DNA from: Polymyxa betae A26-41
Lineage: Eukaryota; Protista; Endomyxa: Phytomyxea
DNA length: 50,146 nt
Assembly (NCBI GenBank): GCA_003693705.1
Contig: RBZT01000402.1
Location: 1 to 50,146 of the forward strand
Reading direction: 5' to 3'
A program made the translations under genes and the position numbers. Positions 1 through 50,146 of this stretch are shown one piece after another (position 1 is the stretch's first letter; each line of letters starts with the position of its first letter). The notes beneath the pieces were generated by a model. That model searched no databases, was not told the origin of the DNA, and saw only the letters and a list, made by a program, of their open reading frames with translations.

Positions 1-107
1 GAGGCAAGGATGGTAGGAAGAGATGAGAACCTATCCTGTGAGAACATTTCTAATCGGTCAAGGTAAGCCTCAAGAGCTGATTGGAAGCTTGCTGGCGGAA
101 TCGACAT
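1..107 (-). CDS. Possible first exon of a gene running off the left edge (MSIPPASFQSALEAYLDRLEMFSQD..)
   Basis: ATG at 107 on the minus strand, an open frame to a GT donor near 30, AT-rich upstream. No homology recognised. Confidence 0.3.
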   Translation of the reverse strand, partial: MSIPPASFQSALEAYLDRLEMFSQDRFSSLPTILA

Positions 108-594
108 TGTTTATATAAAAATTCAAATCACGCAGAGGAACCCCAATACCGCTGGCAAACAGAGGCATTTGCGTTATTCCATGTGCGCTATTGCTGCGTG
201 ATTGCACAGAAATCACGCACAGAAATCAAGCAACCGCTGTGGTTGCTCTAACATAGCTTTTTAAGCAGAAAAAAGTTGAAAAAATCTTTTAGCGTTGGTG
301 GGCTGCGCACTCTGTTATCTCGATAGCGTCAGAAAATATTCTGTCATCTTGGGCAGTACGAAGTCTATGTGTAACATTACACATTCTCGTCATCACGTTG
401 AACATTTTGTTATTCTCGTGCCATCAATCCGCGAATCCATATGACTAATTGAGCAATAAACATTGGACTCGAATTGATCTGAATGTTGCTGCGGCACCAG
501 CCATAATATTACATTTGTGAAAAGAGTTTGTTGAAGGCTGTGATAGACAGATCTTGTATATAATTAAGACTCAGGAAACATAGCGAAAATCGGG

Positions 595-1396
595 CTATCC
601 TGCTGCGAACGAAATCTCGTTATCATGAGGGCGTAGCCGTTCCTGAACAATACAGTTCGTATCGACTCCGCTAAACATCCGACGATGACGTCGTCGTCTT
701 GCACGGCCTGATTTCGATGCGATGTCGTCATCGCGGCAGGGGCGATCCAATGTAAGGACTTTCGATTCAGGACGCCAACGCGCCGGAATCATTTTCAATA
801 AAGTCGGCTCGATACCAAGATGATAGATCGATTTGATCGCATCTTAATCAGCACGAAACTAGAGTGAGAAACCATCCAAAATTGCATTTTCGACGAGAAA
901 CCAGAAACTTGACGAAGCATTGAAGAACTTTTCGAGTTGACGAAATCAACGATAAAGTCACCTCCAATAGAATAACCAAACAATCAACATAACCAGAAAA
1001 GGTTATTTTTCATTGCGAGAAAAAGCGGCCAAAGCACACTCACAGATCCAAGAACGCCATGCTGAAAACCAGCTCTCATCTGGAGCACAAAACAGTTCAG
1101 AACAAGCAGTAGCTGTCTAGGCTGAAAAATCCCTTCAACTCAAATTAAACATTTAGAAAGCCCCGAGATGCGTCCTCCATATTCGAGACCGAAAGATAAC
1201 AAAGACAGGCCGAGGTCGCAGGGAAACAGCCAGAACCCATTAAAAACACGAAAAACAATGACGAACCCGCTGGATCTCGTGGGCATCTAACAGGAGGTAG
1301 CTGCCCAATCCTATACTTCTGATTACAGTGCATGCATAACGAATGTTTCGGCTCGTCGTTCTGGGCCGGGCACAGCGGGGTCACAACGCACGGCAT
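595..1396 (-). CDS. Three-exon small protein (~137 aa) with an N-terminal C4 zinc ribbon (RanBP2-like spacing)
   Basis: Exons ~1396-1267, ~1079-1044 and ~842-595 splice in phase at GT-AG to MPCVVTPLCPAQNDEPKHSLCMHC..PADESWFSAWRSWIYAIKSIYHLGIEPTLLKMIPARW..AAG*. Confidence 0.6.
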
Positions 1397-1578
1397 CTCG
1401 ATCAGAGCGACACGATCGGGTTGGTGGTGTTGGGGGCCAGTACGAATTTCGTTTTCAGAAAAAAAGTCCCCATGAATGCCGTCGATTCTTAGAGCGGACC
1501 TTCACCAACCATTTCCGACATGTATTGGCTTGCCGGTCTCATGGCCCAGGAGTATTCATGATCAGAGTTCACTCCCGG

Positions 1579-1606
1579 CAAACCCTAAAACCCTACCCTA
1601 ACCCCC
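1579..1606 (+). repeat. Interstitial telomere-like motif (aaaccctaaaaccctaccctaaccc)
   Basis: Read directly; about 17 nt upstream of the ATG at 1623. Confidence 0.85.
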
Positions 1607-1622
1607 ACTCATCCTCCCAAAC

Positions 1623-2700
1623 ATGGAGGAAGAGAAGGCGTTGCTACCGCCATAGCCTCTGCGTATTCTTCGCCTCCGGTCGGCGGAACCCTTGTCTTCA
1701 TCAGGCTCGATATGGACAGCGGAAATGGGGCCAGCACGCTGATAGATCTTGTTTGTCGCTCTGGGCGGCTTCCTGGGGCTGTATCGGGGTCTATTGTAAG
1801 CGATCACGTTGTTGTGCTTTGACTGGCAGATTCATCATAATCTTCAATCTGGTATAAATGACTCGGCCATTTTCTTGGTAATCTCATAAGAGGATATAAT
1901 TCTTGTCTTTAAGGGATTTATAGCCCGCTTTCCACGAAACCAAATACAGCTTGGAAACAAATTGGACATTTGTAACTGGCCCGTTACTAGAGGCTGTATT
2001 TCAAAGGATTTCTGGTAGCAAACACTCCTAGGCGGATCCGACTTTTGCGTTGACGCTTTCAGTCTGCGAAAAAGCGCTGCGTCTTGGTGCAGCGTCCCCT
2101 CCATTGGCTACAACATTTGCGAGATCCTTCTGTGCAGCAATGCTCGATTTGAAAAACGTCGAGCAATGTGTAATGTTCCAGAATCAATGCCACATTTTCT
2201 GCGTCGGACGGAAGAGGCTCAAGTTGGTGGATGCCAGCAGATACAGGCTGCAAGCCTGTAACAAGCGTGTCCAGCGGATAATTTCAACAAAATTCAACAA
2301 AGTTATGCCATTGAAAGCCTCGAAGTAAATCACCGCTGATTGGAAACACCATTTTTTTTACCAAAGTCTGCCTCTAGAACAGATTCGAATAACATAATGA
2401 TCAGTTTCCCGAATATTGAAAACGTTCTGCAAATGAGGCCTCGGAAACACAGTACGACTGGCTGCTTTCACGCTTTCAGCATAAAGGAAAATGACCACAT
2501 CCTCTCCAAATTTGCCACAGCAACAGCTGCGGTTTACGACCTCGATTCTGTTGCCGACATTGGACCTCTCGAAATTTGCAGACTTGCTCAAACAAGCGTC
2601 AGGATTGATAGGGAGTTCTGCCACCTCTCTTCCGATTCTGCTGTACAACATGTTGCTCATTTGTGACAAGAACGCTTCCATTAGGGGCTGACCAATATAA
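1623..2700 (+). pseudogene. Decayed gene, possibly a type II membrane protein
   Basis: One frame from ATG 1623 (MEEEKALLPP*PLRIL..ILFVALGGFLGLYRGLL*AITLLCF..) is in frame with ORF 2340-2666 but broken by several stops. It has a hydrophobic N-terminal segment. Confidence 0.45.
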
Positions 2701-2899
2701 TCCTGCCTTGGTGGAATCGTTTAACCCCCATTTCGGAAAGTCGCGGGACTTTTGTTTACAGAGGCCATCCTTGATAGAAGCGCCCATCGGCCGATGCTAC
2801 GATCTCCACATAAATCCATCGGCCGGTCTCATTCAAGTCTGGGCATCGTCGTCACCTCTCACGTTACAGACCGCAGCAGGACACGTTACTGTCCGCCGA

Positions 2900-3133
2900 A
2901 TGTCCCGACGCAACATGGAGCCCATCCCGGTCTGGGTGTCGCTGTTCATGATGGCGCTGGGCGGCCTCTGTATCTGTACGAGTCTGGATCGCCCTACAGA
3001 TCCCTACATGTTGATGTATCTATTCGGGATCAGCATGACGTTGTCCGGGCTCGTACATCTGATCTTCACGGTCGGGTACGAACCACGGCAACCGCCACCA
3101 CCACCATTGCCATCCGTACAGCCCCAGCAATGA
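2900..3133 (+). CDS. Small two-TM membrane protein (77 aa) with a Pro/Gln tail
   Basis: ATG 2900; two hydrophobic helices (VWVSLFMMALGGLCIC; YMLMYLFGISMTLSGLVHLIFTV); aataaa ~20 nt after the stop. Confidence 0.6.
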   Translation: MSRRNMEPIPVWVSLFMMALGGLCICTSLDRPTDPYMLMYLFGISMTLSGLVHLIFTVGYEPRQPPPPPLPSVQPQQ

Positions 3134-3237
3134 CAAAGGTCAACGAACTTTCCCAATAAAGTCCTCAGAGCATGTTCATGATAATCTCAACCAAGTTTCC
3201 AGCAAGATCAACGCAAGATTTTTTCAGAATTTTTTTT

Positions 3238-3336
3238 ACTGTTTTAAACTTGAATACAAGATTGCGATAATCGATCAAATCTGAAGAGAAAGTTTTTGCT
3301 GTTTTGAACTTGAATACAAGATTGCTACAATCGATC
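3238..3336. repeat. Imperfect direct repeat, 60-nt period (ctgttttRaacttgaatacaagattgc..aatcgatc)
   Basis: Two copies read directly, 3' of the MORN gene. Confidence 0.8.
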
Positions 3337-3399
3337 CGAACTGTCAAACGACAAAGTTGTGATCGGGATTGTTGTCGAGCTCGAGCGGCATATCGGTGT

Positions 3400-4040
3400 T
3401 TATTGGATCGACTGTCTAACAGGTATCCAGACGCCTTTCTCATTCTGATAGGAATCATTCCAGAATCGGCCTCGCCATGCATTGCCTTTGACATCCGTGA
3501 AGACGCCGTGGCCATGCATTCGGCCGTCGTGCCATTCGCCATCGTAGACGGACAGATCCGGCCACGCCAGGCGGCCAGCGCCGTGGTACTGGCCCGCGCG
3601 CAACTCCCCGACATACGTGGTGCCGTCGGCGAACGTGATCCGGCCGCGGCCTTCGATCTGATCGTGGCGCCATTCGCCCTCGTAGCGCTCACCGCCGCCC
3701 GTGTGCACGCCGGATCCGTGACGCTTTTTTCGCACCACGGACTCGCTGCCGGCATCCGGGCCCGGCTCTCGCACCTCGACGTACTCGCCCTCTAGCAGAA
3801 AAATGATTATTAGAAACCATAATCAACAGCGCAAAGAGGAAGCAGAAAAAAAAACAAGAAAAGATCTGAAATTTTGTATTTGGTAACATTACAGCTTGTA
3901 AAATTGCCACTGGCTATGTAACATTAAGTACCATATCGATGGTCGGTATCTGGAAACGTAAAGACGCCCTTGAGGATGGTTGGTTGGGCGGCGGCCGCCT
4001 CCTGCACCTCGGCTTCCTCCTTCTTGGGCTTGGGCGGCAT
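3400..4040 (-). CDS. MORN-repeat protein (MORN2-like), 2 exons
   Basis: Exons 4040-3932 and 3791-3400 join in phase (..DHRY/EGEYVE..). Repeats YEGEWRHDQIEGRG, YVGELRAGQYHGAG and YDGEWHDGRMHGHG. Confidence 0.92.
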
Positions 4041-4399
4041 CGGCGTCCAACGTCAAGAGCCGACCAGGATCAGATATCCGTACCCAAGGACCGGGACAAC
4101 TGCCCGTCATACTGCCCCCCAGGCAGCCATTGGATGAAGTGGTCGGCGGCACCGACAACTTTAAAGTCTGTCCAGCATCGTTATCAGCATTTGGCAGGCT
4201 GTCAGAAGAACGTGCATGATTGGGAAAGAACTCGAGCAATGATTAGTGCGGCTGTATCCGACATTTTTCTGACCTGATGCGAAATCTCAAATTTGAAACA
4301 ACAAACTGCGTCCAGTTTATTGAGAACCACGGCTGGATTTCTCAAATCCGAAAAGGTGTTTCCTGGTTATGGCCAACAGGGCTGAGAAACCAATGACAG

Positions 4400-6000
4400 A
4401 ATTCAATACTTACGATTAGGGTTTTTTTACAGTCGGGTATATCCAGTTCCGAGCTCGGCCGTCTACAGCTTGTCTGCGATTCCTGACCATTCGCAATGTC
4501 CATCTTCAGTTTATCAACAACTTTGTTAAACGAGCTCTGCAGATATTAACAAACTCACGTCTCTTGTCCAGATCCGCACCGAACGCCACCCGATATCGCT
4601 CTCCAATCAGCCTCCGGAATTCCTGACGTGATCGACTCCTTTGCAGAATGCCGCATTTAAAACAATAAAGCGAGCGGCGGCGTTTCCCAGACGGTCCGCA
4701 ACCCCAGCAGATTCCCGACGATCTACTCCGAAATCTTTAAACGATGCAATCCGCCATGAGATAGATCCGCTTCAGGGGCGCCCTTGCACATTGCCGGGAG
4801 CCAAAGACGGCGTTGATCCAGGACGGTTTCCTGTCATGCGGTTTTCGATTCGCCCAATCCGGGCGCCGTATCATTATCCGACACGATGTCCGGCGGCGTC
4901 GTGAAGATTCGAAGCGGTCAGGAACTCCACCTCCCCGGAGAGCGACGTACCGGACCCCATGACCCCATGAATGATAACAGTGAAGCTGCAGTGCCGGGAA
5001 CAGATCGCGCCGTCCTGCCTTCTCGATAACGCTCTAAATCGATATCGTAAACGAGGGCGGGAAAGGCGTTGATGTCAGAATCACCCACCAAGGTTACGAC
5101 CTCCAGCATCTGGGTCGCAGGCCAGTACGGCTAGAAGCAAGGCCAAATATCAGTATACGACTGATAGGCGTGGCCTGTTGAGTGACGATTTACGACAGTG
5201 TTGAAGGGCGTCTTCTGTAGGATTTAGCTGTTAATCACGGAGTTCTCGCCTGTATCATTTCGATCTGGATATCTTCTAGGAATGGATCTTGTCACTCTTT
5301 TCCAACAATTTCAGAAGCCCTATGCTGCTGGTGTCGTTGGTGGGCTGTCATGATACGATGTCGGGCTCGAATCGAGGCCATGACATTTGGGCATTACATA
5401 ATACCGAAGCTGTACCAACTGAGAAAACCCAAACTGTGAGCGACTTCCTCTATGGATTAGTCCAATTTATCCTGTTCAGCTTGGCAGATCTCTACTCGTT
5501 TCTACAAGTGCTCTTAAAGCCCGTTGGACGAAGACAACGCCGTTTTATGGTGCATTTCGACACGATCTGAAGTTGACTGAGCTCCAACAAGTTCACCAAA
5601 TCCCACAAGGCGTCCTATCTCATGATAACATAACATATGAACTTGACGATTTCGTGAACGATCGGGCTCTACCACGCCTATATGTCTATATTGGAGCTAA
5701 TATCTAGACAATCCAATCCAATCAGAAATCTCCGCAAACAACATGGCCTCAAACCAGATCGCAATACAAACTCATCGGTTGGCGACCGCGAACGAATGTC
5801 CGATCGAGGTATGTCCAGATCTCGCGCCTCTTTGTCCAGATCTCGCGCCTCTTTGTGCCGATCCGGGACTTGCATCCTTCGCCATCTCGAAGGGCCTCAT
5901 CGCCGTCACAAAACAGAGCGGCATTCGGTGTCATTGTGAATCGGGCACTTTGATGATTTCGAAATGAGCGGCAATGCAACAATACGCTTCATGAAACGGG
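4400..6000 (-). pseudogene. Heavily decayed coding remnant(s), unidentified
   Basis: Protein-like fragments in shifting frames (REIWTYLDRTFVRG.., MLEVVTLVGDSDINAFPALVYDID.., VIIHGVMGSGTS, EFRRLIGERYRVAFGADLDKRREF) with stops. Confidence 0.3.
5812..5856. repeat. 21-nt tandem duplication (tgtccagatctcgcgcctctt x2)
   Basis: Read directly. Confidence 0.9.
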
Positions 6001-6423
6001 CAAATTCTATTAAGTCATGAAAAAGGCGAGGCTGATGAATGATATAGAGCTTCGGCGTCTTCAGCCGACATTGATAAAGAGACGTTCCTGGAGAGTATTG
6101 TGCCGGATCTGATAGAGAAATGGGACAGTGCGTGACAGGAACTGCACTGGTTGAAGAAATTCGTTCGGCTCGAAACATAACCCGTAACGTTGCAGGATTT
6201 GGAGAACCCATATCACAAAGGCGGATTGGGAACGGGGAGCGGAAATTACAAATGGTGTAATAACACGGACAGAGAATCCTGTTCTCGTAACGTTTCACGA
6301 TCAGTCAGGTGTGTGCTCCAGATGAAACGTGTGACCAGCGGATTCAGCGGGAATTCCGTATTGAATCGTGGTGGATATTCCGTATCGAATCAGTCGTTTT
6401 TATTGTCATATCTTGAAACTGTA

Positions 6424-6860
6424 TTATAACTCGCGGGGATCATATTCGTTGAAAATGACGTAAGTTTTATCAGCATTGATCTTGATTTTGTTGTTAGTAC
6501 ACCAACGGATTATTTTTCCCAACTGGTGTCTTATTGTACCTTCTACGTAATCTTTCTCTGATTCGATCGCCAAACCTATCGTATCATCTACACATGTGTT
6601 TGCAAGTCTCGGGTTTAGTGGGATGTCGTACACAAATGTTAACCATAAAAGTACGCTCCAGCTGGACCCCTGGGGGAGGCCGATTTTCCAGTGGTTGTGG
6701 TGTAATCCCATATCGATCCTCTGTGCTGAACTGTGAATGTTCGGACTGTTAGCCAGTCGTAGAGTGTTTTTAGTATTTTAATCAGATATGCGGGAATTTC
6801 TAATTTCAACATTTTTTCAACTAAAATGTGCTTGGGTACGCGATAAGATTGCACCGACCA
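6424..6860 (-). mobile_element. Degenerate non-LTR (LINE) reverse transcriptase fragment
   Basis: Motifs YRVPKHILVEKML..IPAYLIKIL..WL..RTF.V, GLPQGSSWSVLLWLTFVYD, CVDD (for YADD) and WCTNNKIKINADKT. Frameshifted and truncated. Confidence 0.88.
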
Positions 6861-6948
6861 GTTGGTTATTGCATGTTGCGGTTCATCAATGCTTGGGAAG
6901 TTGAATGTCCTGGTCTACATCCAAATTGGTGCGGTGGGAGTTTGTATT

Positions 6949-8295
6949 CTAAATAGCATATGCCGCATTCGAATCTGAATCATGGATTCTACTTATTTGG
7001 ATAGGTTGGAAATCTTGCTTGGTGTTATTCACATCAGCGTCAGCAGATTCTGACTCCCCTCGACTCCGACCGCTCTCAGACATACTTTCACTGTCGCAGT
7101 CGCTCAGTATTTGTCTTTGTTTTCTGTTTCGACTATCAATAGAAGTTCGAGCTTCTTTAGGTGATTTTCTAATACATGTTGCTCTGTGTCGGAGGGTTTG
7201 ACGTCGGTGCTGCAGCACAAACTCCTTGACTATCAGTTCGAAGATATTAATGGCATCGGAAGTGGAGTCAAGTGGTAATATATCCAGATCTTCTCAGTCT
7301 AAATCTTGAGCCAATTTCATAGATATGGATCGGGGAGGACTACTCCTCAGCTGGATCTAACCGCTCAAAGTATGCCGCCCATGATTCCAACCAAGTTGGA
7401 TTTAGCTTCAGGCAACCTGTTAAAGCGATTTCGGATTCCTCAATCTTTAAACGACGATCGTCGAGCTTCTTTAAAATTGTAAAACATCATCTGGACCACA
7501 ACGGTCCTCCGTCCAAAATCTCGGACCGCATTCCCACTATTTTGTCATGTTCTTAGAGCATTTGGAAAAAATCACTGTTGGCCACCAATCAATGCTAGCA
7601 TTGAACAAGACCATGAAAATACCTTTCAGAAAGACAGGTCTTGTAACGACCTTGGTTTCTGGTTAGAGGAGGCGGCTGCGTCTCTATAAACAGATCAGGT
7701 TGGAATTACAAAGAAAAGGCACCCAATCGATAAAGGCCAAACAGTATAAGCTGATGAGAAATATCGGGATTAAAAAAAGGCATGTGTTTTGTTAAGAAAT
7801 CACTGCCAAAGATTAAAAGCCCAGAGAAACAGCGATTTTAATCAGATTGAAATAAGAAATGACTCACCAACAGATTGTGTCACAGTACGCGAATCGTCTC
7901 TCTTTTTGGTTACATAGAGATGGTGACTGCGGATGACACCCCGAGTGTATACCCGACTATTGAAGAGATTTTTGCATCTTATCCGATATCCACTGCCAAG
8001 ATGGCCTAACAGGCCACTCGTTATAAAGCTGCATCAGCAGCTTGTCCTCTTCAGCACCCCATGGTTGGGCCATTGGGGAATCAGAATCGCAGTCTGCACG
8101 TTTACAGAGATTTTGTTCATACGCAGATTTTGCGATGGAATCGGAAAATTAGCGATAGTAGCTGGTTCTGATATCCGTGAGATAATCAAAAATCCATTTT
8201 ACAACCTTATCGTATCAGCACCATTAGCATCTTGAGAGGCCGCGTTGAGGTTGGGACAGTGAGTCATTCCAGCTGGAGTGATCAGTGCTGTATCT
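6949..8295 (-). pseudogene. Intron-containing Myb/SANT-domain pseudogene
   Basis: PWGAEEDKLLMQLYNEWPVRPSWQWISDKMQ(frameshift in A-run ~7970)NLFNSRVYTRGVIRSHHLYV. In-frame stops upstream; GT-AG-bounded exons downstream lead to a Ser/acidic tail ending at 6949. Confidence 0.6.
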
Positions 8296-8692
8296 GTAAG
8301 ACGACCAGGGGGTCGGAAAACCAATCGTAAAACAGAGATGAAAGAGAGACAGAATTGACACGTGTTGAGAGAGAGACAAAGAACTCTAATATTAGAAAGA
8401 GAAGCGGTTACGGAGTGAGCAGAGAGGTTTGGGGGGAAAACTTCATATATCAATATCAGAATAAACAAGTAAAAGTAAGAATAAAAACTTCGCGTCACAA
8501 TCTGATAGCCATGGGCTCAAATTCAATTTACGTCCATTAACAAGCCGATGTTAAATACCCTCTGTGATGTGGGGATCTGCTCTAACTTCCGAAGGCGCCA
8601 CACTGAGTGTGTCATTAACATCTTTCTGTTAGCGAGAGCATTTAAACCAGTTCCAACGTTCGATCTCGCCTGTGTAATCTAACATTCCACTA

Positions 8693-8817
8693 CGGGGTAT
8701 CAAAATTGCGCATTCCGACGCTCTAAACGACCAAATAAGCAAGCCATTGAAACAGATTTTTAAAAATAATAGTAAAGCGCTTTGATTTTTGAGCGAGAAG
8801 CCAACTTTGATACCCCC
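8693..8817. mobile_element. 125-bp MITE, Tc1/mariner-like
   Basis: Terminal inverted repeats cggggtatcaaaattg / caactttgataccccc (14/16 match), flanked by TA on both sides; non-coding interior. Confidence 0.65.
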
Positions 8818-9014
8818 TACTCTTCGAGTAAGAAACCCTTTCCAATACTTTCAGCATTTGCCATCTCTACATATGGATTCAATTCATATTCAATACATTA
8901 AAAGCAGTTGAAAAATATTGGAAATGTTACCTGTTAGGAAATCGATCTCACCATCGCTGGCGGCCGATTAATCCTTCTATCACGAAGGCATGCATGTCAT
9001 GTCCTGACTGACAG

Positions 9015-9078
9015 NNNNNNNNNNNNNNNNNNNNNNNNNNNNNNNNNNNNNNNNNNNNNNNNNNNNNNNNNNNNNNNN
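9015..9078. other. Assembly gap (64 N)
   Basis: Run of n. Confidence 1.
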
Positions 9079-9139
9079 ATAATTTAGTCCGCCACGCACC
9101 TCCGGTGCAATGTCTTCCTGTTGTTTTCCCTTCTCTTAT

Positions 9140-9990
9140 TCAATACACGATTAGTCTTGTATCGTCGTATTCCTCCTCTCCCTTGTCTTGACAATGCACA
9201 AGATTCGCTAACAGTACCGACACGATAAGGGAAAAGCTGCTACCACCTGGCAAACCTGTGACATCCAGACATATTGGGTCCAGCGGCATGTCAACACTGA
9301 ACACGAATGTTAATGTAGGCTTCATCGCTCGTGAGAACCACCACAGGACATGCAAACCATCGTCGAAGCTGGATGCTTGTTTGATCCATGTAATCACCTG
9401 TGATTTGTGCAGGCTTTGAAACGCATCAATTGATTCCGTCCGTATATCTTCTAACAACTCAATTCGCAATTGGGAAGGCTGATCTGAAAGTACGCACCTA
9501 TTGAGAGCAACGCAGCAATCTTGCAATTCAGCTAATAGCTCAATTATCGCTGGTGATCTCCCAACTGGTGCGACAGCAATTCCTCAATCCAGTCTTCAAT
9601 AAAACCACGGAAGCACGATTGCAATAGTTGCAATTTTCATCCAGGGGGTTGGACATGTAGCACGTAGCAGTGCACACAAAATGGATTATCAGATACAGTG
9701 CCTCCGAGCGTTTGCTGAAATTCCACGACCCTTTAGCCCTTGCATAAATCGCCAGATCTCGGACCTTCACCAGGCGATTAGACGCCGCAAATCGACGAAT
9801 GCCGTTGATTTCTGTGCTTGAAGCCCGTATAGGTGGAATAGGAATTCGGAAGAGGTCTTCCAATGGCGGGTTCTTGAAGCCGTATACGTAGGCGGAATAG
9901 GAGAATGGCTCGTGCGTACTGCGTAAGCACGGCCTTTATCTACCTCAATGACAGAAATACCATGGTTGTTGCAGCAGAATATCAGTGATA
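9140..9990 (-). pseudogene. Decayed unknown gene
   Basis: One frame (..SEFLFHLYGLQAQKSTAFVDLRRLIAW*RSEIWRF..PAIIELLAELQDCCVALNR..) continues into ORF 9140-9526, with mostly TGA stops. Confidence 0.4.
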
Positions 9991-11689
9991 AGCGTAAATT
10001 TATTATTAGATAGTTTGGCTGCTTTTGTTACCTAACTCGATCTTGAAGGCATTATGGGACCTAATGGTGTCATGTTGTTGGTCATGATGGGACCTGACTT
10101 GATGGGTGCTGGATTGGATCTCAACTCGAACTTGTTGAATTTTTAATTTAGGTCGAGATCAGTGGGTCATGGTCGTTTTCGTCTCCGTTAGACGCCGCCT
10201 GCTTTGCGAGGTAGTCTACGTGATCATTTTCTGGAATCTGATCAGTGTGACTTGGAATAAAATTTTAACTGAATTGCGGCTTTGCAGTTCGGCTACTGTA
10301 GTGTTTCAGCAACGTCTTTCACTATTGATTTTGTGAATTTGTATTTGTATGGTAATACCTTTAGCTGCTGCAAGCATGATTGGGAGTCAGTGAGGGATAT
10401 GGATATTTCTGTCGTATGGTTTTAGAAACGAAACAGTCTCTAATCCCGGCGAACTAGGGCTAACATTGGTGTCAGTGATTGCTGCAAATGCGGATTAGCT
10501 CTTTCATCTTTTCGTAAATCTTGAGTACCATGAAGTCTATTCCAAAGTCCCACAATTGATTTGGACGAAGAAGGCCTGATGCACAGCTGGATTGGAAATG
10601 TAATGGGATTCTCCAGGGCTCTATCTATTGATTTTTCCAGTAATAATACAATTGCGAATAGAACACGTTGCAATGTTGGTTGTCTTGCCCGGAAGCATGT
10701 CCTCTCCAACCATTAATTGAGCATTCTGTAGGTCATCTTCAGGAATATGGCTCCAATGACATCCAAACACGTTTCCACAGATTCCAAAAAAATGAAAATC
10801 GTTTCTTGCAGCGACATGCTCTTTAAAAAAATGACAGCGCATATGGGTACGTTTAGTCTGGCCCCTTGGCAGGCATGTCTGTTTCAATTTTTTTGCCACA
10901 CATTTCTATTGATAATAATGCAGAACTGATCCATTATATTATCCATGATCTTCATCAAAGCTATCTGCCGGGCTGTTACTCATGATGAAAAATGAAATGC
11001 ACCTTATTACTAAAGCTGTAGAAGATTGCTACTCAGTATTCTTACCGTTTCTTCAAAGTTGTGTGGCTTGCATCTTTATGTTCTCACTGCCGGTACTACC
11101 TAGCAGGAGCCAACACTGGAGCTCCTCCCCTATTTCCATCGCTGTGGGCAATCAATGGATTAATGAAGTTGGCAACGCTTTTAATGCATGAAGTACTAAA
11201 CCCAGCAATTGCCAATTATTTATTGCAATGCAAATACAAATTTTTTTCTTAACGACCCACCTGCTCATTGATTTTGGTTATCAGCAGTATACAGACATCT
11301 ACGCTCTGGCAAGAATTTTTGTATCATGTAGCCAACACACAACTAGTCACCTGAAGCTGAATTCCTCTTGCATGAAAGTGATGAAGCGAGCTCAAAAGCG
11401 GCATTCTATCCGTTCCTAAAGCAACATTGACGCCTACTATTCACCCTGTTTTAGGTCAGAACTCTCTCTTTCAAACTACGTCTTTCGCTGCAATTGGTTA
11501 CTGATAAAGTCTTCTAAAGATCAGGGATCCGAGATTTTCTGTTAACAAAAGCGTTTGTGCTTTCAGAATAGAGCAAACGCAAAGCTTGAGGCTCTTGTCT
11601 TTTTGACCAAATTGGTATCTCTGTTGACATACACTTCGAAGAGGGATTGTGCGTAGGGGTTACCTGTTACCAAACATTCATTTGAAATC

Positions 11690-14600
11690 ATGCGGATGAC
11701 GCCCTTCTTCTCTCTGGTCTTTGCCTTCGCGGTCGCTGTGTCAGCGTCGTCGCCCATCGACTTCATCTGGGTGCGATCCGACTTTCTTAACCTGTTAGAA
11801 CGACCCTACGAAAGGCCGAAGCCGTTCAAAATTACTTTGAAGCGTGCTGAAGTCACACAGGGAGTAGATCTGCTAGAGAGTTTCTGCAGCAAGGTCATAA
11901 TTTGTAGTAGTACTTATTTATGTGGAGGGTTATACCAGCTTAATTTTGCAGATTGCACTTTCGTTGTGATTTCTCACAACTTTCGTATCTGATTTCGCAC
12001 AACTTTCGTATTTTTGTTAGTTGACTACATATTGCTTGCTGGAATCCTTATGTCTTGCTACAGGGCGTTTTTACGCATCGTCATATTGATGCAGCAATCC
12101 ATGTTCTTGAACTTTTATCAGAAAAGATTACGTCCTCCCATTCCTATCGGCTATATGGAGTCATGATCAAACTGATTTCAGTTGTTGATAGCTCTTCAGA
12201 ATTCACTCAAAGCTGGCTGAAGACATTATCAACTAAAGCTCGATCGATTCCTTCAGAATTTCAACTCATTGATTTTGCACGTGCTCTCTGTCGTTCAAAG
12301 TGAGCATCTACACTTCGGGATCCTAATTTGACCCCCTACCTTTTAGGTTCGATCACCTGCGCGACTCCAAAGGATTTATCGATCTTGTTTCGAATTTAAC
12401 CGTCCGCTTTACTCCGGATCAGATTGAATCTTTTTTTACGTCCCAGATCATGGATGTCCATTCGCTCCCACATTTGGAATTGTTCGCCCGACATATCCCC
12501 CCTGACAGCCGGTTGGATATTCTGAGAAATTTGATTTCAAAAATGTAAGTTTGCTGCACTTTGTTCTTGGCAACAGAACGCTGACCGTCAATATAGAGCT
12601 AGTATTCGAATGTCTTTGCATCTTAGCAAGCATAGAAGCCACCAACGATTTCAGTGGGAGGACCATGATAAACAGCTGCTTCGTATAGAACTTTTTCACA
12701 GACTCGCTCGTGCATGCAGAATAGAAGCAGAAATTATCCACTTTCTTCTGAAAACTGCCAGGTGAAAGAGCATCTTCATTAGTTTCTTCTCTTTAGTTTG
12801 CGAGCGCAAAATAAAGCTGACCGGTTTCTTCTAGGGAAAACCTGGACCGAAGCAGAGAACATTACTACATCGCGCTTCAGCTAATGCATTTGGATCCCGG
12901 CATAGTCCAGTCTAACATTAGCTTGCTATTTGAGCTCCTGCCTCTTTCTAAAGCTCGTTTTCGCTGGAAGCGTCGCATCATTAGGAGCATTGTCAAAAAT
13001 TTGCCCGAATCTTGCTTTCGGCAACAAGCTGAATATGGTCGAACCATACTGGACCTTTATGTAGAGTAAGTCTAGTGATCTGTTGCTGCAACCTCTCATC
13101 AACCACGATTTAGAGTAAACGACCTCGATTACCCCACGTTCAAGAAAATGGAGGATAATACTCCCATAGATATTGTCCACAAAGTTCGTCGTAATGCTCT
13201 GGCAAGCATGGACCCAGACTTGTGGCACGCTTTATTTCTTGATTCCAATTTCGGTTCCATCAATGCTCTCGGCGTCCGACGATTTTTTAATGATGTTTTT
13301 GAGAATCACGAAGGCCGAGGCCGTTTCGAAGCAACTGTGCTTCTAGATATCTTTCAGCGTTATAAAATCCGAAGCAAGCATGATGTTGCCATGAAGGGCT
13401 ACTGCCCGAAGCTGCTGGTTAAAAACTGGTACATTCCTCTTTTTGGTGGTATTTTTCTAGCTCACCGTTCTCTTTTCAGTCGACTTCTGCTCGATTCGTT
13501 TTCGAAAGCCAAAGGACAATCCATTCTGCACTTCATTGACTATTGCGAAAGAGCCAATGTCTTGAAAGATATCATCGATGAAATTCCGGCCATGTTCTCG
13601 AATCCAGATGCTTCGGCACAGTTCATTGCGTATTTTGCAGATTCAATGTAGGTCGCTGGCTTATTTCTTCACAGCCTTTCGTAAATACCTTCGTTAGCGT
13701 GTCTATCAGCGGTAAACCAAGTGAAAGTCAACCACTAGTTGCCAAGGTGCAAGACATTGGGCAGAAGATTTTATCAACATGCCAACGGTTTCCTTGGCTC
13801 TGTGATATCTTCGTCAGATTCTTCGTCAACCATTTTCGGCACGATGAGATGCTCTTCTCAAGATCGGAGATGACTGCAGAGACCAGCATATCCAGTTTAT
13901 ACATCATATTTCTTAGGTAACTTCTTTTGACCTCGTCAAAGGTCTCTTGATTATTCCTCAACTCTCTCATTTCGATATTTGTTGTTTTTCGACAATCTTC
14001 TCCATTTCATTCACGTAATGCTTTCCATATATTCCTTGTGCGCCAATATGATCTGACACATTCTTTTTAGCCTCAAACAGTACAAGTCGAAGCCTTACTA
14101 TCGCATCACTAGTCTTATAGACGCAAGCCTTGACAAAGCTCTAACATTGCATCGAGAAGGAGGAAAAAACGCACCTCTGGAGCAATCAATCATAGCTCTT
14201 GCTCTCAAAATCGCTAAAGACCTCGGAACCGTTCCCATCTGTTTCCGCTTACTTTCGGGACAGCTAGTTCGCTTTCCGTTAAACGTATTGACGAAACCAT
14301 TTCGAGCTTTGTGGAAAGAACAAGGATTCGACAAATTTGCCAGGGCTCTCTTTAGCACTAATCAGCTGCTCACCAAGTACCAACCTCTACTATCCCATGG
14401 CTTCCATCGGGTCCCTATCACGGCAGTCTCTGAACGCCGCATCAGCAAGGGCCGCATGAGAATTCGAGAAATCGTCAGTATCGAAGACGATTATGAGATA
14501 ATCAAGCAAATCGGGTACGGCTCGTACGGAACTGTTTACCAAGCTCGAGTCAACGACCATGTCGTCGCGATAAAAAAGATGGGTCTTCGTAATGCTTGCG

Positions 14601-17024
14601 TCGATTCAGAAGTCGAATTCATGTCTACATTCTGCCATTCGAACGCGATTCCTGGACTGGTACAACTTCTCGATATTGCTAAAACCGAGTATGATATCTA
14701 TCTCGTTATGGAGCTGATCGAAGGCCAGCGACTTTATGACTGGAAGGTTCCTGACGACCCTGAATGTGGTGCAAAAGAGTTGGTATCGATGGCGTATAAA
14801 ATAATAATTACTCTACATCGGCTTCATGAGGTCAACTTGTTCCATGGGGACCTGCATCACTGTGGCAACTGTAAGGGCCTTCGTTATTCAGCAAAATCAT
14901 TTAGCTTTCAATCCTATGAAAGAAGTTGTGTTCATGTTTGATATACGTTTTCTTTCGGCTTTTCTCTGCTCTTATGTCATTCTTAGTTATGGTTGAGCAT
15001 CCTTCAAAAGACATAGTCCTGATTGATTTCGGATTCACTAAACAAGCGAAGTGCGTTTGCCAAGATGGTCCCGATATGTATGATCGTTTCATGGAGCTGT
15101 TATTGAAAGTCAAAGAAAAGTTCGAGCTCAGTTGGTACGAGCCTGCTCCTGAATCATATCGTCCCTTTGAGGCGATGCTGCGGAAGTTGAGGCATCGCTC
15201 TCCCAACTGCTCTGATTTCTTGGTAGATCCAGTGTTTGAAAATCTTTGTTCAGAAGTTTCTTACAGAAAGTCTTTACAAGCTTCTGAATTTCCTATCCGG
15301 CCCGAATTTGAGAGTTTACACTCAGATTCGGGCTCGGACCCAGATGCGGATCATACCAATGATAAGTCCTGCCACCATTCCACAAGTTTCACTGCTGACC
15401 AGAAACTGTTCTCGCCTCTGAGCGAGATTACTCCGTTCGGTTCAAGCTGCTCTGATCTGGGTTCCCCGTTTGCTAAACCACGCGAATCTTCTGTTATGGA
15501 GCCGTTTGAATCTATCATTGTGACATCCGAGGCTTCCTTTTTCCAGCCCCCATTGCGTTCCCAAGATCGTGATGGATCAGCACCTTTTAAGCCAAGAAAA
15601 CAGTGGAATATTCCCATCGGCAATTCTTCGAAGCGATCTACTCCTCTCAAAGCGGAATCCGGGTTGTCCTCGCATACTCCTGATGAGTCTATTGACCAAA
15701 TAGGTCCTGGAACACCACAAGCTAAAGCTTCTTTAACGGAAAGCAACTCCTCAATGTCCCGAAATATTAAATCTGATGATGTCCCAGCTCCGACAAATTC
15801 CCAGTTAGTACCAGAGGACGATGATAACCAATCTAAGGCCGACAACTTGCAAAAAAGCATATGTAAAAATTTCACCGAGACGAAAATTGATGCTATTATA
15901 GGAGATTTCCTAGATGCATTTGACCCAGAAAAATCCTTTCATATTGTTGACAGTAATGCCAATCCTAACAACAGTTCGCCTGGACTTTCTACTACATCAA
16001 ACAAGTCCAGCAGTTCTCAAATTGCTGAACAGTTTATGCAACGCTGCTCAGAAGAAGACTCCTCAAGTTCCAACGTCGATAATAATGCAAATCAGAGTGA
16101 CAATTGCAACCATACTGTTATTGAAAGCCCAATGGCACAATTCATTCCATCCGAGTGCATAAGAGAAGCTATAATACCGATGCAAAGTGATTCTGGCTCT
16201 CAAGACGATAATCTTAATGCGTCCTCAAAGAATTTTGGAAAAATTGCTTCTACTAACGGAGGTCCTACTGTGTCGGCGACCGAGGATAATACCTGCATGA
16301 GCTCAACTTCCGAATTTCTCCAGTCTGCAACTGAAGCTGAACTGCCTCCTTCTTCAGGAACATGCAATGAAGCTCGTATGTCGACTACTGGTGATGATAC
16401 CTACACAAGCTCGACTTCCGAATGCTTCCAATCTGCAACGGAATATTCATTGCCGCTTTTCTCGGAAGACCCTAATCTTATCATCCCCCATGGTATCTCT
16501 TCCAATGAATTGTCTTCCTTAAATACTTCTGATCAAGAAAATACTTCTAACCTTGAATCGTCACGTTCACTTAATAACATCTCCATAAATCTGCCCTGCA
16601 CTTCTCGTGACCGGCATATTTCCCCTTCAGACGATGAAAAGCCACGCTCACTTCCTGTCAATCCAGAAAAAAGTCACGATTGTAATGAGCCGTCCGACTC
16701 GCTCGGTTCGCCAGGACCCATCTCCGATCAAAAGAGGCCTTCTTCTTTAGCTGCTTCTGATTCGAAGAGTTCATCAGAGAGTAACGAACGCCCAGGTACT
16801 CTGAATTTTGGCACATATTCTGAAAGTCTTCAACCAATTACATCGTCATAGTTGTTTGTGTTATGCTCACATTTTTGTTTATAGGTTTCACGACAACTAT
16901 ACTGATCTGGCTATCATGTGGGTTCGTCACGCTGATAATGTTGGCAGCAGCTTCCATTTATGTAAAGAGGACATGCGAGGCCAGGCGGCCTAGACTTATC
17001 GATCTTAGCCATAGCCAATCGTAA
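11690..17024 (+). CDS. Signal-peptide protein kinase with a Ser-rich stalk and C-terminal TM helix (predicted type I membrane ecto-kinase), 10 exons, ~1,440 aa
   Basis: In-phase GT-AG exons 11690-11893, 12064-12299, 12347-12544, 12835-13065, 13114-13428, 13480-13647, 13698-13916, 14071-14870, 14987-16795, 16885-17024. Signal MRMTPFFSLVFAFAVAVSA; kinase motifs IGYGSYGTVY, VAIKK, EVEFM, HGDLH, DFG; last exon TTILIWLSCGFVTLIMLAAASIYVKR. Confidence 0.85.
11968..12012. repeat. 23-nt tandem duplication in intron 1 of the kinase gene
   Basis: gatttcKcacaactttcgtatYt x2. Confidence 0.8.
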
Positions 17025-17975
17025 ATCAGCTTCGTCTCTGGATTGATTGGCAGGCATCGGATTATGTTCGTGCTATTACATACCCGATTTTATCTTATAA
17101 TTTATACCAGAATAAATTCTTACAAAATCATTTTAGAGCATCAATTTGCTCTCAGTCGTGTCAGAATTTTGCTACATTGATTATTCATTCCACTATGCTT
17201 TGAGATCATGCTTCTTACGAAGCGCATATTGGAACAAATTGCTCATTCCTGCACGCTCGTAGCAATGGCGCAGAGATGAGTGAAGGCAGGTTTTCTCGTC
17301 GAAGTCAGCACGATTGCAAAAGAGATATCGCTGCAGTTTCCAACTACCAACAAGCAATGAGTTAGTAATGGCAGATTCAGACTGCCTACGACTTATGTCA
17401 AGACCCTGCAATCGAGTGAAGCGACAAAATTACAACATCGATCAAGCAGATTCTGGAAGCAAAACAGAAAATTCAGGTACGCGGCCTCTCATGGTCAAAT
17501 GAATCACATCCGCGCTGAGACGCAAAGTGACCAAACCTACCAACCAATCTCAACAATATGTTGCAAATCATTACCAAGGAAGTGATCGTCTGGGGTGCTG
17601 CTTGCGTCGTCCCGCCGGCAGTGGCGTTCGTCGGCTGGCGTCCTGCATCGTCGGTCGTGGTAGGCATACTGATTGCGGCGGCCCCGTCGGCCATTAGTGC
17701 TTAGGCTGATCGTAGAGATGCAAACTGCCAGTGAGATCTCAAAGTGACATCTCTCAGCTGCTCATACACCCCGATGTGTCCATCGGCCGTATCTAGGCAA
17801 GAGCTATACAACTTCATAAAGTCCAAGCCCTCATTCCCTTCCAAATAAATATAACTCATTTTAAAAATCGGCCACTGGTTATACACAACTTTTCAAAACG
17901 ACGATCCAGAATGGCGAAATTTTCCGAAATTTTTTTCGAATAGCCGAAAACGGAGCTTGAAATTTTCCAAAAAGA

Positions 17976-18060
17976 TGTGTTCGACGGGATTCGAACCCGC
18001 GCCCCGCGAACGAGACTAGCGCCTTAAGCTAGCGCCTTGGACCAACTCGGCCACAAACAC
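17976..18060 (-). tRNA. tRNA-Leu(AAG)
   Basis: GTGTTTG..CGAACAC acceptor stem, D-arm TGGCCGAGTTGGTCCAAGGC, anticodon arm CTAGC-TTAAGGC-GCTAG, long variable arm, GGTTCGAATCC, then a T5 Pol III terminator. Confidence 0.96.
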
Positions 18061-18327
18061 AAGATGCTTTTTCTTCCCCAACTGCAGCTTCTACCAATTT
18101 CGGATTTGAATATCATGAACGCTCGTTGTCAAGACAGTCAACATCCTATCACGAACTTGAAAATCCCAGTTTGATTTCTAATTTGAAATGAAATTTGTTG
18201 ATTGACAGATTCCAGAACCGATGTCGCTGCAAATGTTATCTGCTACCATCTCAGTGCCACAATCTTCTGAATTTTTAGATATTTTCGCTCGAAATCTGCA
18301 CGCGACGTTTTTATCAATGTTCCTGTA

Positions 18328-19946
18328 ATGGCGGAGACAGCAGTGTCTGGGACCCTATTCCACCAGATCCAGGCCCAACTCGAGCGACAGCTGGTAGAAT
18401 CAACAATCAGGCGTCGGGAACTCCAACGCCAGCAGCTAATCCCAGATGTGGACCTGCCCTTGTTCGAATTCGAAGTCGCTCGTGCAGGCGAGCGTCGTGA
18501 ACAACGACGCCGCGATGAGCAAACGCTGTTAGAGGCGGCCTCAGGACACGGTCAGGTTCACATGACAATCGCTTCCTCGAAACCAGATCGACGGTTTAGC
18601 GTGCGCTCATGGAAGGCATTGACGACTGATTCTTCCAACGTCATCTCGAAAGCCGTCTACGGAAACGACGATCCGCGCGAGAACGCGCTTGTACGACGCT
18701 GGGTGGATCTCTTCTGGCTGACCTGTAACCGAGATCAACATCATGGAGTCCTGCAGCGGGCGTACTGCGATATGTAACGTTAACGTTTGATGCTCCTTCG
18801 TTTCCGTTACATTTTGCAACGTTTCACAATGCCATAATGTTACTTTACGCAAATGTTCTCTGATTAACATGACAGGTATCTGAATGTTTTAAAGACGCTC
18901 TATGAAAGCTTCGACACGGATAAGGCCGGCCAGATCGCCCGGCGTCATTTCGCCCAGATCGTCGGGGCTGGCGGACGCGGCCTGAGCCGGGATGCCATGC
19001 GCCGCGCCATGTTCGATACAGCCGCTGCCTGGGTGACGACGCCGATCTCAGAGTCGTACATCGACTTCTTCAAGAAACTCTTCTATCGGATCTCGACGCC
19101 TCGTAACGGTCCTCTCCTCTTGCTGTTTTCTGATTTTATATTCCTATTGAATCTAATGCGATAATCGAATCTAATTTGATGCCAGAAAACCAGATCTTTT
19201 CTCTTAATTTCAAAGATTCGATTTTGTGGCTTTAACTAAAGCAATTGTAGGGAAGAACGTGGGCGAATACAAATGGCGGGATCTTGAGTCGGTGCCGTCA
19301 TCGATGGACGAAACCAGGCGCCCATTCAATTTGGATTCAATTCCAGATTATGTCAAGCTGGTTGGGACGTCGGGGGCGGCACGACGCCTGCCGGTAGTAC
19401 AATCAGTTTCAAGAAAGCCTGATTCGTTGCCAGAAACGACCGAGCTTGTCCAGACTCCAGACGAATCGCCTTCCGAAGATGACTCTTCGAGAACTTTACC
19501 GCCCATCAAGGGCTCGGAGAGGTCGACCCCTCCCCCAAATCAGGCAGATTTCCAGCTAAAATCTTCAACCATGGTAATGCAAAACCCGAATGTGCTGGAA
19601 GGATAACTTCTAACAACTGCATCGCAACCATTCGAAAAATGCTGATTGTTGTTGGTTTTAGGCGCGCAATCGGAGACAGCCTGAACGGATTCCGAACACG
19701 AAGCCGAAGAAACGTTCGGTAGACGACATCAATTTGGAGAAGCTGCGCCGAAAGCTGAAAGAGTCGCCGAATGTGTTGCTGGCAGACAGCGGGCAGATCC
19801 CGATTCGAGATTTGATTCTGGATCCGCTGTTCGAGGCAAAACCGATCAAGACCAATGGGCGTCGTGTCTCTCGTGATACAAATTGGCTCGAGGTCCGCAG
19901 CACACCCCTGAAGAATGGGAAACTTCCAGCTCTGGCTGGACTGTAA
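18328..19946 (+). CDS. Four-exon hypothetical protein with an EF-hand-like loop
   Basis: Exons 18328-18773, 18876-19108, 19251-19573 and 19662-19946 in phase. LYESFDTDKAGQIARRHF resembles a degenerate EF-hand. Confidence 0.75.
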
Positions 19947-20883
19947 TACAGCCAGTATTCAGCCCTGCAGAAGCCATGCTCAATTAGGGGCTAATGAAAG
20001 TCTCAAGCGACCAGCTGTCGACGAGACCGTTCATTTGTTGCAATTATCATCGGATTGAGCTCCATTCGTTCGGCTGTAGTACATGTTAATGTAAAGACAA
20101 GGTCAAGAGACTGAAAGTTTAGGGTAGAGTTTGATAAGCCATTATTGCAAGTTTGAAGCAAACTCGTTCTTTTCTTCCTACGTAATCAGCCATTTGATGT
20201 CAAGAGGTTCATAAAGTAATCAATTTTCATAAATATTTTTGGGATGTGAATAGAACATTGAACCATGGAGATCTCTGTTTGGATGCTTTCAGGATGAGTT
20301 CCAGTTTTTGAACTTGTGAGTACGTTGTTGATGCCTGATAGACCAATTATACACCCGATAGCCGTCTCATAGAGTGCTTATAGCTTGCAACATCAGAGAA
20401 GCTCGAATCGCAATGAATTAACCTGCAGACGGTTATCTCATTAGCCGAATATTAAGGATGGCACCGATCATTAAATCTTCAGGTGACTGTCGTCATGCAA
20501 GGCGTAACACCGAGGTTTATGTACAATATTCGTGTATTCAACTGCCACTTGTGCTTCATATCTTCCACGTCGGCTGCTATCAGAATATTCTCGAACATCA
20601 AATATACACGAGATAGAATCCCCTACTTATCGTTATTACGTCATATGATCTCTTGAAAGCAATTGTGCAATCTCTTGGAGCAATTGTGCTATTTGCTTGA
20701 GCATAGGAATCACTATACCACCGAATTTGGACATTTAGGAGGCTCGCTGTGGATAGAATCATAGATTTTATAATTTATACTCGCAATAATAACGAGACAA
20801 AAAGGAGAAAAAACTTTTTTAGAAAAAAGCAAAAATTGCGTAAAGCCAACGACCTCATCGATTTGAGTTGGATCCAAAATGCA

Positions 20884-23800
20884 ATGATGATTGAGACAGA
20901 GCGAATCCCTGCACAATCGCTCACAAAATCGGTAGAGGATAAACGACAATACCGACGTCTTCGACTGCGCAATGGTTTGCGAGTCGTTATCGTTCAGAGG
21001 GAACCTGAACTAGATCAGGCCGATACCGCTAGCTGCTCTTCGCAGGTTAATTTTTTCTGGCATTTCTTCTTTCAAACCTTTCTATCCGCTCTGAATAGAA
21101 AATTCTGTTCGATTACGTTTTTTATTTTGGTGTTTTTTCTGTTAGGAAGAGTTTTTAATGTATTCTGAGAATTCTGATCTAGGATTCGGGTTCAGAAGCT
21201 GGTGGGGATAAGAAACCGGCCGCCTTAGCATTGGGCGTCACTGTTGGGCATTTCTATGATCCTCCTGAATTTCCAGGCCTTGCTCACCTTCTTGAGCATA
21301 TGTAAACCTTGTTTACCCCTTTCCGTTGATGGTTATCTTATTCAAAGAGCTCTTACAAAAGCTTGGATTCCAATTTCTATCTTCAATGAGAAGAATATTC
21401 GTGTTGTTTTTTCCTCATCGTTTTGGTTCAATTTTAGTAAATATTGATTGCTGGTGAATCCCTGGTTTTGATGTTGTCTGCAGGCTGTTTTTGGACCGAG
21501 CCCCGGAAGAGAACAGCTGGGAACAGTTCCTTTCCGAGCACGGCGGCTGGTCTAATGCAACCACGAGCGAAGAAACCACTCTATACTTTTATGAAATTCA
21601 TCCTGATTATCTCTCTGAATCAATTGCAAGATTCGTCTCACTTTTTTTGCTGGATCCGTTTCTCTGCCCTGAAGCTGTTGACAGAGAAGTTCAGGTCTAA
21701 GCAGCAGATGAATTCTCGATTTGCTCTTTCTTCCTTCTTCTGGGCTTTCGTCTTCCTTTTAGTTTTTGCTGCAAATTCTTTTGCTTGGTAGCGCTTTTCA
21801 CATTGAAAGAAGACTTCTTTACTAGCGATCAATTTTATCACTCAATCTGTCCAGGCAGTGGAATCCGAATTCCAAGAAGGACTTCTTGTCGATGAGCATC
21901 GTTTGACCCAGATTATGTGCCATATTTCAAAACCGGGTCATCCTTTCCAGAAGTTCGGCTGGGGCAATTGTAAATCGCTGTGCTCCCAATCGAGCTCAAC
22001 CGAGATCGCAGCAGCACTACGTCGATTCCATAACGACTATTATCGTGCTGAAAATATGAACCTGGTGATCATGGTTAGCGATAATCTGGATCAGGTCGAG
22101 GCCGATGTAATCAAACACTTTGGCCTGGTTGCTTCCGGCTCTGTTCCGAAGCTCGCTGCGTCAGGGCTACCGTTCAATATGGACGCCTCTGAACCACGCT
22201 TAATCAAGGTTTGCAAGTCGACTCGTTTTGGGTTTCAGTGTTCAAATATTTCGTCGCCTGCAATTTGCATTTCTTGTTGTCAAACTCAAGTCCAATTTTC
22301 TGGGCACTCTTCAATCGACTATTTCTGTTTTGTTAAATTGACCTCAGCACCTGTTTCTAGGTAGCCCCGGTGAAAGAGATTTACTCGTTGGAGCTCGTCT
22401 TCCAGCTCCAGAGTCTACAAACACAATATGCTGCTCAGCCATGGGGATATTGGGGTGAAGTCATTGGCGATGAAGGCCCTGGTTCTGTCGCCCAAATCTT
22501 ACGTGAGCGTGGACTGGCTTCGGAATTGAAAGCTGGACTTGGTCATGAACAGACTTACCAGAATTCCCTCTTCTTCCTTTTTACCATTCAGGTAAGATGC
22601 TACAAATAACCTCTTTAATACTTTTCTTCCTGCGATTGCTCTCTGGCAACTTTTTTTATTTTCCTCGTCCTTAGAGCATCTCTTTCTGAAGCTCTATTTG
22701 ACGTCAGCTGTCTCCGAAAACCCGTTCCCAATGCCTTTTCCATTTACTTTTTCGTTTTTTACTTCGTAAAAACTAAAAGGAAACCTTCTAGGTAACTCTT
22801 ACGAAATTGGGCCATTCCGAATGGAGAGAGGTGTTGAGATTACTGTTTGCTTACATCCATACCTGCGTTTCAGCAGGACCACAACGTCATTTGTGGGATC
22901 AATACTCTTCAATGGCGGCGGCATCATTCACCTGGGCGGAGCCGAAAGAGCCCGCCGAGACTGTTGAGGAACTTGCTTATTCCATGCAGCGTTATAGCTG
23001 GGATGATATCGTCTCGGGTCCTTATCTATGGCAGCGATACGACCCCGACCTGATTATGTCTTTCGGGAATCAGCTTCGACCTGAGAACGTTCTCGTATTC
23101 ATGCAAGCTTCTTTTGGCAGTACAAATTCGGACAGCCCAGGTAGGACGTGCTGTTAGTATTTCATGTTTAATTTTTGGAGCTTTGGAGCTTCCTTTCTCA
23201 TTCCTTTCTTTGCTTACGGGTATATTCTGGGTAGTTCGGGGACTTGGCCTCAATGCCAGGAATGCCTTGTGTTTTTGTGTCGGCACTGCCCTTTTTATTC
23301 AGCTAAATAGATAACTCTCTTCCTTTCCATTGCTCTCTTTGCTTTGCCCATTTGCTCTTCGCCGTCCCTTTGTAATTTCTATTTTGCATTGCCAAGGCTG
23401 TCATTGTTCTATTCTCCCTTTTTCTGAAATTCTTTTTATGTAACCAGTTTCGTGTAATTAATTTCCGATTCTTTTTAGACTCTGTTCCGACCGACCAATA
23501 CAAACCTACCGGATCCTGTTTTGATCCCTCTGGGTTTGATGGTCATGATGCTGTCCTTGCCAAAGGTATGTAATGTGCGGTCGGCTTCGCTGCTGAATAA
23601 ACAGCCATATTCAGGGGCTTCTAATGATTGCGATGGACGTCATGTTTCATCTAGTTTCTCCAAGACGCCACATTCCGAGACGATTGTCCCGTCCTGCAAT
23701 GGTAAAACTTCAAGGTTATTCTCCTAATTCATTCTTACATTAATCTTCAGGACAATTGCTAGAGATTGAGCCCTGGTTCGGGACAAAATTCCATCGAGCG

Positions 23801-25925
23801 TCGCTCTCTTCCAGCTTTATCTCGTCTTTAAACTCTGCTCACGACCCTGCCTTGTCTTTGCCATCTCGTTCATCCCTAATTCCTAAATCGCTCGCAATCG
23901 TCGACCGTAACGTACCTAGTTCGCCTCTGCAACCTTACGTCGCTTTCCGTAACGATCGCCTTCGTGTTTGGCATCTGATCGAACGTCAACACGTTTCTCC
24001 ACGCGCTCACATCACCCTTCGTTTCTACACTGGACTTTGTTACTCGTCGCCACTGGCAGCTGTAACTTCTCGTCTGCTGATCATGCTATTGGAAGATGCC
24101 TTGGGTACGTACTTATATGAGGGCGAAGTCGCCGACTTATCGATCAACCTGCGGGCGACAAGACGATGCCTCGAGTTTCAGGGTGAAGGGTTTTCTGACC
24201 GATTGTTCGAGTTCGTGCTTCAAGTTCTCTGCCACCATTCCAAATCCTTGTACCAGATGGAGATTCAGCCCGACCGGTTTCTTCTCATCAAAGAACGCTT
24301 GCAGATTGCTTGGCGCTCTGCCTTCTTCTCGCCTTCTGACCAGGTCTGAGTTTTCTCTTTTGAATTTGCTTTCGTTTTCGTACCTTTTTTCTGAAGTTCT
24401 CCAAATGTTTTGATTACATGATCAAATTTTGCCGTATTTTTTCATTATTCCTTAAGTCAGACACTCCTATTCTCACATGGTAATCGTTATGATGCTTCTC
24501 TAACTGTTTATTAGCACTTACGAGCTTATTCGTTTCTTTTCAGTTGCTAATTCTTTCGAAACTAAATATCGTTTTTTAGGCCTCATATGAGCGTTTGCGG
24601 GTTCTGCAAACTCCTAAGTTCTCTATAGAATCACTTCGAGCTGCATTAGACGATACGACTTTAGACGATGTAAGCTCGACACTGGAAGCGATCCGGTCTT
24701 CTGCCTTTATCGAAGCTTTTCTTCACGGCAACGTCAGCGCTGTCAACGTCGATCAACTCGCGAAAGGGATTTGTGATGCTTGGGGGTCAAGGCCTACAGC
24801 ACCCTCTCCACAGACACAGCCGGCCGTACGTCTATTGCCGCCGGGGGCAATTGCAACCTGGGCCAGGCCGTCATTCAACCCTTTGGAGAACAATTCAGTT
24901 CACGTCTCATATTATCAGTTTGGGCCAGATACCCTCCGAGATCGGGTACTCCTGCGATTTCTACAACGTATCTCTTCCGAGAACTGTTTCGATAGCCTCA
25001 GGTATTACAATCTTCTTTTGGTGTTTTATTAGAATTGTATTTTGTCGGTTTTCTAGTGTTTTCTTTCATTGATTTACGTTTTCTGTTCTTCTCTCTATTG
25101 ATTGCTTCTTCTCTGACTTGATCGATTCGCGAATTTACTTTGGCCTGTGTATTTAAACTTTCCCGTTTGCTAACGCCCTTGTGTTTTTGAGAGTCATTCC
25201 CTACAATAACGCTCTCTCAGGACAAGATCACAATTGGGCTATTCAGTTAGTGTTCAATTTGTTAATACTGATAGTGTACTCGGCTTGACAATTGAGGTCA
25301 TCTCGGCATCGCATTCGCCAATCGACTGCGAAGCTGCGATTGAGGCCTGGATCACTGATGAACTTTACCCATTGATTCGCTCTATGACCGATGATGTGTT
25401 TGATAATCATATCGAAGGTTTCATCATGGACATCGAGGTCAGCTCAATTATTCTTCCCTTTTGCCGATTTTTAGATTTGTTGCTCTTTTGCAATGTTTGA
25501 CATTACCTGTTTGTGATCAACTTTGTCCTATTTATCTCTTTTTCATCGCGCTGTGCAAATATTTCGTTGGTCATACTTTCCCATTTTGTCTTCTTTCTCC
25601 ACATTACATTTATTCACCAAGGTTTTTCTAGACTCAAGATTACAACCTTGGCTCCAAACACGATCGTCTGTGGGACGAAATAGTTACTCACAACTACGTT
25701 TTCGACCGGATGGACGAGGAGATATCAGTGATTGAGGGCGTCGAGCGCAAGGATCTGCTGTCTATGATGGATCGGCTGTTCAAGACTGACAGGCGATCAA
25801 AGCTTTCCACGCATGTGCTGGGTTCAAAATCGACAGCGTCCCTGGATCAGATTTCGCTCAATGAATCAATCGAGCCTTTCCTCAAACTGCCACAAATTTC
25901 TCCAAAAATCGATCTACCCTACTAA
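20884..25925 (+). CDS. M16A metallopeptidase (insulysin/nardilysin-like), multi-exon
   Basis: KSVEDKRQYRRLRLRNGL, inverted zinc motif GLAHLLEH (exon 21183-21301), HGGWSNATT, DREVQAVESEF, GHPFQKFGWGN, IGDEGPGS, EPWFGTKF, LRTRSQLGYSV. Confidence 0.95.
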
Positions 25926-25965
25926 ATGTTTATTGCTTCATTACGTCATTGCTGATTTGTTCAAT

Positions 25966-26000
25966 GTTGCTTGAACAAGACAGTTGCTTGAACAAGACAG
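25966..26000. repeat. 17-nt tandem duplication (gttgcttgaacaagaca x2)
   Basis: Read directly. Confidence 0.85.
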
Positions 26001-26289
26001 TTTCTTTCCAATGAAAACAGAGGTTTCTTTGAGCCATGTTCTTGTCAATACTCTCGGTTTCGAATCGCATTCGGATGAATTTTATCGTCGTCTATGGAGA
26101 GATCTACTACATGAGTATCTTTGTGTAACTCGATGGCTATGAAATATTGAGAGTTAGGCTCTTCCTCCCATTGCGGATGGAATTCAAGTCCTTGACATAT
26201 TTTCTAGCGCGCTTATGCCAGTTAGGATTCAGTAAGGTTCGAAAACAGATCTGCTGCTCTCTATCAATAATATTCAGTGTCTTCACGTT

Positions 26290-27200
26290 GGCGATTTAAC
26301 CTAGAGAGATTTTATGCTACGATCATCAATCAGACTGCGGAAACTGCACATTGGATAATCGCTATTCATAAAAAACGCCTTTGTTCCTGTTCGTCTCGTT
26401 TTACCTGCTTCATATTGGCAAAATCCGCCTGTATCGTTCCGGCCCTGACTGTTTGGCTCACAGACGGGAGGGACGTGCTGGCCCATCGCGGTTATCAGTG
26501 CGATCATCCTCTATTTGACGTTCTGAAGCATCCGAGGACGGCAGGGAAGTCGCAGGACGAGTTTGCCTGGATCCGGGATCCGGCTTTCTGAATCAGCTCA
26601 TGCCGAGCGTACTCGATGTTGAAGATTCCATGACCTAATGATGGGTGTTTTCTATCATCGATCTCGCGAGCAGGGCTTCCTCCAGCTACGAGTCCATCCA
26701 GAATATCAGCAAAATTTGCGCTCTCGGGGCCTGGAAAACGCCACTTGTTAGCTGGCAGACTTTCCTCGACACGCCTGCGGTTCTGGAACGCCAAATGCGA
26801 GCGCGCATCGATTACAGCCCGTGTAGGCATCATACGATGTCGATATGACTTCAATATCGGCTCAGACGACACCCAACAACACCTCGACGACGTCATCAAT
26901 ACGCTGGCATCCGACAATATCCATCGGGCGTTCACCAATGTCCCTTCTTGCAACGAACATTTCAAGCTGTCGGTCTTCTCCTCTGAGCCAACGGGATCGT
27001 CATGACAAACGCAAACCCGTCGGGCTGGACTCAATCTCACAGCCGTGGCGGTTTCCGAGCCTTGTCCACGACTTCCGGGATTTCATCCCGGAGTCTTCCA
27101 TTCTCGCGGCCGCTTTGGAGAAGCTCTGCCTCGCGGCTGACATCACTGGCTCTACCTGATCCCATGAGGCCGCTAAGGCCCAGTATTCCAAGACCAAAAC
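26290..27200 (+). pseudogene. Decayed coding remnant, unidentified
   Basis: Protein-like pieces in shifting frames (HPLFDVLKHPRTAGKSQDEFAWIRD; QHLDDVINTLASDNIHRAF; DFIPESSILAAALEKLCLAAD). Strand not certain. Confidence 0.35.
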
Positions 27201-27223
27201 CATAAAACCCTAAACCCTAACCC
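27196..27223 (+). repeat. Interstitial telomere-like motif (aaaaccataaaaccctaaaccctaaccc)
   Basis: Read directly. Confidence 0.85.
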
Positions 27224-27253
27224 TTCGCATCCGGTTTTTCAGGAAAAATTTCC

Positions 27254-28480
27254 ATGTCTCTGGCGGGCTACTCGAACGACGTTCAGATAACTTCAGCAGC
27301 CGTCTCTGAGCCGTTTTCGCTACCACGGCCTTCACGCCGCCACCGTGAACTGGGGGCAAACGTCCTGTAATTCCGTCGATTCCATTATCAGAAATGGGAC
27401 AGCATTTCGTGCTATTCTCCTTCCATCGATCGCTTACATTTACGCAATTTTGTCGAGTACGATCCGGCATGGCCTCGGAGTTGTTGACATCAATGTCGCT
27501 CATCCGCCAGGACTCTATCCGGACCGATTAAAACTCCACGTTGTCAATTCACCCGGCCGTCTCACAGATTTTGCCGCTCCAACGTCCAATCGTTATCATG
27601 TGACGAACGGCAGAGAGATATGGAGCTAAATCCTCGCAACATTATCCACCCAGAACTGTTTCGGAAAACGGCGGCCCCGAGTGCCGCGCTGATGTCGAAT
27701 TCTTCCTCAAAAGCAACGTTCCTGCCAACGTTACACAATCGTTGGTCGCTGATGTTACCCACGAAGTCCCATTACTGTTTCGGACTTTATGGACCAAATC
27801 GCAGTCGAGATCGGCTTTTCCGACAAGCCACACGGGTGCTCTTAGTCGCCGTTTGCGCATTCACCCGGTTCGTGCTAGCCTTCGTTACCGGACAAGTCCG
27901 CCAAAAATTCCGTGATGTCCGCGCTCTGAAGATTCGCCTATTTCGGGTTTCCCGCAGGCGGATGATGGTTCTGAATCCGTACTCGGACCCATAACGGACC
28001 AATGCAGCATCGATCATCGCTTTGTAGGGATGGTCCGCAGCAGGCTTCAAAGCTGGAGCGGTTTTGTCTTCTAGGCGGGCGCGCCTCCAGGCCCGCCTGC
28101 CACAATAATACGCCGTACTGTATTAGAGCAACTGCATTTTGAGTTCACGGAGATCCATTTCTACAACCTTACCTCCGGAGTCTCCGGCATTCCGCATGAC
28201 CAAATTGTTTTGCAGCAACCGACTTTCGGAACTAATTGCTCAACGGCCCATTCCATATCCAGCAGAACAGCATCAATTGCACGATCCGATTTGTCGTTTT
28301 CCGATTGCAGCGTGAAATATTCCGTCATACATTTGACTTCTGGTGAGAACTGGAGGGCGCCGAATCCCCGAATGACTCTATGGCATTGCGAAAGCAGTTT
28401 CAAGCATATAGTTAAGACGTCAACTCGCTCATTACGAAGCGATGCGTAAAATCGTCAGCACCACTCAATCTGAAATAAGT
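27254..28480. pseudogene. Decayed coding remnant downstream of the telomere-like motif
   Basis: ATG at 27254 and frameshifted protein-like pieces (ADVEFFLKSNVPANVTQSLVADVTHEVPLLFRTLW; TVLEQLHFEFTEIHFYNLT). Minus-strand reading is also possible. Confidence 0.3.
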
Positions 28481-29682
28481 TCGTTTGCAGTTTCATCTTG
28501 TCGTCGAAATCGGGCTAGCTGAGTCCTGATCGGATTAAATTATTCGTTTAAAATAAATTATATTTTGATTTATTCCAAACAAGCATGGCGCGACAGGGCG
28601 TAAGACGAGACAAAGAGTCATGGATTGAATTCGACGAGTTTGTCGGTATGAACGGGCGGTGCAATCACAACTTCACAAGGCCTGAAGTACTCCGGCTCTT
28701 TGCTCTAGTTCTCAGGAGCTCCTATGAAACCCTAATTAAAACCCTACATAAAAAGATAAAGAAACAAAAAAATTAAAAAACAAGTGCAGTGTTTTATTGT
28801 GAAGTTGATGAAATAAAGATCAAACATAAAATTCCAACTTGTATTTCACCCATATAATACTGCTGCTCATCAGGTGATGACTTTTATTTCGATTTCTGAT
28901 GGTCTGGTTAGTGATTGCATCATATTCGAGCTTTTTCGTCAGCTTGCGGAAGAGTTCGCGACGAATTTGCCTGGCGGGAGACAGGACTACGTCGTTATTT
29001 GGAACAAGCCAGCCATTCCATGAAGATTTGAAGTCTTCAGCCTTGCATTCGTCCAACATTCATTCCGTTTTGAGCCTTAAATACTTTCGCTTTGGCCTGA
29101 ATAAGCTTGTCTGTGTCTCTAAGAAATTTATCATTCTCCTCTATGCATTTGATTCAATTTTTCATAGATTCATACATCCTTTTCCGACCAACGACATCAG
29201 ATATAAAACCTGTCCGGGTTTGGATGTTACGGTTATGAATTGAGTTATCATTAACTTCCCCTCTTGTTTAACCCAATCCTGAATGAAGATGAGAAGAAAT
29301 GTTTTGTTCAAAGCTTCTTATAGTTTGTCATAACGGTTAACAATATGGGTTTTGAAGCGTAGGACGACAACTCCGATCACAATTAGGGGAGATATCAGAG
29401 CTGCCTAAGAGTGGCCAGCGACGACAGGACTTAGAGATAAGGTCACAAACAGAAACTGTCAACAAAATCATTGATTTCGGACTCTCGTACTAGGCCAATC
29501 TGCAAACACAAGTTTAACTGGTGCAGGACCCGGAGCCCTCAGCGACCAAAAAGGGGACCCTTTTCAGAGAACGATCCATTTTCGGAATCATTTTCCACGA
29601 TCAAAGAGGCGAGGCCGCGCGGCCGACGCCTCTCCCACTGTTCACGCCACGCCCTATCATCGACATTTCTGCATTGTCTTGG

Positions 29683-32600
29683 ATGGAGACGCCTGTCGTC
29701 GAGCGACCAAATAGACGCCGTAATCGACGACCTCCGGCTACAGAATCAGTTGAGGCACAGCTTGCGCCTGCCGTCGCTTCGAATGGTAGACGTCGCAGAC
29801 CTCGGCGTCGGCCGGTGCTTGCGGCTCCCGATCAGCGGCCACCCCAGGCGGTCCAGAATGAATCGCAACCGCCATCATCACATCGGCGACGTCGCCGATA
29901 TGTTCGAAAAGCCGCCGAAAACCATTCATTACCTGCAGGTCATGACGCGACAGTCCCTCGAATATCTCAGGAAACTGAAGAGGTTCTATTTTTCTTGTTT
30001 GGATTTTAAAACTTTTCTCTTTCGTTTTAGATTCAAAGTCTACCCTGCATCATCTTAATCAATTGTTTTATATCTGATGCTTCCAAAGTCCTAATATTTT
30101 CTTCTTTAATCTGCACTCGTTATCTGCTCTACGCCCGGTTCTGTACTGAAAATCATTAGGGTGGACGCTTCGAAGAGATGACGAAACAACTTAATGAAGG
30201 CTCGTATCAGTGCATGATTTGCATCGATGGCATCGCTCGCGCTGTCGCTGTATATGCCTGTCCTTCATGCACTGTTGTATTCCATCTGGAATGCGCTAAA
30301 CGCTGGGGGCAAAGTCAGTCAAGCTCCACCAACGGCAAGATTCGATCATGGCGATGTCCCAACTGCCAATTCGTCGCAACCAAACGCGTTCCAACCCGTT
30401 ATTTGTGCTTTTGCGGGCAAAGTGCACATCCAGTATGTCATTTTTGGAAAGTTTTCGCTTCGTCCTTCATTTGCTGTCTATAAGTTTTTGTTTTTCTCTG
30501 TCAAGAGCAGGGATTCTCATTCTCTCTTGATTGCTTTATGACCTCTTTTATCTTTATTTTTTTATTGTGTTTCAGCTGCACCCATGATGCATTTAGAGCC
30601 CTCCAGATCATCCCTTTTCGCTGACATTGTCTTAGCCAGTCGATTCTAACCTTCCTGCTCACTCTTGTGGAGGCGTTTGTGGACGAAAGTCCTGTCCTCA
30701 TCCCTGTACACTGCTGTGTCATGCAGGACCATGCCCAGACTGTGCCGCTGTCGTGGCTGTTAAATGTGGATGTGGTCGCACAAAGACTGACGTACGATGC
30801 CATCATCGAGCCGAACCTGTCCTTTGCTCGTCCAATTGCCGACGGCTTTTACCATGCAAACGCCATACCTGGTAAGGTTCCTTTTGTTTTCTGTTTCTTG
30901 CTTGCTCTCGAACTTTGTTCTTTGATGTCCTTCATTTGAGGTCTTTCTCTTCAATCTTTGAAGCTTTTCTTTGTAAATTTGTCTTTGCGCTAAATTATTG
31001 CAATTGTGTTTTGATCAATTTCAATTTTTCTGATTTTTTTTGTGTTTGTGCTTCAACCATTCTCTCAAGTTTGTCCCCAGTCGTTTACCCTGTCACATTG
31101 GCCCTTGCGCTCCTTGCGACGTCTCCTACAATATTACGTGTTTTTGCGGCCAGACATCGGCTTCCAAACTCTGTGCCGACGCCACCCTACAGAAGCAGTC
31201 CGGGCGTCTGACATTCTCCTGCGGAAAGCCCTGCTCTAAACCTCTTGATTGCGGATTTCACACCTGTCGTCTGGAGTGTCATGCTGGCCCGTGTTTATCA
31301 TGTTCACGAGCTGTTGTCGATCCACAGCCATGCGCTTGTGGCCTGACAACGTTCCCAGGCGCACGCGCGAACTGTACCGACCCGCTGCCTGTTTGCGAGG
31401 CGTTCTGTGGCAGGAAATTCGAATGTGGTCATACCTGCCCACAGCCATGCCACGATTCGGATTGCAGTCCGTGCAGTGAATCGGTCGTCACGCTCTGTCG
31501 ATGTGGTCTGGTCCCGATTACAATGTCGTGTTCTGAATATCGCTCACGTATGTTAATTTTGAAAGCATATTTTTGGGGCCAGGTTGCTAAGTTTATTAAT
31601 TAGGGGATGAGGATTCTGTGGTCTGCGAAACCCTTTGTAAAAAACTGATGCGATGCGGGCGGCATCGGTGTCGGGAGCGATGCTGCCCCCGATCTGAGCA
31701 CACATGCCTAGAGCAATGTAATAAATTGCTTAACTGCGGTCTTCATCAATGCGATCTTCAGTGTCATGTTGACGTTTGCCCGGTATGTTAACAGCTTTAA
31801 GTTTTCTTCTCGATTTGTAACTGCAAGATATTCTTCCATTTTCCCTTAGATTTTTTGGTGTTTACTTTATCTTGTATTTTTTTTCGTCTTGACAGATTGT
31901 GTGTTTTTAAGTTTGTGTAACAGCCTTGCGGGCGGCCTATAACCGGTGGTCTGTCATGTGCTTGCGGCAGCACGCGAATTCGTGGTCCCGTTCCTTGCGG
32001 AACACCCCCCCCAGATTGCCAACTTCCATGTCGGCGTACAGATCGTGACTGTTCTCATCCATGCCGATACGTCTGCCATCCGGGATCTTGTCCTAAATGT
32101 ATGATACTTGTGAAAAGGCAAGTTATGTGTTTTCGATGTTGCATTTGATTCACTCAGCTGGTTTTTGTTAGGTTGTGCGCTGGTCATCACCTCGTGCTTC
32201 CGGCGATAGCTTGTTCTTCGCCCCCGACAGGCTGTGGGCGAACGTGTGGCCGCTCACAACCTTGTGGTCGTCATATCTGCACGAAACCTTGCCATGTCCA
32301 TGACGATGACCAATCGGTACCCCTTGATTGCTTCGACAACTGTTTTTTTATTTTTTCAGTTTGCGGTTTGATTTTTTATTTGATTGTTTCTAACACGGCT
32401 GAAATTGCATTTTTATTTACATTCTGCCGGGCTCCGATTACCTTTACCTTTCAGCTCATCTCCGCTTTGCTCTGTAGTGGTTTGTATTAAATGCTGCTAG
32501 TGTCAGGAGAAATGCAATCTAACACGGTCATGCGGGCATCCTTGCGTTGCTATCTGCCACGGTTTGGATCTATGCCCGCTTCAGCCTTGCAAGCAGGTCG

Positions 32601-33872
32601 TAACGGTTTCCTGTCCTTGCGGCCGTAAAACAAAGCAGCGCCTGTGCAACCTTGTGGTATGCTCTTTTTCACCTTTATTTGTTTTTGAAAAGCGTTTTGC
32701 CTCAGAGTATCTGCTTTTTTGCATTCATTTAGGTCGCTGCTAACATGTTGCATCAGACTACTGGCGGCTCGGATCCGTTGGTTTGCGACGATCAATGTGA
32801 AGTCAATCAGCGGAATTGCAGATTTGCTGCGGCTTTACAAGTTGGACCCTCCTCGTTATCAAAACGCCGAGCTGTACCCTGGACTTCCCATGCTCTAGAT
32901 CTGGCGGCTACTGATTTGAGATTTGTAGAGCGTTTAGAAAGTATGACTTTTTAACTTTCTATTGCATTCCACTTTTTGTGATGTTTTCACAAATTTTTTG
33001 GTGTTGCTATCCTTTTCTTTTTGTTTATTCCGTGGTTTCCTTCTTCTGAACTCTTTTTTCTTTTTGACTTTATATAAATCTGACTGCGGCTTGTACAGAA
33101 CGCATCTCCGATTTTGTCCTAGACCCAGAACGTCCCCAGACGCTCTATCTGGAATCAGTATCTCCATCACGGCTCCAGTTGGTGCGACACATCGCGTTGC
33201 AATACGGCCTGATATCAGAAGTTTATGGTGCCTCCCAAGGCGGTGCTGGCTCGGAGCGCCAAGTTCGGCTGCTTCGACAGGGTGGAGGTATATTCACGAC
33301 TTTTGGTTCATCCTTTCAGCATTCTGACGACTTTTGCAGCTTCATCAGTTCCACCTTCCAATATGTTGCTCTCGGCTGTGGTTCAGGTTTACATGCAATC
33401 ACCGGATTCTCTTATTCCAAAGGTCAAGCATTTATTGGCGTTCTTTTTAACTCTGTCGCTAACTTTGCTTCAGGTTGCCTCTATGGTCGTGGATAAGCTA
33501 CCGGTAGTCCAGCTTCACGGTCTGGTCGACTGTGGCCCTGCTCAGATACGGCGGCTCGTGTCTCATTGGCGTCATGCATATCCAGTCGCAACTCGCTGGG
33601 TCGATTCTACGTCCGTCATCATCTGCTGTGATAGCTTGGTCGATTTGAGGACATCGCTAGCGGAATTAGATGAAGCCGGCGTTGTGTATGATCGCGTTTC
33701 TGTTCCGAATCAGATCGTGTACGATCAAATCCGACCCACCACAGCATCGACGAACACAACCACATCTGTCAGAAAATCAAAACCGACCTCAGCTGTCACG
33801 ACGCAGCGCCGAGGTAACATATGGGACGCTCTCGAAGATGATGTTAAGCTTCGTGAACATTGGGATCAATGA
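29683..33872 (+). CDS. NFX1: NFX1-type zinc finger protein (RING/PHD, NF-X1 Cys repeats, R3H-like), multi-exon
   Basis: CMICIDGI..ACPSCTVVFHLECAKRW..WRCPNC..YLCFCG; repeated CG.H.C...CH.GPC..C; LVCDDQCEVNQRNCRFAAAL; RLQLVRHIALQYGLISE. Exons splice in phase. NFX1 vs NFXL1 not resolved. Confidence 0.92.
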
Positions 33873-34011
33873 TTTCAGTGTTTTCGCACACACACATTGA
33901 TTTACAATTGATATGTTCTTGTTATTTGTATTAAAGCATGTGATGGAGTCGGTATATCAAATCGACGGTATATTGGCGCAGCAATTCGTAGTTCAGCTTA
34001 TCACAATTCGT

Positions 34012-35375
34012 TCAGAATGACGATAGAAGATGACGCAGCATGCCCATGAACGCAGCACTGCAACTGGCAGTCGTCACGAAGCCAGCTGGAGAGATGTACT
34101 TCACTGCATCAGGAGCGATCTCCGTTCCGACCAGATAGAACATGGCGCCAGCAGCAGCACCCAGACCGAATGGAAGCAGGGCTTTAGTATTGTCAGTTCG
34201 AGAACTTCTGAAACGAGAAAAATCCTCATAAATCAAATTTGAATCCCGACGGTCGAAAATCGGTTTGAAATCACATCCATCAATCTCGAAAACCTGACAC
34301 GAATGCATATAGGTTTTGGCAGTACCGTTGAAATCCTGAACCAGAGCAAAGAAAGGTAATGCGACGATAGGCTGAGGGAGTGATGATGTCACCGCTAGAA
34401 CAGAAGCACGTAGGAGCGATTCGCCGCGAGGAACGAGCGACAGAGCGATAATGGCGCCTTCGGCGATATTATGGAGCCCGATGGATAGAGCGATGAAGGG
34501 ACCCAGTGTTCGATCGGCATCGTCGGAGAAAGAGACTCCAATTCCCATGCCTGGTGAGAAATCAATCTATATCATGTCCTACATGAAAGGCATGGAGATG
34601 TCAGCCAAAATGAAAAGAGATCTCCAGCGAAAAAAAAGAGATCTCCAGCGGAAAAAACTTCAACGATTTGAAGGAAATCGTGGAGAAGAAGAGAACATAT
34701 TGGTACCTTCAGCAAACGAATGCAGAGTCATGACGATAAGAATCAGTATGGCCTGACGATGATCGGCGCCTTTCCAATCCCCTGCCTTGAAATATTACAA
34801 CTGATTGCAGCCTAGACGTACAGCCAGCATCTCCTACCTATTGAGACATCCAGCGTTCGGACTACAGAATCGGTTAAGGCCACCAGCATACAGCCTGCTA
34901 CAAAACCGATCATGCAAGTCGTGGTCGCCGACGATGTCACTTGCGATCTCACACCTTCTAGCAGTAGATCTACAAAAAGACCATTTTCACAACGTGTTCT
35001 TCAAGAAGCACCAAAAACGTTTTCTCGACAAAAGTCCAAAGAACGAATTCGAAATGTTCACGTCTACATACCGAGACTAGCGAAGGCCATGGCGCCGGCC
35101 GTAATCGCACCAGCCTGTCCCATGATCATATTCCGATTGCTGGCATCAATACGTGGGAGCCAGGCCAGCGGCACACATCCAATTCCGGTCATTAAGGCTC
35201 CCAATGTCGTATAGATCATGACGGCGAACGCCCTGCTATGCACAAGTGCCACTCCATGATCCACGACAAGGCTACCGGCGACAGCGAAGGCAACGACGGC
35301 GCAGGCCCCGATCAGCCAAAGCGACACGCGCGGTGGTCGCGGCGATTTCGCCGCTTTCACAATCGGCGACTGCAT
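34012..35375 (-). CDS. ZIP-family metal transporter (ZIP11/GufA-like), multi-exon
   Basis: IVMTLHSFAEG/MGIGVSF, IALSIGLHNIAEG, SSLPQP, GAAAGAMFYLVGTEIAPDA; multiple TM helices. Confidence 0.93.
34613..34650. repeat. 21-nt-period tandem duplication in a ZIP intron (aaaagagatctccagcg)
   Basis: Read directly. Confidence 0.8.
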
Positions 35376-36264
35376 TGCCGATGTCAATCAGGTGAACGGC
35401 GATTGTCTGTGACGAACGGTGGGAGTCGACTGACGGGGAACTCGACAGCCATTTTCATTGTCAAACTCTAACCCTAACCTCGTATGTTCAACTTTTCTGA
35501 TCTGGCAATCTCAAAACAGACTGTATCAATCGCCTAATGGGATTCATTCTGCGGTGGCTGCGAGAAGTCAGATTAGGACAGGAATGGCTGCATCTGATGC
35601 AGGCAATTCTGGTCTTCAAGATGAGTCATGGCTGTTTGAGCGATCGATTGTTTCTTGTTCTTGTTTACGACCAGCACAAGCCTTTCCAACACTTAGGCGA
35701 TTTCAAACAGGGCAATGGCCTTGTACGCCTTTAACGTGCATTGTTAAATCATGCCTTCGAGATGGCTGGCTGCCCTTTCTGAGACGATAGCCTCCTGTCT
35801 GACAAATATTCAGATTGTATTCATTGCATAAGTCCTACAAACTTTGAATTTGTAAATGTAATTTTTAGCAATTCTAACGTAGAAAATATTCTATCCGAAC
35901 TCGATTTATTCGCTTCTTACTCCGCTCAGAGTACCGAAACGCCTAGCTGGAATTCATAACGTGAATAATTCTGTCTGATTTGGTCGCTCTAAGCAAACTC
36001 GAATGTTTTAGGTGAGCCATACGTGTAACATAGATGTACAATTAGATTTAATGACTAGAGATATATGTAGCATCGATGTAAGATTATGTAGGTTAACTAG
36101 AGAGATTAAATAGGTTATGTGCAGCATGCAGTAAGTAGGGTAAGGTAGGATATGGAAAATTAACAGAGGATATGGTGGATATAGTAGGTAGAAAACACAG
36201 AGAGATAAAGCAATACATGACAGCAGCGTTACGTTACAGGCTGGACTGGCCATCATGTCACGTT

Positions 36265-36690
36265 TCAGGCAGACTGCGACGATACTGACTCGGTGGTCGA
36301 TTCGAACCCGGGCAAGGCGTGCTGTTTCACCAGATGACGTTTCAGGTTGTAGCGTAGGCTGAAGGGCTGCGCGCAGATGTGACACGCGTAACGTTTCGCG
36401 CCAGTATGGACCAGCTGGTGCCGGTTCAGATTGGATTTGCGCGTGAATTTCGTGTCACAGATGGAGCAGGTATAAAGAGTCGGGGCGGACGTGGGGGCCC
36501 CACCTGGGGTCTTCTGGGGTGGCAGACTCCGCACCGGTGTGGCGATCAACACGGGAACTGGAGGCGTCGGGGCCTTCGGCATGGCCGTGGCGTTACAGTT
36601 CGAGGGAGGTGGCGCTACGCAGCGGAATGCGGACCGAGACAGGCAGTGCTGGCAGTGGCACGGTTGCGGAGCCATCGGCTGTTGCTGCAT
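36265..36690 (-). CDS. C2H2 zinc-finger transcription factor (2 fingers)
   Basis: YTCSICDTKFTRKSNLNRHQLVH-TGAKRY-ACHICAQPFSLRYNLKRHLVKQH; Pro/Gln-rich N-terminus; TATA-like tatttaa ~60 nt upstream. Confidence 0.9.
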   Translation of the reverse strand: MQQQPMAPQPCHCQHCLSRSAFRCVAPPPSNCNATAMPKAPTPPVPVLIATPVRSLPPQKTPGGAPTSAPTLYTCSICDTKFTRKSNLNRHQLVHTGAKRYACHICAQPFSLRYNLKRHLVKQHALPGFESTTESVSSQSA

Positions 36691-37051
36691 GTAACGTGGA
36701 GCGGCTGTGGAGTCTTGCGGCAGTAACGTGGGAGAGCGCGGACGCGATTAAATACGAGAGACGGGGGTGTTACTGCTGCTGCGCGCGCTCGGCGAATAAT
36801 AGAAATAAGGTTCAGTAACGTTGCAAGGAGTCATGAGATAATGATGCAGCAATGACTCAACTTGTAACGACCAATTCTGCGTGACTCATCTCAGGATCGC
36901 CCATCCTATCATGGTCTGCATCCAATCACGTTACATAGGGGGCTTGGGCGGGCCTGTCCTTCGTGACCCATCTACGTTACAGAGAACCCTGGTTACGTTA
37001 CACAACGTTAGTGTTGACCGTGTATGTGTTTTTTACAAGACGGGCTCAGTA

Positions 37052-39464
37052 TTAGAGGTCCCAATTGCAGATCGAAGGAATCATCTCAAATACGTTACAA
37101 TCCATGCTGGGAACTGTAACACCAGCTACAGTCGGATACGTTTCAACAACCGGCTCATGATTGGGTGGCTGCAGCTCAGTGGCCAGCGTCGGCAGCGGCA
37201 TAACGTCCTCCGGTGACGGCAGCTGCGACTCCAACGGCTCCTCCGCATCGGTCAAACAGCTCTGCACGAACAGTTCCAGTGCGGCGGCCTCCGAATCCAA
37301 CATCGCCGTCGTACCGGCCCCGGACACGTCCGGGTGCTGCGCATTGGACATTTCTACATCTTGGTCTGCCAGTAACAGTACTACTTGGTCCAACTCAAGG
37401 GCGAGAGTTGCCGCCTCAGCCGAAGCGGCCGTCGTGCTGGCCCCTGAGTCGGCGATGTCGTCTAGGGGATCGATTGGCGGGAGCGGGTAAAAGGCCGGAG
37501 CCGGTTCTTGTGCCATAGCAGCGGCGTCATAGGATGCCGCCACGGAACCCGCCATTTGTGCGAAGTTGTCGCAGGCGGACATGAGCTCGCCCTGAAAAGT
37601 GATCAGTCATGGTGTAACGTGTGAAACAGGGTTTTCATTACCACGGTCGCCAGAACTGTCGATTGGATCTCTTCGCCCAGTTCTGAACAGAACAGCACTA
37701 ATCAGCGAACACGTAACGCTACCATTTATGTTACCATACCCAGTTGTACAAAATCGGTCATCATTTGAGGAGTCGAGGCCGAAACCACAGCATCATGAAG
37801 CGGATACGATTCCGGCCTGGACTAATATGGGGTCAGTGACGGTGTTGGGATATGTAACGTTACATGTAACATTACCCCGAATGGAATCAGTATTTCGATA
37901 AGTTCCAGCAGATTCAAACTAGGAACCGTAATCCCAGTCATCACAAAGGAACGCGCATGCTCCACAGTAAACTCGCCCTGCTGAGACTCGTTCTCGATAC
38001 ATTCGCGTATCAACGTTACCAGATTCACGGGTTGTTGTTGACCTATGATCACGTTACCATTATTACAGTAAAACCCGACAGATATTACGTGACAGGAGAC
38101 TGAGCATGCAGAATTTCTGAACCATTCGCTGAGACTTCGCGTAACATAGAACTGGGATCAACTGCCGCAGTAACATGATCTGTGTGGATCGACGGAGTTG
38201 GATTACTGCAGTACGGACCTGGCCGGTATATTTCATATCCCAATATGCAGCCATCAGATCATCACCCAATGCTGGTACTATCGCTAGCCAATGGGCATCA
38301 CCCGCGCAGACCTCTGTAATCGGCACCGTACTGCATCCTGCGCAAATTATGTTACCAACAGGCGTTACTATGGAGAAAGACAGAACACAATTCGAACTGC
38401 ATAAACAGATGAACGATAGAGCGGAATTGTAAACAAGAATGAAGAGAAAAGCAAACGTCTGTAAGAGCAAAGAGAAAGCAAAAAAATTGAGTCCCGTACG
38501 CAATACATCTCCATATCCGGTCAAAATTTCATCAAAATATGGGACCAGGGGCAGAATATCGGACTATACACAAAGATACATTCAGTATGCGAGAACGCCG
38601 CCACGGCATCAGCTTACCCAAATCACCGAATGGAAATCCATCCGCAGTATCTGATCCTAAATGCCTCGGTTAATCACCATCGCCGAAAGCGACCACAAAA
38701 CAAAAGCGCGCAACAGGGGGACGGGGAGGGGGGCAGCACGGCAAATGGTACCGAAAATCGATGTACCAGAAGAAGGGTAACCTGTGGTGGTTCCTGGTCC
38801 CAGACGAAATCCGTAGATGCGAAATGTAGCAGGATTTCTTGTATGGTGGCTTGGACTCCGTGCAGATGGCCTAGTACGACACCATGGGGTCAGCTAACGG
38901 CAATGGAATGGGGTGAAGGCCTCTCAACTACCTTCATAACAGAGACACCTCCAGAAGATGTAACGAATGCGGGAGAGAACTGGGGCAGGCAGAACCTTGA
39001 AAACGATTCAGGCGATGGGTTACGTTACGGGGGGGCGATTTCGTTACCTGCTGCCAGTTCCAGACCACGTCATACACAGCTGGGTGCAGAAGGTAGAGCA
39101 GCGCGCTTGCCGGGACCACCTCCATCGGGTCCGTCACGTAGCCTAAATCGCCATCGTCGGATATACGTTACATCTTTCCAAAGATAACGTTACCGCAGAG
39201 CCATCTTACTGCCTCAAACGTAACAGCATCGATCAGTGCTAGTCCGTTTACCAAGGCGGGATCCTAACGCAGGTTTCAGTATCGCAGACGCAAACAGCAA
39301 TGGGCCAAACCGACCTGGATCGGCGTCAGCGGAGTCCATGATGGGTCCGAAGCCGGATCTTGAAGGTTCGATGGGGTCCAGGGGTCGATATCCACACCCC
39401 AGCATTGCGTTGCTAAGAGCACGACGACGACGACGGCGCTAATCTGGGTGGGCCAGCACGACAT
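37052..39464 (-). CDS. Secreted orphan protein, 13 short exons, ~550 aa, acidic C-terminus
   Basis: Signal MSCWPTQISAVVVVVLLATQCWG. 12 GT-AG introns join in phase without stops (..PIQ/DPALVNG..WLC/GYVTDP..WQQ/VLPAP..CYE/GHLHG..RFS/DQILR..VIW/SDILP..DVL/LTPVG..TGQ/IMLLR..LLS/RQQQP..PFG/SRPES..VQL/ELGEE..ATV/GELMSAC..WDL*). Confidence 0.75.
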
Positions 39465-39650
39465 CGCGAAGGGTTCCGAAAGGTGATTTCCGATCAGGGT
39501 CGAAAGTCCAATTCTGCGGGGCGGACTCCGCGGCCACACCGTAGGATTAGTCCCAGCCTGATATCATCCTCTCTTTTTTGGTCAAAATGGTTGTACGACG
39601 TGAATTTGTAACATTACATCAACTGCGAAATATTCAATCTGGATATGTTT

Positions 39651-39673
39651 AAACCCTAACCCCTAAAACCCTA
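39651..39673 (+). repeat. Interstitial telomere-like motif (aaaccctaacccctaaaacccta)
   Basis: Read directly; ~190 nt upstream of the secreted orphan's ATG. Confidence 0.85.
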
Positions 39674-40977
39674 TATGCTGACACACCATCCAAACAGTCA
39701 AAGCCAACTTGATCACGATGAACTGCCACGCATTCTGGAGCAGCGCTTCTTATCGAAAACCAAAACAGAGCTGATGATGTGGCGGCGTTTTGACGACTGA
39801 TGTATAACAATAGATTCTTAAACTTAGCAATCAGTTCCATTTCGGTCTATTGGATAAAATTCTCATAATTTCTGTTATTGACATGTTACTATCAAACATG
39901 AGTCACGATAACCAACGCGTCACAAAATCGTAACAGATGTTTGAAGGACGCCAACTAAGACAATTTTTTATCGATATGAGAGAATGCGGGTAAATGATGG
40001 ACAGCTCCGACATCATGAAGTAAGGACATATGAAATCCTATACAGCATTATGCCTTACTATTTCACGCCTTGTGCTTTGCATATAGCATCTTCGATTCGA
40101 TTGGATTCGACAGTCAGGCCGATCTACAGTAAACAGAAGATGCTATATGCAAAGCACAAGGCGTGAAATAGTAAGGCATAATGCTGTATAGGAATCGAAT
40201 TCACAAAGCGAACCTGTATTGGGACATTTGGTCATGCCACCATCTCAAATTTCAGTTGAAATCGTGATCCTGAAGATTCACGCGAACTGGAGAGGCATTG
40301 GTGATGCTGGGCTCCATTACTGAACGCGGACTGAGGCCTGATTCCAGTGGTGCAAGAAAACCTCGCATTGGGTGAATTTGAAGTGCAGCATCGCATTGCC
40401 AACAAAGTGAATACGATCCGTGATACATTTTCAAAAAAATGAGGATAGAATTATAGTTAGAAGAGTCTTCCGTTGTCATAGGATGAATATGACGAACTGT
40501 GAAACTGAGAGAATGTGCTGAATATGACTCTAAGCAAGCTTCGATATCTGAAAGGGGAAGGGTTTAGGACTTTAGGGTCCTTGTAATGTTACATTCGCCG
40601 GGATGCAACCCTCCCTCAGGCGAGACGAGATCGACCACAGCCGCAATCAAGACCATCTGTACCGATCGCAGTTTCCCGCCTCTCTGTCTTCTCTCTCCTT
40701 CAAAATTGCAGCTGCGCGGCTGGTTGGTGAAGTAAGAGAGCCGTGTCGCGAGTTCGAACCACGTTGAAGACATTGTTTTTTCGAATCACCGCCATTGGTA
40801 GCGATTTGTGGGAAAACGACAAAACCATTGAAGTAAAAGATAGGTTTGTCATCGACCAGCTGAGGAAGCAAGTTCTTGAGGTCCCATGATGCCCTGAACC
40901 CGTGAAATTTCACACGAAGAAGCAAGACGAGTCACAAAGGTGGATGAAGCTCCGAACATCACTTCGTACAAATTGCT

Positions 40978-40998
40978 GTTAGGGTTAGGGTTTAGGGT
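40978..40998 (+). repeat. Interstitial telomere-like motif (gttagggttagggtttagggt)
   Basis: Read directly; related G-strand motifs at ~40560 and ~41341-41383. Confidence 0.85.
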
Positions 40999-41727
40999 AA
41001 TGTGTCGCCTACATCGCCTATTAATGGCGTAACAACCCGAAGAAACAAACAAACAAAATTCCAATCAAGAATCCTGTGTCGTGGGCCATCAGGGCCTCGA
41101 GCGCGTAGGTTCGCTGGCCGAATCTGCGCCCAGAGCGGCGCAGCGGCTCTGTTGGCAAAACGATCGTTCTGCCCGTTTCCGATCCCGTCGCGTGAGACGA
41201 CGCTGAGTATCGGCTTCGGGCTCCGGACCAAGCCAACAGCGATGAACCCCGAGTCTGGCTACCTTACGTTACCGGAGTAACGTTAAATGTCAAATACAGT
41301 CGGCTTTTGGGTAGATTCTGGATCGATTTCTCCAGTTAGAGTTTTAGGTTTGGAGTTTTTAGGGTTTGGGTCCGGTAGGGTTTGCGACCGACCCGAACCT
41401 GTCAGATTATGTCCCAAGATCTGCGTGGCCGTATAGAGGATCGTATCATATCGCCGCCAAAGATGCCGCCTATCTCACGCCCTTGTTTTACGAATTCGTA
41501 AAACAGCGACGCATTTTTGGAAGTTTTTCTCGCCTTTTCTTTTGTCTGTTCTGTTGAATGCCTTTCAGCATCAATCAGCACTTTGCTCTCAGAATATCAG
41601 CCAATCTTACTCTAATCCAGGACTGTTTTCATTCTGATTCAATCTGTTTCCCGAAACGCAGGATTCTGCAAGTTCGGCATCATCCATTTTGTTACAATCT
41701 CCGAACTTCTTTTTTTTCAATTTTTCA

Positions 41728-42150
41728 GATGGAATAACAATATCCGGACCAGGTTGGGGTCGGAGTTAAAGATGGGCTGTCGGCGAGTTATGCGGCGTAC
41801 AATGAGGCCGGCGGCTGCGCGCAGTTGCTGTACGTGTAGCAGAGTCGGATCCGTAACACTTCATCGTAATAAAATCTCCCTTTGGAGCTCATCCACAGCT
41901 AGTTGGGCCAGAACGCTGCCGCGTTGACATCGTCCCAGGGAGGCTTCGAATGGCATGTTGCCCTACAGGGGCAACTTTGATCACTTCAACCGTAGCCCAG
42001 AAGCTCTGATGTACTTGAAATCGGATTTACATCGGAAGAATAACAACTTTTTTCCGGTCTTGGCATGGACATATCCTCGTCAATTTGGCCTCAGCAGAAA
42101 ATTCAGCTTCTCTGCGGAGCAAATACTTTTTCAGTTGAAAGTTCAGTCAA
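41728..42150 (+). pseudogene. Decayed exon
   Basis: After a ttttcag acceptor, one frame (PDQVGVGVKDGLSASYAAYNEAGG..GGFEWHVALQGQL*) with many stops. Confidence 0.3.
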
Positions 42151-42388
42151 GGTAATTGGGTTTGCGTCTTTGGTTTATAAAAAAAGTCACTGACAAGAGC
42201 GAGAACATCTTTTAAGGAATTTTTTAATGAAAACCGCTTTGTCCGTAATGGTGGGGCTTCCAAACCCTAGCATGATATCTACGGAGTCTGTTCGGGGTGA
42301 ATACAATCTCGTTTTGAAATAACGAGCCATTACCCAAAGGGGCTTCGAGTTGGCTCAATTCAGCTGGATCATTTCGGATTGCCCGAGC

Positions 42389-43282
42389 ATGGTCTTCGAT
42401 CGTTCCGATCCCTTCGCTGAGTTCGATCTGGCCAAAGTCGCCCACGTTGTCTTCAATCGGCCTGCCTTTAGTGATCTCACAATAATCGTCAATGGGACAC
42501 CGTTTTACTGCCATCGAGACATACTGACTTCTGCGAGCCCGTTTCTGCAGAATTCCATCGATTGTCAACCTAAGACTAAGAGAGCGATTGTCGAGCTCGA
42601 CTTTCCGGAGATTCAATTTCCCGATGGGTTCTGCTGTAAAGAGGATCACGATTCTGCTTCTTGGTTCAAGAAATATTTGCGCTTGTTATATGGATTGTCG
42701 AAGCCAGAGCCGGACGATTTCATCGAGCTAATCGCCATGGTTCAAATCGCCGATTTTCTGGTTTCTCCGTCGGTTTTATCTCTATGTGATTATCTACTCA
42801 GCGGGGCCTCCTTTGATCACGAGAACGTTTTCGCAATGGCGTTGTTCTGCGAGAAATATCCCCTGCCGGAGACATTTCAAATCGTGAAGGAGACCATTGC
42901 CGAGGATTTGTACGAAGTCGCCAATAATCCACAGCTCTACCAGATCAGCACGAAACATTTCAGAGACGTTGTTACGTTATCGATCTGTTCGCATCCGTGG
43001 ACGTTTTGGATCGTACTGGCCTATGCGTCCGGTGTGGTTCCGGAGAATTATGTTATTCGCAGCAAACAGCTTCAGATCGAAGATGCGGAAATGGGCAAGT
43101 TTTTTCGTGATCTCGCGAAAGAGCTGAGTAAAAATTGGACTCGACTGACGGTTGATGCGATATTTGAGGATCTTGAAAATTACGAAATAGTTTCGGGTTC
43201 CGCTGGCCGTGATGAGCAACTGTTTCTATACAAAACCATATCGGCCTGTTATCAGCGCCTGTTGTCTGAACGCGAAACTTAA
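42389..43282 (+). CDS. BTB/POZ(-BACK) domain protein, single exon
   Basis: FSDLTIIVNGTPFYCHRDILTSASPFL, F..YLRLLYG, ADFL..LC.YL, ENVFAM BACK-like helices. Confidence 0.9.
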   Translation: MVFDRSDPFAEFDLAKVAHVVFNRPAFSDLTIIVNGTPFYCHRDILTSASPFLQNSIDCQPKTKRAIVELDFPEIQFPDGFCCKEDHDSASWFKKYLRLLYGLSKPEPDDFIELIAMVQIADFLVSPSVLSLCDYLLSGASFDHENVFAMALFCEKYPLPETFQIVKETIAEDLYEVANNPQLYQISTKHFRDVVTLSICSHPWTFWIVLAYASGVVPENYVIRSKQLQIEDAEMGKFFRDLAKELSKNWTRLTVDAIFEDLENYEIVSGSAGRDEQLFLYKTISACYQRLLSERET

Positions 43283-44006
43283 TTAATCAGGATTCGAACT
43301 TCGCCGAACTCTATCTAAATGATCAATATTTCAATACAAGTTCGTTTTCAATGTATATCGCTCTGTTCAGAACTCCGTGACCATCAATCTCGATTATTTT
43401 CGGGTATAGCGCAACATACTCCTAACCTACCGGATTCGGAGCTCTAATTCGGCAAAAAGATTGTATTCTGTGGTTCGAGAATTGATCATTGAGGATTTGT
43501 AGATTGATTTCGATTCTCGGAATGCATTCGACGACCATCGACTATGTGTGTCCTATATAACCGTAGCAGATCAGTAACGGGATCCAAAAAACCGACTAAA
43601 GAATGAGCTTCTCATTCAAAAACCGATACTGGACACTGGAAGATGTGATATTTTACAGAAAGTCTGCCTCTATTCAACACTGTATAGGAAATGATTTGAT
43701 CTTTAGATCGGATCGTTCGCGACGATTCGGAATGTCCGCAATATCATACTCGCTTCATATTTAAAACCGTTTCATCGTTGAGTTTAAGGATCCTGAAACC
43801 ATTCGCGCTCATTTTTTGCATCTAATTTTCTCGAAATGTTACAACCAGCTTGGCTGTGCTGATAACGAAGACAAATTCCGTAGTAAATGGGGGGATCGAT
43901 CTATGAACTATTCTACTGCAGAAGTGAAGTAGCCTTACGTAGTATTCCGCTGTGTGCGGATGGGCACTCACATGGTGAGCGTCAACAGGAGGGGATGAGT
44001 CTTCCA

Positions 44007-44130
44007 GATTCGTTTTTCCAACTCACGCAACATTAGAAGTGCGCGGATTCGTTTTTCCAACATAAAAGTGCGTGACTTTCAAAGTTCGTTTTCCAACAGA
44101 GTCTTGAAGAAAAAGTGCGCACGCTTTCAA
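44007..44130. repeat. Three imperfect copies of ttcgtttttccaac..aagtgcg upstream of the M3 peptidase
   Basis: Read directly; period ~36-39 nt. Confidence 0.75.
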
Positions 44131-44247
44131 ATTGGTTGTCTGCGGCATCCGCGACTCCGCCTATCTGTCATATCCGCATTTATCTCAGCAGTATTCCCCT
44201 TGACCGACATCAACAGTCTATCGCGTTCTGTTGGAGGTCTATCGCCA

Positions 44248-46283
44248 ATGATGCATCTGGTGGCCCAGGCCCTGCTGGCGATCTGCTGCTTGAGGCAAAT
44301 TCCCACTCCAACATCAGACTATGAGCTTCCGCAGCTGTATACTATGCCGGTATGTGGATATCTTACATCCAACTCATTCGCTGAATATCATTCTATCAGT
44401 CTGACCGAGTGTTCGAATACGCCCATAATCTATCGGAGGAAATCATAGCGGATCTGGACCGGGTCGGTGCCAACCCAGAACCCGCTTCATTCGAAAATAC
44501 GATTCTGCCTTTAGATCGTATATTTTACAAACAAGCTTCGGCGGAATGCGCTTGCAGACATTTAGCTAATGACAACACTTCTGAAGAAGTTTTCCGTTAT
44601 GCTTGGATGGAGATCGTGAATTCGATTGGCTCCTGTAATAGGGACGTGTACAGGCGGGTTCGCATCGTGATATTATCGCTTCCGAAAGGTGATGAAAAGC
44701 ATCGAGTGGCTTTAGCCTGCGAGGCGCTATTACGACATCATTGCTTGGCGTTATCTCTATGGGAAGCCAGCAGATTCCGGGAGCTTCAGGAGAGAATATT
44801 TGCAATCAGAGAAGCAGCAATAGCGCCCGGTGTCACTGAAGTCAACGCCGATTTTATTCGTCTGCTAATCGCAGCTCGTACTGAGATGGTACAGTTTCTA
44901 CAGAAGCATAACGATTTTGCCTGTCGTACCTTGTCCGAAGCCTGTCCTGGGGCCCATTGGTCCATCAATCTATCATGTGCTGGAACTTTTGAAGAGATTG
45001 AATCCGCTTTGATGTCAATGTCGGAAACATTCAAGAATATCGTAAGGCTGTTTTTGATTTAAATGATTTCCACACACTCTCTCCCATCTATTTTTTGTAC
45101 TTGCCTTGGATTTTTAATATGCAAAAGTTTTTGTGAATTTTTCTTGTTTTTGGGTTTTTTTTTATGATTAAATGTGATTAGGGTCTTACAAGATTCCAAG
45201 GCGTTCCCGGTGTTGATTCAGAGGCATGGGATTGGTGCGATTATCAACAATCTGTGACATCGCGACTATCGTCTTTGCACGATAATCGCTGGGAATTGAA
45301 AGATGTCGTCTGGAATGGCCTCTTCTTCGTCGTCGAGAAGCTGTATGGACTCCGGGCTCAGCAACAATCCGATATTCATGTGCTACACTCGGATGTGATG
45401 GTATTCGAGCTGCTGGAAGAAGATGGCACTCCTCTAGGCCTTTTATTCTTAGATTTGATAACGAGGCCTGGCAAAGCTGTGTCTGTGTCCAATATCCCTC
45501 TCGTGTACCGATCTACCGATTCAAATATGAAGCGGGCCGCTGCAACCATCACCATGTCGCTTCCATCGCCATCTCACCGTCTGACGATTATTCAGGTTTG
45601 AGGTTGATTTCGAATTTTCTTCGAAATTAATTGACGCGATCTTACAGGTTTTTACTTTGTTTCATGAATTTGGTCACGCTCTGCATTGCCTGTTCAGTGA
45701 TACGAAATATTTCCTGTTATCGTCAGGTATGAGCCCCCTCGATTGGGTCGAATTTCCATCACACCTGCATGAAATGTGGGCTACCGACAGTCAAGTCCTA
45801 CATAGTATCGACCCAAGCCTCACCGACAGCGATGTTCGCACCATTCAAGACGAATTCCGCGTTCTTGTTGCCATCGACAAGTTCTATTCCTTTTATAACG
45901 CAATTCGTACATTGTATTGGAACCGCATCAGTCCAGCTCCGGAGAATTTCGAGGAATTTTCACGAAGTTTACAAGAACGCTACGGTCTCGGGCTGTTATG
46001 TCCATCAGAGCGGATTCTGGGCCCGCTTTTCCTTGTAGATCCGAATTTGACAAGCCCGGAATATTATGGGTATGCATATTCATGGCGTATTGCAAGATCT
46101 GCACAGGAATGGGTAATCTCGAACGGTGGCCTATGCAGAGAAGTCGGTGAGCAGCTTCGTAGAAAAGTTCTGTCGAAAGGAATCTCTGTCCCATATGAGA
46201 ACATGACTGATCTCTTCTATGATACTCATCGACATGTAGCATTACTTGAAGATCTCGGTCAGCTTTCCGTACATCTCTCTTGA
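44248..46283 (+). CDS. M3-family metallo-oligopeptidase (Dcp/oligopeptidase A-like) with a putative signal peptide, 4 exons
   Basis: Exons 44248-44349, 44400-45041, 45182-45595 and 45648-46283 in phase. ANPEPASFENTILPLD, LGLLFLDLITRPGK, TLFHEFGHALH, DWVEFPSHLHEMW, YYGYAYS. Confidence 0.9.
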
Positions 46284-46454
46284 TAATCTTGAATAAAACG
46301 AGCGTACATGGCCATTCTTTGCTTTTAAAATCTCTCATTGAGCCTCAATCATTTTCATATCAAAATGACTTTGATCGAAAGAATCAAAGCACAGCTGTCG
46401 ATTTTTGCGAGTTAGTTCGCACTTTTGGCGCATCATTTTTGAATTTTTATTGCT

Positions 46455-46593
46455 CGCAGTTTTAAGGAATGACGACGCAGAAAGGTTTCGAGGTGTAGGT
46501 ATGCACTCTGAGCGATAGGGTTTTCCACCCATTTTTTATTTTATTTTCTCGCAGTTTTGTAAATGACTGCGCAGAAAATTTTGGAGGTGTCCG
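46455..46593. repeat. Imperfect direct repeat (tcgcagtttt..aatgac..cgcagaaa..gaggtgt), ~94-nt period, upstream of CTF8
   Basis: Two copies read directly. Confidence 0.7.
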
Positions 46594-46647
46594 TTTGCAG
46601 AGCGCGGCGACGCTGATTTCATCCTGGGTGTCTTGAAGCTAATCGCG

Positions 46648-47282
46648 ATGCAGATCCTGATTCGGCGCAGCGACGTCGATTGGAACCCGGATTGGTCACT
46701 TATTGAACTTCAAGGCGAGCTGGAGTCGTCGTCTCCTCCTGGTCAGGAGATTGGCGACCTAACTCTCTCTCAGGTCTGCAAGTTTTCTCGTTTCCAAATG
46801 TACTCCATCTGCTATTTTTACAATCCTTATTGCTGGCCTGAACTATCCAGCTGCCAATTTCTTGTTTCTGTGCCTTTTGCTGCATATCTGTTAGCCTGAC
46901 TGTCTATCAATACTGAACATTAAAGTTTGGACCAGTAATTGTTTGATCAGTGCGTTTAGCCTTAATTTTGGGTTCGTGTTTTTTTCTTTGATAACATTGA
47001 TTCAGGATGGCAAAGCCACTCTATTAATCGGAAACCATAGACTTGAGGGCAAGATAGAAGAACTTAAAAAGCCGCTAGCTGTCGCTAAATTCGGTGAAAG
47101 GTATTTAAAGCTTTTTCTTTTGGCTGTCGTTTCTTGATCTTCTTTTGTGCGATGTTATTCTGATATATTTGCTCAGTGATGATCGCGGTCGAACCGTAGA
47201 GGTAGTCGGCCTTATCACCAGAAGAATTCTCTTCAAGTCCCGCCCGCGAACGCTGGTGCAGAATTTGCCAATCGCTGGATAG
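46648..47282 (+). CDS. CTF8: Chromosome transmission fidelity protein 8 (Ctf18-RFC subunit), 3 exons
   Basis: W.LIELQGEL, IGDL, LLIGNHRLEGKIEELKKPLAV, VVGLITRRILFKSRP. Confidence 0.92.
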
Positions 47283-47469
47283 ACTCGGGTAGTTTCCGCT
47301 TCAGTCCAAGGATACCCATTGTAAGGCATCTTTCAATCCTGTCTATCGTCATAGGGACAGAACAGGATTGGCACAAGTTTCCTGGATTGCAATCAGCACA
47401 GATTGTCTTTCTCTATTGAATGAATGACGGACAGATTGTAACCATGTGATTATTTTGCAGCTATCTAAC

Positions 47470-47488
47470 TAGGTTAGGGTTAGGGTTC
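47470..47488 (+). repeat. Interstitial telomere-like motif (taggttagggttagggtt)
   Basis: Read directly. Confidence 0.8.
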
Positions 47489-48312
47489 CGTGGTGTCGCC
47501 GCACTGCCCCGCCTGTCACCGCAGCTACGTCCGTCGATAGATAAGGCCCAGCACGTCGGCCACTTGGGTACCGCGACATGGTGCCACAGGCCCGAACGAT
47601 CAGTCTCAATGTTTGTCGATATAGACAATGTACGACGGTGGCAGGTTGGGCACTCCACGGCCCTGCGCATTGCCGGCTGCACCGAGAGCGATCATCGGCC
47701 CTCGTGTGAACAGGTATCTGGCCAGAACTTTTCCGACTGCCGTGGAATTTGGAAACCAGAGCACGATTGTGTTCGTGGACGTTTATCGAACGCAGCGAGG
47801 AGTTATCATCACCTTGTCAGAATAACGAATCGTTATTGAAACGTAACGCATTACCGGAGGCCAGCAGAAACGCGATCGAAGCCGCACCTCCTACCAGCAT
47901 CAGTGAATGATCTCGGAAATTGTCAAGTAGGAGAATCTAAACTTTTTCTCAGGCCTGAATTCGGGTATCTGTAGCTACAAAGAAGTTAGCTACAAAGAGG
48001 AGAGAACAAATAGTGCAATTAAATCCAATCCTTTCCGCCTTAACAGAAAACCAGCTAGGGCAACAAATCGTAAATTGCGGGCATACAGGCCCAATAGAGA
48101 CGAGACCAAGCGTACGTTTGTGTCAAAAGAAGAATGGAGGCTGTGGTCAAGATGAAGTGGGCCACGCTGGCTGGCATGTGGGGTAGCACGACGTTGGGAT
48201 TCGGGTCGGAAGGTTTCGTTACCAATGACAGGCAAGCAGTCATTGGGGCCGAGATATAGACCCCCCCCCCGGGATTTGCGATCCAGTGACCAGTGGGGAG
48301 TGGCCAATGGGG

Positions 48313-48328
48313 AAACCCTAAAACCCTA
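48313..48328 (+). repeat. Telo-box-like motif (aaaccctaaaacccta)
   Basis: Read directly; ~140 nt upstream of ATG 48466. Confidence 0.85.
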
Positions 48329-48465
48329 GAAAATATCTGTCCTGCTCATCCCGCTGTGACTAGATGATCGGTTTCAGGATGGTTGCTCTCGACTGTGTCA
48401 CGGGAGGCGACCCCCCGACCCCAGCCTGGAAACGTTCTTCGGCGTGCGCCAGAACGCTGTAGCGA

Positions 48466-48993
48466 ATGGGCCTCTGTTTGGGGCGCCCACCAGCCCAGAT
48501 CGTCCCAGTTTACAGCGAGGACGAGGCCCGTGCCGAACTGCACCGTCTAATTGCGCGGCTGCCGCCGGCCGAACCGCTGTTCGGCGGTCTGATTCGGCTC
48601 CGAGGCCAGTACGCCGTGTTCAACCCGGGCCCGCTGCCGAACTCGGCCTGGCTCAAGGCGCGCATCCCGATGAACCAGTACGAGGCCGCCGTCCGAGCCG
48701 TCAATGACGGAGCGGTGCGCGGACTCGTCGGACAGGCGAAGGCGGCGCCTGTGCCGGACCGCGTGCGCAGCATGGCCATGGGTGCGAGACTGGCAGTGAC
48801 GGAGCTGAATGCGATTTGGGAGCCTCGGGGCGTGGCGTTCACGTTTCAGCTTGGTCTGGGGCGGCTGTCAGGTGTTGAATGCGGCTTGTCGAAGACGACG
48901 AAGACGGAGACGGGCGTGAACTGTTACCTGTTTATCATGATCGCCGATTGGATCTCATTCACTCCTTCGGACCCCATCATATCAACTGAATAA
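48466..48993 (+). CDS. Erf4/Golgin-A7-like protein with an N-terminal acylation motif
   Basis: MGLCLG start (Gly2, Cys4). LKARIPMNQYEAAVRAVND and LNAIWEPRGVAF resemble Erf4/GOLGA7 blocks. GC-rich single ORF. Confidence 0.6.
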   Translation: MGLCLGRPPAQIVPVYSEDEARAELHRLIARLPPAEPLFGGLIRLRGQYAVFNPGPLPNSAWLKARIPMNQYEAAVRAVNDGAVRGLVGQAKAAPVPDRVRSMAMGARLAVTELNAIWEPRGVAFTFQLGLGRLSGVECGLSKTTKTETGVNCYLFIMIADWISFTPSDPIISTE

Positions 48994-49189
48994 CGTAAAT
49001 GTAGAGCATTCTTGACATCAGACCACTGAGGAGATTTAACAGATTTGGTGGAAATTTCCCACTCTAGAAAAGCGACACTCTCTTCAACGATTTCGGTTAC
49101 ATTGTGTAGTGCCAGACTTGAACTGTAACATATCGGTACCGTCTACGAACGATAATTCCTATCGTGGGCAATAAGATATCAATAGTATT

Positions 49190-50146
49190 TCATTAATAAT
49201 TCGGCAAACTTCCTAATCCTCATTTTATCGAGTTTATCCCAAGTTTTCTAGAGCGGTTTTTGACGGATTTTGCCTCGACCCGAATGACAGCTCTTTTCAT
49301 GGGCTAAAGGGTGACATCCTGCCTCGGATCACAAAGTCGAAGTTCTCTATTGACCTTTATAAACCTTTGGGCTACTGTATGGATCGGATGGTATGAAAGG
49401 TTTGATGGAGAAACCAGCTCCTGGAATGCTGTAGGTTGCGATATGGTCTAACCTACATCGTCATGCTTGATTTTGACAGCACGATCGACCAGCTGTTGGA
49501 GTATTGCCTGATATAGAGCTGGATTTAGCAGTTCGATTGACACTTCGGTCAGATTTTCGCCATTCAAACATCAACGTTGGATCAGAGATCGCATCGATCA
49601 AGTATAAACAGCAAGGCGGTCGCCTGTTGAATTCTTGCGGTGATCCTCGATGTTAGAGACAGAGCCAGGGCCGCAACCGTGCCGCCAAAATGCTATTTTT
49701 AGAAGTTCTCAGAGAGGTTGCGCCGGGCTTCCATCGACTCGAGCTTGTTAACTTCAGATTCCTCAGGTAGTCTGTTTTGTGGGCAGAAAATAGCATTCAG
49801 TTGAGGTTGAGCAGACGGGCAATATTATGGTCAAACGAGTCGAACGAAAAACGAGAGGTTGCTCACCTTGAACTTCGTCGATTTCACAGCTAAGCTGGAC
49901 AGCGACTGCAGTAGCGGATTCATGCCGACGTCTGACAAGCAGTTCATGAGCTGCTGGTCAACGAAATATATTGAGAGGAATCACAAGGACGCATTTGGTT
50001 GCTGATAATCGACGGCGTTCGAGCTGAATAACCAATTCGGACTGACATCAGAGTCGCGCTTTACCAGCCCAGAAGATGTTTTGAAAAACCGTTTCTTAAG
50101 CTCAATGAGCTGAGTATCGATGATGTTGAAGAGAACATTCATGCGT
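49190..50146 (-). pseudogene. Intron-containing decayed gene entering from the right edge
   Basis: RMNVLFNIIDTQLIELKKRF..ASL*FLSIYFVDQQLMNCL..KFK, a gtgagc..acag intron, then one frame with ~8 stops (..LLNPALYQAILQQLVDRAVKIKH..). Confidence 0.55.

What the first reader, a model, noticed from the sequence alone, without database searches (positions are those of the whole stretch)
11690..17024. Inverted receptor-kinase topology: predicted surface ecto-kinase on a mucin-like stalk
Seen: a signal peptide, ~650 aa of helical-looking orphan sequence, a kinase domain and ~500 aa of Ser/Asp-rich low complexity. An extra exon missing from the ORF track (donor 16796, branch tgctcac 16864, acceptor 16884) encodes GFTTTILIWLSCGFVTLIMLAAASIYV-KRTCEARRPRLIDLSHSQS*, a TM helix with a basic inside tail of ~19 aa. 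No TM precedes the kinase. Known: receptor kinases place the kinase after the TM, in the cytosol. Inference: here the kinase faces outward on a stalk. In an intracellular parasite it could contact host cytoplasm or interface ATP and phosphorylate host proteins. Intron retention (stop at 16849-16851) would give a soluble secreted isoform.
Basis: partly seen in the sequence, partly recalled or inferred. Interest (0 to 1): 0.88.

Follow-up and report, generated by a model that had tools for sequence, protein, structure and literature searches.

The report
Outward-facing membrane-anchored kinase family, Polymyxa
A sugar-beet root parasite carries about twenty related genes whose protein kinase is predicted to sit outside the cell, held by a membrane anchor at the far end, the reverse of ordinary receptor kinases, which may let it act on proteins at the boundary with the host cell.

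Summary
The genome matches the Polymyxa betae draft assembly. An 11-exon, phase-consistent model (11690-17024, 1494 aa) gives: signal peptide, about 700 aa of helical orphan domain, kinase, about 500 aa Ser/Asp/Asn-rich linker, last-exon TM and a 19-aa basic tail. No TM precedes the kinase. About 20 paralogues share the kinase; seven show both a signal peptide and a C-terminal TM, and the N-domain is shared. An orthologue in another sample keeps exons 7-10 under purifying selection. The kinase keeps its catalytic residues but is minimal (non-RD, no APE segment). No clear member outside this lineage was found. Closest known: soluble secreted kinases of Plasmodiophora brassicae, Toxoplasma ROP kinases, and lumenal POMK/VLK/Fam20C; the papers searched describe none with this type-I layout. 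'Mucin-like' is loose, and the intron-retention isoform has no support. First readers of this scan already noted the family on other contigs. Verdict: new variant of a known kind.

The parts
11690..11893 (+). Exon 1: start codon, signal peptide (about residues 1-19, 11690-11746) and first mature residues; donor position uncertain
   Evidence: paralogues begin with a similar short signal-peptide exon
12064..12761 (+). Exons 2-4 (12064-12299, 12347-12544, 12597-12761): N-terminal region, no significant homologue
   Evidence: phase-consistent with short GT-AG introns; predicted frame scores best of the three forward frames; no paralogue hit; exon 4 aligns only at E 4.6
12835..13916 (+). Exons 5-8 (12835-13065, 13114-13428, 13480-13647, 13698-13916): family-conserved helical orphan domain; exon 5 ends in one ankyrin-like turn motif
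   Evidence: profiles hit 7-11 paralogue segments, 12 and 18 places in the genome; exons 7-8 conserved in orthologue L034; ankyrin match only 12 residues, E 0.07; no Pfam family
14071..14870 (+). Exon 9: pre-kinase helices (to about 14490) and kinase N-lobe to catalytic loop: Gly loop from 14513, beta3 Lys 14573, alphaC Glu 14609, catalytic Asp 14849, Asn 14867
   Evidence: Pfam PF00069 E 2.9e-14; 50% identity to P0001 over 258 aa
14987..15270 (+). Exon 10 start: DFG (15025-15033), 13-residue link to the alphaF Asp, reduced C-lobe with a co-varying Cys pair (15058, 15208)
15271..16795 (+). Exon 10 remainder: about 507-aa Ser/Pro/Asp/Asn-rich low-complexity linker, with one 81-nt internal duplication (16271-16351, 16379-16459)
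   Evidence: not conserved among paralogues
16796..16884 (+). Last intron, 89 nt, phase 1; in-frame stop at 16849-16851 if retained
   Evidence: an intron-like stretch precedes the TM segment in the paralogues; no reads
16885..17024 (+). Exon 11: TM helix (about 16899-16964), 19-aa basic tail, stop 17022-17024
   Evidence: equivalent TM with 7-25 aa tail in 12 other loci

Best explanation
A type-I membrane protein of a Polymyxa-lineage kinase family. The signal peptide sends the N-domain, kinase and linker into the ER lumen; the last-exon helix stops transfer and leaves a short basic tail in the parasite cytosol (inferred from sequence, repeated in paralogues). It travels to the plasmodium surface or a secretory organelle (inferred). 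The kinase has all catalytic residues but is non-RD with no activation segment, so it is probably constitutively competent (inferred); the conserved helical N-domain most likely binds substrates or partners, and the variable linker spaces the head from the membrane. It phosphorylates proteins at the host-parasite interface, either while tethered or after shedding, working like a membrane-anchored version of ROP kinases or of the P. brassicae secreted kinases. Shown: gene anatomy, family, conservation, motifs. Inferred: splicing, topology, location, activity, substrates.
For: Phase-consistent model without an upstream TM. Signal peptide plus C-terminal TM in L014, L015, L016, L017, L020, L024, L027. 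Short tails, N-side near neutral, C-side +1 to +5, no KKxx ER-retrieval motif. Orthologue L034 keeps exons 7-10 in order at matching boundaries, synonymous sites saturated, dN 0.26 in the kinase. Family separates from generic kinases at 100/99. Mix of intact and degenerate members, as in ROP kinases (PMC3682881). Co-varying Cys pair, p 0.015, or 0.06 without sister copies, would fit a disulfide. P. brassicae secreted kinases are active and reach host cytosol and nucleus (PMC7317818; bioRxiv 10.1101/2025.11.18.684874).
Against: No reads, localisation or activity data. Exons 1-4 lack homology support, so the link from signal peptide to kinase in this gene rests on splice logic and on analogy with paralogues. 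Host ER-derived membranes surround P. brassicae plasmodia (PMC13738674), so a tethered kinase may face a lumen-like space poor in ATP, not host cytosol. The catalytic Asp-Asn spacing is one residue longer than canonical. My TM filter demanded basic residues after the helix, so the positive-inside pattern is partly selected.
Confidence: 0.45

Rival explanations
1. Same topology, but a secretory-pathway or envelope kinase that phosphorylates the parasite's own secreted, surface or spore-wall proteins, like Fam20C, VLK or Toxoplasma WNG1.
For: Lumenal kinases with TM anchors exist and use lumenal ATP (PMC5142810). The anatomy cannot tell lumen from surface. WNG1 is a parasite-secreted kinase acting in the vacuole (PMC6442604, abstract only).
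Against: Expansion to about 20 fast-diverging, partly tandem copies with pseudokinases is more typical of host-facing families. TM spans of 19-29 residues and no KKxx motif lean to the plasma membrane (weak).
Confidence: 0.25
2. Outward-facing but non-catalytic: a pseudokinase-like adhesin, decoy or scaffold, in which fold and N-domain bind host partners.
For: Extra residue in the catalytic loop, no Lys at Asp+2, reduced C-lobe; several paralogues lack the Gly loop, catalytic Asp or DFG.
Against: This gene and its orthologue keep the Gly loop, Lys, Glu, Asp, Asn and DFG under purifying selection; Lys and Glu are invariant in 18 of 18 rows.
Confidence: 0.12
3. A glycan, lipid or small-molecule kinase in the lumen or at the surface (POMK-, Fam20B- or APH-like chemistry).
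For: HGD-type loop, no P+1/APE peptide-binding segment, weak ABC1 and APH Pfam scores; POMK is an ePK-like lumenal glycan kinase (PMC5142810).
Against: Best N-lobe matches are protein kinases (CDKL3, ULK, E about 1e-11); Bud32, also minimal, is a protein kinase (own knowledge).
Confidence: 0.08
4. The model is wrong at the 5' end: the signal-peptide exon belongs to another gene or is not functional, and the kinase is a cytosolic tail-anchored protein.
For: Weak exon-1 donor; exons 1-4 without homologues; a TM within 30 residues of the C-terminus is also the tail-anchor layout; one paralogue's apparent signal peptide (L019) proved to belong to an upstream protease gene.
Against: Signal peptides lead into the conserved N-domain exons in at least seven paralogues; exons 2-5 are joined by 47-73 nt introns in exact phase with branch sites; basic residues lie on the C-side of the TM.
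Confidence: 0.1

Closest known systems
Plasmodiophora brassicae secreted kinases (SSPbP22, SSPbP61, PbPE23, CEO98662; structural cluster 13 of PMC12503489: 20 P. brassicae and 5 P. betae proteins)
   Same: Plasmodiophorid, signal peptide plus kinase, expanded, some members degenerate; SSPbP22 and PbPE23 reported active, and PbPE23 detected in host cytosol and nucleus
   Different: Those are soluble (SSPbP22 375 aa, SSPbP61 366 aa). That survey removed TM proteins and proteins over 1000 aa, so this gene could not appear. No homology shown; the short signal-peptide-plus-kinase members seen here (L023, L031) may be among the five P. betae entries (not tested).
Toxoplasma rhoptry kinases (ROPK) and WNG kinases
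   Same: Lineage-specific expansion of signal-peptide kinases and pseudokinases in an intracellular parasite; family-specific Cys pair in the C-lobe (PMC3682881)
   Different: ROPKs have a full C-lobe with inserts and the alphaF WC motif, and no type-I anchor behind a linker (last point from own knowledge); no homology seen; independent origin likely
Secretory-pathway kinases (POMK, VLK/PKDCC, Fam20C, four-jointed)
   Same: Kinase domain in the lumen or outside the cell
   Different: POMK is type II (PMC5142810); the others are N-anchored or secreted (own knowledge); none is an expanded parasite family with a C-terminal anchor
Receptor kinases (RTK, plant RLK, Entamoeba TMK)
   Same: Signal peptide, single TM, kinase
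   Different: Kinase lies before the TM; cytosolic tail only 7-25 aa with no signalling domain
Bud32/PRPK-type minimal kinases
   Same: HGD-type loop, short DFG-to-alphaF link, reduced C-lobe; the 226-aa kinase 8k20_B (Bud32 by my recall) was the best kinase hit of the C-lobe profile
   Different: Match not significant (E 0.22); N-lobe scores best with ordinary ePKs; Bud32 is cytosolic or nuclear
Microsporidian host-exposed large gene families (PMC5423893)
   Same: Intracellular parasite, expanded kinase families enriched in signal peptides or TM segments
   Different: Unrelated lineage; a type-I kinase-out layout is not described in the passages read

Membership tests
Eukaryotic protein kinase-like (PF00069) | Gly loop, beta3 Lys, alphaC Glu, catalytic Asp and Asn, DFG | tested here: met
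   Asn lies at Asp+6 rather than +5, shared by most paralogues and the orthologue
Canonical ePK | Activation segment ending in APE, RD loop, full C-lobe | tested here: not met
   DFG to alphaF Asp 12-19 residues in 15 rows; HGD loop; C-lobe about 90 aa
Eukaryotic protein kinase-like (PF00069) | Phosphotransfer activity | not testable with these tools
   needs an assay
Receptor kinases (RTK/RLK) | Kinase C-terminal to the TM, in the cytosol | tested here: not met
   no hydrophobic segment above 1.59 in exons 2-10; TM in the last exon
Type-I membrane protein | Cleavable signal peptide, one TM, positive-inside tail | tested here: inconclusive
   met by hydropathy and charge in this gene and seven paralogues; SignalP and DeepTMHMM not available; splicing unconfirmed
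P. brassicae secreted kinases (cluster 13) | Signal peptide, no TM, under 1000 aa | tested here: not met
   TM present, 1494 aa (filters in PMC12503489)
P. brassicae secreted kinases (cluster 13) | Sequence homology | tested here: inconclusive
   only four family-like fragments among the best 150 of 1.84 billion representatives, none hit the N-domain or C-lobe profiles; library is unnamed; word searches blank
Rhoptry kinases (ROPK) | alphaF WC motif with disulfide to the alphaG-alphaH insert; full C-lobe | tested here: not met
   no WC motif and no such insert in alignment A6; no ROP structure among 50 PDB hits
Secretory-pathway kinases (POMK/VLK/Fam20) | Type II or secreted, lumenal kinase, family homology | tested here: not met
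   anchor is C-terminal; none among Pfam or PDB hits
Bud32/RIO minimal kinases | Family-level sequence or structure match | tested here: inconclusive
Mucin-like stalk | Ser/Thr/Pro-dominated, repetitive, O-glycosylated | tested here: not met
   S+T 26%, S+T+P 35%, D+E 15%, one duplication only; glycosylation untestable; threshold from own knowledge
Ankyrin repeat proteins | Tandem 33-aa repeats | tested here: not met
   one 12-residue turn-like match, E 0.07; no Pfam ankyrin

The most novel reading that the evidence does not exclude
A previously undescribed class of 'inside-out receptor kinases': active minimal protein kinases displayed on the surface of an intracellular plant parasite by C-terminal anchors and linkers of varied length, using host ATP to phosphorylate host proteins directly at the plasmodium boundary.
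Probability: 0.3. Interest if true: 0.85.

Novelty: new variant of a known kind. Interest (0 to 1): 0.68.

Why it matters
Effector surveys of plasmodiophorids discard proteins with a TM segment or over 1000 aa (PMC12503489; bioRxiv 10.1101/2025.11.18.684874 also drops TM proteins), so this family is invisible to them by design. If it faces the host, it is a tethered way for an intracellular parasite to rewire host phosphorylation, and antibodies to it would help settle what lies between plasmodium and host cytosol, an open question in this group (PMC10953367). P. betae is the vector of beet necrotic yellow vein virus and infects nearly without symptoms, so interface proteins bear on how it is tolerated. 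If it is lumenal instead, it is an independent invention of a secretory-pathway kinase with a new anchor. The minimal kinase core with a lengthened catalytic loop is of structural interest either way.

Tried and rejected
Word-indexed protein searches were blank, even for the known orthologue P0001, so these blanks carry little weight. Metagenome scans gave nothing or one distant kinase at 29% identity. AlphaFold of exon 9 was unusable (pLDDT 43); the C-lobe model (pLDDT 75) matched nothing significantly. Attempts to align N- and C-lobe fragments on the intronless paralogue L019 misaligned and were dropped. ESM Atlas: N-domain no hit at 0.9 or above; L019 kinase only generic divergent kinases. 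Rejected: a hidden TM before the kinase (the one hydrophobic in-frame stretch, 13429-13479, has branch and acceptor signals, and the orthologue has an intron there); a GPI signal (7-25 aa charged tails follow the helix); ankyrin-repeat identity; L019's upstream signal peptide (belongs to an aspartic protease gene); a conserved soluble isoform by intron retention. The sample DRR591303 could not be identified.
Full report
Source. The window is contig C273 of a 27,085,814-base, 1,001-contig eukaryotic assembly. The Polymyxa betae draft has 1,001 contigs, 27,085,946 bp and 45.1% GC (PMC6328671); the window is about 40-59% GC by kilobase and 42-44% over the gene. I take it to be P. betae, an obligate intracellular root parasite.

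Gene model. Three-frame translation and splice signals give eleven exons that are phase-compatible and stop-free, 1494 aa in all. Hydropathy was scored exon by exon: exon 1 has a signal-peptide-like core, exons 2-10 never exceed 1.59, exon 11 reaches 2.21 and ends in a 19-residue basic tail. A weak codon model prefers the predicted frame among the forward frames in exons 1-10 but not in exon 11; this partly reflects open frames.

Family. Exon 9 and a profile of its relatives find about 20 related kinases in the genome, three of them on one contig. In an N-lobe tree they form one group against generic kinases, including the three ordinary kinases of this genome that were tested, at 100/99 support. 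Profiles of exons 5, 6 and 7 and of the C-lobe hit 7 to 21 paralogue segments in the same order. Signal peptide and C-terminal TM are both seen in L014, L015, L016, L017, L020, L024 and L027; a TM alone in L021, L022, L026, L030 and L032; L023 and L031 have a signal peptide directly before the kinase. Against random stretches the rates are 8 of 15 versus 6% and 12 of 16 versus 11% (windows chosen after looking). An intron-like stretch precedes the TM segment in the paralogues; the best-scoring join is phase 1, as here, in six of eleven, and ambiguous in the rest. Tails are 7-25 residues, basic, without a KKxx motif; the linker runs from almost nothing (L022) to about 500 aa.

Orthologue. The profile search of 1.84 billion representatives returned P0001 first (E 2.8e-42), 50% identical to exon 9 including the pre-kinase helices. 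Its 1.7-kb contig from run DRR591303 carries matches to exons 7, 8, 9 and 10 in order at matching boundaries; synonymous sites are saturated and dN is 0.26 in the kinase part and 0.65 before it. So the gene is conserved in a second, unidentified organism, and is closer to it than to any paralogue (100/96). Two further short metagenome fragments (P0003, P0014) group with the family. The remaining hits are generic kinases, and none matches the N-domain or C-lobe profiles. The contig does not reach the signal peptide or the TM.

Kinase. The Gly loop, beta3 Lys, alphaC Glu, catalytic Asp and Asn and DFG are all present here and in the orthologue. The loop is HGD-type with the Asn at Asp+6 in most members. 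Only 12-19 residues separate DFG from the alphaF Asp, so there is no activation segment or APE, and the C-lobe is about 90 residues, one long helix and three short ones (pLDDT 75). N-lobe profiles score best with ordinary protein kinases; the C-lobe recalls Bud32 only at E 0.22. Some paralogues have lost catalytic residues (L019, L027, L028, L030), and L020, L021 and L033 show in-frame stops inside the matched region; these were left as they are. Two C-lobe cysteines vary together (p 0.015; 0.06 without sister copies), which would fit a disulfide and an oxidising compartment, but this is weak and unmodelled.

N-domain and linker. Exons 5-8 are a family-specific helical domain with no Pfam, PDB or Atlas match beyond one ankyrin-like turn. 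Exons 1-4 have no significant homologue, the weakest link of the model. The linker is 20% Ser, acidic and Asn-rich, not a typical mucin.

Mechanism. Most likely the protein is inserted as a type-I membrane protein with everything up to the TM in the lumen (about 0.85 for topology, my estimate), is delivered to the plasmodium surface, and acts as an always-on kinase on proteins at the host interface, tethered or shed (0.45). Rivals: a lumenal or envelope kinase for the parasite's own proteins (0.25), a non-catalytic binder (0.12), a wrong 5' model with a cytosolic tail-anchored kinase (0.10), a glycan or small-molecule kinase (0.08). [quoted passage not shown] The retained-intron isoform has no support; the family's soluble option seems rather to be separate short genes such as L023 and L031.

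Comparison. Secreted kinases are known in P. brassicae: SSPbP22 is active (PMC7317818), PbPE23 is found in host cytosol and nucleus (bioRxiv 10.1101/2025.11.18.684874), and a 20-member cluster with five P. betae proteins is reported (PMC12503489). These surveys exclude TM proteins. ROP kinases give the precedent for expanded kinase and pseudokinase families (PMC3682881), POMK and VLK for lumenal kinases (PMC5142810), and microsporidia for host-exposed kinase expansions (PMC5423893). I found no paper describing a signal peptide-kinase-linker-TM family; the library lacks most subscription papers, and the 2022 P. betae genome paper in Genomics was not read. It works like an exported parasite kinase but is not shown to be a member of any named family.

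Earlier notes. First readers of this scan flagged the same layout on other contigs of this genome. I had reached the family reading before looking; these notes are not independent evidence.

Verdict. Real gene, real family, unusual topology well supported by comparison but not by experiment. New variant of a known kind; interest 0.68.

Noticed in passing
G000:C77:15900-30700 (L014, L015, L016): Three family members within 15 kb; L014 and L015 are tandem and near-identical in the kinase N-lobe but differ in N-domain and linker (L014's linker is Glu/Lys-rich, coiled-coil-like).
   Followed up: partly
L023 (C826) and L031 (C319): Short genes with a signal peptide directly before the kinase and no family-type TM found: likely soluble secreted kinases (L023 groups with the family in the tree; L031 has a more ordinary catalytic loop).
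   Followed up: partly
L019:3097-4137 (C976, minus strand): Intronless degenerate family member lacking the Gly loop, catalytic Asp and DFG; just downstream of an aspartic-protease-like gene that also has a signal peptide and C-terminal TM.
   Followed up: partly
L038 (C53), L036 and L040 (C875), L037 (C181), C149:23199-23411: Copies of the N-domain with a very divergent kinase (C53) or none detected; some may be gene fragments.
   Followed up: partly
L020 (C41), L021 (C127), L033 (C407): In-frame stop codons inside the kinase match; the sister pair L020/L021 each has one TAG in the C-lobe match. Described only.
   Followed up: no
window 17974-18061, minus strand: tRNA-Leu(AAG) gene about 950 bases downstream.
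   Followed up: no
window 21858-24346, 31040-31600, 42350-43279, 45657-46280: Neighbouring exons match peptidase M16, NF-X1 zinc finger, BTB and peptidase M3: ordinary context.
   Followed up: no
window 11967-12011: 22-nt tandem duplication inside intron 1.
   Followed up: no
L034 (run DRR591303): Contig of a Polymyxa-like organism with saturated synonymous divergence from P. betae; may be a source of genome data for a sister species.
   Followed up: partly
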